Assembly (NCBI GenBank): GCA_963847445.1
Contig: CAWJZV010000028.1
Location: 32,001-96,000 of the forward strand
Reading direction: 5' to 3'
DNA from: an uncultured delta proteobacterium
GTDB taxonomy: Bacteria; Desulfobacterota; Binatia; UBA9968
Length of the DNA stretch: 64,000 nt
Every line of letters starts with the position of its first letter. Position 1 is the first letter of the stretch. Of this stretch, positions 1-64,000 are shown in pieces. The position numbers and the translations under genes were made by a program. The notes beneath the pieces were generated by a model. It did no database searches, was not told where the DNA came from, and saw nothing but the letters and a program-made list of their open reading frames with translations.

Positions 1-1335
1 CAGCTCCGCGACCAATGCATGGCCCGACTCATGATAAGCTACGGTTTTCTTTTCCTTAGGACTCATCACGCGGCTTTTCTTCTGCAAGCCGGCAACGACT
101 CGTTCGATCGCCTCGTCGAAATCGCTCGCCTCCACCGATTCTTTGCCCTGGCGCGCCGCCAGCAACGCGGCCTCGTTAACGATGTTCGCCAAGTCGGCGC
201 CGACAAATCCCGGCGTCTTGGCAGCAACGATAGCCAAATCGACGGCGGGCGAGAGTTTTATTTTTTTGGCGTGGAGCTGGAGGATTTTCTCGCGACCTTT
301 GACATCGGGCCGGTCGACCAGCACCTGACGGTCGAACCGTCCTGGACGGAGCAGCGCCGGATCGAGAATCTCCGGCCGATTGGTCGCCGCCATCAAGATC
401 ACGCCTTTATTGGAGTCGAAACCGTCCATCTCGGCGAGCAGCTGATTGAGCGTCTGCTCGCGCTCGTCATGGCTGCTAAGCATGCTCATACCGCGCGCTT
501 TGCCCAAGGCATCGAGTTCGTCGATGAAAATAATGCTCGGCGCGTGCTCGGCGGCCTGGGAGAACATATCGCGCACCCGCGCCGCGCCGACGCCGACGAA
601 CATCTCGACGAAATCGGAACCCGAGATACTGAAGAAGGGCACGCCTGCCTCGCCGGCGACAGCGCGGGCCAGCAGAGTCTTGCCGGTGCCTGGAGGGCCG
701 ATGAGCAGGACGCCCTTGGGGATATGGCCGCCCAAGCGCTGATATTTTTCCGGGTGTTTGAGAAACTCGACGACCTCGATCAATTCGTCCTTCGCTTCGT
801 CGATCCCTTCGATGTCAGCAAAACTGACACCGGTGGATTTCTCGATATAGACCTTCGCCTTGCTCTTGCCGATTTGCATCAAGCCGCCACTGGCACCGCC
901 ACCCATGCGATTGAAGAGAAAACTCCACAGCACGAAGAAAAGTAAGATCGGCACGACCCAGGAGAGCAGCGTCGGCAACCAGTCGCTGGAGACCTCCCCT
1001 TTGAATGGAACACCGGCCTCTTCGAGTTCGGCCGTGAGCCGCGGATCATCAACGCGCACGACCATAAAGGCCACCGGCTTTTTGGCAGCGTCGCCGAGTT
1101 CTGTGATTTTCTCCGCGGAAAATACTTCTTTCAGCCCCTCGCTCTTGATCATGCCGCCGATGGTCTGATCGCGCACCACCACTTCTGCAACCTGGCCTTT
1201 CTTGACCAGGGCCTTGAACTGGCTGTAGCTGATGGTTTCGACCGTTTTGGCGAGTAGCGCGAACTGCGCGAAAAACATCAGCCCCAGGGCGAGGATGAAA
1301 TAGATGACGGAAAAATCTGTTTTCTTCTTCTCCAC
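1..1335 (-). CDS. ftsH: ATP-dependent zinc metalloprotease FtsH (runs off window at 3' end)
   Basis: Manual minus-strand translation from GTG 1335: two N-terminal hydrophobic segments, Walker [28 protein letters not shown], and [11 protein letters not shown] (HExxH) at the window edge. Missing from the ORF track because it has no stop in the window. Confidence 0.95.
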
Positions 1336-1393
1336 AAGCTTCTCTTCAGCCCGTCTCACAGCGCGCGCTTGATCGCTCGCCAAGGTTAGGCGA

Positions 1394-1897
1394 TCAACTC
1401 TGATCCCACACCACCCGAACGAACTTGTTGTTATGCGACCAGTTGTAAGCGACCTTGCCGCCGCGCGCTTTGCGCAACGAACGACCCAAGCGCTGCGCCA
1501 GCTTCTCCGTCGTGGTTTCCACTCGCCAACCGTCGCCGGCCGCCGCCAGGAGCATGATCCGCTCCAAGGGGTTCTTTTCGCGCGCCTGCGCTTCTTCGTT
1601 GCGCAGCAGTCGCAGGATTTCACCGCGATCCCGTTCCGCCACTCCACGCAGATGCACTTCGCCGCTGACGGAATGGGCCTTGATCTTCTGGCATGCCGGA
1701 CAAAAAATCCCATGCTGCCGCGCCGATGGGCTGAATCCCGGCGGCGCGGTTAAGGTCCAGCGCCGCCGGTGATAGAAGGCGCCGCAACCGCTGCATTGAA
1801 TGATCTCCGCCGGCGATCGGCGCGGCAAGAATGTGTCGTGAAACACATCAATGCGCTTTTTATAGTTGGTGTTGTATTTCTTCGCTGCCGATCTCAT
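1394..1897 (-). CDS. BCAM0308-family protein (Cys-rich, low-oxygen-locus associated)
   Basis: CxxC...W...CPACQKI and ERIM...[12 protein letters not shown]...[12 protein letters not shown] pattern recalled for this family. Confidence 0.7.
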
Positions 1898-1907
1898 GAT
1901 CCGCTCC

Positions 1908-2231
1908 TTAGGTTTTGGCCGTCAGCGTATCGAACCACTCGCCCAGCGGGCCGCGGCTGACTTTGCGCACTACGCCTTCTAACTCGCCCCGGTCCATCCA
2001 TATACCGCCGCACTTATCGCAGCGGTCGAGAGCGAAACCTTCAAAGGTATAACTCTCCAAGTGGCCGGCACACTTGGGACAGCGCAGATCGATTACTGTT
2101 TTCTCGACTTTCTGTAGCTTCGCTTTGAGCTTCGCCATCAGTTCGCGGTCGCGCTCGGCAAAATAGATATCTTCCTTGGCACGCTCGACCAGTTTCATGG
2201 TTTCGCCGTAGCGATCCTTCTCGTCCGTCAT
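1908..2231 (-). CDS. zf-TFIIB-like zinc-ribbon protein
   Basis: CPKC...CDKCGGIWMDRGEL motif; GGAGG RBS upstream. Confidence 0.8.
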   Translation of the reverse strand: MTDEKDRYGETMKLVERAKEDIYFAERDRELMAKLKAKLQKVEKTVIDLRCPKCAGHLESYTFEGFALDRCDKCGGIWMDRGELEGVVRKVSRGPLGEWFDTLTAKT

Positions 2232-2266
2232 GACAGCACCTCCAATCGATCTTACTGATAAGCTGA

Positions 2267-2281
2267 GCAGATTTGGTGCCA
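2267..2281 (-). promoter_or_regulatory. sigma54 -24/-12 promoter (TGGCAC-CAAAT-CTGC) for the zf-TFIIB/BCAM0308/ftsH unit
   Basis: GG-N10-GC spacing, one mismatch to consensus, 36 bp upstream of the start codon. Confidence 0.7.
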
Positions 2282-2544
2282 GACCGGCGTCAGAGTTCCC
2301 TCAAGCGACGCTAGGTATTATCGCAGTCTAGTTAACCGGTGAGTTCGGGCGCATAGAATAATTCGCGAACTCGCGAAACCAGCCGGGTGCCTCTCTCAAG
2401 AATGACAAGATCAAGATAGAATCGCCCATCGACAGATGACAAAACCAGGGCATTCGTTTTGCGTAGATGAGAAATTAGGATTGCCACTACGCCGACAAAT
2501 GGTGATAGGAGCCGGCATGAACACAATTTCTTTTTTGCTTGCGC

Positions 2545-2559
2545 TGGCATAGCTTCTGC
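2545..2559 (+). promoter_or_regulatory. sigma54 promoter (TGGCAT-AGCTT-CTGC) for the FNT channel
   Basis: GG-N10-GC spacing; divergent partner of the 2267 promoter. Confidence 0.6.
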
Positions 2560-2643
2560 GGTTTTAACGACGAGTGGCTGCCGCGACCATCAGACCCCGG
2601 CGCCGCACTACAAAATTAACGCGCAACGAATCGAGAAACTGTA

Positions 2644-3504
2644 ATGGCGGAAATCTTCGGCTTCGATGCCTACGCCCCCAAAGAGGTCGCCGAGCGGGTT
2701 GAGACCGTCGGCGTCGCCAAAGCGCGCTTGCCGCTGCTTTCGCAGATCGCCCTCGGCGTCCTCGCCGGCGGCTTCATCGGTCTCGGCGCGCTCTATTTCA
2801 CGCTCGTCACCAGCGATGCGACTCTCAGCTTCGCCGTCAGCCGCGTACTCGGCGGCGTGGCCTTTTCGCTTGGACTGATCTTGGTGGTCGTCGCCGGAGC
2901 CGAACTCTTCACCGGCAACAATTTGCTTGTCATGGCCTGGGCAAGCCGTCGGCTCTCGACCAACGAACTGCTGCGCAATTGGCTGGTCGTCTTTTTCGCC
3001 AATTTCGCCGGCGCACTCGGCCTCGTCGGACTGGTCTATTTATCGAATCACTGGCAGATGAACGGCGGCGCGGTGGGAATCCAAGCGGTCAAGATCGCCG
3101 CGGCCAAAGCCGCGCTGCCTTTTGCCGAGGCGTTCTTTAAGGGCCTGTTGTGCAACATTCTCGTTTGCTTGGCTATCTGGCTCGCCCTCGCCGGCCGCAG
3201 CATCGTCGATAGGCTCTGCGCCATCGTTTTTCCGATCTCCGCCTTCGTCGCCGCCGGCTTCGAACATAGCATCGCCAACATGTACTTCATTCCGCTCGGC
3301 ATCTTGCTCAAGGACCATGTCCAGGCAGGCGGCGCCGAACAATTGTCATGGACCGGACTGTGGTGGAATCTCGCCCCGGTCACCCTCGGCAATATCGCCG
3401 GTGGCAGCCTGATGGTCGCGTTGGTCTATTATTTGTTTACCGCCGTTCGCCTGAACCTTGATCTCATCATGCGCCACATTTTGTTGGCTGGACACGGGAG
3501 CTGA
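2644..3504 (+). CDS. Formate/nitrite transporter (FNT; FocA/NirC family)
   Basis: GAELFTGNNL, GLLCNILVCLA and AGFEHSIANMY signature motifs; C-terminus may be frameshifted. Confidence 0.93.
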   Translation: MAEIFGFDAYAPKEVAERVETVGVAKARLPLLSQIALGVLAGGFIGLGALYFTLVTSDATLSFAVSRVLGGVAFSLGLILVVVAGAELFTGNNLLVMAWASRRLSTNELLRNWLVVFFANFAGALGLVGLVYLSNHWQMNGGAVGIQAVKIAAAKAALPFAEAFFKGLLCNILVCLAIWLALAGRSIVDRLCAIVFPISAFVAAGFEHSIANMYFIPLGILLKDHVQAGGAEQLSWTGLWWNLAPVTLGNIAGGSLMVALVYYLFTAVRLNLDLIMRHILLAGHGS

Positions 3505-3529
3505 CGAAGTAAATAGCTAGCAATGACCG

Positions 3530-3676
3530 ATTCCCCCTTTGAAAAAGGGGGATTAAGGGGGATTTGATGTGGTGTTGGGGGCGGGTTTTTCGCACTAGGT
3601 CGGTAATCCTCTGCGACGGTGGCGCCGCATGAAAGAAAAAAATCTCCCCTGGCCCCTCTTTTCCAAAGAGGGGAAT
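3530..3676. repeat. Inverted pair of REP-like palindromes (CCCCCTTT-GAA-AAAGGGGG type) between convergent genes
   Basis: ttccccctttgaaaaagggggattaagggggattt (3531-3565) and its imperfect reverse complement aaatctcccctggcccctcttttccaaagaggggaa (3640-3675). Confidence 0.8.
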
Positions 3677-3797
3677 AGGAGAACTCGCCACGACTTGAGC
3701 CGCTAACCAAACTTCATCGCGTCTCCCACACCCGCCGTGTTCAGCCGAAACTTATGGTTAACAATGTGACCTTGATGGGGAATCGCGCTTGCGATCA

Positions 3798-5356
3798 TCA
3801 ATGGCGAGGGAGCCTTGTGCGCAGGAATTTTTCGCAGGCAACCGCCAGCGTATCGAGGGTTGCATCGGTGTCCAGCTCCAGACGGGCAGCCGCTGGGATA
3901 TCGTCCAGCGCTTCGAAGACATCCTTTTGTTGTTTATAGATTTCCCAGCGGCCATCCGACACATCCGTCCCTACGCGCCGCCCGTTGAGCCAATCGTTCT
4001 TGAGTAATATCATCTGAGACCAGGCAGTGAATCGCCAGCAAGGGAATCTGCTGCTTTTGCGCCAGACCGAGAATCTTTTGCCGCTGCGAACGTTTCATAA
4101 AAGTCCCATCGAGAATGACCCCGCGTCCGCTGAGGATCAGCTTCTCCGCCTCCCGGGCCATCTTCGCGTAGGTTTTCTCGGTCATGCCGGCGCTGTAGAT
4201 GCCCTGGTTGTACGGCGCCGGCTGGCGGCCCTGCTTTCCCGCCAGCTCTTTTCGCACAACGTCCGAATTGATCGTCGGCACTCCCGTGCGCGCGCTCAGC
4301 TCTCGCGCCAGGGTCGACTTGCCGCTGCCGGTCAGACCGCTGACGATGGCGATGAACGGCTGCGCCGGCGTCCAGGCCAGACGTGCCGCGTAGCGCGCAT
4401 AGCGGCTCGCGCCATGCGAATCCGCTTGCACCCCGCAAAGCGTAGACCTTGGCGCGCACCAGGGCGCGATAACATCGCCAAAACGGCAACAATTCGTCCG
4501 CCTCGGCATCGTCGATCGACTCGCGGTAGCGTTGGAGAAACGGCGCAACCAGGCTGTCGCCGCCGCGCACTTCTATATCCATCGATCAAAAAAGCGATTT
4601 CAGAGGCGAGATCGCATTGGCGAAATTTCGGCTCAAACTCGATGCAATCGAAGATCTGAATCCCTTCCGGGGCGAAACAAACATGTTCGGTGTGCAGATC
4701 GCCGTGGACATCGCGCAGCCATCCATTTGCCGCGCGCCGTTTGAGAGTCTCGCAGTGGCGCAGGAAAAACTCCGCGCCAAACTCTTCGATGGCATGGCAA
4801 TTCTCCGCATCGATGACTTGGCTTGAGGCCTGCGCCAAATCGGCAAGGTTGTCGTTCCATTGTGCTCGCACCAGCGCTGGATAGCGATCCGGCTCGATGA
4901 CCGGTGACGCGCTCCGCGTCGGTGTGAAAGCGTGCCAATAGTTCCGCCAACTCGCGCATCATCGCCGCCGTCACCTGGCCGGTGTCGAGAAGAAACGGCA
5001 GCATGCGTTTGTCCGGCAACCGGCGCATTACCAGCGTATACTCCGTCGGCTCGGCCCACCCACCCAGCCGCCAACCCAGATCGTCGAAGGTGATCGGCAG
5101 CACGCCGATGTACACTGACGGCGCCAAGCGCCGGTTGAGGCGCAGCTCTTCCTGAAGAAAATAACGGCGCTTCTCGACGGTCGAGTAATCGAGAAACGAG
5201 TAACGTACCGCCTTCTTCACCTTGTAGACCAGCTCATCGGCAAAGAAGATGTGCGAGATATGGGTTTCTTTGTGGCTCACGCATGGCCGGCGGTTTGGGA
5301 TAGAACTCCGGCTGCAGCATCGCCGCCACCAGCGAATCTTGGGCTTCTGTAGTCAT
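3798..5356 (-). CDS. Bifunctional aminoglycoside-phosphotransferase-like / P-loop kinase (Rv2004c-like); several frameshifts
   Basis: Stitched ORFs give ETHISHIF...VYKVKK, RDVHGDLHTEHVC...IFDCIEF, GLTGSGKST and SDVVRKEL. Confidence 0.88.
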
Positions 5357-5424
5357 CGATTTAGCGCTTGCAACTAATCCCGTGCGCCATCGGCTTCCCT
5401 CGCCAATCCATCCGAGAACCATCC

Positions 5425-5439
5425 GCAATAACAGTGCCA
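5425..5439 (-). promoter_or_regulatory. sigma54 promoter (TGGCAC-TGTTA-TTGC)
   Basis: Perfect consensus about 70 bp upstream of the kinase start. Confidence 0.8.
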
Positions 5440-5692
5440 CGGCACCCCCGGCTTAAAGACAGCCCGGGTGGTAATCACATCCTGGGCCGAAGGCGGAGAA
5501 TCTCGTCCCCATAAGACCTTGAAAATGCGCGAAGTCTCCTCTTGCTCGGCATGACATCGCATAGGTTTGTGCGCGTCGGGCAAAGTCGCGGCAGCAGGGG
5601 AATTCTTGCAAAGCGGAAATACCACTCCGGCGATTTGCAGAAGATGGAATTCTGTTAGAGTGCGAACTTACGAGTCTAGGAGCGGACTTGAA

Positions 5693-6638
5693 CTAAGGGA
5701 TGCCGAGATCTTCGATCTTGCGGTAGAGAGAGGAGAGGCTGATGTCCAGGAGTTTAGCCGCTTCCTTGCGATCCTGGTTAGTGTGCTCGAGCACGCGGGC
5801 GATATGCTTTTTTTCGAACTGATTGATTGAATCCTTCAAGTTGAAGGTAAACGCCGCCTGGCCGGCGCTACTGGCGATCACCGCGGCGGGCAAATCTGTG
5901 AGCGCAATGCGCTCGCCTTCGGCAAGAATCATCGTATGCTCGATGACGTTGTCGAGCTCGCGCACATTGCCTTTCCACGGCAGCGCCATCAGGAGTTGCA
6001 CGGCATCGGCGTCGATGCCGTCGAAAATTGCGTTTGAGCTCCGGGTTGTGGCGCTTGATAAAATAGTCGATCAACAGCGGAATATCCTCGGGACGATCCT
6101 TTAAAGGCGGGATGTGGATCTCCATGACATTCAACCGGTAAAAAAGATCCTCGCGGAAACGGCCCGCCGCCACTTCTTGGGTCAAGTCGCGATTGGTTGC
6201 CGCCAAGATACGCACGTCGATTTGCCGTGGTGTCGTCGTGCCGATGGGGAGAATTTCTTTGGCTTCGAGGGCGCGCAGCAGTTTGACTTGCAGATGCTGC
6301 GGGATCTCGCCGATCTCGTCGAGAAAAATCGTCCCGCCCCTGGCTTTCTCCAACAATCCTTCTTGATTGGCGAAGGCGCCGGTAAACGAGCCCTTCATAT
6401 GGCCGAATAGCAAACTTTCCAGCAGCGTCTCCGGCAGCGCGCCGCAGTTGACCGGCAAAAACAGTTTGTCCTTGCGCTCGCTCAGCGCGTGCAGCGCCAA
6501 GGCGATCAGTTCCTTGCCGGTGCCGCTGGCGCCGGTAATTAAAACCGTCGCCTGAGTGTTGGCGACTTTCTTGACCAAGTCGAGCACGTCGCGCAGCGCT
6601 TTGCTCTTGCCGATGATGTTGTCGAGGTGAAATTCCAT
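5693..6638 (-). CDS. sigma54-dependent enhancer-binding protein (AAA+ and Fis-type HTH), lacking an N-terminal regulatory domain; one frameshift
   Basis: [23 protein letters not shown] (GAFTGA loop variant), [15 protein letters not shown] and C-terminal [12 protein letters not shown]; the sequence upstream of 6640 does not look like a receiver domain. Confidence 0.88.
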
Positions 6639-6801
6639 GGCTAGATCTACATTAAGCCCCGTCTCTTGCGGCGGGAACAACTAAAAGTTTCAAAGGGGGC
6701 GAGCATCCCCTTGCAATATTTAAATTGGCAGCGGGGTTAATTCCCCGCGCGAGTAGCTTCGTTAATGGAAACGGCAAATCGCCCGCGGGTTGGCTATAGC
6801 G

Positions 6802-7305
6802 TCAGAGCCTTTCCGCCGCGGACAACAGCTCGGGGTTGGCACAGAATCGCCGCAGCGCGGCCTTGAGTTTTTGTCTTTGAATGCTCGCCGGGACGCCGAG
6901 ATTTTCCATCGTCTTGGCGATCTGTTCCCCGCCCAAATGAGTCAGCTTGCTATAGATCGCGTCGATCTCTGAGCTTTCGATATCGACAGCGATGCGAAAG
7001 GCCTCTTCCACCGTCAACGAAGCCGTGCCTTGGGCAAGAAAAGCCTTCAGCCGCAGACTCAGCTGTTGGGCCTTGTCGCGGTTGATCATCGGGTCCAAGG
7101 TCGGTTCGTCAAAATTTTCGATGATCTCGCGGCACGCCTGTAAGATGCAGCCATGCTGCTCTTCTTCCCTGGCCATCTCCCACCAGAAATCGCGCAGTTC
7201 CGGCTGGGCCAGAAACAGATGCGAGAAGCGGAAGTAAATCTTAGCAACCAGCCGTTCGATCGCCGCGAAACGTCTCAGGGGATCGAACGGTTCCTCGGTA
7301 GTCAT
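6802..7305 (-). CDS. Ferritin/rubrerythrin-like four-helix-bundle protein
   Basis: IERLVAKIY...FWWEMAREEEQH (ExxH); in frame with the upstream ORF in this assembly. Confidence 0.65.
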   Translation of the reverse strand: MTTEEPFDPLRRFAAIERLVAKIYFRFSHLFLAQPELRDFWWEMAREEEQHGCILQACREIIENFDEPTLDPMINRDKAQQLSLRLKAFLAQGTASLTVEEAFRIAVDIESSEIDAIYSKLTHLGGEQIAKTMENLGVPASIQRQKLKAALRRFCANPELLSAAERL

Positions 7306-7812
7306 GCGCTTGTTAAGATTCTCCTTGAGAAATTCCAGCAGCTCCACATGCTTTTCCGAATCGCGAATCATCGAATCCAACAGGACCTTGAACAGCCCGT
7401 GATAGTAACCGCTGCTCTCTTCAAGCAGGGTTTTGTATTCCTTGATCCCTTCTTTTTCAATCCGGATAAACTCTTCGGTCGACGTCGCGCAATCTGCCGT
7501 TTGCCGCTCGCGACATCGTCGCCGCCTTCGAGGCTGCCGGCTGGCTTTGTCCAGGTCAGGCTCCCTTTTAGCGTTGCCACCATGGCGTGGACCACCGCTC
7601 GATGCTTTTCTTCGTCCGAAATGATCATCTGCAAGCAAAAAGCGGGTCATCGGGTTGGCCGTTTCACCGAGACTCTTCTTGTAGATTGCGATCGACTGCT
7701 CTTCCTTCGCTTCATGGGCTTCGAACTCATTGAGCAACCGTTCAATGGGCGAGATCCCTTCCGGTGTCTTCATCAAGTCGAACATCGTGCTCATGTCTCC
7801 TAGCTCATCCAT
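7306..7812 (-). CDS. Ferritin-like diiron protein (frameshifted; paralog of 53834-54404)
   Basis: HEAKEE...IISDEEKH...IEKEG...IRDSEKH paired carboxylate/His motifs after joining two frames. Confidence 0.7.
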
Positions 7813-7967
7813 GACCTTCTCCCTTCTCTATCAAATGGCTGGCGAGGATGTTGCCCCGTCAGACTTGCCTAATGCGCCGCTCCCCTATCGCTTGACCTTC
7901 TCTGCGCATAACCTATCCCTCATTTTGCCTTTGTACTTTTACTTCTCCCTATTATCCACACGCTAGC

Positions 7968-7982
7968 GCAATGAGTGTGCCA
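7968..7982 (-). promoter_or_regulatory. sigma54 promoter (TGGCAC-ACTCA-TTGC)
   Basis: Perfect consensus upstream of the ferritin-like genes. Confidence 0.8.
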
Positions 7983-8130
7983 GGGAAATTTAACCGGAAC
8001 TTCGGCGCGTTTATCATAGATAGCGGCGGAACTCTTCGCAGCGACAGGAATCGAAACCTGGCAATTTCGCAGTTGTGCGAAAGCCATTGATCGATTAGTT
8101 CATTTCACCTCTGGCATTGCGGAAATTATC

Positions 8131-8145
8131 CGGCACAATAATCGC
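8131..8145 (+). promoter_or_regulatory. Possible sigma54 promoter (CGGCAC-AATAA-TCGC) for pfk-gap-CBS
   Basis: GG-N10-GC with two mismatches; divergent partner of 7968. Confidence 0.45.
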
Positions 8146-8161
8146 AAAGCATTACGTCATC

Positions 8162-9488
<1,327 letters not shown>

Positions 9489-9499
9489 CAGGAGAAGGC

Positions 9500-10527
<1,028 letters not shown>

Positions 10528-10541
10528 CAAGGAGCAAAACC

Positions 10542-10933
10542 ATGATCGCCAAAGATATCATGACCCGTGACATCATCACCGTCAGCTCCGACCATGAGCG
10601 TGAAAAACTTAGCCATGACGCTGATCAAGAATCAGATCAGCGGCGCGCCGGTGGCCGGCAAAAACGGCAAGATCGTCGGCGTCGTCTCGGAAGCCGACAT
10701 CATCGCCAAGAAAGGCAAAGACGTCAAATCGATCATGAGCAAGAAAGTCATCAGCGTGAGCGAAGAGACCTCGGTCGAGGAAATCGCCCGCTTGATGACC
10801 GCCCACGCGATCAAACGCCTGCCGGTCATGAAGGACGGCGCCATCGTCGGCATCGTCAGCCGCGCCGACATCGTCAGCGCCATCGCCCAAGGCGAGCATG
10901 TCGCGATCCACACGCCGATCTACGATCTTGTAA
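10542..10933 (+). CDS. CBS-domain pair protein; frameshifted
   Basis: ISGAPV...VGVVSEADI and IKRLPV...VGIVSRADI. Confidence 0.88.
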
Positions 10934-11021
10934 AAAACCTTCTCCAGTCAACGCTGTATTCACCTTGCGCCGACGCGTAGTGGTTCAGCTTGCAGTCCGC
11001 GCAATGCATTTCGCCTGCAAG

Positions 11022-11093
11022 CGCTTTCTCGCTGCGCTCGAAATGACAGCCGCATAGTCGCCTCGTCATCTCGACCAAAGTGAGAGCTCGATC
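11022..11093. repeat. REP-like element (TTTCTCGCTGCGCTCGAAATGAC ... GTCATCTCGACC)
   Basis: Imperfect inverted pair; related halves occur at 33353-33372 and 34443-34500. Confidence 0.55.
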
Positions 11094-11257
11094 CACTGGA
11101 CATACCGCCGCAGTTGCGTCTCGCAGCCGTCGCTCAAGGTCACTAAAGCATTCTTAATTGTGAGAAGTATTTCCACGCCGATTCCAATCGATAGGAAATT
11201 TTCCGAACGATCGTCCGAAAAACTTCTGTTACTGCGCTCATTCCGTCGGTTAACATC

Positions 11258-11272
11258 TGGCATCGCCCTTGC
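11258..11272 (+). promoter_or_regulatory. sigma54 promoter (TGGCAT-CGCCC-TTGC) for the boxB-like unit
   Basis: Consensus match about 73 bp upstream of the start codon. Confidence 0.78.
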
Positions 11273-11344
11273 GATGAGTTCTGGCCAATTGCGCTGACAC
11301 CCCTTTGCGGTGCGACAAAATCGACAACTCATCAGGGAGGAATC

Positions 11345-12461
11345 ATGGCGGAGCGCATCACCAATTTCGACGACTGGAAAGATCTGTTTTACAAATGGCA
11401 AAAGGATATCGGCTTCGATCCCGAGCTGGTCAAGGATTACAAGTTCGATGCGATCTACGATGAGGGCACCAGCCCGACCATCGAGTTCGGCGAGTTCAAA
11501 GGGCCGGAAAAAATTCGAAAAGGTTCTCGACATGCCGACCCAGGACATGCGCGACTCGTTGCTCCATTTGATCTTTTATCAGGGCGACACCGAATTCGGC
11601 TCTTCGGAACAGCAGCGCAAACTGATCGACAGCGCGCCCAGCGACTACGATCGCCAGTGTCTGATTCGCGTCATGCGCGAAGAGCAGCGCCATGGCTGGC
11701 AGATGTGCCATGTGCTGATCTCCAACTTCGGCGATTCCGGCAAATTGGAAGCGCGCAAGCTGCTCGAACGCCACGCTTATGACAACTCCCGGCTGCTTGG
11801 CGCTTTAACAAGAACGTCGACGACTTCATCGACTTCGTCACCTACACTTGCTTCATCGACCGCGACGGCAAGTATCAGCTCACCATGCTGCATCATTCGA
11901 GCTTCGCGCCGTTGTCGCGCAGCATGGGACCGATGCTGAAGGAAGAAGCCTTTCATTTGTTCACCGGTCAGACCGGTCTGGCGAGAATCGTCAAAGCCGG
12001 CAAAGTGCCGATTCCGATCCTGCAAAAATATCTGAACAAGTGGCTGTCGACCGGCTACGACCTATTTGGCAAAGACCATTCGACTTCCGCGGCTCGCTTC
12101 TATCGCTGGGGCTTCAAGGGACGGTTCGACGAAGCCACCGCCAAGGAACCGCCAAAGGATCTCGACCGCCTGAACGAGGAAGCGCGCATTCTCTATTACA
12201 AAGAAGACTGCGAAATCATCGACGGGTTGAATCGGCTGATTCCCGAAGGCAGCCCCAAACTACGGGCGCCGGACATGAAGTTTAACCGCCAGATCGGCGA
12301 CTACGAGGGCAAGATGTATCAGCGTCGAAGGCAACCCACTGTCCGAGGCCGAGTATAAGAAGCATCTCGAAGAGGTCTTGCCGGGTCCGGCGGATCGCAA
12401 AGTCTTGGAACCGATCTTCAAGGCCGGCAACTGGATGTCAGCGGGCGCGGCCAACGCCTAA
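11345..12461 (+). CDS. boxB: Short BoxB-like diiron aryl-CoA epoxidase (PaaA/BoxB family); frameshifted
   Basis: QGDTEFGSSEQQR, EEQRH, FIDRDGKYQL and MLKEEAFH match BoxB iron-ligand motifs; the BoxB N-terminal extension is absent. Confidence 0.78.
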
Positions 12462-12476
12462 CCATTGCCCGAAGCT

Positions 12477-12517
12477 CGTCACGGCGGCGCGCGTTCGTCG
12501 TTCGCGCCGCCGTGACG
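12477..12517. other. Perfect 15-bp GC-rich hairpin between boxB and the cupin gene
   Basis: cgtcacggcggcgcg / cgcgccgccgtgacg; no U-tract, so more likely an mRNA stabiliser or REP than an intrinsic terminator. Confidence 0.7.
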
Positions 12518-12559
12518 CTCGCAAGGATTAACTTTCCGGCCGGTGTAAGGGAGCGCACT

Positions 12560-13510
12560 ATGCCTCAAGATGCGACCGCGATGGACGCGCGCCGAGATCT
12601 CGACCTTGCGCTGGATGCCAAGTGGCTATCCGGCCTATGGAACGTCAGCAACGAGGATCGCACCGGCGAGCCCAAAACCAAAGTCAAACCTCATCTGTGG
12701 AAATGGGCCGATGTCTACGACTCGCTGCAACGGGCGCGCGATGTCATCGGCATCGGCCCCGGCACTGCCGAACGGCGCTATATCCGCTTGGTCAATCCAG
12801 GGCTCAACGATCGACAAGTTGACCGCGCACACCATGCTCTTCGGCTTTCAATTGATTCAACCCGGCGAAGTCGCGCCGGCGCACCGCCATACCATGACCG
12901 CCTTCCGTTTTGTCCTCCAGGGCAAAGGGGCGTTCACCAATGTCGACGGCGAGAAGATGCTCATGCAGCCCGGCGACTTGATCCGCACGCCGCAGTGGGC
13001 CTGGCACGAGCATGAAAACCAAGGCAGCGAAGCGATGATCTGGGCCGATGGCCTCGATGTGCCGTTGATCGAAACACTACAAGTCGTGTCCGTCGAGCGC
13101 CGGCATGAGGAGCGGCTGCGGGTTAAAGAAGGGACAATCCATCCGTCGCTTTACGGCATGATGCGTCCGGCCGGCCAAGCCGCGCAACAATTGGTTGCGC
13201 CGCTGCACTATCGTTGGTCGGACACCTACGCGGCCCTGCAGCGGCTCGCCGAGAAAGTCGCCGATCCCTACGACGGCGTCGCTTTGGATTATGTCGATCC
13301 TTTGACCGGCGGCCCGACCTTCCCGACCCTGCTCTGCCGCATCCAAATGTTCCGTCCCGGCGAGCAGACCCAGAGCCATCGCCATCGCAGCACCAGCATC
13401 TACCATGTCTTTCGCGGCAGCGGCACGACCCAGGTCGACGGCAAGACCTTGGCATGGGAGCAAGGCGGACAGTTTCGTCGTGCCGCTATGGAGCTGGCAC
13501 AGCCATGCGA
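12560..13510 (+). CDS. Gentisate 1,2-dioxygenase-like bicupin (C-terminus apparently truncated)
   Basis: PHLWKW, AERRYIRLVNPG, APAHRHT, TPQWAWHEH and SHRHRST. Confidence 0.85.
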
Positions 13511-13592
13511 ATCTACGTCAGGCGATCTGGACAAATCAAAAAAGTTTTACGGCGAAGTCGTCGGCCTAAAAATCTCCGACGAGTTGCCGGGC
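13503..13592 (+). pseudogene. VOC/glyoxalase-family N-terminal fragment
   Basis: DLDKSKKFYGEVVGLKISDE preceded by an HAN-LYV-like stretch; no own start codon and no continuation. Confidence 0.55.
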
Positions 13593-13660
13593 TTGGATGA
13601 CCGCAGCCGACCCGCCGATCAATGGCGCCGCCTAGACCATGTTTAGTTGAGGTAAACGAA

Positions 13661-14339
13661 ATGCAAAGCTGGTTTCCGGAAAACGTCTCGACTTACGGTG
13701 GCGATGTCGATGGCATCTTTTGGTTTATCTTCTACATCGTCACCGTTTGGTTTTTCCTCACCGAAGGGCTGATTCTTTACTTTGTCTTTCGCTATCGGCG
13801 CAAACCCGGCCGCAAGGCAGTTTACGCGGCGGGCGATACCTGGGCGCAACTGGCTTGGATTCTCGTCCCAATGGCGATCGTGGTCGTGCTCGACTCTGTT
13901 CATTGACATTCGCGGCGCCGACGTCTGGGCCAAAGTGAAACTGCAACGTCCGCCTACCGATTTCGTCGTGCATGGGATCGGCAAGCAGTTCAACTGGGAA
14001 TTTGTCTACGCCGGCGCGGACGGGAAATTCGGCACGGACGACGACATCAAGACCGACAACGAACTGCATGTTCCGGTCGGCAAACCGATCCAGGTCATCC
14101 TGATGTCCAAGGACGTGATCCACAGCTTCTTCCTGCCGCATTTTCGCCTCAAACAAGACGCCATGCCGGGAAGAAATATTCCGGTATGGTTCGAGGCGAC
14201 CAAGACCGGCCAGTTCGAAATTCCCTGTGCGGAACTTTGCGGCTTTGGCCATTCGGGAATGAAAGGCCTCTTGGTAGTTCACACGCCGGACGAGTACCAG
14301 AAATGGTATCAAGGAAAAACGACCGGCTCGGGGGCCTAA
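13661..14339 (+). CDS. coxB: Cytochrome c oxidase subunit II; one frameshift
   Basis: Two TM helices, KQFNWEF, DVIHSF and CuA motif CAELCGFGHSGM. Confidence 0.93.
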
Positions 14340-14375
14340 CCAAAACATCGGACCACCACAGAAGAGGTAAAACCC

Positions 14376-16089
14376 GTGAATGAGATAGCGACAAATCCGC
14401 ACGCCCATAGTGACAATCGAAGTTTTGTCAGCCGTTACGTTTTTTCGACCGATCACAAAGTCATCGCCAAACAGTACTTGAGCCTCTCATTATTTTGGAT
14501 GCTTTTGGGCGCCGGCTCGGCGTACTTGATTCGCTGGCAGATCGCCCATCCCGACACGGAAGCCTTTGGTTGGGGCTACATCGAGCCGAACGTCTACAAT
14601 CAGTTGGTCACCATGCACGGCACGATCATGGTTTTCTTTGTCGCCATGCCGCTATTGCTCGCGGCCTTCGGAAATTTCTTAATCCCGCTCATGGTCGGCG
14701 CCCGCGACATGGCGTTTCCGCGCCTGAACATGCTGTCGGTGTGGATTTTTACATTGGCTTCGATCGTCTTGGTCACGTCGTTTTTCGTTCCCGGCGGCGC
14801 AGCAGCCGCCGGTTGGACAGGCTATCCTCCGCTATCGGCCAAGAACGAATACACCGGTGGCGGCTATGGTATGGATCTCTGGCTACTCGCCCTCGCCCTG
14901 GAGTTTGCCTCGTTCCTGCTCGGCGGCATCAACTTTTTGACGACGGCAATTAACATGCGCGCGCCGGGGATGACGCTGATGCGCCTGCCGATACTCGTTT
15001 GGATGCAACTGATTGCCGCGGTGGTTTTTATGCTGTCGGTCGGTCCGACCATCGCCGGCGCGATATTACTCCTCATGGATAGAAACTTGGGCACGACTTT
15101 TTACGCCCCTGACGCCGGCGGCGATCCTCTACTCTGGCAGCACTTGTTCTGGTTCTTCGGCCACCCCGAGGTTTACGTGGTCCTGCTGCCGGGGCTGGGC
15201 ATCATTTTGGAAATCATTGCCGTGTTCGCGCGCAAACCGGTGTTCGCCTACCGGCCGATCATCTACGCATCGATCATTTCCGGTTTCCTGAGTTTCATGG
15301 TCTGGGCGCACCATCAATACGTCAGCGGCATGGACCCGCGACTCGCTATGCCGTTCAGTATCACGACAATTATCATTTCGGTGCCCTTCGCCTTGGTGAT
15401 CTTTTCGATCATCGCCACTCTGTGGGGTTCTTCGATGATTTTTACCACACCGATGCTTTTTGCCGTCGGCACTCTGGGGGTTTTCATCTTCGGCGGCCTG
15501 ACGGGCATTTTTAACGGTTCCGCGCCGGTCGATATTTATATCCACGATACCTATTTCGTCGTCGCCCATTTTCACTACACGCTGATCAGCAATGTCTTTT
15601 TTGGCGGTTTCGCCGGACTTTATTTTTGGTTCCCGAAGATGTTCGGTCGCATGATGAACGAGACCTTGGGTAAGATCCATTTCTGGCTCACCTTTGCATT
15701 CTTCAATCTAATATTCGGACCGATGCATGTGGTCGGGCTCGGTGGCATGATGCGGCGCATCGCCAATCCGACCCAATATGATTTCTTGAAGCCGGTGGAA
15801 CCGCTCAATATCTTCATCACGCTGATGGCGATTCTCTTGATCCTTTCGCAATCCGTCTTTGTCATCAACTTCTTCTGGAGCCTATTGGCCGGCAAAGTCG
15901 CCGCCGCCAATCCGTGGCAAGCCAACACTCTGGAGTGGACCACCAGCTCACCGCCGCCGCACGAGAACTTCGATGTCGACCCCCGTGGTCTACCGGGGCG
16001 CTTACGAGTACAGCTTGCCGGGTCAAAAAGAAGATTGGTTGCCGCAAAATTTGGATTTGGGAGACAGCGCAAAAGCGGCGGTTCACTGA
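14376..16089 (+). CDS. coxA: Cytochrome c oxidase subunit I (A1-type); frameshift near C-terminus
   Basis: TMHGTIMVFF, WFFGHPEVY, WAHH and VAHFHY. Confidence 0.96.
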
Positions 16090-16147
16090 ACGAAGGCTGA
16101 CCGCAACGAAGGCATCAGCATTTGAAACGCCCTTGGGAGGAATCACT

Positions 16148-16723
16148 TTGACGACAAACGCAATGACGTTGGATAGTACTAACGAGCCTTACGGCAAAGT
16201 CGGCACCTGGTGGTTTCTTTCTTCGGAGATCCCGACGTTTGGCGCCATTTTGGTTGCCTACATCGTGATGCGGCTCGGCAGCACCGGTTGGACCGAAGCC
16301 TCGCACCACTTGAACTTCAATATCGCGCTCATCAATACCTTTATCTTGCTCACTAGCAGCATGACCATCGTCATGGCCCATGGTGCGGTGCAAGATGGGG
16401 ATTTCAAACGCACGGCGAAGTTCTTGGGACTGACGGTCCTGCTGGGCCTTGGCTTTCTCGGCATGAAGGCGTTTGAGTATAGCACCGAGATCAGCCACGG
16501 CTTCTTGCCGAGCTCGGGGATCTTTTGGTCTTTTTATTACGGCATGACCGGGCTGCACGGCCTCCATGTAGTGGCTGGGATTATCATCAACTTGGTACTA
16601 TGGATCCAGGCCGTCAAGGGAACCTTGGCGCAGCACAGCCACCGGGTCGAATTAGCCGGTTTGTATTGGCACTTTGTCGACATCGTCTGGATCTTTCTCT
16701 TTCCGCTTCTCTATCTTGCTTAA
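16148..16723 (+). CDS. coxC: Cytochrome c oxidase subunit III
   Basis: WFLSSE, TGLHGLHV and GLYWHFVDIVW; TTG start after GGAGG. Confidence 0.92.
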   Translation: MTTNAMTLDSTNEPYGKVGTWWFLSSEIPTFGAILVAYIVMRLGSTGWTEASHHLNFNIALINTFILLTSSMTIVMAHGAVQDGDFKRTAKFLGLTVLLGLGFLGMKAFEYSTEISHGFLPSSGIFWSFYYGMTGLHGLHVVAGIIINLVLWIQAVKGTLAQHSHRVELAGLYWHFVDIVWIFLFPLLYLA

Positions 16724-16735
16724 TCGGAGACCCAC

Positions 16736-17019
16736 ATGAGCAACGCCCAAACCCGTCAAACTCTTGTGATCTGGTACTGGCTGATGGCGCTCGTCGTCGT
16801 CTCGGTCGGCGCAAGCGTCGTATTGCCGAAGGCCGAAGCGCTGATGCTGATCTTTGCCGTCGCGGTGATCAAAGCGCTGTTAGTCGCGCGCAACTACATG
16901 CATTTGAAGACACGAAAAAGCGATCTATCTACGCGATCGCCCTGGTGCCGCTGGCCTTCGTGGTCATTTTTCTCTTCGGCCTGTTCCCCGATTTCGTCTA
17001 CCACGCGACGAAACCGTAA
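16736..17019 (+). CDS. coxD: Cytochrome c oxidase subunit IV family; frameshifted
   Basis: Three hydrophobic segments, KALLVARNYMHLK, last gene of the operon. Confidence 0.75.
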
Positions 17020-17079
17020 ACAGCCCAAGCGCCGCGCCAGAAATCGGCGGAGCGCTGCTCGAACTCGAGGCTCGGATCG

Positions 17080-17524
17080 TCAGGCCGCATCGCTGCCGTC
17101 AACAACGCCAAACTGATGATCTAAGTATTCGGCGAAGATGCGGCAGACATCCATGGCTGATAGAATACCCGCCAGTTTGCCCCTGCGGGTGACGATCGCC
17201 GAACCGATATGCCGCAGCGCCATCTGCGCGACCACTTCGCTCAATGGCGTATTGAAAGCGACGACATAAGGATCAATGACCATGACATCGCGGGCACGCA
17301 ACCGTGATTTCTCTTCCGGCGGCGACACTTCGCGGCAGACGATGATGCAGATCGCGCTCCGACACGATGCCAACGAGTTTGTCCTTCTCCTGGACCGGTA
17401 AGTGGCGAATGCCACGTTCGTCCATCATCTTCTCCAACCTGCCGAGCGGATCGCCGCTGTTGACGAAGTACGGAAACGATGTCATTACCGCCCCGACAAT
17501 GGGCATTTTCTTGGGTGATTTCAC
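17080..17524 (-). CDS. CBS-domain protein; frameshifted
   Basis: IRHLPV...VGIVSERDL and IGSAIV...GILSAMDV. Confidence 0.85.
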
Positions 17525-17575
17525 GACCTCTCCTTCCTGGTTATCGACCGCCGCGGGCAAACTGCGCTACCGACA

Positions 17576-18016
17576 TCATGCTGGCCGCATCGACAGCACC
17601 GGGCAGCCCGCCCGCGCCACTACCTTGGCGGTGACGCTGCCGAGCAGGACCTGCTGAAAGCCGGTGCGTCCATGGGTCGACATGACGATCAAGTCGGCGT
17701 TTTCGCTCCGCGCCTTTTCGACGATCTTATTGTAGGGCACGCCGGCCTCGACGATCTCGGTCACCTCGACTTGCTCCATCAGGTCGGCAAAGTGCTCTGT
17801 CATGAATGCATGCAAGCGTTCTCTCTGTTGCGGCAACAAGGCATTAGCGGGATTGAGCTTGTCGTCGCTGCCGAGCCAATCGCTGTCTTCGCTAATCACA
17901 TGATAGACGATCACCGCGGCGCGCCGCTCCATGGCGAATTCTAGAGCATAGCGCAGCGCCGGTCGCGATAGATTTGACAGATCCGTCGGCGCGAGGATTT
18001 TGCTGGTTTTGATCAC
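17576..18016 (-). CDS. Universal stress protein (UspA family)
   Basis: ILAPTDLS and DLIVMSTHGRTG...LGSVT...CPVL. Confidence 0.93.
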   Translation of the reverse strand: MIKTSKILAPTDLSNLSRPALRYALEFAMERRAAVIVYHVISEDSDWLGSDDKLNPANALLPQQRERLHAFMTEHFADLMEQVEVTEIVEAGVPYNKIVEKARSENADLIVMSTHGRTGFQQVLLGSVTAKVVARAGCPVLSMRPA

Positions 18017-18065
18017 ATCACCCTCCTATGCGGCAAATTCCAATGAAATTCCATGGAGAACAAGA

Positions 18066-18080
18066 GCAAGAACTACGCCT
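18066..18080 (-). promoter_or_regulatory. sigma54 promoter (AGGCGT-AGTTC-TTGC) for USP-CBS
   Basis: GG-N10-GC, 50 bp upstream of the USP start. Confidence 0.55.
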
Positions 18081-18237
18081 TCGCGGCCGCGCTGTTAGGT
18101 AAAACAAATCCGCGGTCTCTACCTGAATTTTTTCGCAGCATTGCGCAAATCCACGGCGATATTCTCATTTGTGAAAACCAGCCGCCGAGTCAGCGCCGCA
18201 ATCGCGCCAACTCCCGCGATAATTTTTTTCGTGAGCT

Positions 18238-18252
18238 TGGCACGGACACTGC
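18238..18252 (+). promoter_or_regulatory. sigma54 promoter (TGGCAC-GGACA-CTGC) for the CBS-CBS-ATPase unit
   Basis: One mismatch to consensus; divergent partner of 18066. Confidence 0.7.
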
Positions 18253-18292
18253 ACCGATAACGGGTGCAGCAACTATTGAGGAGGAACCGAGG

Positions 18293-18709
18293 ATGAAAGT
18301 TGTAGACCTGATGACCAACGACCCATTGACCGTGACGACCGCGGAAACCGTCGGTAAAGCCGACGAACTCATGGCGGAAAACAATATACGGCAAATCCCG
18401 GTGGTCAACGGCCGCGAACTCGTCGGCATCGTCACCGACCGCGATGTCCGGGCGTTTCTCAGCGACGCCCTATTGGCCCAACCCGAAGCCAGAGAGCGCG
18501 CCTTGAAGACTTCAGTGGGCGATATCATGACCACGGAGCCGCTGTTCATCACCCCCGATGACGATCTCAAGGACGCCGTCGAAATGCTCATCGAACAAAA
18601 GTTCGGCGCCATCCCGGTGGTCGACGAAGCCGAAGGACTGGTTGGTATCGTCTCCTATGTCGATGTGCTGCGCAGTTATCTCGAACGGCTACAGGAGGAA
18701 GGGACATGA
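18293..18709 (+). CDS. CBS-domain pair protein (AcuB-like)
   Basis: IRQIPV...VGIVTDRDV and FGAIPV; GAGGAGG RBS supports ATG 18293. Confidence 0.9.
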   Translation: MKVVDLMTNDPLTVTTAETVGKADELMAENNIRQIPVVNGRELVGIVTDRDVRAFLSDALLAQPEARERALKTSVGDIMTTEPLFITPDDDLKDAVEMLIEQKFGAIPVVDEAEGLVGIVSYVDVLRSYLERLQEEGT

Positions 18710-19128
18710 AAAACGGCAAAGAAGGAGTCGTCCGCGAAATCATGATGGGCAGCCCGGTAACGCTCAAGCCAGAAGACACCTTGGACTTGGCCAACGATGT
18801 CATATCCCTCGGCCGCATTCGCCATATCCCGATTGTCGATGGCAGCCGGCTGGTCGGCATCGTCACCGAACGGGATCTGATCGGCGCCGCCGCCGCGCAA
18901 ATCTTCGGCCTCAAACGGAAGAGCAAATCGGCGCTACTGAAAAGCGTGCTGATCAAGGAAGTGATGAAGAAGCGCGTCATCACCGCGGCGCCCGACACGC
19001 CGATCAAAGATATCGCGCATTTGATGGCCAATAAAAAGATCGGCTGCGTGCCGGTGGTCAGCGACGGCATGGTGGTCGGCCTAGTAACGACGACAGACAT
19101 CTTGCGCTATGTCGAAAGCCTGGCGTGA
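18706..19128 (+). CDS. CBS-domain pair protein
   Basis: IRHIPI...GIVTERDL and IGCVPV; ATGA overlap with the previous gene. Confidence 0.9.
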   Translation: MKNGKEGVVREIMMGSPVTLKPEDTLDLANDVISLGRIRHIPIVDGSRLVGIVTERDLIGAAAAQIFGLKRKSKSALLKSVLIKEVMKKRVITAAPDTPIKDIAHLMANKKIGCVPVVSDGMVVGLVTTTDILRYVESLA

Positions 19129-19167
19129 AATTTGGACTGTGGAATCTGAAATTTGCAATTTGAGATT
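19126..19167. repeat. Degenerate 7-bp tandem repeat (tgaaatt/tggactg/tggaatc/tgaaatt/tgcaatt/tgagatt)
   Basis: Six imperfect units starting at the CBS stop codon. Confidence 0.6.
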
Positions 19168-19196
19168 CCTCGCGCAGCGAGGACAGGGGAGGTGTT

Positions 19197-19463
19197 ATGG
19201 GCGGTTTTTTGGGCGACAAAGAAGTACTCACTAAAGAACGAGTCAAGGAAATACTGCGCAACAAGGAATATAACTTCTTCGAAGAGAAAGTTAATCTGCT
19301 CGAAGTCAGGGACGACTCCTTGTTGCTGAAAGTTTCCTTCTTGATCGAACACAGGACACGCATGATCGTGATCGAGGAAAAAGATCCCATCGTCGTGCCG
19401 TTTAGCGATTTCAAAGTCGAGGATTGGGGCGACGGCATCAAAAAGATCGCCGATATCGAATGA
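19197..19463 (+). CDS. Hypothetical protein (88 aa)
   Basis: Strong GGAGG RBS, protein-like composition, same strand as neighbours. Confidence 0.7.
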   Translation: MGGFLGDKEVLTKERVKEILRNKEYNFFEEKVNLLEVRDDSLLLKVSFLIEHRTRMIVIEEKDPIVVPFSDFKVEDWGDGIKKIADIE

Positions 19464-19734
19464 GCCACCGTCGTTCGCGGCTCTCGGAATATCGATGTCA
19501 CGTGCATATCTCTGCGCTTGCCGCGCGCCATCGGCGATTGTCTTTGCCGCTTTCCTGACCAAGCTCGCCAAGCACCTGGCGCTGCTCGTCTGCCTCGCCA
19601 TCGCCGGCCAAGCCACAGGACGAGCCGCGCTAGGCCAACGATCGATTCTTCCTGCTGGTTGTCGCCGCGGCCTTGATCCACGGCCTGGGTCAAACGCTTA
19701 AGCGGCGCTCATCCAGGAATGGCCGAGACGCGCC

Positions 19735-22700
19735 ATGATCGCCGAGCGTCTCAATAGCGCCAAGATCGTCTTCGGACTCAAGGGCGAGCTTGCCGGCGCC
19801 ATCGACCGAGCTGAGCTGCGCGATCGCATATCCCCGAACTCGGGGCGCAGTTCCACGCCCGCCCACCGGACCAGGAAAACGAGCGCTACAGCTACATCGG
19901 CGCAGGCATCGCCGTGCCGCACTTGCGGATCGACAACCTCGCCGAACCGGAATTGATCCTCGGCCTTGCACCGGACGGCCTGGCGTTCAACGCTCACAAA
20001 ATCAACATCGTCTTGCTGCTCGCCACTCCGGCTGAACGGCCAGCCGAGCACTTGCAGCTCTTGCAGCGCATCGCTTCGCTGCTGCCGGCGATCCGCGAGG
20101 AGCTGCTGCAGCAGCGCCGCCCCGAGCAGATCATCAAAGTCATCGCCCGCGCCGAACAGCAGTCGGCGCTGCCGACCTACATCAATCTCACTCAGGAACA
20201 AATCGCTTTTGAGCTCCAGACCGATCTGGTCAACGGCCTGAGTTCGGCGGAAGCGCAGAGCCGCCTGCGCCACTACGGCGGCAACATCTTGCAGCGCTCC
20301 CGGCGCGATCCTTGGCAATTTAAGTTGCTGCGCAACCTGTTCAGCTTCTTTGCCATCCTCCTGTGGATCGCCGCGCTGCTCTGTTTCGTTCCCGGCGTCG
20401 ACCTGCCGCAGTTGGGCATCGCCATCCTGACTGTGGTTGTGGTCAACGGTCTGTTTGCGTTCCTGCAAGAATACAAATCGGACCGCGCCCTGGAGATGCT
20501 CCAGCAACTGATCGCGCAACAATCGACCGTCATCCGCGACGGCAGCGTTGAGAAAATCGCCGCCGCCGCATTGGTCCCCGGCGATGTCATCGTGCTCGAG
20601 GAAGGCGATCTCGTTCCCGCCGACTGCCGGCTCACCGAAGCGTTCGAAGTCGAGGTCGACAACTCCTCGCTTACCGGCGAATCGTCGCCGGCGCGCCGCT
20701 ACAAATCCGATCAGCCGGTTCTGATCTCCGGTAAATTTCTCTGGATCGAGTTGCCGAACATTCTTGTTCGCCGGCACGTCGCTCTTGCGCGGCCGGGCGC
20801 GCGCCGTTGTCTTCGGCACCGGGATGAGTTCCGAGATCGGCAAGATCGCCAACCTGACCCAAGAGATCGCCATCGAACAGAGCCCGCTGCAGAAACAACT
20901 GCGTGCTACCGTCTATGCGATTACGGCATTGGCTGGAGGATTGGGCCTGGCGTTTCTGTTTCTCGGCTGGTGGGTGGCCGGCCTGACCTTTCTTGGAAGC
21001 CCTGGTATTTTGCATCGGCCTGTTCGTTGCCAACGTTCCCGAAGGTCTGTTGCCCACCGTGACCTTATCCCTCGCCATGGGCGTGCAGCGCATGGCCAAG
21101 CGCCACGCGCTGGTAAAAAGTTTGCCGTCGGTGGAAACCCTCGGCTGCACCACGGTGATCTGCTGCGATAAGACCGGCACATTGACGCAAAATCTCATGA
21201 TGGCCACCGAGATCGCGATTGATGGAAAAATCGTCGAAGTTTCCGGCCTCGGTTACCGGCCGCAGGGCGAATTCATTCATGAAGGCAAAGCGCTGTCATT
21301 GGAAGCGATCTCCCATTGGCACACCCTGCGCCGGCTGCTCGACTGCGCGTTTATCTGCAACAACGCCAAGCTGGAGAAAAAGGACGCGGAGATCCGCGTC
21401 ATCGGCGACCCCACGGAAGGCGCACTCGTCAGTCTGGCCGAAAAAGCCGGCCTGCGCGGCACGCACCAGCGGCTGCATTTGAATCCCTTCGAGTCGATCC
21501 GCAAGCGCATGAGCGTGGTGGTGCGTCCCTATCGGCAAAAAGACGCGGTCATTTACGTCAAAGGCGCGCCAATAGAAATGCTCGCGCAGTGCGAGCGCAT
21601 CCATTGGGGCGATGAAATTCGCCCGCTCACCGAGCTCGACCGCGAGCGAATACGGCAAGAGAACGACGCCATGGCGAGCCGCGGCCTGCGCGTGCTCGCC
21701 TTTGCCTACCGCGACGGCAGCGAACTCAACGGTGCACCGTTTACTTCAACGGGCATCGAAAACGATCTTGTCTATTTGGGACTGGTAGCATTATCCGATC
21801 CGTTGCGGCCGGAAGTGCTGCCGGCGATCCACGCCTGTCACAGCGCCGGCATCCGCGTCATCATGATCACCGGCGACTACGCCCTCACCGCCGCCAGCAT
21901 CGGCCGGCAGATCGGTTTGGGGCAAGACTCGCCGCTTAAGGCATTCACGGGCGCGGAGGTTTCCGAAATGACCGACGCACAACTGCGCGCCATTCTCGGC
22001 CAAGGCGAAACGATTTTCGCCCGCGTCGCCCCCGAACATAAGCTGCGCATCGTCGCCCAATTGAGACAGATGGGCGAGATCGTCGCCGTCACCGGCGACG
22101 GCGTCAACGACGCCCCGGCGCTCAAGAAAGCCGATATCGGCATCGCCATGGGACTGCGCGGCAACGACGTCGCCAAAGAAGCCGCGCGCATGATCTTGAC
22201 CGACGACAACTTCGGCTCCATCGTCGCCGCCATCGAAGAAGGCCGGGCGATCTTCGACAACATCAAACGGTTCGCCGCCTATGTGCTCAACAGCAACCCG
22301 CAGGAAATGTATCCCTATATTTTCTGGGTGCTGTTCCCGGATATTCCTCTGGCGATGACCGTGATGGGCGTGCTCGCCGTCGATGTCGGCACCGATCTCA
22401 TCCCCGCCATGGGGCTCGGCATCGAACCCCCCGAAGAAGGCATCATGGAGCGGCCGCCGCGCCGGCGCGATGAAAAGATCCTATCGCTGCCATTCATCCT
22501 GCGCGCCTACTTCGTGCACGGCAGCATATTGGCGCTCAGTTGCTACGCGACTTACTATTACATGGGTTGGGTGCTCGGCGCCTGGCAGGTCGGGCAGAGT
22601 CTTGCGGCCATGCCCGCTTCGCCGCGGGGTTTGCAATTCGCGCAAGCGACGCCGGCTTATTTGCAAACCTTGACCGCCTACTTTTTCCCCACCGTGACCA

Positions 22701-23119
22701 CGCAGATCGCCAATGTGCTGTGCAAACGCTCAGCGAAAGCGTCGCTATTCGCGGCAAACTTTCTCCAACCGGGCTATCGCCGAGAAGCCCTGCAAGCGAT
22801 CGCCCACTGGCGGCCGCGGCGGGCACCGGCGCTGTTCGAGCCCTTCGCGCCCGCGACCGCCTGGCTGGCAAAGTTTTTCGAACGCCATTACATCGTCTTC
22901 AATCTGCTCTCCAACCCGCTCATCGATCTCGGCATTCTTTTCGAACTGCTGCTCTGCTACTTTTTTTTCTACACGCCGCTCGCCGAGATCTATTATTTCG
23001 CGCCGGTGCCTTGGCATGTCTACCTGTTCGCCTGCCATGGCACCGTGATTCTATTGGTCTTCGAAGAGGTGAAAAAATATTACCGCCGCAAAGGCTATCC
23101 TCTGGAATTTCTCGGCTAG
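19735..23119 (+). CDS. P-type II cation ATPase (Na+/K+-ATPase-like motifs) with N-terminal PTS EIIA-like domain; frameshifted
   Basis: GAGIAVPH (EIIA), VDNSSLTGES, VANVPEGLL, DKTGTLTQN, TGDGVNDAPAL and VDVGTD. Confidence 0.9.
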
Positions 23120-23339
23120 AGCCGAGCGGCGGCTACGCCCATGTGGCAAAGTAACGATGAAAAATGTTTTCGCTGCGGCAAAGCGCGCTTGGACGATTCG
23201 CCTTTGTGAAAATTGGCCGCTCTAACGACGCCCAATGTGGTGCGACGAGAATAAAATTGAAGTCGACTTAAAGGGAATTACGGGACCTATACTCCCCGCA
23301 AGCCGCAGCGCGGCCACCGGGCGGCGCCGAAAAAATCCG

Positions 23340-24300
23340 CTAAAAATAGTCTTTTTTCTTAAAGTACGAATACAAACCCAGCGAGATCAAAACCATGCCG
23401 GAGACCACCGCGAAATAACCGTAGCGCCACTCAAGTTCGGGCATGAATTTGAAATTCATGCCATAGATGCCCGCGATGGCGGTGATCACGACAAAAATCG
23501 TGCCCCAGGCGGTGAGCCGCTTCATCGTCACGTTGAGCTGATTCGAGGTCGACGCGAGATGGACTTCGAGGGCGCTTGAAAGAATATCTCTGAGGGCGTC
23601 AAGTTCCTCGGTGATGCGCAGCAAATGATCATAAACGTCACGGAAATAAACCAGATGTTCCGCGCGAACGAAGGGGAATTCGTGGCGCGTGAGCTGGTTT
23701 AAAACTTCCCGCTGCGGCCCGACGGCGCGCCGGACATGAACCAAGGAGCGCTTGAACGCCAAAAGCCGATTCATATCCGCTGACTTCGCCTGGGCCAGCA
23801 GCCGCTCTTCAAGAGAATCGATTTCGTCTTCGATTTCATCGAGGATCGGGAAGTAACTGTCGACGACCAGATCGACGAGAGTATAGAGCAGAAAGTCAGT
23901 GCCGCGGCCGAGCGCATTGGCGAGTCTCTCATGGGTATGGTCATTCTCGATCAGGCCGGGCAGCGCGCCGTAATGGACCGAGACGATCCAGTGGCGGCCG
24001 AGCAGCAGATCGAGCTCGGAAGGTTCGATCTGCCACTTCTTGCTGTGCATCAATGGATGAATGGCCAGGTAAACATAATCTTCAAACGATTCGATTTTTG
24101 GCCGCTGGTTCTGATTGACGACATCTTCAAGCGTCAGGTGGTGGATCTTCAAATCTTCTTGAAGAAAGCGCAGCTCCTCTTCGGTCGGCGCGTCGAAATG
24201 AAACCAGAGATTGGTGTCGCCGCGCGACTAAAAGCTCGGCCACGTCATCTCGACTGACCTTCTCCAGGCCGTTTCCGGTTGCGCGGCGGATGGTGAGCAT
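23340..24300 (-). CDS. corA: CorA Mg2+/Co2+ transporter; frameshift near N-terminus
   Basis: YGMNF signature, HHLTLEDV and YFRDVYDH; ATG 24300 reconstructed manually. Confidence 0.92.
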
Positions 24301-24469
24301 GGGTGATTGTTTATAGCATAAGCGGAAATGTTTGCCGAAGAGATTATTCGGCGCTGCGAGGCTTTCCGATCACGGTACACTTTATTTCCTTTTCTTACCC
24401 CTCGCGCCGAGAAACCCAAATCATCGATAATCAAAAATATGCGCTCGCTCAAAGCGTCAGGTGATCGAA

Positions 24470-24630
24470 ATGAATTAATCAGAGCCGTGCACGATGCCTG
24501 GTACTGCTCAGAAATCTGCGCCTACGCGCAAAGTTTTCAGCTCATGCGGGCGGCCCAAACCGAATATGCATGGAAACTGGATTTTGCCTCGATCGCGAGC
24601 ATTTGGCGCGGCGGAGGCATCTTCACCTAA
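24470..24630 (+). pseudogene. gnd: Internal fragment of 6-phosphogluconate dehydrogenase
   Basis: LIRAVHDAWYCSEICAYAQSFQLMRAAQTEYAWKLDFASIASIWRGG resembles the Gnd C-terminal domain; no flanking homology. Confidence 0.75.
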
Positions 24631-24729
24631 CACGGCAAGGTGATTTTGTTGGCATTCGAAGAGCTTAAAAAATATAACTGCTGGAGAGGCTGGCCGCTGG
24701 AATTTCTCGGCTGAGCCCAAGCGGAGGAT

Positions 24730-25459
24730 ATGCCCATGTCACAACATACCGATCAACAATGCTTTCACTGTGGGAAAGTGCGCTCTTACGATCTATTGAT
24801 ACCGAGTGAGATGCTCAGACCCTCGCTGCAAGAAACCATCAAGAAGCATGATCCGAGTTGGACTCCCGGCCAGATGCTCTGCGTTGACTGTCTCGACCTG
24901 TTGAGAGAGGAATATGTCGAAGACGCGCTGACAGAGGAAGTCGGCGAACTCACCCAGCTCGAACAAGAAGTTGTCCAGAGCATGAAGGAACAGGAGACAC
25001 TGACGGAGAACACCAATCGTCGCCTTCGAGAAAAGCGTCACCTTCGGCCAACACAGCGCCGATCGGGTCGCTTCCTTCGGCGGCAGTTGGACGTTCATCG
25101 GCTCATTCGCCCTCGTGCTTGGCGACTTGGATCAGCGATCAACACCGCATCCGCTCTGTGGCGCCCCTTCGATCCGTTATCCTTACATACTGCTCAACCT
25201 GATCCTGTCCTGTCTGGCGGCGATCCAAGCGCCGATCATCATGATGAGCCAAAACCGCATGGAAGCACGCGATCGGCTGCGCTCCGAGAACGATTATCAG
25301 GTGAATCTCAAAGCCGAGCTGGAAATCCGCCACCTTCATGAGAAACTCGACGTCCTGCTCAAACACCAGTGGCAGAAACTTCTGGAGATCCAGCAAATCC
25401 AGATGGACTTTATGAAGGAGTTGGTGCGCCGCAACGACAACGCAAAGCTTCCCAAGTAA
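24730..25459 (+). CDS. DUF1003 domain membrane protein; frameshifted
   Basis: YPYILLNLILSCLAAIQAPIIMMSQNR...NLKAELEI. Confidence 0.85.
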
Positions 25460-25510
25460 CTTGATCGATGGGGTATAACGACGGAGAAACATCAATGACG
25501 AGCAAGCGTG

Positions 25511-26433
25511 ATGAAAACTCTGCGCTGCGCGACGAGCTCGGACTCGCAGCCTGGTGTTGGCCGTTTGCTGCCTACTGGTCGGGTCTGCATGCCAACGGCC
25601 AAGACAGACCGTTGCTATCGGACCAGATGGTCGGCCGGGAATTCAGTTACACCGTGCAGCCGGGCGATTCGCTCACCGCCATCGGCGCCAGATTCGGCGT
25701 CGGCTCGAACGTCCTCGCCAGTCGCAACAGCCTCGCGCCCAACGCGCGCTTAAAAGTCGCCCAAGAGTTGAACATCGACAACCGCCATATCGTACCGCAA
25801 GCGATCGACGACGGCATCGTCATCAACTTGCCCCAGCGCATGTTGTTCTTTTTCAAGGAAGGCCAAGCGCTGCGCGCTTATCCGGTTGGCCTCGGCAAGC
25901 AGGATTGGCCGACGCCCAGTGGACGCTTCAAGATCGCCGTCAAAGAGGAGAATCCGGTTTGGGATGTTCCCAAGTCGATCCAGGAGGAAATGCGGCGCGA
26001 GGGCAAAGACGTCCAGACTTGCGTGCCGCCGGGACCGGACAATCCGCTTGGGCAAACACTGGCTCGGCTTGAGCATCGGCGGCTACGGCATTCATGGCAC
26101 CATCGCGCCGTCGAGCATCTATCAATTCCAAACCCATGGCTGCATCCGCCTGCACCCGGACGATGTCGCGGCAACTTTTTGCCGCGGTCGAGCGCGGCAC
26201 GCCGGTGTTGCTGCTCTATCGCCGGCTGCTGCTGGCGCGCATCGGCGCGCGGATTTTCCTCGAAGTGCACCGCGATATCTACGGCAAACAAGCGGGCATC
26301 GAGAAAGAGCTGCGGCAACTGGTCGAAAGTGAAAATCTCGCCGCGCGGGTTGATTGGCGGCTCGCCGACGATATAATCCGTAGACAGCAAGGCATCGCCC
26401 GTGAGATCACCAAGGAAAATTCACCAAACTTAG
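25511..26433 (+). CDS. LysM + L,D-transpeptidase (YkuD/ErfK family); frameshifted
   Basis: YTVQPGDSL (LysM), YPVGLG, PPGPDNPLG and GIHGT...THGCIRL. Confidence 0.9.
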
Positions 26434-26436
26434 ACC

Positions 26437-27040
26437 ATGAAGCAGCCGGACCACATTCGAGACCGCCTTTACCCAAACCAGTAGCGTTGAGACGCCGGAT
26501 CTCAAGCGCCGGCGTTTTTTGCGGCTCAGCATCGCCGCGCTGGCGGCGGCTTCGCTGCCGCGCCAGACTTTCGCTGCGAGTCCGAGCGCCGCTCAGGCCG
26601 AGCGCGCGCTGGCGTTCTACAACACCCATACCGGCGAACGCTTAAAAACCACTTACTGGGAGCAGGGACAATACATCGGCGAGGCGCTCAGCGAGATCAA
26701 TCACGTCTTGCGCGATCATCTGGCTAACGAGACTCGGGAGATCGACCCTAAAATGCTCGACCTACTTTTCGCCATCCGCAGCCAGATGCATAGCCGCGAA
26801 ACATTTCACGTCATTTCCGGCTATCGTTCGAATAAGACCAACGCTTATCTGCGCGCCCACAGCAGCGGCGTCGCCGACAATAGTCTGCATACCGTCGGCA
26901 AGGCCATCGACATCCGTCTCCCCGGCCGTGATCTGCGCTCCCTGCGCAAGGTTGCCGTCGACTTGAAAGGCGGCGGTGTCGGCTTCTATCCGAAATCGGA
27001 TTTCGTCCATGTCGATGTCGGTCACGTGCGCTACTGGTAA
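26437..27040 (+). CDS. YcbK/DUF882 (peptidase M15) protein with probable Tat signal; frameshifted N-terminus
   Basis: SRRRF-like motif, YNTHTGE, ISGYRS, SLHTVGKAID and FVHVDVG. Confidence 0.88.
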
Positions 27041-27180
27041 GAGTTCTCGCGCTGAGGGACTAGGCCGCACAAAGCCGCGGGCGAACTTTTTCTCTTTTGG
27101 ATCACCACCAATGTTTTTCTCGCGGGGGCAATTCCTGTCTCCCCTGCATTTGTGCTGGACGCCTGCGTGAATGACGCAGA

Positions 27181-28188
27181 TCAGCGCGCCGGGATACCGC
27201 CGGGGTAGAGCTGTTTTAACAAACCTTCATCGACGATCTGCTTCATGAACCGGTCGTCGATGAACTCACTGACAAACTGATCGGCGGGCCGGCCGGTGAC
27301 TCCCAGGTGTTCGAGGACGGTCTTGGTGCCTTCGATGCTCGGACGCGGCACCGGCTCCATAAAGCGGGTGTCGGAGTCGTAAGTGTGTTGCAAAATATTC
27401 GGGTCGGAAACTCGAGTGTATTTTTCCAACACCGCCTTCGCCTCATTGGGGCGTCGATGGATATAGGCGATCGCTTCGGTGACGCCGGCAACGAAAGCTC
27501 GCATGCGCCCGGGCTGCTTGGCGATGTACGGCCGCATCGCCGCGCTACAATTGCCGATGTAGGGGATATTCAAGTCACCCAATTCGAGCAACGCTTTAAA
27601 ACCCGCCGCCGCCGCTTGTAAGTCGTTCGGCGCGGTCGTGAAGATCGCCTGCACCCGGCCGTTGACCAGCGCCGCGAATGCCGCGCTGGTTGACCCGCTG
27701 TAGATCAGCGAAACATCCTGACCGGCTTTCAGCCCCTGGCGGGCGAGGAATAGCTTGGCGGCAAAATCGCTGGCCGAACCGGGGTTGGCAACGGCAAATA
27801 CTTTGCCGCGCAGATCCGCGGCTTTTTGAATCGCCGGCACGACCATGATCTTCGAGGTCAGCTTATGCGCCGCGCAAGAAGTGATCGCGACGTCGCCGCC
27901 GCTCAAGCGCATCTGCACCAGCGGCGGACCGGCGGAGAAATAAATCTGGATCTCGCCGGCGAGCAGCGCCGGCCGGCCGGCGGCACGCGGCAAATAGATC
28001 GGCTTGACCTGGATGCCATGCTTGTCGAATAGCTTGGCCTCGGCGCCGATCCACAGCGGCAAGATCGATCCCGACAACGTCCCATGGCCGACCAGCAGGG
28101 TCGGCCGCTCCTGGGCAAGAGCCGCCCCATAGAGCAGCACGGCCAAACCAATAGTCAACAATTTGCTGGCAGCACGCTGGGATTTCAT
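27181..28188 (-). CDS. ABC transporter substrate-binding protein (NMT1/SsuA-like), orphan
   Basis: Signal peptide, LPLWIG, DLRGK...GSASD and FIDDRF; no permease adjacent. Confidence 0.8.
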   Translation of the reverse strand: MKSQRAASKLLTIGLAVLLYGAALAQERPTLLVGHGTLSGSILPLWIGAEAKLFDKHGIQVKPIYLPRAAGRPALLAGEIQIYFSAGPPLVQMRLSGGDVAITSCAAHKLTSKIMVVPAIQKAADLRGKVFAVANPGSASDFAAKLFLARQGLKAGQDVSLIYSGSTSAAFAALVNGRVQAIFTTAPNDLQAAAAGFKALLELGDLNIPYIGNCSAAMRPYIAKQPGRMRAFVAGVTEAIAYIHRRPNEAKAVLEKYTRVSDPNILQHTYDSDTRFMEPVPRPSIEGTKTVLEHLGVTGRPADQFVSEFIDDRFMKQIVDEGLLKQLYPGGIPAR

Positions 28189-28439
28189 GGGTTAGCCTCC
28201 GTCATGTTGCGTTCATCGTCTTAGGAAACTCGCACCGTCGGCGTGATCAAACTAATTTCATAACAGATAGCCTATTGAGAGAGATAGTTTCAATCCTCAC
28301 TCTCCCGATGGAAGAGCGTAACCGTCGGCACGACAAGCCAGTTGCAGCCCGCAAATGCTCCAATCCTGCTCAAGGAATCGAAACCCACGAGCGGCAGCGA
28401 TGAAGATGCAAATCGGCACAGGCCGAGGAGCCAAGCGTC

Positions 28440-28583
28440 GACCGGCAAAGCGCTGGACGCGCTGGACTACCCAACGGTGAGCCAGGCGAGTAACCGGTTA
28501 CGGGAGCTTGTGCGGCGGCATAAGCGGCTTGGCTCGCTTTGTCGGACATTGAAGAGGGCTTACGCCTTAGATAAAGATTTGAG
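28440..28583 (+). pseudogene. Possible C-terminal HTH remnant of a REP-associated (Y1) transposase
   Basis: GKALDALDYPTVSQASNRLRELVRRHKRL resembles the DnaA-C-like HTH tail of these transposases; recalled similarity only. Confidence 0.35.
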
Positions 28584-28884
28584 TCTGCTGCTCCCGACTG
28601 AGCGGACGCTCCCTGATCGGAGCAGATCCCGATTCGAATTTTCTTATTGCTGGACCTGGCTCTCTAAACTTGCAACGGTTTTGTTCTTGTCACGCAGTGG
28701 CGCACCGAATAACCGCCGTCAATTCGACGAAATGGTCGAGCTAAAGTGCGCTTCGCGCCGTCACGCTGTGGTTTCGTTCCTGCAACAATTAACGGAAGGC
28801 TCGTAATCCCATGAGAACAAACAGAATAAGCTATATGTTTCACAACAATCTTCATTGAATTCACGGAGCGCCGTCAATTTTCGT

Positions 28885-28899
28885 TGGCACAACTGTTGC
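28885..28899 (+). promoter_or_regulatory. sigma54 promoter (TGGCAC-AACTG-TTGC)
   Basis: Perfect consensus 55 bp upstream of ATG 28954. Confidence 0.8.
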
Positions 28900-28953
28900 G
28901 GTTATCAGATCCGACTACGTTTATTCAACGACGAAGAAAATGACAGGAGGCGC

Positions 28954-29541
28954 ATGATGAAAACACTTGTTGGTATTTTTAGTTCCCAGGCAAACGCAGC
29001 CCGGGCTTATGGCGATTTACGTTCGCTCAACCTTCACAGAGACGATCTCATTCTACTCTCGCCCGAGCCCTCGTTACAACAAATCGATGCCGTCCCCACG
29101 GAAGATGGCGAGCAGCCGGGCATGGGGAAGGCCCTCGGAGGGGTGGTCGGCGGCGCGATGGGGTTAGCCGCCGGCGCTGCGGTGGCGAGCCTGCTTCTCC
29201 CCGGTGTAGGAGCCGTAATTGCGATCGGTCTGGGAGCAGGGACTCTCGGACTTGGCGGAGCCGTTGCCGGGGCTGCAAGTGGTGGAGCGCTTGAAGAGCT
29301 GCTTACACGCGGCTTGCCGAAAGATGAAATCTACCTCTATGAGGATGCCCTGCGACAAGGCCGCACGGTAATTGTCGTCACTTCCGAAGACGATGATCTA
29401 CTGACCCAAAGCCGGCAACTCATGGAACGCAACGGCGCGGAAAGCCTGGATGCTGCTCGTGAAAAACGGTGGATAGGGCTTCCCGATACGGATGAGGTTC
29501 ATTACGCTGCACCCCAGGAGGCTCGGGACAAACCCCTGTAG
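28954..29541 (+). CDS. General-stress-protein-like membrane protein (Gly-zipper hairpin)
   Basis: AGGAGG RBS; GGVVGG...LLPGVG...GLPKDEIYLYEDALRQG pattern. Confidence 0.75.
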   Translation: MMKTLVGIFSSQANAARAYGDLRSLNLHRDDLILLSPEPSLQQIDAVPTEDGEQPGMGKALGGVVGGAMGLAAGAAVASLLLPGVGAVIAIGLGAGTLGLGGAVAGAASGGALEELLTRGLPKDEIYLYEDALRQGRTVIVVTSEDDDLLTQSRQLMERNGAESLDAAREKRWIGLPDTDEVHYAAPQEARDKPL

Positions 29542-29613
29542 CGATCTGGATTTCAAGCCGCGATGGCACCTGATCAGTAGCCCGTCCCCTTTCACGGATG
29601 CTTTTCTCTTGTC

Positions 29614-29934
29614 TTATTTCACGACCGCAACGACCAAAGCTAGTAGTGCGATTAATCCTACGCCCGCTCCCACCACGGCCAAAATTTTCAGGGATTTTTG
29701 CACGGTTTGAAGAACCGTTTCGATGAGTTTCAGCTTGTCGTTCATCTCCTGATTGACTGCGGCCTGTAATTCTAGCGCCTTCTTTAGATCGTCGAGTTGA
29801 TTCTGAGTCCCAGCTCCGGGTTTTCGAATTGTCTCGACTAATTGGCGAATTTGCTCGATGGAAACATTGACCGCAGGGGTGACAGTCGCTAGTTGTATCA
29901 GCAGTTTAGCGATTGCTGTGATTGGAAACATCAT
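29614..29934 (-). CDS. Hypothetical coiled-coil protein with C-terminal TM anchor
   Basis: Heptad-rich core and hydrophobic C-terminus. Confidence 0.6.
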   Translation of the reverse strand: MMFPITAIAKLLIQLATVTPAVNVSIEQIRQLVETIRKPGAGTQNQLDDLKKALELQAAVNQEMNDKLKLIETVLQTVQKSLKILAVVGAGVGLIALLALVVAVVK

Positions 29935-30036
29935 GACGCTCGTTTCGCCAGTGCGACAATTATAGTTGCCCGATGGAGCCTCTGCAGCTACGCTACTTCG
30001 GCAGTCAGGCACAGCCACTTTCGGCAGCTTAGCGCT

Positions 30037-30204
30037 TCAGCGTTTCGCTCTAGAAACGAGCCAGATGACAAGGCCGAGAATTGCAAAAACCAGAAGCACT
30101 CCGACCCACACTCCGGCCTTAAAAATGGCTGCAACCAGCTCACAGCCAGACAGCGCGACTGAAGAAAAAAGCACACCCACCGACAACCACCACGATTGTT
30201 TCAT
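30037..30204 (-). CDS. Small lipoprotein-like membrane protein
   Basis: GGAGG RBS; LSGC lipobox followed by IFKAGVWVG and a TM helix. Confidence 0.7.
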   Translation of the reverse strand: MKQSWWLSVGVLFSSVALSGCELVAAIFKAGVWVGVLLVFAILGLVIWLVSRAKR

Positions 30205-30548
30205 AGAAGCCCTCCAGGATTCCGATTTAGTGGCTAGTAGTCTAACAAGTAAAACGAACCGGACAAGTAATGTGATTACTGAAACTGAATTGGGCAGGAC
30301 GCGACACGCGCCGCGTAAGGAGGCAGGATTAAATTCACTAGAGCGACGCACAGAAAACCAATCGCCCTGAGAAGGGCTGCTGCAATAACTAAAGATTTTA
30401 CTGAAAGCCCTCACGTTTCCTCCTGGATCAAAACAATTACGGTCTGTGAAATTGGCGCTAGCTCACAGAGAACGCGCAGATACGAGCGGTTTTGAAGCTC
30501 CAACATCTGGCAGAGGGATATTTTTGTGCGCTTCGATAACATTGTGAT

Positions 30549-31080
30549 TCAGTAACTCCAAGTCTCGTGCGCCAGCGGAGCCGCGTTCAATTCAGCGCGC
30601 CGCGATCTCCATTGGGGCAGAAATTTGCTTATCAGCGCGGTGAAGTTGTCGTTATGATGCCGCTCCAACAGGTGGATCAATTCGTGGACGATGATGTATT
30701 CGAGACACTGCACTGGCTTCTTTGCGAGTTCGAGGTTTAGCCAGATGCGGCGGGCTTCAACATTACATGCACCCCACTTCGTCTTCATCTTTTTGATCGC
30801 CCATTGTTTTGCTTGAACACCTAGCTTGGTTTGCCATTTTTCCACGAGCGGCGGGAGCAATTCCTTTAATTGCTGGCGATACCAGTGCTGCAATACCCGT
30901 TCGCGTTGTTCAGGCTTGCTATCTCGCCTCACATAAAGTTCGATCGCCGACTTATTCCGTACAATCACTTTTGCCGGACCGTGGTCCTGGACCACATGGA
31001 GCCGATAACGCTGTCCCAAGAAAAAGTGACTCTCTCCGCTCGCCATCTCACGCGCCGATTGTCGTGGTTGAGCAGCAAAC
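30549..31080 (-). pseudogene. M48/YgjP (DUF45) metallopeptidase, 5'-truncated, abutting the hsdM remnant
   Basis: MKTKWGAC and YIIVHELIH (HExxH); the frame begins at FAAQPRQSAREMASGESH with no N-terminus. Confidence 0.85.
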
Positions 31081-32918
31081 CTTTCCGTATTGCACCGCGA
31101 CTTTCGCTAGCAATGCTTCCTGCGCGGCTTTGACCTTGGCGCTGGTCGCCCCTTCTTTTTCGACGAGAGCAAGATACTCTTTCAGCACTTTGCGCTCGTC
31201 CGCCGCGTCTGCGTCACCCTTGATTTCGTTCAACCGCGCCGCGCCCGACGCTTTGGTGAGCTTGTCCTTGTCGTTCTTCGCCTCTTCCAGCAGTCCTTCC
31301 TCGCCGCTGTTTTCCTCGGCCATTTCTTCCATCGCCTGCTCGATGGCCGCGACTTCGGCTTCCAGTTTGTCGATGGCCGTCTGCTCGGCGGCGAAGTAGC
31401 GTGCGATGACCAACGGCGGCCTTCAGTTGGCTGTAGAGCCGGGGCGGTCCGCCTTCTTGAACAATGTCGCGCGCACGGCGGGAATGACCTGCCAGTAGCG
31501 TTCGAGCGCGTCAATGTCGCGCTCCGGGATGCCGCCGTTCAGATGGCCGTCGATGTCCTGCAAGTCCTCCGGCTCGCTGCTGTCGATGTAGCGCGGCAGG
31601 TTGAGATTGTAATCGTTCTTTGGGTCGCTGATCTCCGCCAGCGAAACCATGCGCGAGTAGCGTTTGATTTCTAGCTGTCGCGTAAAGGTGTCGACGATCT
31701 TGTGGATGTCCTGGGCGCGCAGGCGGTTCTTATTGCCGTCTTTGATGAAGCCCTTTGACGCATCGATCATGAAGATACCCTTGCGGGCGGCGGCGTTTTC
31801 CTTGTCGAGCACGATGATGCACGCGGGAATGCCGGTGCCGTAGAAAAGGTTGGCGGGCAGGCCGATGATGCCTTTGATGTAACCACGGCGTATGACGTTT
31901 TTGCGGATATCGGCCTCTGCCCCGCCACGGAATAAAACTCCGTGCGGCAGATTGACCGCCGCCTTGCCGGTGCTCTTCAGCGTTGTGAGAATATGCAGCA
32001 AGAAGGCAAAGTCGCCGTTCTTCGTCGGCGGTATGCCGAACTCGAAGCGGCCATACTCGTCGTTGGCCGGATTGAAGCCAGTGGTCCACGATTTGAATGA
32101 GAACGGCGGATTGGCAACGATAAAGTCGAAAAGTTTAAGTCGGCCGTCGCGCTCCTTGAAATGCGGACTTGAGAGAACGTTGTCCTGCCAGATTTCCGCC
32201 GTGGACAGCCGTGCAGGATCATATTCATGCGCGCCAAAGCCGCCGTGGCATTATCCATTTCCTGCCCGTAGATGGCGAGGTCGAGACCCGTGCGGCTTTT
32301 GGCTTCGTCGTGGGCCTTGATCAGCAGGGAGGCAGAGCCGCAGGTGAGATCGTGGATGGACTGGTCGTTGGACGTAGCGCTGCCAATACCGATGACTCGC
32401 GACATGATGATGGAAACTTCAGCGGGAGTGTAGAACTGCCCCTTGCTCTTGCCGGATTCGGTGGCGAAGTGGCGCATCAGGTATTCGTAGGCGTCACCGA
32501 GAATGTCGTCGCCCTCGGCGCGGTTGCCGCGAAAATCCAGCGCGGGGTTGTCGAAGATGCCGACCAGGTTCGAGAGGCGATCCACCATCTCCTTGCCCTT
32601 GCCGAGTTTATCTTCGTTATTAAAGTCGGCGACGTCGATGACGCCCTTGAGGTCGTTGGCCTCGGCAAGCTTGGCGATGATCTTGTTCATCTTGTCACCG
32701 ATCTCTTTATCGCCCCTGGCCGCCACCATGTCGGCAAAGCCGCCGCCCTTGGGCACGTCGAGCAGCGCGTCCTTTTGCCCGGCGTACTTGTCGGAAACGT
32801 ATTTCACGAACAGCAAGACCAGCACGTAGTCCTTGTACTGCGACGCATCCATGCCGCCGCGCAGTTCGTCGCAGCTCGCCCAGAGCGAAGAGTAGAGTTC
32901 AGATTTTTTGATGGCCAT
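31081..32918 (-). pseudogene. hsdM: Type I R-M methyltransferase HsdM with frameshift, internal deletion and 3' truncation
   Basis: LWASCDELRGGMD, GQFYTP, VANPPF, LPHGVLFRG; DRPG... jumps straight to PPLVIARYF at about 31420. Confidence 0.88.
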
Positions 32919-33259
32919 GAGCTAAGTGAGTCATTCTAATGGTGAGAGCTTGCGGCAATTACTCTGCGCCTTATAAAAAATCTTTCAACAAGACAGTCGT
33001 AATGACCACGGTTGGTGTTTTCAGCAAACGGTCCGCTCTCAAACCGTTCAAGCCCGGTCCTCCGACTTTGCTTGGCTTCGCTCAGGATAGGCACTCCGGC
33101 TAAGACGTTTTAATAGCGCGGGGAATGGACTCGGCCCAAATTTTCGTCACTCTACTGGAATCGGCGATGTGGCAAGGGTTCTAATAATAACGCTGTTCAA
33201 GGTTCAAGGGTTCAACGTTCAACGACTGATTTGGGCGGGATGAAGGCAAGGATAGGTAC

Positions 33260-33372
33260 GTTCAAAAGCTCAAGGCCAGATCTGCGGGCAAGCTCGCGCG
33301 GCGAGGACCGTTCAAGGGTTCAAAGCTTCAACGAGCTGACTGGCCGATGCCCGTCATCCCGAGTGACCGCGA
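33260..33372 (+). repeat. Direct repeat, copy 1 (about 113 bp)
   Basis: gttcaaaagctcaaggccagatctgcgggca...cttcaacgagctgactggccgatgcccgtcatcccgagtgaccgcga; nearly identical to 34346-34462. Confidence 0.9.
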
Positions 33373-33381
33373 TGCCTCGCT

Positions 33382-33741
33382 TCATGATTTCGCGGACTTG
33401 CGTTTCACCCGGTAGGGCACGGACGACTCCGCGACGCGGCCGCCTCGCGCCTCATCTTCGGATTCAAGAACCACGCGCACCTTTGCGCTCAAGACCTTGG
33501 CCACGCGGCGCAACATGCTCAACGAATGACCTTCGTAAGACGGCGATTCGAGGCGGCTGATCTGTTGCTGGGAAGTCTTGAGTTTGCGCGCGAGGTCCTT
33601 TTGCGAGAGGCCGGCCTTCTCGCGCAGCGCCACAATCTGCAACGCCACATCCCACGCCTCGCCTGCCCGCTTGAACCGTGCCGCGAAATCCGGGTCGCGG
33701 AGTTGCTCTTCCAGAAAAACATCAAAGTTCGTCTTGCTCAT
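33382..33741 (-). CDS. XRE-family HTH antitoxin (HigA-like)
   Basis: LREKAGLSQKDLARKLKTSQQQISRLE; 4-bp overlap with the toxin gene. Confidence 0.88.
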   Translation of the reverse strand: MSKTNFDVFLEEQLRDPDFAARFKRAGEAWDVALQIVALREKAGLSQKDLARKLKTSQQQISRLESPSYEGHSLSMLRRVAKVLSAKVRVVLESEDEARGGRVAESSVPYRVKRKSAKS

Positions 33742-34097
33742 CGCTCATTCCTTTCTTGCCAGTCGCGCATCCGGGCCCGTGCGGTGTCGAGGTCGCGAGC
33801 CGGGATCGCCTGGCCTTTGTTGCGGACGCCGTGAACTGCGACGATGCGCCGGCCTTTCATAAAGAACCACAGCACGCGCGTGTTCAACTTGCCAACGTGG
33901 CGCAATTCAAACAGGCCGTCGTTCAGCGCCTTGGTCAGCGGCTCGCGGTGATACAGGCGATGGCGCAGTTTCTCCAACCCCGCTGTCACCGCTGCAAAGT
34001 CGCCGGGATCGCTGGCCTTGAGTTCCAGCAGAAACTCCCGCACCGGAGATTGTCCGCTGGCACTCATGTAAAACTCTACAGTGAACTCCATAGACAT
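33738..34097 (-). CDS. RelE/ParE-superfamily toxin (HigB/Gp49-like)
   Basis: SGQSPVREFL...GLFELR...RVLWFF...HG; toxin-first gene order. Confidence 0.85.
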   Translation of the reverse strand: MSMEFTVEFYMSASGQSPVREFLLELKASDPGDFAAVTAGLEKLRHRLYHREPLTKALNDGLFELRHVGKLNTRVLWFFMKGRRIVAVHGVRNKGQAIPARDLDTARARMRDWQERNER

Positions 34098-34103
34098 GCA
34101 ACA

Positions 34104-34258
34104 TCAATTTTGGTGTGGTTCTGGCGGGTCCATCTCCGTCCGCTTCACAGCCGCCAAGTCCGCGTCCGAAATGCGGCGGCGCTGGCCGGTGACGCACTCG
34201 TGAATCAGCGACTGGCGGCAGGCGGTGAGTGTGGTGATCGGCAATTCGATGCCGGACA
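34104..34258 (-). pseudogene. C-terminal remnant of type I specificity subunit HsdS
   Basis: IELPITTLTACRQSLIHECVTGQRR matches the HsdS terminal helix pattern; interrupted upstream by a GTTCAA repeat. Confidence 0.6.
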
Positions 34259-34261
34259 TGA

Positions 34262-34305
34262 CGCTCAAATCGTTCAAGCCGTTCAACCGCTTCGCTCCGC
34301 TCAAA
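34262..34305 (-). repeat. Half copy of the nxr-spacer GTTCAA element
   Basis: aatcgttcaagccgttcaaccgcttcgctccgctcaaa is approximately the reverse complement of the right arm (tttgaacggagcgaagcgattgaacggcttgaacgatt). Confidence 0.8.
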
Positions 34306-34345
34306 ATGTTACCTGATTGCCTAAGCCCTGATCAAAGGTTCAACA

Positions 34346-34462
34346 GTTCAAAAGCTCAAGGCCAGATCTGCGGGCAGGCTCGCGCAGCGAAAGCCGTTCA
34401 AATGTTCAAGGGAAGCTTCAACGAGCTGACTGGCCGATGCCCGTCATCCCGAGTGACCGCGA
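34346..34462 (+). repeat. Direct repeat, copy 2 (about 117 bp)
   Basis: See 33260-33372. Confidence 0.9.
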
Positions 34463-34633
34463 GGGATCGCAGAACGATTTCTCCCTGGGGTCGAAATCAC
34501 AGCGAATCCGAACTTGACGTTTTTAGCGTGGCGTAACTAACGGTGGGCGATCAGATCGAGGCCGCGGCAGGCGAAGCAATGATGACAGGTTCGACTTTTC
34601 GCCGTCGCCTGCCGTGGCGCGAGTGGCTGCCGC

Positions 34634-35062
34634 CTATGCCTTGCCATGCGACGGCACCACGAGCACCGGGCATTTCGCCGCGCGCAGCAGTCTATCCGTG
34701 ACGCTGCCGATCAGCATGCGCGACAGGCCGCTGCGGCCATGGGACGACATGACCACCAGATCGATTTGCTCATTCTCGGCGCAGTCGACGATGGCGCTGT
34801 AAGGCTGGCCGGCGACCACCACTTCGCGGAGTTTCACGTCGGCGCCGTGATTGGGAACGGCCTTGGCGACAAACTCGGCGAGCCGCACTTTGTGCGCTTC
34901 GATCTCGCCTTTGCCGACGGTATTGGTTTCATCGAGGACAATGACATTCATGACGATGACCTCGGCCCCGACCTGGCTGGCCAAGAGGCAGGCATAGCGA
35001 ACCCCTTCGCCCGAGAGTTCGGAGAAATCGGTCGGCGCGAGAATCTTTTTCACCACGGCCAT
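34634..35062 (-). CDS. Universal stress protein (UspA family)
   Basis: ILAPTDFS and DLVVMSSHGRSG...IGSVT...CPVLVV. Confidence 0.93.
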   Translation of the reverse strand: MAVVKKILAPTDFSELSGEGVRYACLLASQVGAEVIVMNVIVLDETNTVGKGEIEAHKVRLAEFVAKAVPNHGADVKLREVVVAGQPYSAIVDCAENEQIDLVVMSSHGRSGLSRMLIGSVTDRLLRAAKCPVLVVPSHGKA

Positions 35063-35117
35063 AGCGAACCCCTTTCTACCGTTTAATTCTTATGCTCAAG
35101 CAGCCATTATACCTAGT

Positions 35118-35132
35118 GCAACCGAGATGCCA
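35118..35132 (-). promoter_or_regulatory. sigma54 promoter (TGGCAT-CTCGG-TTGC)
   Basis: Consensus match 56 bp upstream of the USP start. Confidence 0.78.
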
Positions 35133-35434
35133 CCGAAGGCTGCAAAAACCCTTGAAGATTGTCAAAGCTCTTCCCATAGTCGCAAAAAACTACTGGCATA
35201 AAGAGCAAAATTTCTCAAGATTGGCAATCTGTCGGCAAATTGTCGAGTGCCGTGGTTTGAAATTCACCACGGCACAACCAATTCCACCGTGTGATCGTTG
35301 GTGCAAGTAAAAACCCACAGTCTGCCGGAAGTTCTTACGGCGTCGTTCGCCGCGAAACGCCCCGGTTTTTAAAATTCGCTGCGGTAATGGTCGCCCCAAA
35401 TACGAGCGCCGACCCACCGTCGGTGTTCGAGCAG

Positions 35435-36298
35435 TTAGTAGCCTTTTTCCAAGCACCAGTTGGCGATTTCGATGCGCCGGGCAAACCAGACTTTGGCGAA
35501 GCCTTTAGCGTAACGGATAAACTCGTCGACGATCTTAGCCCGAAACGGCACGCCGGAAACGAACGGATGCAGATTGAAGGCAAAAAACTTCGGCGCGCCT
35601 TGTTCGCCTTCCCAATAGAGATAGTCGAATTGATCTTTCATGATTTGCAGCAGATCGCGAGGGGTTCTGCCGGCGCCGTAGGTCGAGTAATCGTTGCAGC
35701 CGGGAACGTTGTAGGGCACGACAACGACTTTTCGTCCGCCTGATTCCACTGTGTACGGATTGTCAGAATTCAACGGATCGGCCCACCAGACAAAGCCGGC
35801 TTCGGCGACCAATTCCAACGTATGCGGCGTCGACGCATGCCCCGGAGAAAGGTATCCGGTGGGCTTTCGGCCCAACACCTTTTCAAAAGCAGCGACGGTT
35901 TTTTGTATCGACTCGCGCTCCTGCTCGCGGGTGTACATGAAGGAATACTCATGTTCGTAGCTTTCCGCGGAGAATTCATGGCCTTGGGCCTGAAACCCTG
36001 TGCATTCCGCGGCAAACTGCTCGACCTTGAGACCGTTCATCAAGAAAGTGACCTTGAGGCCGTGGCGCTCGAACATGTCCATGATGCGCCAGATGCCGAT
36101 GCGGTCGCCGTATTCTCGTTCCGTCACCGCCGCCAGGTTTTTCTTAAACACCGCGTTGGCGGGCGGAATCGTATGGGTGCCGTGGCGCTGTAGCGACTCG
36201 CGAGTGGCGAAATTCTCCGGCCACACTTCCCAGGGGATGATAAAGGTAACGCAAATATTGGCCTTATCCGGCCATTCGATGATTTTTGGTCTCGGCAT
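35435..36298 (-). CDS. Polysaccharide deacetylase family (PuuE/allantoinase-like) protein
   Basis: EYGDRIGIWRI, GHEF, GYLSP, LHPFVSG and VWFARRIEIA. Confidence 0.82.
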   Translation of the reverse strand: MPRPKIIEWPDKANICVTFIIPWEVWPENFATRESLQRHGTHTIPPANAVFKKNLAAVTEREYGDRIGIWRIMDMFERHGLKVTFLMNGLKVEQFAAECTGFQAQGHEFSAESYEHEYSFMYTREQERESIQKTVAAFEKVLGRKPTGYLSPGHASTPHTLELVAEAGFVWWADPLNSDNPYTVESGGRKVVVVPYNVPGCNDYSTYGAGRTPRDLLQIMKDQFDYLYWEGEQGAPKFFAFNLHPFVSGVPFRAKIVDEFIRYAKGFAKVWFARRIEIANWCLEKGY

Positions 36299-36440
36299 GA
36301 AGCTCTCCTTTGCGGACTTTACGTTAACAAGATTTAACCTTTTTCATCTGCCGGCGGCGCAGCTGATCGACCAGCGAGAGGCGCCAAGGTAAATCAGCTC
36401 ACGTGTTCTTCACGCATTAACCATGACAGGAAGCCGGAAA

Positions 36441-37097
36441 CTAATCCGGCACGTACCACAGCACTGCGGCAAAATGACACGCGGTGCCCGTGAGCACGAA
36501 TAGATGCCAGACCAAGTGGCCGTAACGAAGCCGCCTAGTCGCAAAGAAGGTCACCCCCGCCGTGTACGCGATACCGCCGGCTAATAGCCAGAGGAAACCC
36601 GGCAGGCGTAGATTGAGCCGGAGCGGCTCAATCGCGACTATGACCAGCCAGCCCATGGCGATATACAGGCTGGTCGAAAGTTTTGGATACCGGACACCGC
36701 CAATAACTTTGAAAGTGACGCCAACGAGGGCCAACCCCCACACCAGCCCCAATAGCGTCGAGCCCCAAGTCCCGCGCAGCGGGCCGAGCATGAACGGCGT
36801 GTAGGTACCGGCGATCAGGAGGAAGATTGCTCCGTGATCGAGAATTCGGAATAACCGCTTGGCCCGATTCATCGGCAACGCGTGATAGAGAGTAGATGTA
36901 AGGTACGCCAGCACCATTGTTGTCCCGAAGATAGTCGCGCCCACTAAATCAGCCACGCTGCCGCGCTGAAGGGCAGCAACCACGAGGACCAGCGCCGCGA
37001 TCAGCGCCAACAGCAAGCCGACGCCGTGGCTGACGGCATTGGCGATTTCCTCTCCGACGGATTGGCTGCGTTCCGGCAAGGCGCGCGCTTCACTCAT
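36441..37097 (-). CDS. Hemolysin III / PAQR family membrane protein
   Basis: EEIANAVSH, STLYH, DHGAIFLLIAGTYTP and HLVWHLFV. Confidence 0.92.
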   Translation of the reverse strand: MSEARALPERSQSVGEEIANAVSHGVGLLLALIAALVLVVAALQRGSVADLVGATIFGTTMVLAYLTSTLYHALPMNRAKRLFRILDHGAIFLLIAGTYTPFMLGPLRGTWGSTLLGLVWGLALVGVTFKVIGGVRYPKLSTSLYIAMGWLVIVAIEPLRLNLRLPGFLWLLAGGIAYTAGVTFFATRRLRYGHLVWHLFVLTGTACHFAAVLWYVPD

Positions 37098-37121
37098 AAC
37101 TTTTTGCCGGGCAAAGAATAT

Positions 37122-37647
37122 TTACTCCAAGGAGCCACCCGGTTGGGCTACCGGCCCGAGCGCTAACTCCAAAGCCCAAATATCAAGCCCTCCGGAAATG
37201 GGATATGCAGAAGACCGGTCAAAGAGGCCTTCCATAAAAACCCAAGCAGCTGCCGTTAGAAAAATGGTGAGCATCCAGGGTTCTCGGCCGGCTATTTTCA
37301 AATAGGCAAAAACAAAGATTGGCACTGCGAGAGGAAAGCCAACCAACAGAATGAGCACCATAAAGCCCAGCGTCCAGACAATTATTGCTATCGTTCTCTT
37401 CCTGGCCAAGGCAGGCTCGACTGTTTCGGTAAGTTGAAAATCCACCGCATGACCCTCGTGTTCTTTTTCGCTGCCCCAGACGCACAGGGCCCATTCGATC
37501 ACAGGCGAGGAAAAGAATCGGCAGCGCGATAATCCTTGGGAACAGCGCGGTTCGAAACGGCCAGCTCCATGATGCGTAAAGAGCATAACCGGCAACACCT
37601 GCAGCCGCTAAGCTGAGGATGCAACGAAGACTCAAGAAACGCTTCAC
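37122..37647 (-). CDS. tctB: Tripartite tricarboxylate transporter TctB; frameshifted
   Basis: Small hydrophobic protein downstream of tctA; end position uncertain. Confidence 0.7.
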
Positions 37648-39155
37648 AACTGGTTTCCTCCGGTCGACGGTTTCCCTTTAAATCGGATAAAGGGTAGGAA
37701 AACCACGATGACTGTCAAAGCGATGAGAACCAAGACCAGCGGGCGCATCGCCCAGGACGAACCGTAGCGAATGGTTGAAATATAGAAATTGTTCTCCGCT
37801 ATCCTGCCCAAAACAAAGCCGAGAACCAGAGGGGCTCGGGGCCAGCCGCATTTGATCATGAGATAGCCGAGAAAGCCGAACGCTAGCAAAACCAGCAAAT
37901 CTCCCAAATGATTGTTGGAGGTATAGGCCCCAATGAAAGCGAAGAATAGGATAAACGGGATAAGCACTGTGCCGCGGATCAGCGTGAGCTTGGCCAGGTA
38001 ATTCAGAAAAAAAAGGCTGACTGCCACGGTGATAATATTGGCGACGACCATCGTCCAGACCATGGAAAAGGTAAGAACGAGATGCTTATTCAACATGTCC
38101 GGACCGGGCATAATTCCCAGAAGGAAAAACGCGCCCAGGAGAATGGCCATGGAAGAGCTGCCGGGAACTCCGAACGCAATGGTTGGGATGAGAGACCCGC
38201 CTTCCTTGGAGTTATTAGCCGCGCCGGGACCCAAAACGCCCCGGACGTCTCCTTGGCCAAACCCCGCTCGCTCCTCACTAGTGCGCGCGCTCTGCACCGC
38301 ATGACCATAAGCGATCCACTGCGCCACCCCGCCACCTAAGCCCGGCATGATGCCGATGAAGGTGCCGACGAGGCTGCATCGGACAGTTAGCCACAAATGC
38401 ACGAACGTATCTTTGACCCCGACCCAAACGCCTTTGCCAAGATTTTCCTGCGGCAGCTCGCCCGAGATCGACGTCCCTCTGACGGCAAGGTCGATGATCT
38501 CGGGAATGGCGAATACGCCCACCAAGACGGGATCAAGTCGAGCCCGTTCCATAGATAGAGCTGGCCGAAGGTGAAGCGCAGAACTCCCGCCTGGGGATCT
38601 TGGCCGACGAGGGCGAACAGGAGTCCCAAAAGTCCGGCGAGAACTCCGCGCAACAAGGCGCCGTCCCCCCTCTCCGCTCAACGACGAGATAAAGGCAATG
38701 CCGACGATGGCAAGCATGAACAGTTCCGGCGCCCCAAATGAAAGAACCAGCGGGCGCACGACCGGGATCGCCAGGGCCAAGGCAAAGGCGCCAATCAAGG
38801 CGCCGATCAGGGAGCTCATGAGCGCCGCCCCCAGTGCCCGTCCGGCCTCGCCTTTCTTGGCCATTGCGTGACCGTCCAAAACCGTTGCTGCGGTGGTCCC
38901 CTCTCCGGGAATGCCAAACAGAACCGACGTGATATCTCCGGTGGTCGAGACCACCGAGTGCATCCCCAAAAGGAAAGCAAAGGCTTCCACAGGCGTCATC
39001 TGGTAAATAAAGGGAAGCATCAGCGCCAGGGTGGTTGTGCCGCCGAGACCCGGGAGCAGTCCCACCCAGAAGCCCAGAAAGATGCCCAACAGCATCATGA
39101 GAAAAGTTTGCCATTGAAAGACGACGAAGAGTCCTTGGACAAACGCATCCAGCAT
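37644..39155 (-). CDS. tctA: Tripartite tricarboxylate transporter TctA
   Basis: GLLPGLGG, FGIPGE...DGH and AANNSKEGGSLIPTIAFGVPG. Confidence 0.92.
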   Translation of the reverse strand: MLDAFVQGLFVVFQWQTFLMMLLGIFLGFWVGLLPGLGGTTTLALMLPFIYQMTPVEAFAFLLGMHSVVSTTGDITSVLFGIPGEGTTAATVLDGHAMAKKGEAGRALGAALMSSLIGALIGAFALALAIPVVRPLVLSFGAPELFMLAIVGIAFISSLSGEGGRRLVARSSRRTFGTPVRPRRPRSPGGSSALHLRPALSMERARLDPVLVGVFAIPEIIDLAVRGTSISGELPQENLGKGVWVGVKDTFVHLWLTVRCSLVGTFIGIMPGLGGGVAQWIAYGHAVQSARTSEERAGFGQGDVRGVLGPGAANNSKEGGSLIPTIAFGVPGSSSMAILLGAFFLLGIMPGPDMLNKHLVLTFSMVWTMVVANIITVAVSLFFLNYLAKLTLIRGTVLIPFILFFAFIGAYTSNNHLGDLLVLLAFGFLGYLMIKCGWPRAPLVLGFVLGRIAENNFYISTIRYGSSWAMRPLVLVLIALTVIVVFLPFIRFKGKPSTGGNQL

Positions 39156-39230
39156 AGTTAGAGCACCCCAGGCGAGAGCGCGGATCAAGCCGCGCTCTCG
39201 CTGCCGCAATTATCTAATTCGCGTATAGGC

Positions 39231-40232
39231 TCAATCGCCAAACTTGATATGTTTCGCCAGCGTCTGGACTACGTCCGGCGGTTGACCTAAAACCTCGGAG
39301 ACGACCTTCAGAGCATCCTCCGGCGATACGTAATCGATGGTCATCTTGCCCTTCTCAGCTTCCGCAAGGAGATCTTTGTCCTTGAGAGCGTTGGCAAATG
39401 CATCGCGGAGTATTTTTATCGCGTCCTTCGCTGTTCCCGGAGGTGCCACGAAAGGCCGGTAGATTTGCGTCGGGACAGCATTCACGGCCATGATGAGCTT
39501 CCCTTGCTGAGTCTTTGCAAGATTCTCGTCAACCGCTAATTTTTCGATTCCCGGCGCCGAGGTCCGGTTTCGAATAATTGGACGCACCAGACCACGGTCG
39601 ATAAAGGGCTTGATCGAATCGTAAGAGCCCGCCCGGCCATCCACCTCTTTGCGCTCGAGGGCGAGCATTACATCGGCGCTCGATGAGTAACCAGGGACAA
39701 GTTTGAAGTCAAAACCAGCGAACTCCTCAAGGAGCGCGGGAAAATCATGGGTCGAGCTTCCGGGTCCGGTGGTGCCGATGACAAACTGCTTGGCCTTTCG
39801 CAAGTCCTCCGCGGTCCTGTATGGTAAATCGGAGCGCACGCTGAGGATCACGGCATCGCTGGCAGCACTGCCCAACCAGGCAAACTTGGCTACATCGAAC
39901 CTCACCCCCTCAACCTTGATCAATTGCGCAATGACCGTAGCATTGTTAAAAGTCCCGATCGTCAGTCCGTCTGGCTTAGCGATGCTGAAAAGGTGATTCG
40001 CCGCAATCACGCTGCTGGCTCCCGGCATATTCTGAACAATGGCGCCGGGATTTCCCGGGATATACTTGGGCAGGTGTTTAGCGATGAGGCGCGCATATCT
40101 GTCATAGCCCCCTCCCGGTTTGTAGCCAACGACAATTGTGATCGTCTTGCCTTCATATAATGAAGCGCCATAAGAAGGCGCGTTTGCAAAGAACAAAACC
40201 AGAGAAAGAACGATGATCGATGATGTCTTCAT
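39231..40232 (-). CDS. tctC: Tripartite tricarboxylate transporter substrate-binding protein TctC/Bug
   Basis: VGYKPGGGYD...QNMPGA...PDGLT. Confidence 0.9.
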   Translation of the reverse strand: MKTSSIIVLSLVLFFANAPSYGASLYEGKTITIVVGYKPGGGYDRYARLIAKHLPKYIPGNPGAIVQNMPGASSVIAANHLFSIAKPDGLTIGTFNNATVIAQLIKVEGVRFDVAKFAWLGSAASDAVILSVRSDLPYRTAEDLRKAKQFVIGTTGPGSSTHDFPALLEEFAGFDFKLVPGYSSSADVMLALERKEVDGRAGSYDSIKPFIDRGLVRPIIRNRTSAPGIEKLAVDENLAKTQQGKLIMAVNAVPTQIYRPFVAPPGTAKDAIKILRDAFANALKDKDLLAEAEKGKMTIDYVSPEDALKVVSEVLGQPPDVVQTLAKHIKFGD

Positions 40233-40347
40233 AAAAACTCCTTTCCTAAAACCCCTTCAGTCTGTTTAGCTAGATAGATCACCTGCTTGGTTTATGAAGC
40301 GCCCATTGCCGCTCCGTCGTGCTGTGCAAAACCGTCCTGAATTGACT

Positions 40348-40977
40348 TTATCCCGTTGCGCCTGCCAATTCCTCCGCGATCTTTAGATATTTCTCATGCA
40401 CTTCCGCGCCCATTTCTTCGGCCTCGTGCTGCGCGAAAGCCGCCAAGAGTTTTTTCTGTTCGTCGGCGGAAATCACCTCGTCCGCCATGCGAAAAAGTAT
40501 CTCGTCTTCTTTCTGAATATGTTCCCTTAGAAGCCGAATGTAAGCTCGCGCGCTGCTAAACAGAACTGCCGCCGCGGCGTCGTTCTTCGCTTCCAACAGG
40601 ACGATCGCCGCGGCCATCGCCCGCACATAAGATCGCCCCTCTTCATGTTCCGTCAACATCATGCCGACGGGACCACCATCGCTCGGTATGCCGTGTTCCT
40701 CCAACGCCGGAAATAAAACTTTCTCCTCTTTGATATGGTGGCACTGATCGGCGAAGTGGCGGATAAAGTCGAGCGCCTTTTTCCATGAATCCAATGACGC
40801 AAGCGCCGGCTTCTCGGTCAATTTTTCCACTGCCGCGAGCACGCGCTCGATAACGCGATGCTCGTCGCTGAGCAGCGCCGTGGCTTTGTCGGATTGATGA
40901 TGGCTGCTAGCGGTCAGTGTTGCGTCATGCGCCGAGTGCGCGCGCGACGATTTCTCCGCGTCGGTGCGATTTTCCAT
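40348..40977 (-). CDS. Hemerythrin-domain protein
   Basis: EHRVI, HHIKEE, EHEEGR and HIQKEDEILF. Confidence 0.9.
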   Translation of the reverse strand: MENRTDAEKSSRAHSAHDATLTASSHHQSDKATALLSDEHRVIERVLAAVEKLTEKPALASLDSWKKALDFIRHFADQCHHIKEEKVLFPALEEHGIPSDGGPVGMMLTEHEEGRSYVRAMAAAIVLLEAKNDAAAAVLFSSARAYIRLLREHIQKEDEILFRMADEVISADEQKKLLAAFAQHEAEEMGAEVHEKYLKIAEELAGATG

Positions 40978-42120
40978 GGCTATTTTTCCTCTCCATCGCT
41001 TTGGGCTGATAAACACAATAGGGATCGCTGCGCATCGGATCGCCGGTGATCGCGTAAGCCCGCGACCGGCTACCGCCGCAGATCGATTTGAACTCGCACA
41101 CGCCGCACTTGCCTTTGAGTTGGCTGAAGTCGCGCACGCGGGTAAACACATCAGACGATCGGTAGATGTCCGGCAATGGCTGAGAGCGGATGTTGCCGCC
41201 GACGAGAGTCAAAAAGCCGCTGGGCTGGACATCGCCGGTGTGAGAAATGAAGACGACGCCGCGGCCGTCGTTGACGCCGAGCGGCGCGCGCAGAATCTTG
41301 GCCGCCTTGCCGTTTGGCGCGACCTCTGTCGGAGTCAGAGACCGTGCGTTCGCCTCGGCGAGCAATTGTTCCACGGGCATGGCCAATTCAGCCGCGCGCC
41401 GCTGCAACAGCACGCGCCGGTAGTGATAACCTTCGCGCGGCGTGACATCGAAGGGCGCCGACTTCGCCAAATCATATAACCAATGAAACAGCGACTCGAT
41501 CTCTTTCGCGGTGATATTGAGCCGGCGAATCTCCGGACGCGCCGCCCGGCCAACCGCGATGAGTAGAAATAGCGCCCACAGTTTGATGCCGCGTTCGGCG
41601 ATCATGGCGGCGATCGCCGGCAAATCGGCCAACACATGGCGCGTCACGGTGGTGTGGATCTGCGACTCCAGGCCGAATTCGCGGCACCAATCGAGGATAT
41701 CGAGCGTGCGCTCGAAAGACCCAGTAGACGCCGCGAAAACCATCGTGGGCGGCGCTATCTTTGCCGTCTAGGCTCACGGCGAGACGAATCAATCCGGCCT
41801 CGGCGAATCGGCGCACCGCATCGCGCGTGATCAGCGGCGTCGCCGACGGCGTCATCGCCACGCGCAGTCCTTCGCTGCGGGCGTACGTCGATGATGTCAT
41901 AGATATCCGGCCGTTTGGCCGGATCGCCGCCGGTCAAAACAAAGATCGGATAGGGTGAACCGAATGCCTTGACGCTTTGGATCAGCCCTTGGGCTTCCGC
42001 AAAGCTCAGCTCACTTGGATCGCGCACAGCTCGGGCTTCAGCGCGGCAATGAATGCAGGCAAGATCGCAAGCCCGCGTGGTCTCCCAAACCACCGTGAAT
42101 GGCCGTTGATTGAAATCCAT
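40925..42120 (-). CDS. Radical SAM/SPASM protein (TIGR04053; NirJ/AhbCD-related); frameshifted
   Basis: WETTRACDLACIHC, TGGDP and SPASM-like KGKCGVCEFKSICGGSRSRAY...DPYC. Confidence 0.85.
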
Positions 42121-42135
42121 CAATGATTCTAATGA

Positions 42136-42150
42136 GCATGTTGCGTGCCA
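42136..42150 (-). promoter_or_regulatory. sigma54 promoter (TGGCAC-GCAAC-ATGC), implying a near-leaderless transcript
   Basis: One mismatch to consensus; the -12 element is only about 15 bp from the ATG. Confidence 0.6.
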
Positions 42151-42275
42151 CGGCGGCGGCGCGAAGCTAGGCTAAAGAGCGAAGCTATTCGACGAATGTC
42201 GGCGAATTATTGTTGGAGTTGAGAATTGGCTTGAGCGAATTTCCTGTTTTCTGGAAATACTTGGACTTTCTGACA

Positions 42276-42855
42276 TCACTTCGGTCGCGCAGCAATGCTC
42301 TCACGTTTTCTAACTGCAAGAATGTTATTGGCCAAAAACACAATGACTGCCAGCGTGTTGAGCAAACCGCCCCAGCGTTGTAGCGCATGCCACGCACCGA
42401 GATCGCCGGCGACTCGTAGCAGCAACGACGCGTGCAGCAGGCCGACGTGCAGGTAAAAAGCATTTCGAAACGGTAGTGGCAAACCCGTAATGGTCGGCAA
42501 GATGATTGGCGCGTGAGCAAAGATCATCGAGAAAACGAAGCCCAAGAAAATCGCGTGCAGCATCGCATCGTATTTCGGGACGGCGCTGAAAGCTTGCGCC
42601 AAGCCTAACCAGAGAATCGCGCCTAGCGCCAACCAAAAATAGCCGGCGATCAAACCGAGCGCCATGTAGCGCGGCAAGCCTTCTTGGCGCGCCGAATGCC
42701 AAGCCAGATCGTAACGGAGCAACCAGAGAGCGATCGCGAGTAAACCCACGGCGGCGATACGCAGGCCAGAATGAAAATCGATTAGTGTGCCGCAAAGTCC
42801 AATGACGAAAATCGCCACGCTTAGGTAGAATTTCGCGCGCACGGTCAGCGAGCGG
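42276..42855 (-). pseudogene. 5'-truncated polytopic membrane protein (NnrS-like)
   Basis: YDAMLHAIFLGFVFSMIFAHAPIILP and HASLLLRV; the N-terminal half appears absent. Confidence 0.55.
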
Positions 42856-42989
42856 TTGGCGGATTCTCCCCTGGACGGGACATTGCCCTCTGTACTAGAG
42901 GCGCATGCAGCAGGGATTTATCCTTTTCTTTACTTCGTCGAAACCACATCAACGCAGAACTCTCCGGGACTTGTGTGGAGCAGGATCGC

Positions 42990-43025
42990 TCCCAAAAATG
43001 GGGTGACCCTTCCCAAAATAGGGAA
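42990..43025. promoter_or_regulatory. Candidate enhancer (UAS): tandem TCCCAAAAnnGGG palindromes
   Basis: tcccaaaaatgggg and ttcccaaaatagggaa, about 21 bp apart and 85-120 bp upstream of the sigma54 site. Confidence 0.5.
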
Positions 43026-43107
43026 TCAAACGCGGGAATTTTCTTGTTCCTAGAAATTCACCGCGGCGCGCCGGCGCAAAAGGGGAGCGAAAAGCGACGT
43101 CAATCAT

Positions 43108-43122
43108 TGGTACGGCGATTGC
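43108..43122 (+). promoter_or_regulatory. sigma54 promoter (TGGTAC-GGCGA-TTGC) for the rrf2-nxr operon
   Basis: One mismatch to consensus, 50 bp upstream of the rrf2 start. Confidence 0.7.
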
Positions 43123-43140
43123 GTCCTCGAAGAGTCAAAG

Positions 43141-43153
43141 GACCAAAATGGTC
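43141..43153. promoter_or_regulatory. Candidate Rrf2 operator GACCA-AAA-TGGTC
   Basis: Perfect palindrome just downstream of the predicted transcription start, immediately upstream of rrf2. Confidence 0.5.
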
Positions 43154-43171
43154 TACTGACTCCGGCGACAA

Positions 43172-43602
43172 ATGAAACTTGGCAAAGAAAGCCGCTATGC
43201 GATCGAGGGATTGGCAGTGTTAGCCAGTAAGCCCTTTGGAACCATCATGCACGTACACGATATCGCGGAAGCCGCTCACGTGTCCCCGAGTTTTCTGGCA
43301 AAGATCTTTCAAAAACTCCACCGGGCGAAGCTGTTGACCTCTTCGCGCGGCGCAGTTCGCGGCTACGCCCTCGCCCGTCGGCCAAACGCGATCAATGTAA
43401 GGATATATTTGTCGCGGTCGAGGGCGGCGATGTCTTCGATCGCTGCATTTTTTGGAGCGATCGATGCGCCGATCTTTCTCCCTGCCCGATGCATGCGGAG
43501 TGGAAACGGGTGCGACAAGCCATCACCAAAAGGATGCAGAGAATAACCTTGGCGGGCATGGCGCGAAAAAATCCTGCGAAGCGCATGCGATCGATGCGCT
43601 GA
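43172..43602 (+). CDS. Rrf2-family Fe-S regulator; frameshifted
   Basis: FLAKIFQKL...SRGAVRGYALAR; the shifted frame gives CIFWSDRCADLSPCPMH (three Cys). Confidence 0.88.
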
Positions 43603-43624
43603 CGAGCCGGGGAGGGACGCTCAG

Positions 43625-45208
43625 ATGAAATTGTTTTTTGCTTCGATGATCGCGCTGGTTCTCGTTTTGAGCGGCCTCGCCGTGATCAAATCCGCCGAAG
43701 TCGTCAAATCACCTCCTGCTTCCTCCCAACTCATTGCGGCCGGAAAGGCTCTCTACGGCCAGCAATGCGCCGCTTGCCACGGCAACACCGGCCGGGGCGA
43801 CGGCGAAGCGGCCTATCTGTTGTATCCCAAGCCGCGCGATTTCGTTGCAGCGAGGTATCGGCTGGTTTCCACCTGGGATCGCGTGCCGACAGATCAAGAT
43901 CTCTTCGACACGATTTCGCGCGGCATGCCCGGCTCAGCGATGCCGTCGTGGGAACATCTAACGACGGAGCAACGATGGGGCTTGGTCTACTACATTAAAT
44001 CCTTCGCGGAAAAGCCGATCGAGATAAGATCTCAGAAAATGCCGTCAGCTGACGGGAGCGGCGGCGAGGGTATCATAGAAGTTCCCAACCGGTTCCTTTT
44101 GATGCGGCGGCAAGAGCACGCGCCCTGGAGCTATATAAGGACGCCTGCGCCTCGTGCCACGGCGCGACGGCAAGAGGCGACGGCGCGCAAGAGCAAAGAG
44201 ACGACGAGGGGTTTCCTACCCGGCCGCGTGATCTGACCGCGGGCATTTTCAAAGGCAGCCCCGATCCGATCGCGCTTTACCGCCATATCGTCGCGGGCAT
44301 TCCTGGAAGTCCGATGCCGATGAGCGATTGGGCTTACGGCGCTGACGCGTGGCATTTGGTCAATTACGTGCGCTCGCTCTCCAGCGATCCGCAACGCGAA
44401 CGCGTGGAGATGAAGAAGTTCACGATTCAAGCGGTACGAGTCACGACTCTTCCGGATCATCCCGAATCGGGAATCTGGCGTCTGGCGTCGCCGGTCAATC
44501 TTCATCTGATGCCGCTTTGGTGGCGCAGCGAACGGCCGGAAGAAGTGACCGTGCGGGCGGTGCATGACGGCAAAGAGATCGCCATTCTCATGGTCTGGCA
44601 CGATGATACAAACGATCAGACCGCACTTCGGCCCCAAGATTTCCGCGATGCATCGGCGATCCAATTTTCGCTAACCGCTAATCCGCCGTTTTTCGCCATG
44701 GGCGAGCAAGCAGCAGCAGTGAATATTTGGATGTGGAAATCCGAGCGGCAAGCCGATCTCCAAACGCGCGTATCAAGAGCTGGAATCTGTTTATCCCAAT
44801 CTTGGTATCGATTCCTATCCGAATCTCATGCGCTCCGCTGTAGAGCAGCCGCATCGTCATGCTCTGACATTGGAATCGGACCCCTCATTCGTGACCGGCT
44901 GGGGTGCCGGGAATATCGTCTCGGATCCAGAACGAAAAAGCCCTGTCGAAGATCTCACGGCTAAGGGATTCGGCACACTGCAAGCGAGACCCAGGATAGA
45001 TCAAAAAGTCGGCGCACACGGACTCTACGGGCACGGTTCCTATGAAGTTATGTTCCGTAGATCCTTGTTGCCCACCGGCCAGGGCGCCGTCGCACTCCGA
45101 GCCGGGACTACCGTGCCAGTGGCCTTTGCCGTCTGGAACGGCAGCGCGGGAGATCGCGACGGCAAGAAGTCGGTGACGATTTGGCAGGATCTAAAAATCG
45201 CAAAATGA
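43625..45208 (+). CDS. Di-heme cytochrome c fused to an ethylbenzene-dehydrogenase-gamma-like heme b domain (NxrC-like); two frameshifts
   Basis: Signal/TM segment, CAACH and CASCH, GMPGSAMP, then FRDASAIQF...FAMG...VNIWMWK and AFAVWNGSAGDRDGKK. Confidence 0.82.
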
Positions 45209-45325
45209 ACGTTGCAAACGTTCAAGCAATTCAAACGTTTTGAACCGCTTGAGGATTGTAACGACTTGAACGTTTGGAACGGCTGGAACGATTGGAACGC
45301 AAGCGACGTCGTAGGAGCGAGAATA
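45209..45325. repeat. GTTCAA/TTGAAC 9-bp-periodic palindromic element, copy A (short; no inner hairpins)
   Basis: cgttcaagc aattcaaac ... cttgaacgt ttggaacgg ctggaacga ttggaacgc, ending gcgacg..ggagcgagaataATG. Confidence 0.85.
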
Positions 45326-48300
45326 ATGAACGATGATGAAGCCAGAGAGATGATGCGGGTAACCCGCCGTGACTTCCTCAAGTGGATGGGCATCGGCACC
45401 GGCGCAGCGGCCATCGCTGCCGGTTCCTTGCACTATTTCAGACCTGCGGACGCTGGCGACAATCCGCTGGCACGGTCGGTCAATCGAGAGTGGGAAAAAA
45501 TTTACCGCGATCAGTACAAATACGATAGCGCTTTCGATTGGGTCTGCTCGCCCAACGACACCCATGCATGCCGCGTTCGGGCTTACGTTCGCAATGGCAT
45601 CGTGACGCGCATGGGGAGCACCTACGATTACCAAGACTACGCCGACCTTTACGGCAACAAAGCAACCGTCAATTGGAATCCGCGCCAGTGCGCCAAGGGC
45701 TATACCTTTCATCGTGTGATCTACGGCCCCTACCGCCTGCGCCATCCGATCGTGCGCAAAGGTTGGAAGGCCTGGGCCGATGCCGGCTTTCCCGAACTGA
45801 CGCCGGAGAACAAAACGAGATACATGTTCGATGCCCGCGGCCAGGACGAGTTCGTGCAAATTTCCTGGCCCGACGCCTTCGACTCCATCGCTAAAGCGCT
45901 GGTCGCGATTTCAGCACGCGTTACAGCGGCGAGGCGGGGAAAAAACTGCTCCTGGCACAGGGCTATCAACCGGAAATGGTCGAAGAGATGGGCGGCGCGG
46001 GAACACGGACAGTGAAAATGCGCGGCGGCATGGGGCTGCTCGGCGTGATCGGCAAGTACGGTATGTATCGTCTCAACAACTCGCTCGCGCTGCTCGACGC
46101 AAAGATTCGCGGCGTCGGTCCCGACAAAGCCCGCGCCGGGCGCAATTTCTCAAACTATACCTGGCATGGCGATCAAGCGCCGGGCCATCCTTGGGTGCAC
46201 GGCCTGCAAGCTTCCGAATGCGACTTCAACGATCTGCGTTTTTCCAAGCTCATCATCATGGACGGAAAGAACCTGGTCGAGAACAAGCTCACGGACTCGC
46301 ACTGGTTTATCGAATGCATGGAGCGCGGCGCGAAGATTGTCGTGATCGCGCCGGAGTACGGCCCGCCTTCGACCAAAGCCGACTACTGGATTCCGATTCG
46401 GCCGCAGACCGATGCTGCGCTTTGGCTCGGGATTACCAAGCTGATGATCGACAAGAAATGGTACGACGAAACTTTCATCAAGCGCTTCACCGATTTCCCG
46501 CTGCTGGTGCGCACCGACAATCTAAAACGGCTGCGCGCCCAGGAGATTTTCCCAGATTATAAGACCACGCTCGCCGCCGATGGGGCGTCCATGAAAATCC
46601 AAGGATTGACCGCCGAACAGCACGCGCAACTCGGCGACTTCGTGATTTGGGACGCAAAGAAGAACGGCCCGGTAGCAATCACGCGCGATGATGTGGGCGA
46701 GGCTATGGCAAAAAAAGGCTTGGACCCTGCACTCACCGACACTTTCAAGGTTAAACTGCTCGACGGCAAGGAAGTCGAAGTCGCGCCGTTGTGGACGCTC
46801 TATCAAACCCACTTGAAGGACTATGACCTCGACACCGTCGCCGATATCACCAGCGCGCCGAAAGCGATGATCGAGCAGCTCGCGCAGGATATCGCGACCA
46901 TGAAGCCGGTGGCGATTCATCAGGGCGAAGGGATCAACCACTGGTTCCACGCCACGGAAATGAACCGCGCGTCATACTTACCGTTGATGCTGACGGGCAA
47001 CATCGGCAAGCCCGGCGCCGGCTGCCATACCTGGGCCGGCAACTACAAAGCCGCCCTGTTCCAGGGATCGCCCTGGTCCGGACCCGGTTTCAAGGGCTGG
47101 GTAGCCGAAGACCCATTCGAAATTAATTTAAATCCCAATGCCCACGGCAAAGAAATTCACGCCCACGCGTACACCAAAGACGAAGAACCTGCTTATTGGA
47201 ACCATGGCGATCTCGCCTTGATCGTCAACACGCCCAAGTTCGGGCGCAAAAATTTCACCGGCAAGACCCACATGCCGACGCCCACCAAAGCTTTGCTCTT
47301 TAACAACGTCAACCTGATCAATAATGCCAAGTGGGCCTACGGCATGATCAAGAATGTCAACCCGAATGTCGAAATGATTGTTTCGATGGACATTCAGATG
47401 ACCGCTTCCATCGAGTATGCGGACCTCGCGCTGCCCGCCAACTCGTGGCTCGAATTCGAAGGCTTGGAAATTACCGCGAGCTGCTCAAATCCATTTCTAC
47501 AAATTTGGAAAGGCGGTATTCCGCCGGTCTTCGACAGCAAAGATGACCTCGACATCATCGCTGGCATCGCCAATGCGCTCGCCAACGTCACCGGCGAGAA
47601 GCGATTCCGCGATTACTTTGCCTTTGCCGCCGCCGACAAACGGGGCATTTACATCCAGCGCCTGCTCGATACCTGTACGACGACGGCCGGTTACAAGCTC
47701 ACTGATATCATGGCCGGCAAGTACGGCCCTCCGGGCGGCTGTTTGCTAAACTTCCGCACCTATCCGCGCATTCCCTTCTATGAACAGGTGCATGACAGCG
47801 AACCGTTCCATACGGACACAGGACGGATGCATGCTTACGCGGACGTGCCTGAGGCGATCGAGTACGGCGAAAATTTCATCGTGCATCGCGAAGGACCGGA
47901 AGCGACGCCGTATCTGCCCAATGTGATCGTCAGCTCCAATCCGCTGGTGCGGCCGGAGGATTACGGCATTCCCACCAACGCCGAGCACTGGGACGAGCGC
48001 ACCATCCGCAACATCAAGATGCCCTGGAGCAAGGTGAAGCAGACCAAGAACTTTCTCTGGGAAAAGGGCTTCCAGTTCTACTGCTTGACGCCAAAGACGC
48101 GCCACCGGGTCCATAGCGGCTGGTCCAACGTCGACTGGCATATGCTGATGGATTCTAACTTTGGTGATCCCTACCGCCTGGACAAGCGAGCGCCCTGCGT
48201 CGGCGAACATCAAATGCACATGAATCCGCAGGCGGCGCGTGATCTCAATATTAATGATGGCGACTATGTTTACGTCGACGCCAATCCGGCCGACCGACCG

Positions 48301-48795
48301 TATCTCGGCGCCAAGCCCGACGATCCGTTCTATCGCGTGTCGCGCCTTATGCTGCGCGTCACTTACAACCGCGCTTATCCATACAACATCGTCATGATGA
48401 AACATGCGCCCTTTATCGCCACGGAGAAAAGCGTGAAGGCGCACGAGACCCGTCCCGATGGCCGCGCTTTATCGGAGAACACCGGCTATCAAGCCAACCT
48501 GCGCTACGGTTCGCAGCAGTCGATCACGCGCAACTGGCATATGCCGATGCATCAGACCGACACTTTGTTTCACAAAGCCAAAGTGTCGATGAGCTTCATC
48601 TTCGGCGGCGAAGCCGACAATCACGCCGTCAACACCGTGCCAAAAGAAACCCTGGTGCGCGTGACCAAAGCCGAAGACGGCGGTATGGGCGGCAAAGGGA
48701 TCTGGAAGCCGGCGACGACGGGTTATTCGCCGGACAACGAAAACGATTTGATGAAACGATATCTGGCGGGAGATTTGACGAAAGTGAAAGTGTGA
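45326..48795 (+). CDS. nxrA: Periplasmic Nitrospira/anammox-type nitrite oxidoreductase / nitrate reductase alpha subunit (Tat-exported, type II DMSO reductase family); one frameshift at about 45920
   Basis: TRRDFLK Tat motif; FS0 motif WVCSPNDTHAC...RQCAKG with Asp ligand; NYTWHGDQAPGHP; HWFH; TPKTRHRVHS. Confidence 0.9.
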
Positions 48796-48803
48796 GATGA
48801 ACA

Positions 48804-48981
48804 CGTTCAAGCCGTTCCAATCGTTCAACCCGTTCAACCCCCTCCTTAGTCCTCCCCCACGGGCGCGGGGGAGGAAAGGAATCGGAGGTTCGAACGACTG
48901 AAACCTCCGAAACGGTTTGAACGGAGCGCAGCGATTGAACGGCTTGAACGATTGGAACGCGAGCGACGAAGGAGCGAGATA
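48804..48981. repeat. GTTCAA/TTGAAC element, copy B
   Basis: Four left 9-mers, CCTCCCCC/GGGGGAGG hairpin, TCGGAGGTT/AACCTCCGA hairpin, right TTGAAC 9-mers, ending gcgacgaaggagcgagataATG. Confidence 0.93.
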
Positions 48982-49419
48982 ATGCCCTTTAAAGACCCCG
49001 ACCCCACCGACCCGAACATGCTCGTCGGCGTGATGCTTTCTGCCGACGCCGAGGCAACCCGTGACATGGCCTACGTCTTCGCCGAGGAATTCGCTCGTCT
49101 CGGCTATACGAGAGAGCAATTGCTCTGGCTGTTTAAGAATCCCTTCTACGGCGGCGCCCATGGCGCCTACCGAGCGCTCGGAGAAAACGAGACGCAGTCG
49201 ATCATCGATGAATGCTTGAACGTCTGGGGCACCATCAGAATAACAGTTCAAGACGTTCAAACAGTTCAAACCGATCAAACCCCCTCCTCAATCCCCCGCG
49301 TCGCGGGGGAGGAAGGGAATCGGAGGTTCGAATCTCTGAAACGGTTTGAACGGAGCGAAGCGATTGACCGGCTTGAACGGTTTGAACCTTCGCGACGAGA
49401 GGAGCGAGACGATGACTAA
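48982..49419 (+). CDS. Small hypothetical protein in the molybdoenzyme operon; C-terminus read through a repeat
   Basis: DPTDPNMLVGV...FAEEFARLG...LFKNPFYGGAH; frame open through copy C to a TAA overlapping the nxrB start. Confidence 0.75.
   Translation: MPFKDPDPTDPNMLVGVMLSADAEATRDMAYVFAEEFARLGYTREQLLWLFKNPFYGGAHGAYRALGENETQSIIDECLNVWGTIRITVQDVQTVQTDQTPSSIPRVAGEEGNRRFESLKRFERSEAIDRLERFEPSRREERDDD
49244..49411. repeat. GTTCAA/TTGAAC element, copy C (inside a reading frame)
   Basis: Same architecture as copy B, ending gcgacgagaggagcgagacgATG. Confidence 0.92.
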
Positions 49420-50677
49420 GGTTCACAACTGGCAGATCGGCCGGGAGATGAATTATCCTTATCCGCAGGCATTCCCGCGCCGCCAATTCGCCTTCGTCTT
49501 CAACATCAACCGCTGCATCGCCTGCCAGAGCTGCACCATGGCGTGCAAGTCGACTTGGACTTTCAGCAAGGGCCAAGAGCATATGTGGTGGGCCAACGTC
49601 GAGACCAAACCCTACGGCGGCTATCCGCAGTTCTGGGACGCCAAGATTCTCGACCTGATGGAGAAAGCCAATCCCGGCAATCAGCAATGGTCGGGCAAAC
49701 CTTCCGCCGATAAGCAGAAACCCTACGGCCAGTTCGACGGCATGACGATCTTCGAAGCGCAAAACATGCTGACGCCGGACAGCGCGCGTGTACTCGGCTA
49801 TCTGCCGACGGATGAAGAATGGAATTCGCCGAACATTTTCGAGGACAATCCGGTTGGAAAAAAAGGCGTGCGCAATGAACTGGATAAAGAAGGCACCGCG
49901 CTGCCGGAACACAAGACCTGGTTCTTTTATCTGGCGCGTATCTGCAACCATTGCAGCTATCCCGCTTGTCTAGCCGCCTGCCCGCGCAAGGCGATCTATA
50001 AACGGCCGGAAGACGGCATCGTTTTAATCGACCAAAAAGAATGCCGCGGCTATCGCAAATGCGTTGAAGCCTGCCCGTACAAGAAATCAATGTACCGCGG
50101 CAACACCCGGGTGTCGGAAAAGTGCGTCGGCTGTTATCCGCGTGTCGAAGGCAAAGATCCCGAAAGCGACGGACAGCCGATGGAAACCCGCTGCATGGCC
50201 GCCTGCATCGGCCAGATCCGCATGCAGGGGCTAGTGAAGATGAACAACGACGGCAGTTGGGCCGAGGACCGCTACAATCCGCTTTATTACATGGTCCACG
50301 TCGCAAAAGTCGCCCTGCCGCTCTATCCACAGTTCGGCACCGAACCCAACGGCTATTACATCCCGCCGCGCTGGGTGCCGCGCGATTATCTGAAACAAAT
50401 GTTCGGCCCCGGCGTCGATGACGCCATCGAGCGCTACAGTTATCCGGACCGCGAACTCTTGGCGGTGCTACAACTTTTCCGCCGCTCGAACCGGATCATC
50501 TTCCGCTACGAAATCAAAGAAGGGCCGCAGATTTACGAAGCGACCCTGCGCGGAAGAAAAATCACCATGTATAACGACACCGTGATCGCCTACGGCCAGA
50601 ACGGTAAAGAAATTTTTCGCACCCAGGTCGAAGAACCGGTGCATGTGCGGCCCAACAAACATGCGAACTCGATATGA
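49412..50677 (+). CDS. nxrB: Nitrite oxidoreductase / nitrate reductase beta (Fe-S) subunit
   Basis: NWQIGREM, NINRCIACQSCTMACK, RICNHCSYPACLAACP, CRGYRKCVEACPY and KCVGCYPR. Confidence 0.93.
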   Translation: MTKVHNWQIGREMNYPYPQAFPRRQFAFVFNINRCIACQSCTMACKSTWTFSKGQEHMWWANVETKPYGGYPQFWDAKILDLMEKANPGNQQWSGKPSADKQKPYGQFDGMTIFEAQNMLTPDSARVLGYLPTDEEWNSPNIFEDNPVGKKGVRNELDKEGTALPEHKTWFFYLARICNHCSYPACLAACPRKAIYKRPEDGIVLIDQKECRGYRKCVEACPYKKSMYRGNTRVSEKCVGCYPRVEGKDPESDGQPMETRCMAACIGQIRMQGLVKMNNDGSWAEDRYNPLYYMVHVAKVALPLYPQFGTEPNGYYIPPRWVPRDYLKQMFGPGVDDAIERYSYPDRELLAVLQLFRRSNRIIFRYEIKEGPQIYEATLRGRKITMYNDTVIAYGQNGKEIFRTQVEEPVHVRPNKHANSI

Positions 50678-50862
50678 TTCAAAGGTGTTCAAACCGTTCC
50701 AATCGTTCAAGCCGTTCAACCCCCTCCTCAGTCCTCCCCCGCGTTCGCGGGGGAGGAAGGGAATCGGAGGTTCAAACGATTGAAACCTCCGAAACGGTTT
50801 GAACGGAGCGAAGCGATTGAACGGTTTGAGCGGTTTTAACGATTCGGCAGGTGAGGTAGCCA
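50678..50862. repeat. GTTCAA/TTGAAC element, copy D
   Basis: Nearly identical to copy B including both inner hairpins; different 3' end (gtgaggtagccaATG). Confidence 0.93.
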
Positions 50863-51670
50863 ATGAACACCAACTAAGTCCAATGTCCATCAAGAGAGTA
50901 ACGATCTCGATGCTACCTTTTGCCGAGCCGCACTTTACAGCGCGCTGGCGATTGGCTTCCAGGCGCCGACGGTGGAAAATCTCGCCCGCTTGCTCACGAC
51001 GGAAAGCCGCGCCGCGCTCATCGGCGCGGCCAGTCTGCTCTATCCGTCCGGCGAGCCTGATCTGATTTCCGTAATCGAGACGTTCCCCAATTTTAATGAG
51101 GCGTATTTGACGGACGTCGCCTCACGCCACCGCGAGCTGTTCGGTCACACCGTGCGCGGACCGATTCCGCCTTACGAGACCGAGTACGGCAACGAAGCGT
51201 TGTTTCAGCTACCCCATGAATTGGGCGACTTGATGGGATTCTACAACGCCTTCGGCCTGATATTGAAGCCGGGCCAGCGCGAGCGCGCTGATCACATCAG
51301 CTGCGAATGCGAGTTCTTGATGTTTCTCGCGCTCAAAGAAAGTTATGCATTGGAGCATGAAGACCGAGAAATGTTGGCGGAAACCCAGAAGGCGGAAAGA
51401 TTATTTCTGCGCGACCACCTCGGCCGATTCCTGCCAACCTTTGTCTCCAAGCTTAGGCGCCATGAAGACTCCGGCTTCTATGGATTGCTCGGCGATCTTT
51501 GCCTGCGTTTGGTTACGGCGGAATGCAGCCGATTACAGGTTCCATCCGGCGCCGCCAATCTCGATCTTCGACCGGCCGATGACGACCGCGTGCCGATGGC
51601 CTGCGGCAGCGGCACCGACTGTGGCGCGATGCCCGGTGCCTGCGTGCCGGAGGAAGCCGATTCGGTATGA
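50863..51670 (+). CDS. TorD/DmsD-family molybdoenzyme chaperone; frameshifted N-terminus
   Basis: PPYETEY, ERADHISCECEF and FLRDHLGRF. Confidence 0.85.
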
Positions 51671-52647
51671 ACCAAGCTCTGAACCTCGTTTACGGGCCGC
51701 GCTTGATCGAAGAAGCGGTGTTTCTCGCCCAGCACGACAGCGATATTTCCGCGGAGCTCCAAGAACGGCGCAATCGTATTTACGAAATCGCCGACGCCGA
51801 CGAGCGCGACCGGCGGTTTAACGAACTCAACCGGGCTTGCTTCGATCGCCTTGGTTTAGGCAAGGTCATCGGCCAGAGCTTGCAAGAACAACCCCTCATC
51901 GGTGCCCACGTCGAGCGCGGCTTCGTGGTCGGCGCGACCCAGGCCAAAGAAGAGGGCGCCGAGCTGTTCGTCGCGCCGGATGAAATAAACAATGGCCACG
52001 GCCACCGCACGCTGCGACTGCTCCTCCGCCCCGAATCGCTGCTTAATGAAGATGGGTTGCGCCCCTTCTTACGCCATGAATTGTTCCATATCAGCGATAT
52101 GCTCGATCCGACATTCGACTACGAACCAACCCTGCCGAAGGCCGAGGGCGGGCCGACCTACGATACCCTGATTACGAGTCGCTATCGTGTGCTCTGGGAT
52201 GTGACGATCGCCGGCCGCATGGTGCGGCGCGGCTGGTGCGCCGCCACCGTTCGCGATCAAGAGTTCAAAGACTTCCGCCAAGCCTTTCCAATGTTGAACG
52301 GCGAGTCTGATGAGTTTTTCAAGCGCTTCTTTGATGCCGCGGCACCGCGCCATAATGAACTTGCCGCCTTCGCCTTCGACCCGAGGGCGGCCACGGACAG
52401 TGTCTCAAACCAAGCGGTCGCGGGAACCCACTGTTCCTTATGTCGCTTTCCCACGCACGCTTTTGAAACCGCGCCTGCGAATCTCGGCGCTGAAGTTTTA
52501 GCAGCGATCAAAGCAGATTTTCCCGACTGGACTCCGGCAAGGGGACTCTGTGTTCAATGCGCCGATCTCTACCGTGGCCGTCAACTGTCGATGGCGGCGG
52601 CAACTTCTGCCCGGATAGTACCTGGTCAACGCACCAGTCGCTCATAG
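51667..52647 (+). CDS. Hypothetical protein with HExxH motif and two C-terminal CxxC pairs
   Basis: LRHELFHISD, CSLC...CVQC; ATGA-coupled to the chaperone gene. Confidence 0.8.
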   Translation: MNQALNLVYGPRLIEEAVFLAQHDSDISAELQERRNRIYEIADADERDRRFNELNRACFDRLGLGKVIGQSLQEQPLIGAHVERGFVVGATQAKEEGAELFVAPDEINNGHGHRTLRLLLRPESLLNEDGLRPFLRHELFHISDMLDPTFDYEPTLPKAEGGPTYDTLITSRYRVLWDVTIAGRMVRRGWCAATVRDQEFKDFRQAFPMLNGESDEFFKRFFDAAAPRHNELAAFAFDPRAATDSVSNQAVAGTHCSLCRFPTHAFETAPANLGAEVLAAIKADFPDWTPARGLCVQCADLYRGRQLSMAAATSARIVPGQRTSRS

Positions 52648-52709
52648 ATACAATTTTACCGCGGGAGTTCACAAAATCGCAGTCCAAGAACCGAAGGGAT
52701 CGATTCACC

Positions 52710-53802
52710 ATGCGAAACTTCGATGAGCTATTAAAGAGTCTTCGGCCATCCACGGCCACCAGTGCGCCGGGCAAATCTTGGGCGTCCGCATGGCGATGCT
52801 GGGATGCCGCGAAGTCGCCATCGACGAGCCGCGCGGCTGCAAGAAGCTGATCGTTTACGCCGAGATCGACCGCTGCGCCACCGATGCCGTGCAGGCGGTC
52901 ACCGGCTGCTCGCTCGGCAAACGGACCTTAAAATTTCTCGACTACGGCAAGATGGCGGTGACCTTCCTCAACACCGAGACCGGGCGAGCGGTGCGAGTGT
53001 TGGCGAAAGACGACGCGCGCAAGCTGGTGCCGCTGTATGTCCAAGACAGCGCCAATTCGCGCGACGCACAAAAACAAGCCTATCGAATCATGCCCGAAGA
53101 AGCGCTTTTCGCCGTTAAACCGGTAACGATCGAAGTTCCCCCTCAAGAGATGCCCGGCTATCGCGGCAAACGGGTGGAGTGCGCCGAGTGTGGCGAGGGC
53201 ATAAATTTCAATCGCGAAGTCGAGCGCGGCGGCCGTATGCTCTGTATCCCTGCTCACAGGAACAACTGCGCTCGAACGGTCACGCCAGTGGAGCAAAAAC
53301 AGCCAACCCTAAAGTCCTATTGATTGTCGGCTCCAAGAAAGTCGGCAAAACAACTTTGATCGAGAGACTGATCCCCGAGCTCTCTCGGCGCGGCTATCGA
53401 GTCGGCACGGTGAAGCATCATCACTCGGATTTCCCTATTTCAGTCGATACCGCGGGCACCGACAGCTGGAGACACCGTCAAGCCGGCGCCACCGGTGTCG
53501 CACTGGTGACGCCGACCGACATCGCGCTGTTCCGCAACGGCGAAGATTCGCTTTCTCTCGATGACATCGTCGCCGGCTTGGGCGCAACCGATATTGTCTT
53601 AGTCGAAGGATTTCACAACGAACCGCGAGTCAAAATCGAAGTGCGCTCGGCTCGCAGCGATGCGGCGTTGTGCGAGAAGGACAAGAACCTGCTTGCGGTT
53701 GTGGCGCCAGAGGCACACCCCGCTTCGGTGCCGAGCTTTGTGCCCGAAGACATCCAGCCCATCGCCGATTTCATCGAACGCGAGATTTTGGCGCGAACCT
53801 AA
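52710..53802 (+). CDS. mobB: FmdE-family + zinc finger + MobB, probable fusion (two 1-bp indels)
   Basis: HGHQC..QILGVRMA, EIDRCATDA, DYGKMA (FmdE); CAEC...CIP(C); then IVGSKKVGKTTL, VKHHH, GTDSWRH and VLVEGF (MobB). Confidence 0.78.
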
Positions 53803-53833
53803 AGACCGGGGCATCGACGCGAGGTCAAATCCC

Positions 53834-54404
53834 CTAACCCGCCTTGCGCTTGCCAGCGGTTCGCCGCTTTTCGCGTAGTTTTCGCCGCAGGAACTCCAGG
53901 ATGCCGATGTGTTTGTGTGAGTCGTGAACCATCGTCGTGTAGAGCAACGCAAACACGTCACGATAGAGCCCCTGGCTCTCTTTTTTCAGCCGTTCGTATT
54001 CTTTAATCCCCTTGCGCTCGGCCTCAAGAAAGCGCTCAACGGATGCCAGCAGCTGTGCGCGCTTCTCACCCTTTTCATCAACTCGCCGGGCCATCCCTTC
54101 GGCGCGCGTCCACGCCAACTCATCCTTGAGTTTCGTTATCATTCGGCGCGTCAGCTCGTGATGACGCTGTTCGTCGGCGACGATCAGACCGAGGAGAAAG
54201 CGGATCAGTGGATCGCTCGACTCCTTGGCGATCACTTGATAATCGGTCAGCCACTGCTCCTCATGAGTCGCATGGGTTTGGAATTCGTTCATCAAACGCT
54301 GCACGGAGGAGAATTCCGGTGACTCAGGGACTCCCCACATCGCGTCTTCCGCCCAGTAATTGGCAATCGCTTTAATCGCTGATCGATCGTGGGCTTCGCG
54401 CCAT
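53834..54404 (-). CDS. Ferritin-like diiron protein (paralog of 7306-7812); N-terminal frameshift
   Basis: HATHEE...IVADEQRH...AERKG...HDSHKH; AAGGAG RBS before ATG 54404. Confidence 0.75.
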
Positions 54405-54453
54405 GGCGCTTCTCCTTTGGTCAGCCAGTCCTGTGTTGACACAGTTGAAATGA

Positions 54454-54468
54454 GCAAGGCGTATGCCA
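54454..54468 (-). promoter_or_regulatory. sigma54 promoter (TGGCAT-ACGCC-TTGC)
   Basis: Consensus match 50 bp upstream of the ferritin-like gene. Confidence 0.78.
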
Positions 54469-54587
54469 TGAGCTATGCGATGGAAAGCCGTGCATTTTTT
54501 TCTGATTGCTGAGAATCAACTGTCACGGAGCTTTCCGATTGTTGGGAAGATTCTCAGTGAGATCCGCCGTTATCCCTTGGAAAATCC

Positions 54588-54602
54588 TGGCATTACGATT
54601 GC
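54588..54602 (+). promoter_or_regulatory. sigma54 promoter (TGGCAT-TACGA-TTGC) for the bcr operon
   Basis: Consensus match 40 bp upstream of bcrC; divergent partner of 54454. Confidence 0.8.
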
Positions 54603-54641
54603 GTTGTTCCTATTATCAGAACCATGAAATCGGGGTGGTCA

Positions 54642-55800
54642 ATGACAACTGTCGAGAATATCGTTTCTCGCTATCGCGAGCCGCTGGAGAACTCTCCTCT
54701 CGATCTCGTCCAAGATTGGAAACGGGCCCACCCTGAAGCAAAGATCGTCGGCTGCTATCCGGTCTACACTCCCGTCGAACTCATCCATGCCGCTGGAATG
54801 CTCCCGGTCGGCGTCATTGGCGCGGGCAACCGGTTGGAGATCGCCCACGCAGATTCGCGTTTTCAGTCTTTCGTCTGCTCGATTGTTAAGAGCACGCTAG
54901 AGCTGGGGCTCACCGATAAACTAAAATTTCTCGACGGCATCGTCTTCCACTCGATCTGCGACCCGGCGCGCAATCTCGGCAGCGTCTTCAAACGCAACTT
55001 TCCCGATCTCATGGTGGAGTACATTCACTTTCCGCAGAACATGACTTCGCCCCATACCATCGATTATTTGATCGCCGAGTACAAAAGAATCAACGTCAGC
55101 TATGAGCAACTATCCGGAAGAAAAATTACCGACCAAGCGCTGCGAGAAAGTATCGCGCTCTACAATGCTCAGCGGCGCTTAATCCGGCAACTCTACGCCA
55201 TCCGCCGAGAAACGCCGCAGAATCTTTCGACGGTTGAGTGTTACGTCCTGACGCGTATCGGTACGCTGCTGCCGCCGGAGGAACATATCGCGATCCTTGA
55301 AGAGGCGATCCCACAGCTACGCCAACGCAACGAAAAGCCCAAGGACCGGATTAGAGTCGTCCTCGAAGGCTCGTTCTGCGAGCAGCCGCCCATTGAGCTG
55401 CTCGACGGACTGGAGGCGGCGGGTTGTTATATCCTGGACGACGATTTCCTCATCGGCTGGCGCTGGTTTTCCGACGATATTCCCACCGAAGGCGATCCCC
55501 TGCGCAACATCGCTAACGCCTATTTCAACCGCAGTGTTTATTCCGGCGTGAAGCACGACACCCGCGAGCCGAAAGCGAAACATCTGATCGACAAATACAA
55601 AGACAGCCGGCGCCGCCGCGGTGTTGATCCTCGCCGCCAAATTCTGCGAGCCGGCGCTATTCGACTACGCGCTCTATAAACGGGCACTGGAGAAAGAGGG
55701 TATTCCACACCTCTGCCTCGAGTTCGAGGAAAAGATGTGGATCTTCGATAAGGCGCGCACGGAAGTGGAAACGTTTGTCGAGTCAATGCTCTTCGATTAG
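54642..55800 (+). CDS. bcrC: Class I benzoyl-CoA reductase subunit C; frameshifted
   Basis: PVYTPVELIHAAGMLP, SICDPARNL, GSFCEQPP, GCYILDDD and KFCEPAL; follows Thauera-type BcrC as recalled. Confidence 0.82.
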
Positions 55801-55809
55801 GAGAATTTT

Positions 55810-57115
55810 ATGGCGCAAACAGCGGTAGCCGAAAAAACTCAGTACCAGGGTCAGATGCATCTGCTGCAGAAAGAGCTGATGGGGCGCTACTTCGAGCGCG
55901 TCACCCGGGCCGCGGAACAGGGCGAGGGCAAAGCCGTCTACATGTTGATCAGCGGCAACCCGGTGGAGCTGATCCAGGCATTCGACTCTGATCCCGGTCT
56001 ATCCGGAGATCGACGCCCTGCAGCTGGCGGCGAAGAAAAGCGCCCTGCCCTTTATCTTGAAGGCCGAGGAGTTGGGCTACTCGATGGACAACTGCGCCTA
56101 CGTGAAAGCCGATGTCGGCCTGTTTCTCGGCGACCGCAAAACCCCGTTCGCAACCATCCCACTGCCCTCGCTGATTCTCTGCAACTACGTCGGCTGCAAT
56201 GTCTACTTGCAGTGGTTCGAGCACCTGGCCGAATACTGCGATGGCCAACTCTACAACCTCGACATTCCGTTCTTGCGCGACCCGTCCGGCGTGCCGAGCC
56301 CGGAGGACGTTACTTATGTCGTGCGCCAACTCGAAGAAGTGATCGAAGATCTGCGAACGGCTGACCGGGAAGAAAGCTCGACTACGCACGGCTCAAACAA
56401 ATCGTCAGCCGCTCGAGTGAAACCGGCGAGATGTGGTCGCGGATCAAGGCGCTGACCAGGAATCTGCCTTCTCCCTTCGACGCCTACTTCGACTCGGTGA
56501 CCATGATGGCGCCGCTCTACTGCCTGCGGGGAACCGAAGAAGGCGTGCGCTTTTTCGAGACCGCCCTCAAAGAGATGGAGGAGAAAGTGCGCCTGGGCCA
56601 GGGGCCGTTACCCCAGGAGCGCTTCCGCTTCGTCATCGAAGGACCGCCGCCTTGGGGCCATCTGCGAACCTTTAGAGATATGTTTTCCAAATGGGGCGCG
56701 GTGGCAGTGGCTTCGACTTACTCCACCGTCGGCGGCCTGTGGGAATTCGGTTTCAGGCATGACTGCCAATCACCCGTTGGAATCCATCGCCCAGCATATG
56801 CTCCAGTGGAACGTCACCAACCGCAACTTCCTGCAGCGCTACCAGCAGATCCGCCGCTATGTCGAAGAGTGGCATGCCGACGCTCTGGTGATTCATTCGG
56901 TGAAAAGCTGCCGGCTGTTTTCCGCGGGACAGGGCGACATGCGCGAATATTTCACCAAAGAGTTGAACGTTCCCACTCTATTGATCGAATCGGATTTCGA
57001 AGATCCGCGCTATTTTTCCGAAGCCCAGCTCAGGAACCGCATCGACGCATTTTTCGAATCCTTGGAACACAAGAAAATGGTCCGTGCCGGAGCGGAAGCG
57101 GGAGGGGCAGCATGA
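55810..57115 (+). CDS. bcrB: Class I benzoyl-CoA reductase subunit B; frameshifted
   Basis: [41 protein letters not shown] and DPRYFS. Confidence 0.85.
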
Positions 57116-57952
57116 TTTACGCCGCAGGCATTGACGTTGGCTCGACTCAGACTAAAGGGATTATCCTCAACGACAAGTTCGAGATCGTCGCCCGAGCCTT
57201 GACCGACACCGGCGCCTACGTCACCAGGGCCGCGGAACGATGCTTCGTCGAAGCGCTGCAAATCGCCGGCGTCAAGCGCGAAGATGTCGCCTACGTCGTC
57301 GGCACCGGTTACGGCCGATACAAGGTCACCTTCGGCGACGCCCAGATTACCGAGATCAGCTGCCATGCGCGCGGCGCCAGCTACCTCTTTCCCAACACCC
57401 GCACGGTGATCGACATGGGCGGCCAGGATGCCAAGGGCATCAAGATCGGCATCGATGGCGACGTCAAAGACTTCGTCATGAATGACAAATGCGCCGCCGG
57501 CACGGGAAGATTTCTCGGCAGCGCCGCCGACGCTCTGGGCATGCGCCTTGGACGACATCGGCGACATCTCGCTCAAGGCGAAAAATCCGGTGCGGCTCAC
57601 CACCGTGTGCACGGTGTTCGTCGAGTCGGACATCATGTCCTACCTGGCCCAGGGCAAGAAGACCGAAGATATCCTCGGCGGCGTGCACAGCGCCATCGCC
57701 GCGCGGACGATTTCGCTGATTCGTCGCGTCGGCATCGAGCCGGAAGTCACTTTCACCGGCGGGGTTTCGAAAAATATCGGCATGGTGCGCGCGCTCGAAG
57801 AAAAACTCGGCATGAAACTCAACGTCAGCCCGGATTCCCACTTCGTCGGCGCCCTCGGCGCGAGCATCTTCGCCCTCGAACGCGCCGCCAAGGCAACCGG
57901 CGAAAGGCAGCAAGCAACCGGAATCGACGGCCGGGCCTACTGTCTAACTTAA
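57112..57952 (+). CDS. bcrA: Benzoyl-CoA reductase ATPase subunit (BcrA/BadF-type, short form); frameshifted
   Basis: [35 protein letters not shown] and VCTVFVES. Confidence 0.78.
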
Positions 57953-57961
57953 GGAGGCATC

Positions 57962-58799
57962 ATGACGTTTGTCGCTGGCATCGACATGGGCGCTAAATCG
58001 ACCAAGGCGGTGGTCTTGGATGGGGAGAAGCAAATTTGTGGCAAGGCCGCGATAAAAACCCGTCCGGATTTCGCCGCGGTCGCCAAGGAGGTGCTGAACC
58101 TAGCGCTTGCACAGGCCGGGCTCAAAGAGAGCGATCTAAATTACATCGCCACCACCGGCTTCGGCCGCTACAACGTGCCCTTCCGCGACGTTCAGATCAC
58201 CGATATCACCTGCGTCGGGCGCGGCGCGGTTTTTCTCTTTCCCAAGACCCGCTGCGTGCTCGACATCGGCGCGCAGAGCACGCGGGCGCTGCGGGTCAGC
58301 GACACCGGCAAGGTGCGTGAGTTCCGCACCAACGACAAGTGCGCCGCCGGCGCCGGCGGCTTCATCGAACGCGCTTGCAAATATCTCGAGGTCAATATCG
58401 ATCAGGTCGGCGATCTTTCCATTCAAGCGAATAAGCCGCAGACCATCAGCAGCGTCTGCGCCGTCTTGGCCGAATCCGAGATTATCAATCACGTCTCCAA
58501 CGGCGAGACCATCGAAAATATTCTGCGCGGCGTCCACAACTCACTCGCCTCCCGCGCCCTAGCATTGCTCAAGCGCTCGGGCATGGAAGACGAGGTCACG
58601 TTCGTCGGCGGCGTGGCGCGGCAAAAAGGCATGGTCAAGGCGCTGGAGGAAACACTCAAAAGAAAAGTCAACGTCAGCGACGGAGCCCGAACTGGTCGGC
58701 GCGTTGGGCGCCGCCCTGCTGGCGCTGCGGCGTCTTGAGAAGATTCGGGAAGACAAGAAATCAGCCGTGGTCGGAGAGGAGGCAAGAGCAGCGTTATGA
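57962..58799 (+). CDS. bcrD: Benzoyl-CoA reductase ATPase subunit (BcrD/BadG-type); frameshift near end
   Basis: [28 protein letters not shown] and [11 protein letters not shown]. Confidence 0.78.
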
Positions 58800-59558
58800 A
58801 GCTACAAGGAAAAACCGCTCTGATAGCAGGAGGCGGAGGAGGAATCGGCCGCGCCGTCGCGCTTGCCTTGGCACATGAAGGCGCAAAGACCGCGATCGCG
58901 GATATCGTCAAAGACAATGCTGAGAAAGTCAGCGGCGAGGTGAAGGCGGCCGGCGTGGACGCGATGGCCTGCCAGGTGGATCTGACCAAGAAGGCCGACG
59001 TCGACCGCATGGTCGGCGAAATCATCGAGCGCTTCGGACAGATCGATATTTTAGTCAACTGCCAGGGCTGGGATCGGCTCGAACCTTTCGTCGAAAGCAA
59101 CGAGGAGACCTGGGAGAAACTCTTGGCGATCAATTTCAAATCGGTGCTCTACACGGCGCACGCCGTGCTTGCCGAACATGATCTCCCACGGCTTCGGCAA
59201 GATCGTCAACATCAGCTCCGACGCCGGCCGCGTCGGCTCCAGTTGGGAAGCGGTCTATGCCGGCGCCAAAGGCGCAGTGATCGCGTTCTCGAAAACCATC
59301 GCCCGCGAAGTGGCGCGCTACAAGATCAACGTCAATGTCGTCTGTCCCGGTCTGACGGAAACGCCGCTGCTGCAAGCCGTGCGCAGCCAATCGGAACAGA
59401 CCGCGAAGATCATCGACGCGGTGACCAAAGCGACACCATTCCGCCGACCGGCGCAGCCGGAAGAGATCGCCGAAGCGGTGCTGTTCTTAACTTCGCCGCA
59501 GGCAAGTTTTATCACCGGGCAAACACTCAGCGTCAGCGGCGGATTAACGATGGTGTAA
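58796..59558 (+). CDS. SDR dehydrogenase, BadH-like (2-hydroxycyclohexanecarboxyl-CoA dehydrogenase family); frameshifted
   Basis: GGGGGIG, GWD, SSDAGRVGSS, YAGAKG and TGQTLSVSGGLTMV. Confidence 0.8.
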
Positions 59559-59564
59559 GGAAGT

Positions 59565-59611
59565 GACAGAGATAGAGACAGAGATAGAGAAGGGGCAGAG
59601 CGGTCTCTGTC
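59565..59611. repeat. Short AGAGAY hexamer run with a complementary TCTCTGTCTC arm
   Basis: gacagagatagagacagagatagaga...tctctgtctc in the spacer after the SDR gene. Confidence 0.55.
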
Positions 59612-59678
59612 TCAATTCTCAATCCACCCAGCGAAATTGAAGACGCGGAACGAGGCAGGCACACAAGAGGAACTGAGA

Positions 59679-60535
59679 ATGGATAATCGAGTGAAAGCCA
59701 TCGACATCATGTACTACGTCGCCACGCCGGAGTTCATCGCAGCGCTGGAACGAAGCGAAGAAAGGCGAGCTCATCTGCCGCATGGAAAAAGCCATCGGCG
59801 GCTTGCCGCAGTACGACAGTTTCGACGCCATGCTCGCCAAGATGGACGAAGCCGGCGTGGCAAAAGGTTTTCATCACCCAGACCAAGATGTGGTCGTACC
59901 GCAACAAGTGGATGTACATGGACACCCAGCTCGATGAAGTCGCCCAGTACACCAAACGTTACCCCGACCGCTTCGTCGGCCTGGCCGGTTACAATCCGTT
60001 TCGCATCAAAGAGTCGCTGACGGAAATCGACCGCGCGGTCAAAGAGTATGGCTTCAAGGGCGTCTACATCCACATCTACGGTTTCGACATCCCGCTGCAC
60101 GATGCGAAAATGTATCCGCTCTATGCCAAGTGCGACGAGCTCAAGATTCCCGTGTCCATGCAAGTCGGTCATGTCTTGGAAGCGATGCCGAGCGAGCATG
60201 CCCGGCCGATTTATTTGGACCGCATCGCCAGCGACTTTCCCGAGCTGAAAATCGTCGGCGCCCACACCGGCTGGCCTTGGGTCGAGGAGCTGATTTCCGT
60301 CTGTTACAAATGGGATAATGTTTACTTCGGCGTCGATGCTTGGATGCCGAAATACTTAAAGCCGGAGATCATCCACTACATCAACAGCCGCATGGGCCAG
60401 GACCGTTGCCTGTGGGGCACCAACGGCTTGCCCTGGAAAGAGAGCCTGGATCAGTGGGATGAGATGGGGCTCAAAGAAGCGACCAAGAAAAAGCTGCTGC
60501 ACGATAACGCCGCGGAGCTGTTCGGTCTCAGTTAA
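59679..60535 (+). CDS. Metal-dependent amidohydrolase (amidohydrolase_2 family); frameshifted
   Basis: YPDRFVGL, GFKGV, MYPLYAKC, IVGAHTGWPW and LWGTN. Confidence 0.85.
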
Positions 60536-60555
60536 CGCAGCGAAAGGAGAGCGCC

Positions 60556-60804
60556 ATGATGTGCCGATTCTTATGCGCCGATTTCGAACTCACATTAAAA
60601 TGTCCTGTCGACAAGACTGATCATAACGTCCGATTCCAGGCTTACCCGCAGTTGCGCGACCATGGGTTGGACGTCGTCGCCTGCGATGCCGCAACCGAGG
60701 TCGAGCAGTTGACCTGCGGCAAAAATTGCCGGGCACTGCTTGAAAGCGGTCACTACTGGCAAAGGATTTATCCGGAAACGGTGAGTTACACGCAGAGCCA
60801 ATAA
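60556..60804 (+). CDS. Small Cys-rich hypothetical protein (82 aa, six Cys)
   Basis: AAGGAG RBS; CP...C...CGKNC; inside the operon. Confidence 0.7.
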   Translation: MMCRFLCADFELTLKCPVDKTDHNVRFQAYPQLRDHGLDVVACDAATEVEQLTCGKNCRALLESGHYWQRIYPETVSYTQSQ

Positions 60805-60860
60805 GAGTTTTCGATTGGATGAACGAATCGAAGCTGAGCCGCAACAGGAGCGAATGAGTT

Positions 60861-61641
60861 ATGTATCAAACGCTGCAATACCGCGAAGACGGCGCGGTGG
60901 CGACGATCCGACTGAACCGGCCGCAAAAAAAGAATTCTTTCAATGGCGCGATGCGCCAAGAGTTGGCGCAGGCGCTTCAAGCGATCGCGCGCAAGCCCGA
61001 GCTGCGAGCGGTAGTCATCACCGGTGGCGACGAGATTTTTTGCGCCGGGGCGGACATTAGCGAAATGGGCGGAACCCCGAGCGCGGAATCCTCCTATCAC
61101 CACGCCCGCGAGTTTCAAATTCTTTTCGATCAAGTCGAATCGCTGCCGCAACCGGTGATCGCCGCGGTTTCCGGGTATGCATTGGGTGGCGGCTGCGAGT
61201 TGGCTTTGGCTGCGGATTTCCGCATCGCTTCGGAAACGGCGCGCTTTGGCCTGCCGGAAATCAAGATCGGCGCTTTCCCCGGCGGCGGCGGCACGCAAAG
61301 ACTGACACGTCTGGTCGGCACCGCCAAGGCCAAAGAAATGATTCTCCTCGGCGATCCGATCAGCGCGCAAGCAAGCGCTCGCCATCGGTTTGGTCATGAA
61401 AGTTACGGCGACGGAACAGTATTTAAAAGAAGCCTGTAGCCTTGCCGCCAAGCTTGCCGCCCTGCCCCGTCTCGCTCTGCAAGCATCGAAGATGTTGATC
61501 AATCGCAGCCAGGATGTCGACCTGGCGACGGGTCTGGAGTTCGAAGCGCGCACTTTCGGCGCCATCGCGCATACCCATGATCTAGCCGAAGGTACGCAAG
61601 CCTTCTTGGAAAAGCGCCAGGCGAATTTCACCGGCTATTGA
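60861..61641 (+). CDS. Enoyl-CoA hydratase (crotonase, both catalytic Glu present); frameshifted
   Basis: FCAGADI, GGGCELAL and LPEIKIG. Confidence 0.88.
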
Positions 61642-61702
61642 TTCTACCCGAGAATCAACTATCGTCGCCGACAAAATTTATCATCGAGGAGACACAGACA
61701 CG

Positions 61703-62500
61703 ATGACCTACGATAGCTTTGTTTTCGAAAATAATGACGGCGTTGCGACGATACGCTTGAACGATCCGGAACGGCTCAATGCGCTTACGTTTCAAGACCT
61801 ACGGCGATCTGGAAAAGATTTTTGCCGAATCTAGCGCAGGACAACGGCGTCAAGGTCGTCGTCCTCACCGGGACCGGCAAAGGTTTTTGTTCCGGCGGCC
61901 GGGTCGACGACATCATCGGCCCGCTGCTCAAGATGAAAGGCGACGAGCTTTACAAATTCACCCGCATGACCTGCAACGTCGTCAAGAACATGCGCAACTT
62001 AAAAAAGCCGATCATCGCCGCGGTCAACGGCATCGCCGCCGGCGCCGGTGCCATGCTCATGCTGGCGTCCGACCTGCGCATCTTCTCGGATAAAGCGCGG
62101 GCCGCGTTTCTCTTCGTCAAAGTCGGCCTGTCGGGCGCCGACATGGGCGCGCTGTATTTGCTGCCGAGAATCGTCGGGCTGGGCAAAGCGACTGAGCTGG
62201 TCTTACTTCGGCGATACCATCGACGCCCAGGAAGCCCAGCGCATCGGCCTGGCCAATCGCGTCGTGCCCGGCGACGCGTTGATGGACGAAGCCTACAAAT
62301 GGGCGGGACGACTCAAAGACGGGCCGCTCTACGCTCTCGGCGTGACCAAAGAGCTGTTCGAATACGAAGCCAACGTCGATTTAGAAACCGCGCTGGAGAT
62401 GGAAGCGGCGGCGCAGGCGAGATGCATGGAGACGCCCGACTTCATCGAGGGCTACAACGCGTTTGTCGAAAAGCGACCGCTGCGCTTTAACCGCGGCTGA
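61703..62500 (+). CDS. Crotonase-family protein lacking canonical catalytic Glu residues; frameshifted
   Basis: FCSGG, GAGAMLMLASD and LFVKVGLSGADMG. Confidence 0.85.
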
Positions 62501-62523
62501 GAGCGGCACAGGAGGAAAACAAC

Positions 62524-62974
62524 ATGGCAAAAACTATTCACATCAGAAGTCTCGAAAAAGGCGATCTCGCGGCGATCGTCAACATGGAAGAACGCCAAAC
62601 CGGCGTCGCTCGGCCCGACTACTGGGAAAAGCGGCTGGAGATTTCCGAAGCCATCCGGCCGCACTGGGCATCGCTGGTCGCCGAATACGATAACCGTGTC
62701 GTCGGATTCATCCTGGGCCGGGCCGGTGAACATGAGTTCGGCCTGCCGGGAACGGTGGCGTGGGTCGAGATGATCGGCGTCGATCCAGCCTATCGCCGCC
62801 GCGGCGTTGCCGAAGAACTGATGGAGACAGTTCACCGAATCGGCCGAAGACCACGGCATCAAAACCATCTTCACGCTGATCGATCCGAACCGAGCTGAAT
62901 TGCAACATTTTTTCAGCCAGCTCGGTTTCGTGCACGGCAAGATGGTGCACTATCAAAAGGATCTGTCGAGCTAA
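62524..62974 (+). CDS. GNAT acetyltransferase (BadL-like context); frameshifted
   Basis: IGVDPAYRRRGVA acetyl-CoA-binding motif and FFSQLGF. Confidence 0.82.
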
Positions 62975-63020
62975 CTCGGTGTCTCCGGCGAGTTCGCCGC
63001 CGAATACATGGAACCAACCC

Positions 63021-64000
63021 ATGGATTTCGAGTTGCCCGAAGAATTGGCCGAGGTACAAAAGCTAGCGCGCGACTTTAGCGAAAAAGAAATCGCACCTAG
63101 CGCAGCAAAAGACGACCGAGAGCATATCTTTCGCCAAGACCTCGTCGTTAAAATGGGCGAGCTAGGTTTCTACGGCTGTCTGATTCCGGAGACATTACGG
63201 CGGCAATGGTCTCGGTTTTCTCGCTCACACGCTGATCTCGGAAGAGATCGCCCGCGCGCACAGCGCCATCCGAGTCTACGTAAACATGCAAGCGGGCCCC
63301 GCCGTGACACTTTGCGAATTCGGCAACGAAGAACAGAAGAAAAAATATCTCCCGCGGCTTTTGAGCGGCGAATCCATCGGATTGTTCGCCATCACCGAGC
63401 CCGATGCCGGATCGGACGTGGCGGCGATGAAGACCACCGCCAAGCGCGACGGCAAAGACTATCTGATTAACGGCACCAAGATCTGGATCACCAACGCCAC
63501 GGTTGCCGATGCCGGCGTCATCTTTGCCTATACCAATCGCGCCGAGAAGCATCGCGGCATGTCGGCGTTCTACGCCGACTTGAATCAGCCGGGTGTGAGC
63601 CGGCGCGACCTCGACAAGCTGGGCGCCCACGCCTCGCCGACCGGCGAGCTGACGTTCGATAATTTTCGCATTCCAGCGGAAAACTTGATCGGCCAAGAAG
63701 GCGATGGCTTCAAAATCTGCATGCGCCACTTGAATCATACCCGCCTCGGCTGCGCCGCCGGCGCCGTCGGCCTCGCTAAAGCCGCCCGCGAAGCAGCAGT
63801 CAGTTACGCCAACCAGCGCGAGCAGTTCGGTCAAAAGATCGGCCAATTTCAAATGAATCAGGATTTGATCGCGCAGATGCTCGTCCAGGAAGAATCATCG
63901 CGGCTGCTGGTTTATCGCGCCGCTTGTCTCGCCGACCGCGGGCGACCCTACAACTTGGAAGTCTCCATGGCGAAATACGCCGCCGCTGAAGCGGCTGCGT
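63021..64000 (+). CDS. Acyl-CoA dehydrogenase, most like non-decarboxylating glutaryl-CoA dehydrogenase (runs off window; frameshifted)
   Basis: ITEPDAGSDV, KLGAHASPTGEL, LNHTRL, FQMNQDLIAQM and MAKYAA match the Desulfococcus-type enzyme as recalled. Confidence 0.78.

Follow-up and report, generated by a model that had tools for sequence, protein, structure and literature searches.

The four repeat elements found within an nxr-like operon in the 64,000-nt stretch of DNA analyzed here (the window) are not an NXR-specific device but belong to a genus-wide repeat family, and at the nxr-like junctions they are derived insertions that turn over among close relatives. In the reading that we consider likely, these elements are gene-less relatives of a cassette carrying an S23p gene, within a high-copy family of fold-back repeats whose layout is like that of rRNA intervening sequences (IVS).

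Elements A to D of the nxr-like operon

The operon lies on the (+) strand and comprises genes for an nxrC-like heme-b subunit (EB_dh; 44314..45208, split in the assembly by a 1-nt difference near 44767), an nxrA-like molybdopterin subunit with a TAT signal (45326..48795, split by a 2-nt difference near 45914), the conserved small protein ORF X of no known family (48982..49419), an nxrB-like iron-sulfur subunit (49412..50677), and a TorD/NarJ-like chaperone (50972..51670). The nxr naming is putative, as the NCBIfam matches are to the type II DMSO-reductase subfamily only and all fall below cut-off.

All four elements were read on the (+) strand. Element A (45209..45325; repeat search, array scan, and fold) occupies the nxrC-like/nxrA-like junction, with a degenerate left arm, a right arm of four TTGAAC/TGGAAC units (45266-45298), and a tail with GGAGCGAGA ahead of the ATG at 45326. 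Element B (48796..48981; repeat search, fold, and RNA-library contig) lies at the nxrA-like/ORF X junction. It consists of a left arm of four GTTCAA/GTTCCA units (48805-48837), an inner GC-rich hairpin and a TCGGAGGTT hairpin, a right arm that includes a GGAGCGCAGCG spacer (48917-48958), and a Shine-Dalgarno (SD) tail ahead of the ATG at 48982. Element C (49243..49411; frame analysis and fold) is located in frame within the 3' end of ORF X; its left arm (49246-49269) is translated as Val-Gln-x repeats, and a right arm (49345-49390), inner hairpins, and a tail carrying the SD for nxrB complete it. A variant of element C with one additional 9-nt unit after 49372 was present in two DNA runs. Element D (50678..c.50840; repeat search and fold) lies behind the nxrB-like stop. 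Its left arm spans 50687-50719, both inner hairpins are present, and its right arm (50799-c.50840) degenerates beyond two units; the shared SD tail is absent.

Repeat search related B and D over 155 nt at 90% identity (block D2, with sub-blocks D1, D3, D4, and D6) and detected complementary arms of 25 nt at 96% (I10). B, C, and D share the CCTCCCCC/GGGGGAGG inner hairpin and B and D also the TCGGAGGTT/AACCTCCGA hairpin, so that the predicted arrangement of arms and inner hairpins was confirmed except for the degenerate left arm of A. As also predicted, A, B, and C end in a common GCGACG..GGAGCGAGA..ATG tail. Folding yielded -87.9 kcal/mol for element B (z -6.8), -69.8 kcal/mol for C (z -4.0), and -95.7 kcal/mol for D (z -6.75), in each case with none of 200 shuffles as good; the fold of element A was no better than its shuffles (z -1.65). 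No Rfam covariance model matched in 44000-52000 at an E of 1 or less. An RNA-library contig spans 48753-48927, from the nxrA end into element B, with DNA carry-over in the library being possible. The sequencing-run evidence consists of assembled contigs, in which RNA ends are invisible.

The original prediction had placed one element in each of four gene junctions, taking 49244-49411 to be intergenic and the nxrB/chaperone junction to end at 50862. Four related elements are indeed present, but C is not intergenic and D does not carry a ribosome binding site for the chaperone. ORF X is not in frame with the TAA at 49241-49243 and reads through element C from its ATG at 48982 to the TAA at 49417-49419, 7 nt beyond the nxrB ATG (49412); the ATG at 50863 opens a frame of only four codons, and the TorD-like ORF starts at about 50972. 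Residues 1-87 constitute the conserved part of ORF X, the rest being encoded by element C, and short-read contigs from two DNA runs showed no indel in this ORF. Across orthologous operons, 12 of 19 loci keep the X frame open across the insert up to 8 nt or less from the nxrB ATG, compared with 4 of 38 when the two alternative frames are read, although the loci underlying this contrast (Fisher p 7e-5) are not phylogenetically independent.

Architecture, placement, and turnover of the repeat family

The genome contains 391 arrays of this type in 278 loci, and 261 of these arrays have exactly four hexamers. GTTCAA-to-GTTCAA spacings of 7, 8, and 9 nt occurred 80, 156, and 206 times, respectively, compared with at most 7 occurrences for each remaining spacing up to 40 nt (18 excepted), and this strong enrichment bears out the proposed 9-nt periodicity. 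The consensus of the 9-nt class is (CGTTCAAnn)x4, with exact 9,9,9 spacing in 114 arrays; around it we found neither a conserved flank nor a single 20-40-nt palindrome with a GTAG/CGTC tag. Orientation was FR in 73 loci, RF in 10, and single-arm in 179. Called genes overlap less than half of the locus in 231 of the 278 cases, and 77 FR pairs were available for comparison. Within the window, the original prediction had seen no full copy in other long operons; alongside the four at the nxr-like operon, there is a further family member at 33195..33222 on the (+) strand, with four GTTCAA units at 7-8-nt spacing right after a stop-rich stretch, and the array scan revealed partial arrays at 33310-33323 and 34272-34409. 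The suggestion that the SD is part of the repeat holds inside the nxr operon but not genome-wide, where the tail motif was found in 4 of 52 tails, two of these being nxr.

Among the 275 loci between called genes, 205 lie in tandem, 51 in convergent, and 19 in divergent gaps, compared with 4808, 920, and 923 background gaps, respectively (p 0.001; gene calls from a crude caller covering 76% of the genome); divergent (promoter) gaps are thus avoided. The median distance from the stop codon to the element is 17 nt, with 117 of 205 elements at 30 nt or less, and in 148 of the 391 arrays GTTCAA lies in sense orientation within 40 nt behind a same-strand stop codon. Single arms likewise favor the sense strand (80 versus 50, p 0.011). 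Runs of at least three consecutive occupied gaps numbered eight, whereas simulation predicted 0.41; other operons occupied in this way include TctC and NMT1/MetE-like gene arrays. The high copy number and the placement behind stops in predominantly codirectional gaps fit a REP/MITE-like repeat that prefers stop-start junctions, as originally considered. There was no signal of target-site duplication, the longest direct repeat averaging 3.03 nt compared with 3.02 +/- 0.09 for shuffled partners.

The 4x9 pattern was found in all 24 same-genus genomes searched, with 1-156 copies each, and in none of 16 genomes from two other families; a reversed-pattern control gave 0 in every genome. In the orthologous operons L021, L023, L024, L026, L029, and L030, the junctions measure 15-50 nt and are element-free, whereas in L001-L020 the same junctions hold GTTCAA elements or hairpins of other tandem words. 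Element-free junctions in distant operons and differing hairpins in close relatives identify the nxr elements as derived insertions subject to turnover. Within the operon, A, B, and C have similar SD-bearing tails, a likeness that extends to L004 and L005. Copies scattered elsewhere and absence from orthologous nxr operons had been named as the marks of an ordinary REP-like repeat; many copies do lie elsewhere, but the operons of close relatives carry elements. It was also observed that the same junctions are occupied across many species and that the X frame is preserved, so that the host could be using the hairpins.

S23p cassettes and rRNA intervening sequences

The genome has 11 matches to PF05635, the family of S23p, the 23S rRNA intervening-sequence protein. 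Two of these genes (C30:274553-274867 and C30:251591-251869) lie between four-unit GTTCAA and TTGAAC arms, i.e., the arms of the nxr elements, and the other PF05635 genes and three GxxExxY genes are flanked by arrays of other words. In a set of 30 S23p loci from this genome and its relatives, GTTCAA/TTGAAC arms were present at 19 of 20 loci with at least 59% identity and at none of 10 with at most 55%. On the protein tree, arm type changed five times, compared with a shuffled mean of 15.8; such agreement is expected of any linked DNA and is no demonstration of recognition. Of the 77 gene-less pairs, 41 carry CGGA behind the left arm and 47 carry TCCG ahead of the right arm, against a background of 8%, and these sub-terminal motifs match the SD region and the 3' end of the cassette. 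The two S23p cassettes recur at the same pair of host positions across many genomes, which implies vertical inheritance and no visible mobility. In eight same-genus genomes with 11-110 arrays, some of them incomplete, no S23p match of at least 62% identity was found. We know of no nuclease or transposase activity of S23p. Being encoded between identical arms elsewhere, the S23p protein is a candidate reader of the 9-nt register.

Several bacterial repeats share single features with this family. Cyanobacterial STRR heptamer repeats are short units arrayed in tandem between the genes of operons, at times as inverted arrays; they occur in another phylum and use other words, and to our knowledge no link to S23p genes has been reported. 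Rickettsia palindromic elements and the non-palindromic mycobacterial MIRUs lie within coding DNA without breaking the frame, or between cistrons whose stop and start codons overlap, like element C in ORF X, but their sequences and hosts are unrelated. The family resembles a MITE in that the gene-less derivative has the ends and sub-terminal sequence of the gene-carrying element, and differs from it in lacking a target-site duplication and in a full-length cargo (S23p) that is not recognizable as a transposase. With REP, BIME, and REPIN sequences (PMC3116915, PMC3337134, PMC3733652), it shares high-copy extragenic palindromes and inverted doublets, proximity to stop codons, rarity in promoter gaps, lack of target duplication, and a possible 3' mRNA stabilizer role within operons; unlike REP, each arm has four tandem units instead of a single imperfect palindrome of 20-40 nt carrying a GTAG/CGTC tag.

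The closest counterparts are the 23S rRNA IVS with an S23p ORF of Coxiella, Leptospira, and others. In Coxiella, RNase III excises the IVS, whose terminal stem measures 28 bp and whose S23p ORF is preceded by three to four tandem heptamers, strain-variable in number (PMC4990558); the same paper describes Xanthomonas S23p as a homopentamer. The shared features are terminal inverted repeats forming a long stem, arms of tandem units in variable number (here three to four of 7-9 nt), a PF05635 gene with its own SD in the loop (here at the two GTTCAA-armed loci), and carriage of the insertion in host RNA. Unlike the IVS, the elements here lie in mRNA junctions and behind stops and not in helix 25 or 45 of 23S rRNA, the nxr copies, like most of the others, carry no gene, and there are hundreds of copies per genome; the 23S gene of this genome (C45:180142-183148) is free of inverted repeats of at least 16 nt. 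PF05635 resembles Avd, the accessory protein of diversity-generating retroelements (DGR; PMC10053308), with which it forms a homologous four-helix-bundle family of nucleic-acid-associated oligomers. Unlike Avd, the cassettes have no reverse transcriptase or template/variable repeat beside them, and the genome's only reverse transcriptase match is at C45:931-1624. Our literature search found the tandem-armed S23p layout described for rRNA IVS only, and no paper on gene-less, high-copy copies in mRNA junctions.

The family is built from arms of about four tandem 7-9-nt units around GTTCAA (unit CGTTCAAnn), opposed as 5'-GTTCAA...TTGAAC-3', with a variable loop that may host small hairpin modules, and we propose that the gene-less elements are probably relatives of the cassette of the Avd-homologous S23p, with which they share arms and sub-terminal sequences. 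Insertion into originally short nxr-like junctions probably occurred in an ancestor of the genus, with remodeling afterwards. Probably co-transcribed with the operon, the elements fold into very stable stems, which, by analogy with rRNA IVS and REP elements, might be cut by RNase III, encoded in the genome, or might block exonucleases. Such processing could allow the host to tolerate the insertions and could incidentally decouple cistron stabilities from one another and possibly affect subunit ratios, and the frame kept open at element C would let ribosomes translating X end, as before, at the start of nxrB. Were the hairpins to undergo IVS-like processing, this would represent a widespread, overlooked, and harmless route for selfish DNA into operons, which could thereby gain cistron-specific mRNA stability. 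The data connect three subjects commonly kept separate, namely REP-like intergenic palindromes, the puzzling S23p genes of ribosomal IVS, and the Avd family, and for nitrogen-cycle genomics they reveal a repeat family that fills many operons of an uncultured soil and sediment genus.

Alternative and extended explanations

A possible though unlikely alternative is a domesticated operon RNA device, in which selection keeps the hairpins for cistron stability or translation, whatever their selfish origin. This would accord with the finding that most close relatives have all four junctions occupied, even where the hairpin families are unrelated, with an X frame open to the nxrB start in 12 of 19 loci, and with the frame-preserving 9-nt unit polymorphism in element C; the like SD tails of A, B, and C, extending to L004 and L005, suggest local homogenization, and operons such as malEFG show differential decay caused by structured 3' ends (PMC5927463). 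However, distant orthologues manage with their short, element-free junctions, element sequences and inner modules change between species and strains, and seven further runs of occupied gaps lie in unrelated operons. Arm-to-arm complementarity within a locus scored 15.4 compared with 14.8 +/- 0.36 for arms from other loci, and only 3 of 31 inner hairpins displayed two-sided change. The earlier proposal of a structure dedicated to nxr is not supported, given element-free distant orthologues, families that differ between species at a single junction, and arm complementarity no better than that between loci.

As to the role of S23p and the mode of copy spread, our preferred reading of the elements as S23p cassette relatives can be extended to a bolder scenario, which we regard as quite unlikely in its entirety. 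The Avd-like, ring-forming S23p would read the four-unit GTTCAA arms, DNA damage would switch the system on, and hundreds of gene-less hairpins would be seeded or maintained behind stops. As mRNA counterparts of rRNA IVS, cut by RNase III or clamped, they would divide operons like nxr into cistrons of independent stability, with translational coupling preserved by copies that, like element C, are in frame. In many genomes of the genus, the two S23p genes immediately follow lexA and a Y-family-polymerase-like gene, which within this scenario would render the system DNA-damage-induced.

Mobilization of a classical REP/REPIN family by a REP-associated tyrosine transposase (RAYT) appears very improbable. 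A 307-aa ORF (C2:49258-50181) scored 88.3 bits with NCBIfam REP_Tyr_transpos (cut-off 80) and is flanked by the densest array cluster of the genome, with arrays 1.2-1.5 kb off on both sides (TTGAAC-type 1.4 kb to the left, GTTCAA-type at least 1.2 kb to the right); the missing target-site duplication and the post-stop placement also resemble REP. However, no inverted repeats adjoin the RAYT gene, and the arms are tandem direct repeats and not a single tagged palindrome. The link was not seen consistently across genomes, four of five regions of close orthologues in other genomes being array-free within about 7 kb. One 99%-complete genome with 42 arrays has no RAYT match at 1e-10, and RAYT-like paralogues are abundant across the order, array-less families included.

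Least probable of all are operator-like or nucleoid-protein binding arrays acting on duplex DNA with merely incidental hairpin potential, for while the preferred count of exactly four units, the many single-armed loci, and hexamer spacers with no between-arm complementarity past the family level would suit them, the 7-9-nt spacing sets successive sites on different duplex faces, promoter gaps are avoided, single arms are biased to the sense strand, and FR loci outnumber RF loci.

Gene callers are also misled by the elements, into which ORF X and, in the present assembly, lexA extend.

The elements in the nxr-like operon

The original prediction had placed four hairpin repeats at the junctions of the nxr-like operon, and elements A (45209-45325), B (48796-48981), C (49243-49411), and D (50678-50840) are indeed present there. 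A repeat search recovered a 155-nt block common to B and D at 90% identity, as well as arm, inner-hairpin, and tail sub-blocks and complementary arms, such as a 25-nt pair at 96% inside B. As RNA, the elements are predicted to be very stable, with folding energies of -87.9 kcal/mol for B (z -6.8), -69.8 kcal/mol for C (z -4.0), and -95.7 kcal/mol for D (z -6.75). For none of these three did any of 200 dinucleotide shuffles fold as well; element A folds weakly (z -1.65). Covariation in the inner hairpins is weak, the 31 instances including 18 with GCG/CGC, three with a two-sided change, and about ten with a one-sided change. Arm-to-arm complementarity within a locus (15.4 vs 14.8 +/- 0.36, about 1.7 standard deviations) is not convincing as arm-specific covariation at the level of the family. 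No Rfam family matched between positions 44000 and 52000 at E values up to 1.

The elements lie among genes for a cytochrome c, for the heme-b (EB_dh), TAT-signal molybdopterin, and 4Fe-4S subunits, and for a TorD-like chaperone, together with the small ORF X and a 326-aa ORF. The only NCBIfam matches of the encoded proteins were to type II DMSO-reductase subfamilies, every one below the cut-off, and "nxr" is therefore used as a label and not as a finding. The 326-aa ORF (51667-52647), 3' of the chaperone gene, is conserved in synteny in every orthologous operon examined and had no match in Pfam or NCBIfam. More GTTCAA arrays or partial arrays precede the nxr region, at 33195-33222, 33310-33323, and 34272-34409, where the genes lie on the other strand.

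Read evidence came from assembled contigs of four runs, in which depth, ends, and strands were unreadable and the low-cover bins (for example 49077-49357 in the RNA runs) carry no weight. Several joints between A, C, and D in the DNA contigs are most simply explained as assembler jumps between repeats. One RNA-library contig runs on from the 3' end of nxrA into element sequence. In another, from a relative, 18 other letters stand in place of element B's inner 106 nt. In two DNA runs, a variant with an extra 9-nt TTGAAC unit after 49372, in the right arm of element C, was found, implying that arrays change by whole units. The nxrC-like and nxrA-like genes are each split into two frames here, while their orthologues are in frame; contigs of other runs are 1 nt shorter at 44767 and 2 nt shorter at 45914, and the splits more probably reflect indels of the assembly, or a strain variant, than pseudogenes. 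An artefact of this kind may also explain why lexA reads through into its array in this genome.

Element C is translated in frame within ORF X (48982-49419), the small ORF between the nxrA-like and nxrB-like genes. The TAA previously taken as the end of X is not in its frame; X continues through element C to a stop codon 7 nt beyond the nxrB ATG, its sequence is the same in the window and in the contigs of two DNA runs, and the extra-unit variant leaves it in frame. Since the 9-nt period equals three codons, the left arm of element C reads as Val-Gln-x repeats. At insert-free orthologous loci (L016, L021, L023, and L024), the end of X falls no more than 3 nt to either side of the first base of the nxrB start codon, and a stop codon at the start of the next gene is a classic layout for translational coupling. 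In 12 of 19 insert-bearing loci, the X frame stays open up to a point 8 nt or less from the ATG, compared with 4 of 38 for the other two frames (Fisher p 7e-5, overstated because the loci are related). A conserved small ORF of about 87 to 100 aa (48982-49242 in the window; orthologous loci L001-L030) separates the alpha and beta subunit genes in several phyla and ends at the start codon of the beta gene; it matched no Pfam or NCBIfam family, and its atlas look-alikes are all "hypothetical protein".

A genus-wide repeat family

The elements of the nxr operon are not nxr-specific and belong to a genus-wide family. In the 7.19-Mb genome to which the window belongs (48 contigs, 57.4% GC), GTTCAA follows GTTCAA at a spacing of 7, 8, or 9 nt 80, 156, and 206 times, respectively, at 18 nt 39 times, and at any other spacing up to 40 nt no more than 7 times. 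Arrays, defined as runs of at least three GTTC[AC]A hexamers at 7-9-nt spacing, total 391, with 213 and 178 on the two strands; 261 have exactly four hexamers. They form 278 loci, including 95 with forward (GTTCAA) arrays only, 84 with reverse (TTGAAC) arrays only, 73 with forward followed by reverse, and 10 with the opposite order. Among the 389 arrays with full flanks, the period is 9 nt in 214, 7-8 nt in 131, and mixed in 44, the 9-nt consensus reads (CGTTCAAnn)x4 followed by CGTT, and no conserved sequence was found outside the arrays. The four-unit 9-nt pattern is present in 24 of 24 same-genus genomes (1 to 156 matches each; the unpublished relative G005 included) and in none of 16 genomes from two other families of the order; a reversed-pattern control gave zero matches in every genome. 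An unusually long member at C22:13006-13262 of this genome has more than ten units of the 7-nt words CGAACCT/TGAACCT on its right side, which suggests expansion of an arm by slippage.

Placement relative to genes is approximate, as genes were called with a custom crude caller (6699 genes, 76% coverage). Called genes cover less than half of the locus in 231 of the 278 cases. Co-directional gaps hold 205 loci, convergent gaps 51, and divergent gaps 19, against totals of 4808, 920, and 923 gaps (chi-square p 0.001). Within co-directional gaps, the first hexamer lies a median of 17 nt past the upstream stop codon, and at most 30 nt past it in 117 of 205. Single arms are biased in sense, 80 reading GUUCAA on the mRNA strand (median 13 nt past the stop) vs 50 reading UUGAAC (median 124 nt; binomial p 0.011). 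GTTCAA reads within 40 nt past a same-strand stop in 148 of the 391 arrays, and this stop is TAA in 71 of the 148 vs 2114 of 6699 genes overall. Runs of at least three consecutive occupied gaps occurred eight times vs 0.41 expected (1000 simulations gave at most 4); they include the nxr operon, TctC gene arrays (7 loci in 10 kb), and NMT1/MetE-like gene arrays.

Remodelled insertions at orthologous junctions

The gene order nxrC-nxrA-X-nxrB-chaperone-E, E being the last gene of the row, is kept as far as Methylomirabilota and Acidobacteriota, and the best NxrB relatives stem from MAGs of Candidatus Binatia or "Deltaproteobacteria". At the more distant loci L021, L023, L024, L026, L029, and L030, the junctions are about 15-50 nt long and element-free, and inserts are found at the same junctions in closer orthologues (NxrB 86-96% identical). 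The inserts in relatives comprise GTTCAA arms repeating every 7, 8, 9, or 10 nt, some with the inner hairpins and some lacking them; hairpins with arms made of quite other words in tandem; and, in some relatives (L003, L007, and L018), a GC-rich REP-like palindrome of arm type CCCTCACCC...GGGTGAGGG, at times nested with GTTCAA arms. The element-free distant junctions, the variety of inserts, and the unit and loop variants argue for derived insertions that have been remodelled at fixed sites. On these sequence comparisons, made among genomes that are related to one another, the elements are derived insertions rather than conserved components that the operon had ancestrally.

The Shine-Dalgarno tail proposed as part of the repeat is common to A, B, and C and is not part of the family genome-wide. 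UUGAAC-type arms end within 60 nt before a predicted start in 59 cases, most often 15-29 nt before it. Of 52 such tails of up to 45 nt in the whole genome, four contain GAGCGA or AGCGAC, two of these being nxr copies, and the exact nxr pattern occurs once in the genome, which rules out a conserved Shine-Dalgarno tail as a family feature. Upstream of X, several relatives have a common, different native tail regardless of the preceding element; the nxrB-type tail at this position, seen in the window and at loci L004 and L005, points to copying between junctions of the same operon. The spacer GGAGCGNAGCG, which contains GGAG, is often found inside the right arm; in 35 of 81 occurrences it comes directly 3' of a hexamer, and the nxr tail may descend from it.

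S23p cassettes and a probable origin of the family

We consider the elements to be, more likely than not, selfish copies of an S23p-type hairpin and not a dedicated regulator. S23p (PF05635) is the 23S rRNA intervening-sequence (IVS) protein, and this genome holds 11 matches to PF05635 and three to GxxExxY. Two PF05635 genes, C30:274553-274867 and C30:251591-251869, are flanked by four GTTCAA and four TTGAAC units and mark the two sites where the array scan placed a forward and a reverse array some 0.5 kb from each other around a stretch that lacks a called gene. These cassettes (L112, C30:274472-275600, and L116, C30:251501-253100) stand immediately after lexA and after a gene that weakly resembles DNA polymerase IV, and many genomes of the genus have the cassettes at the same two positions. 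The other S23p/GxxExxY genes (among them C11:71004-71318, C11:91824-92138, C15:91834-92097, C46:369664-369972, C2:15804-16109, C2:147325-147543, C27:91191-91478, C27:90190-90516, and C46:333597-333896) have inverted arrays of other short words, each gene its own word, and one genome holds a single cassette design in many "dialects".

Among 30 S23p loci from this genome and its relatives, GTTCAA/GTTCCA arms flank 19 of the 20 with at least 59% identity (two of the 20 from G005) and none of the 10 with at most 55%. The arm sub-type (GTTCAA 9 nt, GTTCCA 9 nt, or GTTCAA 7-8 nt) tracks the protein tree, with 5 changes vs a shuffled mean of 15.8, a result that linked DNA would give as well. Of 77 gene-less pairs, 41 have CGGA 3' of the left arm and 47 have TCCG 5' of the right arm, over a background of 8%; judging by these motifs, the gene-less copies retain the sub-terminal sequence of the cassette. 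By eye, 8 of the 20 cassettes lie behind the 3' end of lexA (LexA is Pfam-confirmed in this genome), and 10 lie behind one other gene, which matches DNA polymerase IV weakly (E 2e-6, below the cut-off). The lexA and polymerase-like neighbours suggest that expression of the cassettes is SOS-linked; the cassettes are not visibly mobile and are old residents of two probably damage-inducible operons. A link between array number and presence of the cognate S23p across the genus is suggestive only: the array-poor genomes (2 and 1 copies) are without an intact GTTCAA-armed cassette, and eight genomes with 11-110 arrays are also without a detected one. No reverse transcriptase was found beside the S23p cassettes, the only match in the genome being on another contig, and no IVS was seen in the genome's own 23S rRNA.

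According to one study, the Coxiella 23S rRNA IVS has a 28-bp terminal stem and, before the S23p start, three tandem heptamers and a degenerate fourth, their number varying between strains; the study also describes its excision by RNase III and cites S23p as a homopentameric ring (PMC4990558). Another notes that PF05635 resembles the DGR protein Avd (PMC10053308). Our literature search found no description of gene-less S23p-type hairpins in mRNA junctions and only passing mentions of STRR repeats. Liang and co-workers reportedly found that REP elements near stop codons lower upstream translation. We infer that insertions of S23p-type hairpin copies are tolerated because the stem would be removed or clamped at the RNA level, with RNase III, which the genome encodes (C4:77961-78347), or a block to exonucleases as candidate agents. 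As a by-product, the stabilities of the cistrons could become independent of one another; differential decay from structured 3' ends is described for operons such as malEFG (PMC5927463).

Real domestication of the elements in the nxr-like operon seems to us unlikely. Readings at the DNA level or of the RAYT (REP-associated tyrosine transposase) type jointly take up the small remainder of the probability. An ORF at C2:49258-50181 scores 88.3 bits on the NCBIfam RAYT model, above the cut-off of 80. The cluster in which it sits is the densest of the genome in arrays, and those 1.2-1.5 kb away on its two sides point in opposite directions. As a mobiliser it is an unlikely candidate, since arrays are absent from 4 of 5 regions around close RAYT orthologues in other genomes and no palindromic or inverted repeats adjoin the gene. 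No target-site duplication was found at the elements, and RAYT-like paralogues are plentiful even in families without arrays. The RAYT-like transposase itself bears a C-terminal helix-turn-helix resembling DnaA domain IV, and its family is multi-copy in this order, with up to 26 matches in one genome, a state that is unusual for RAYTs.
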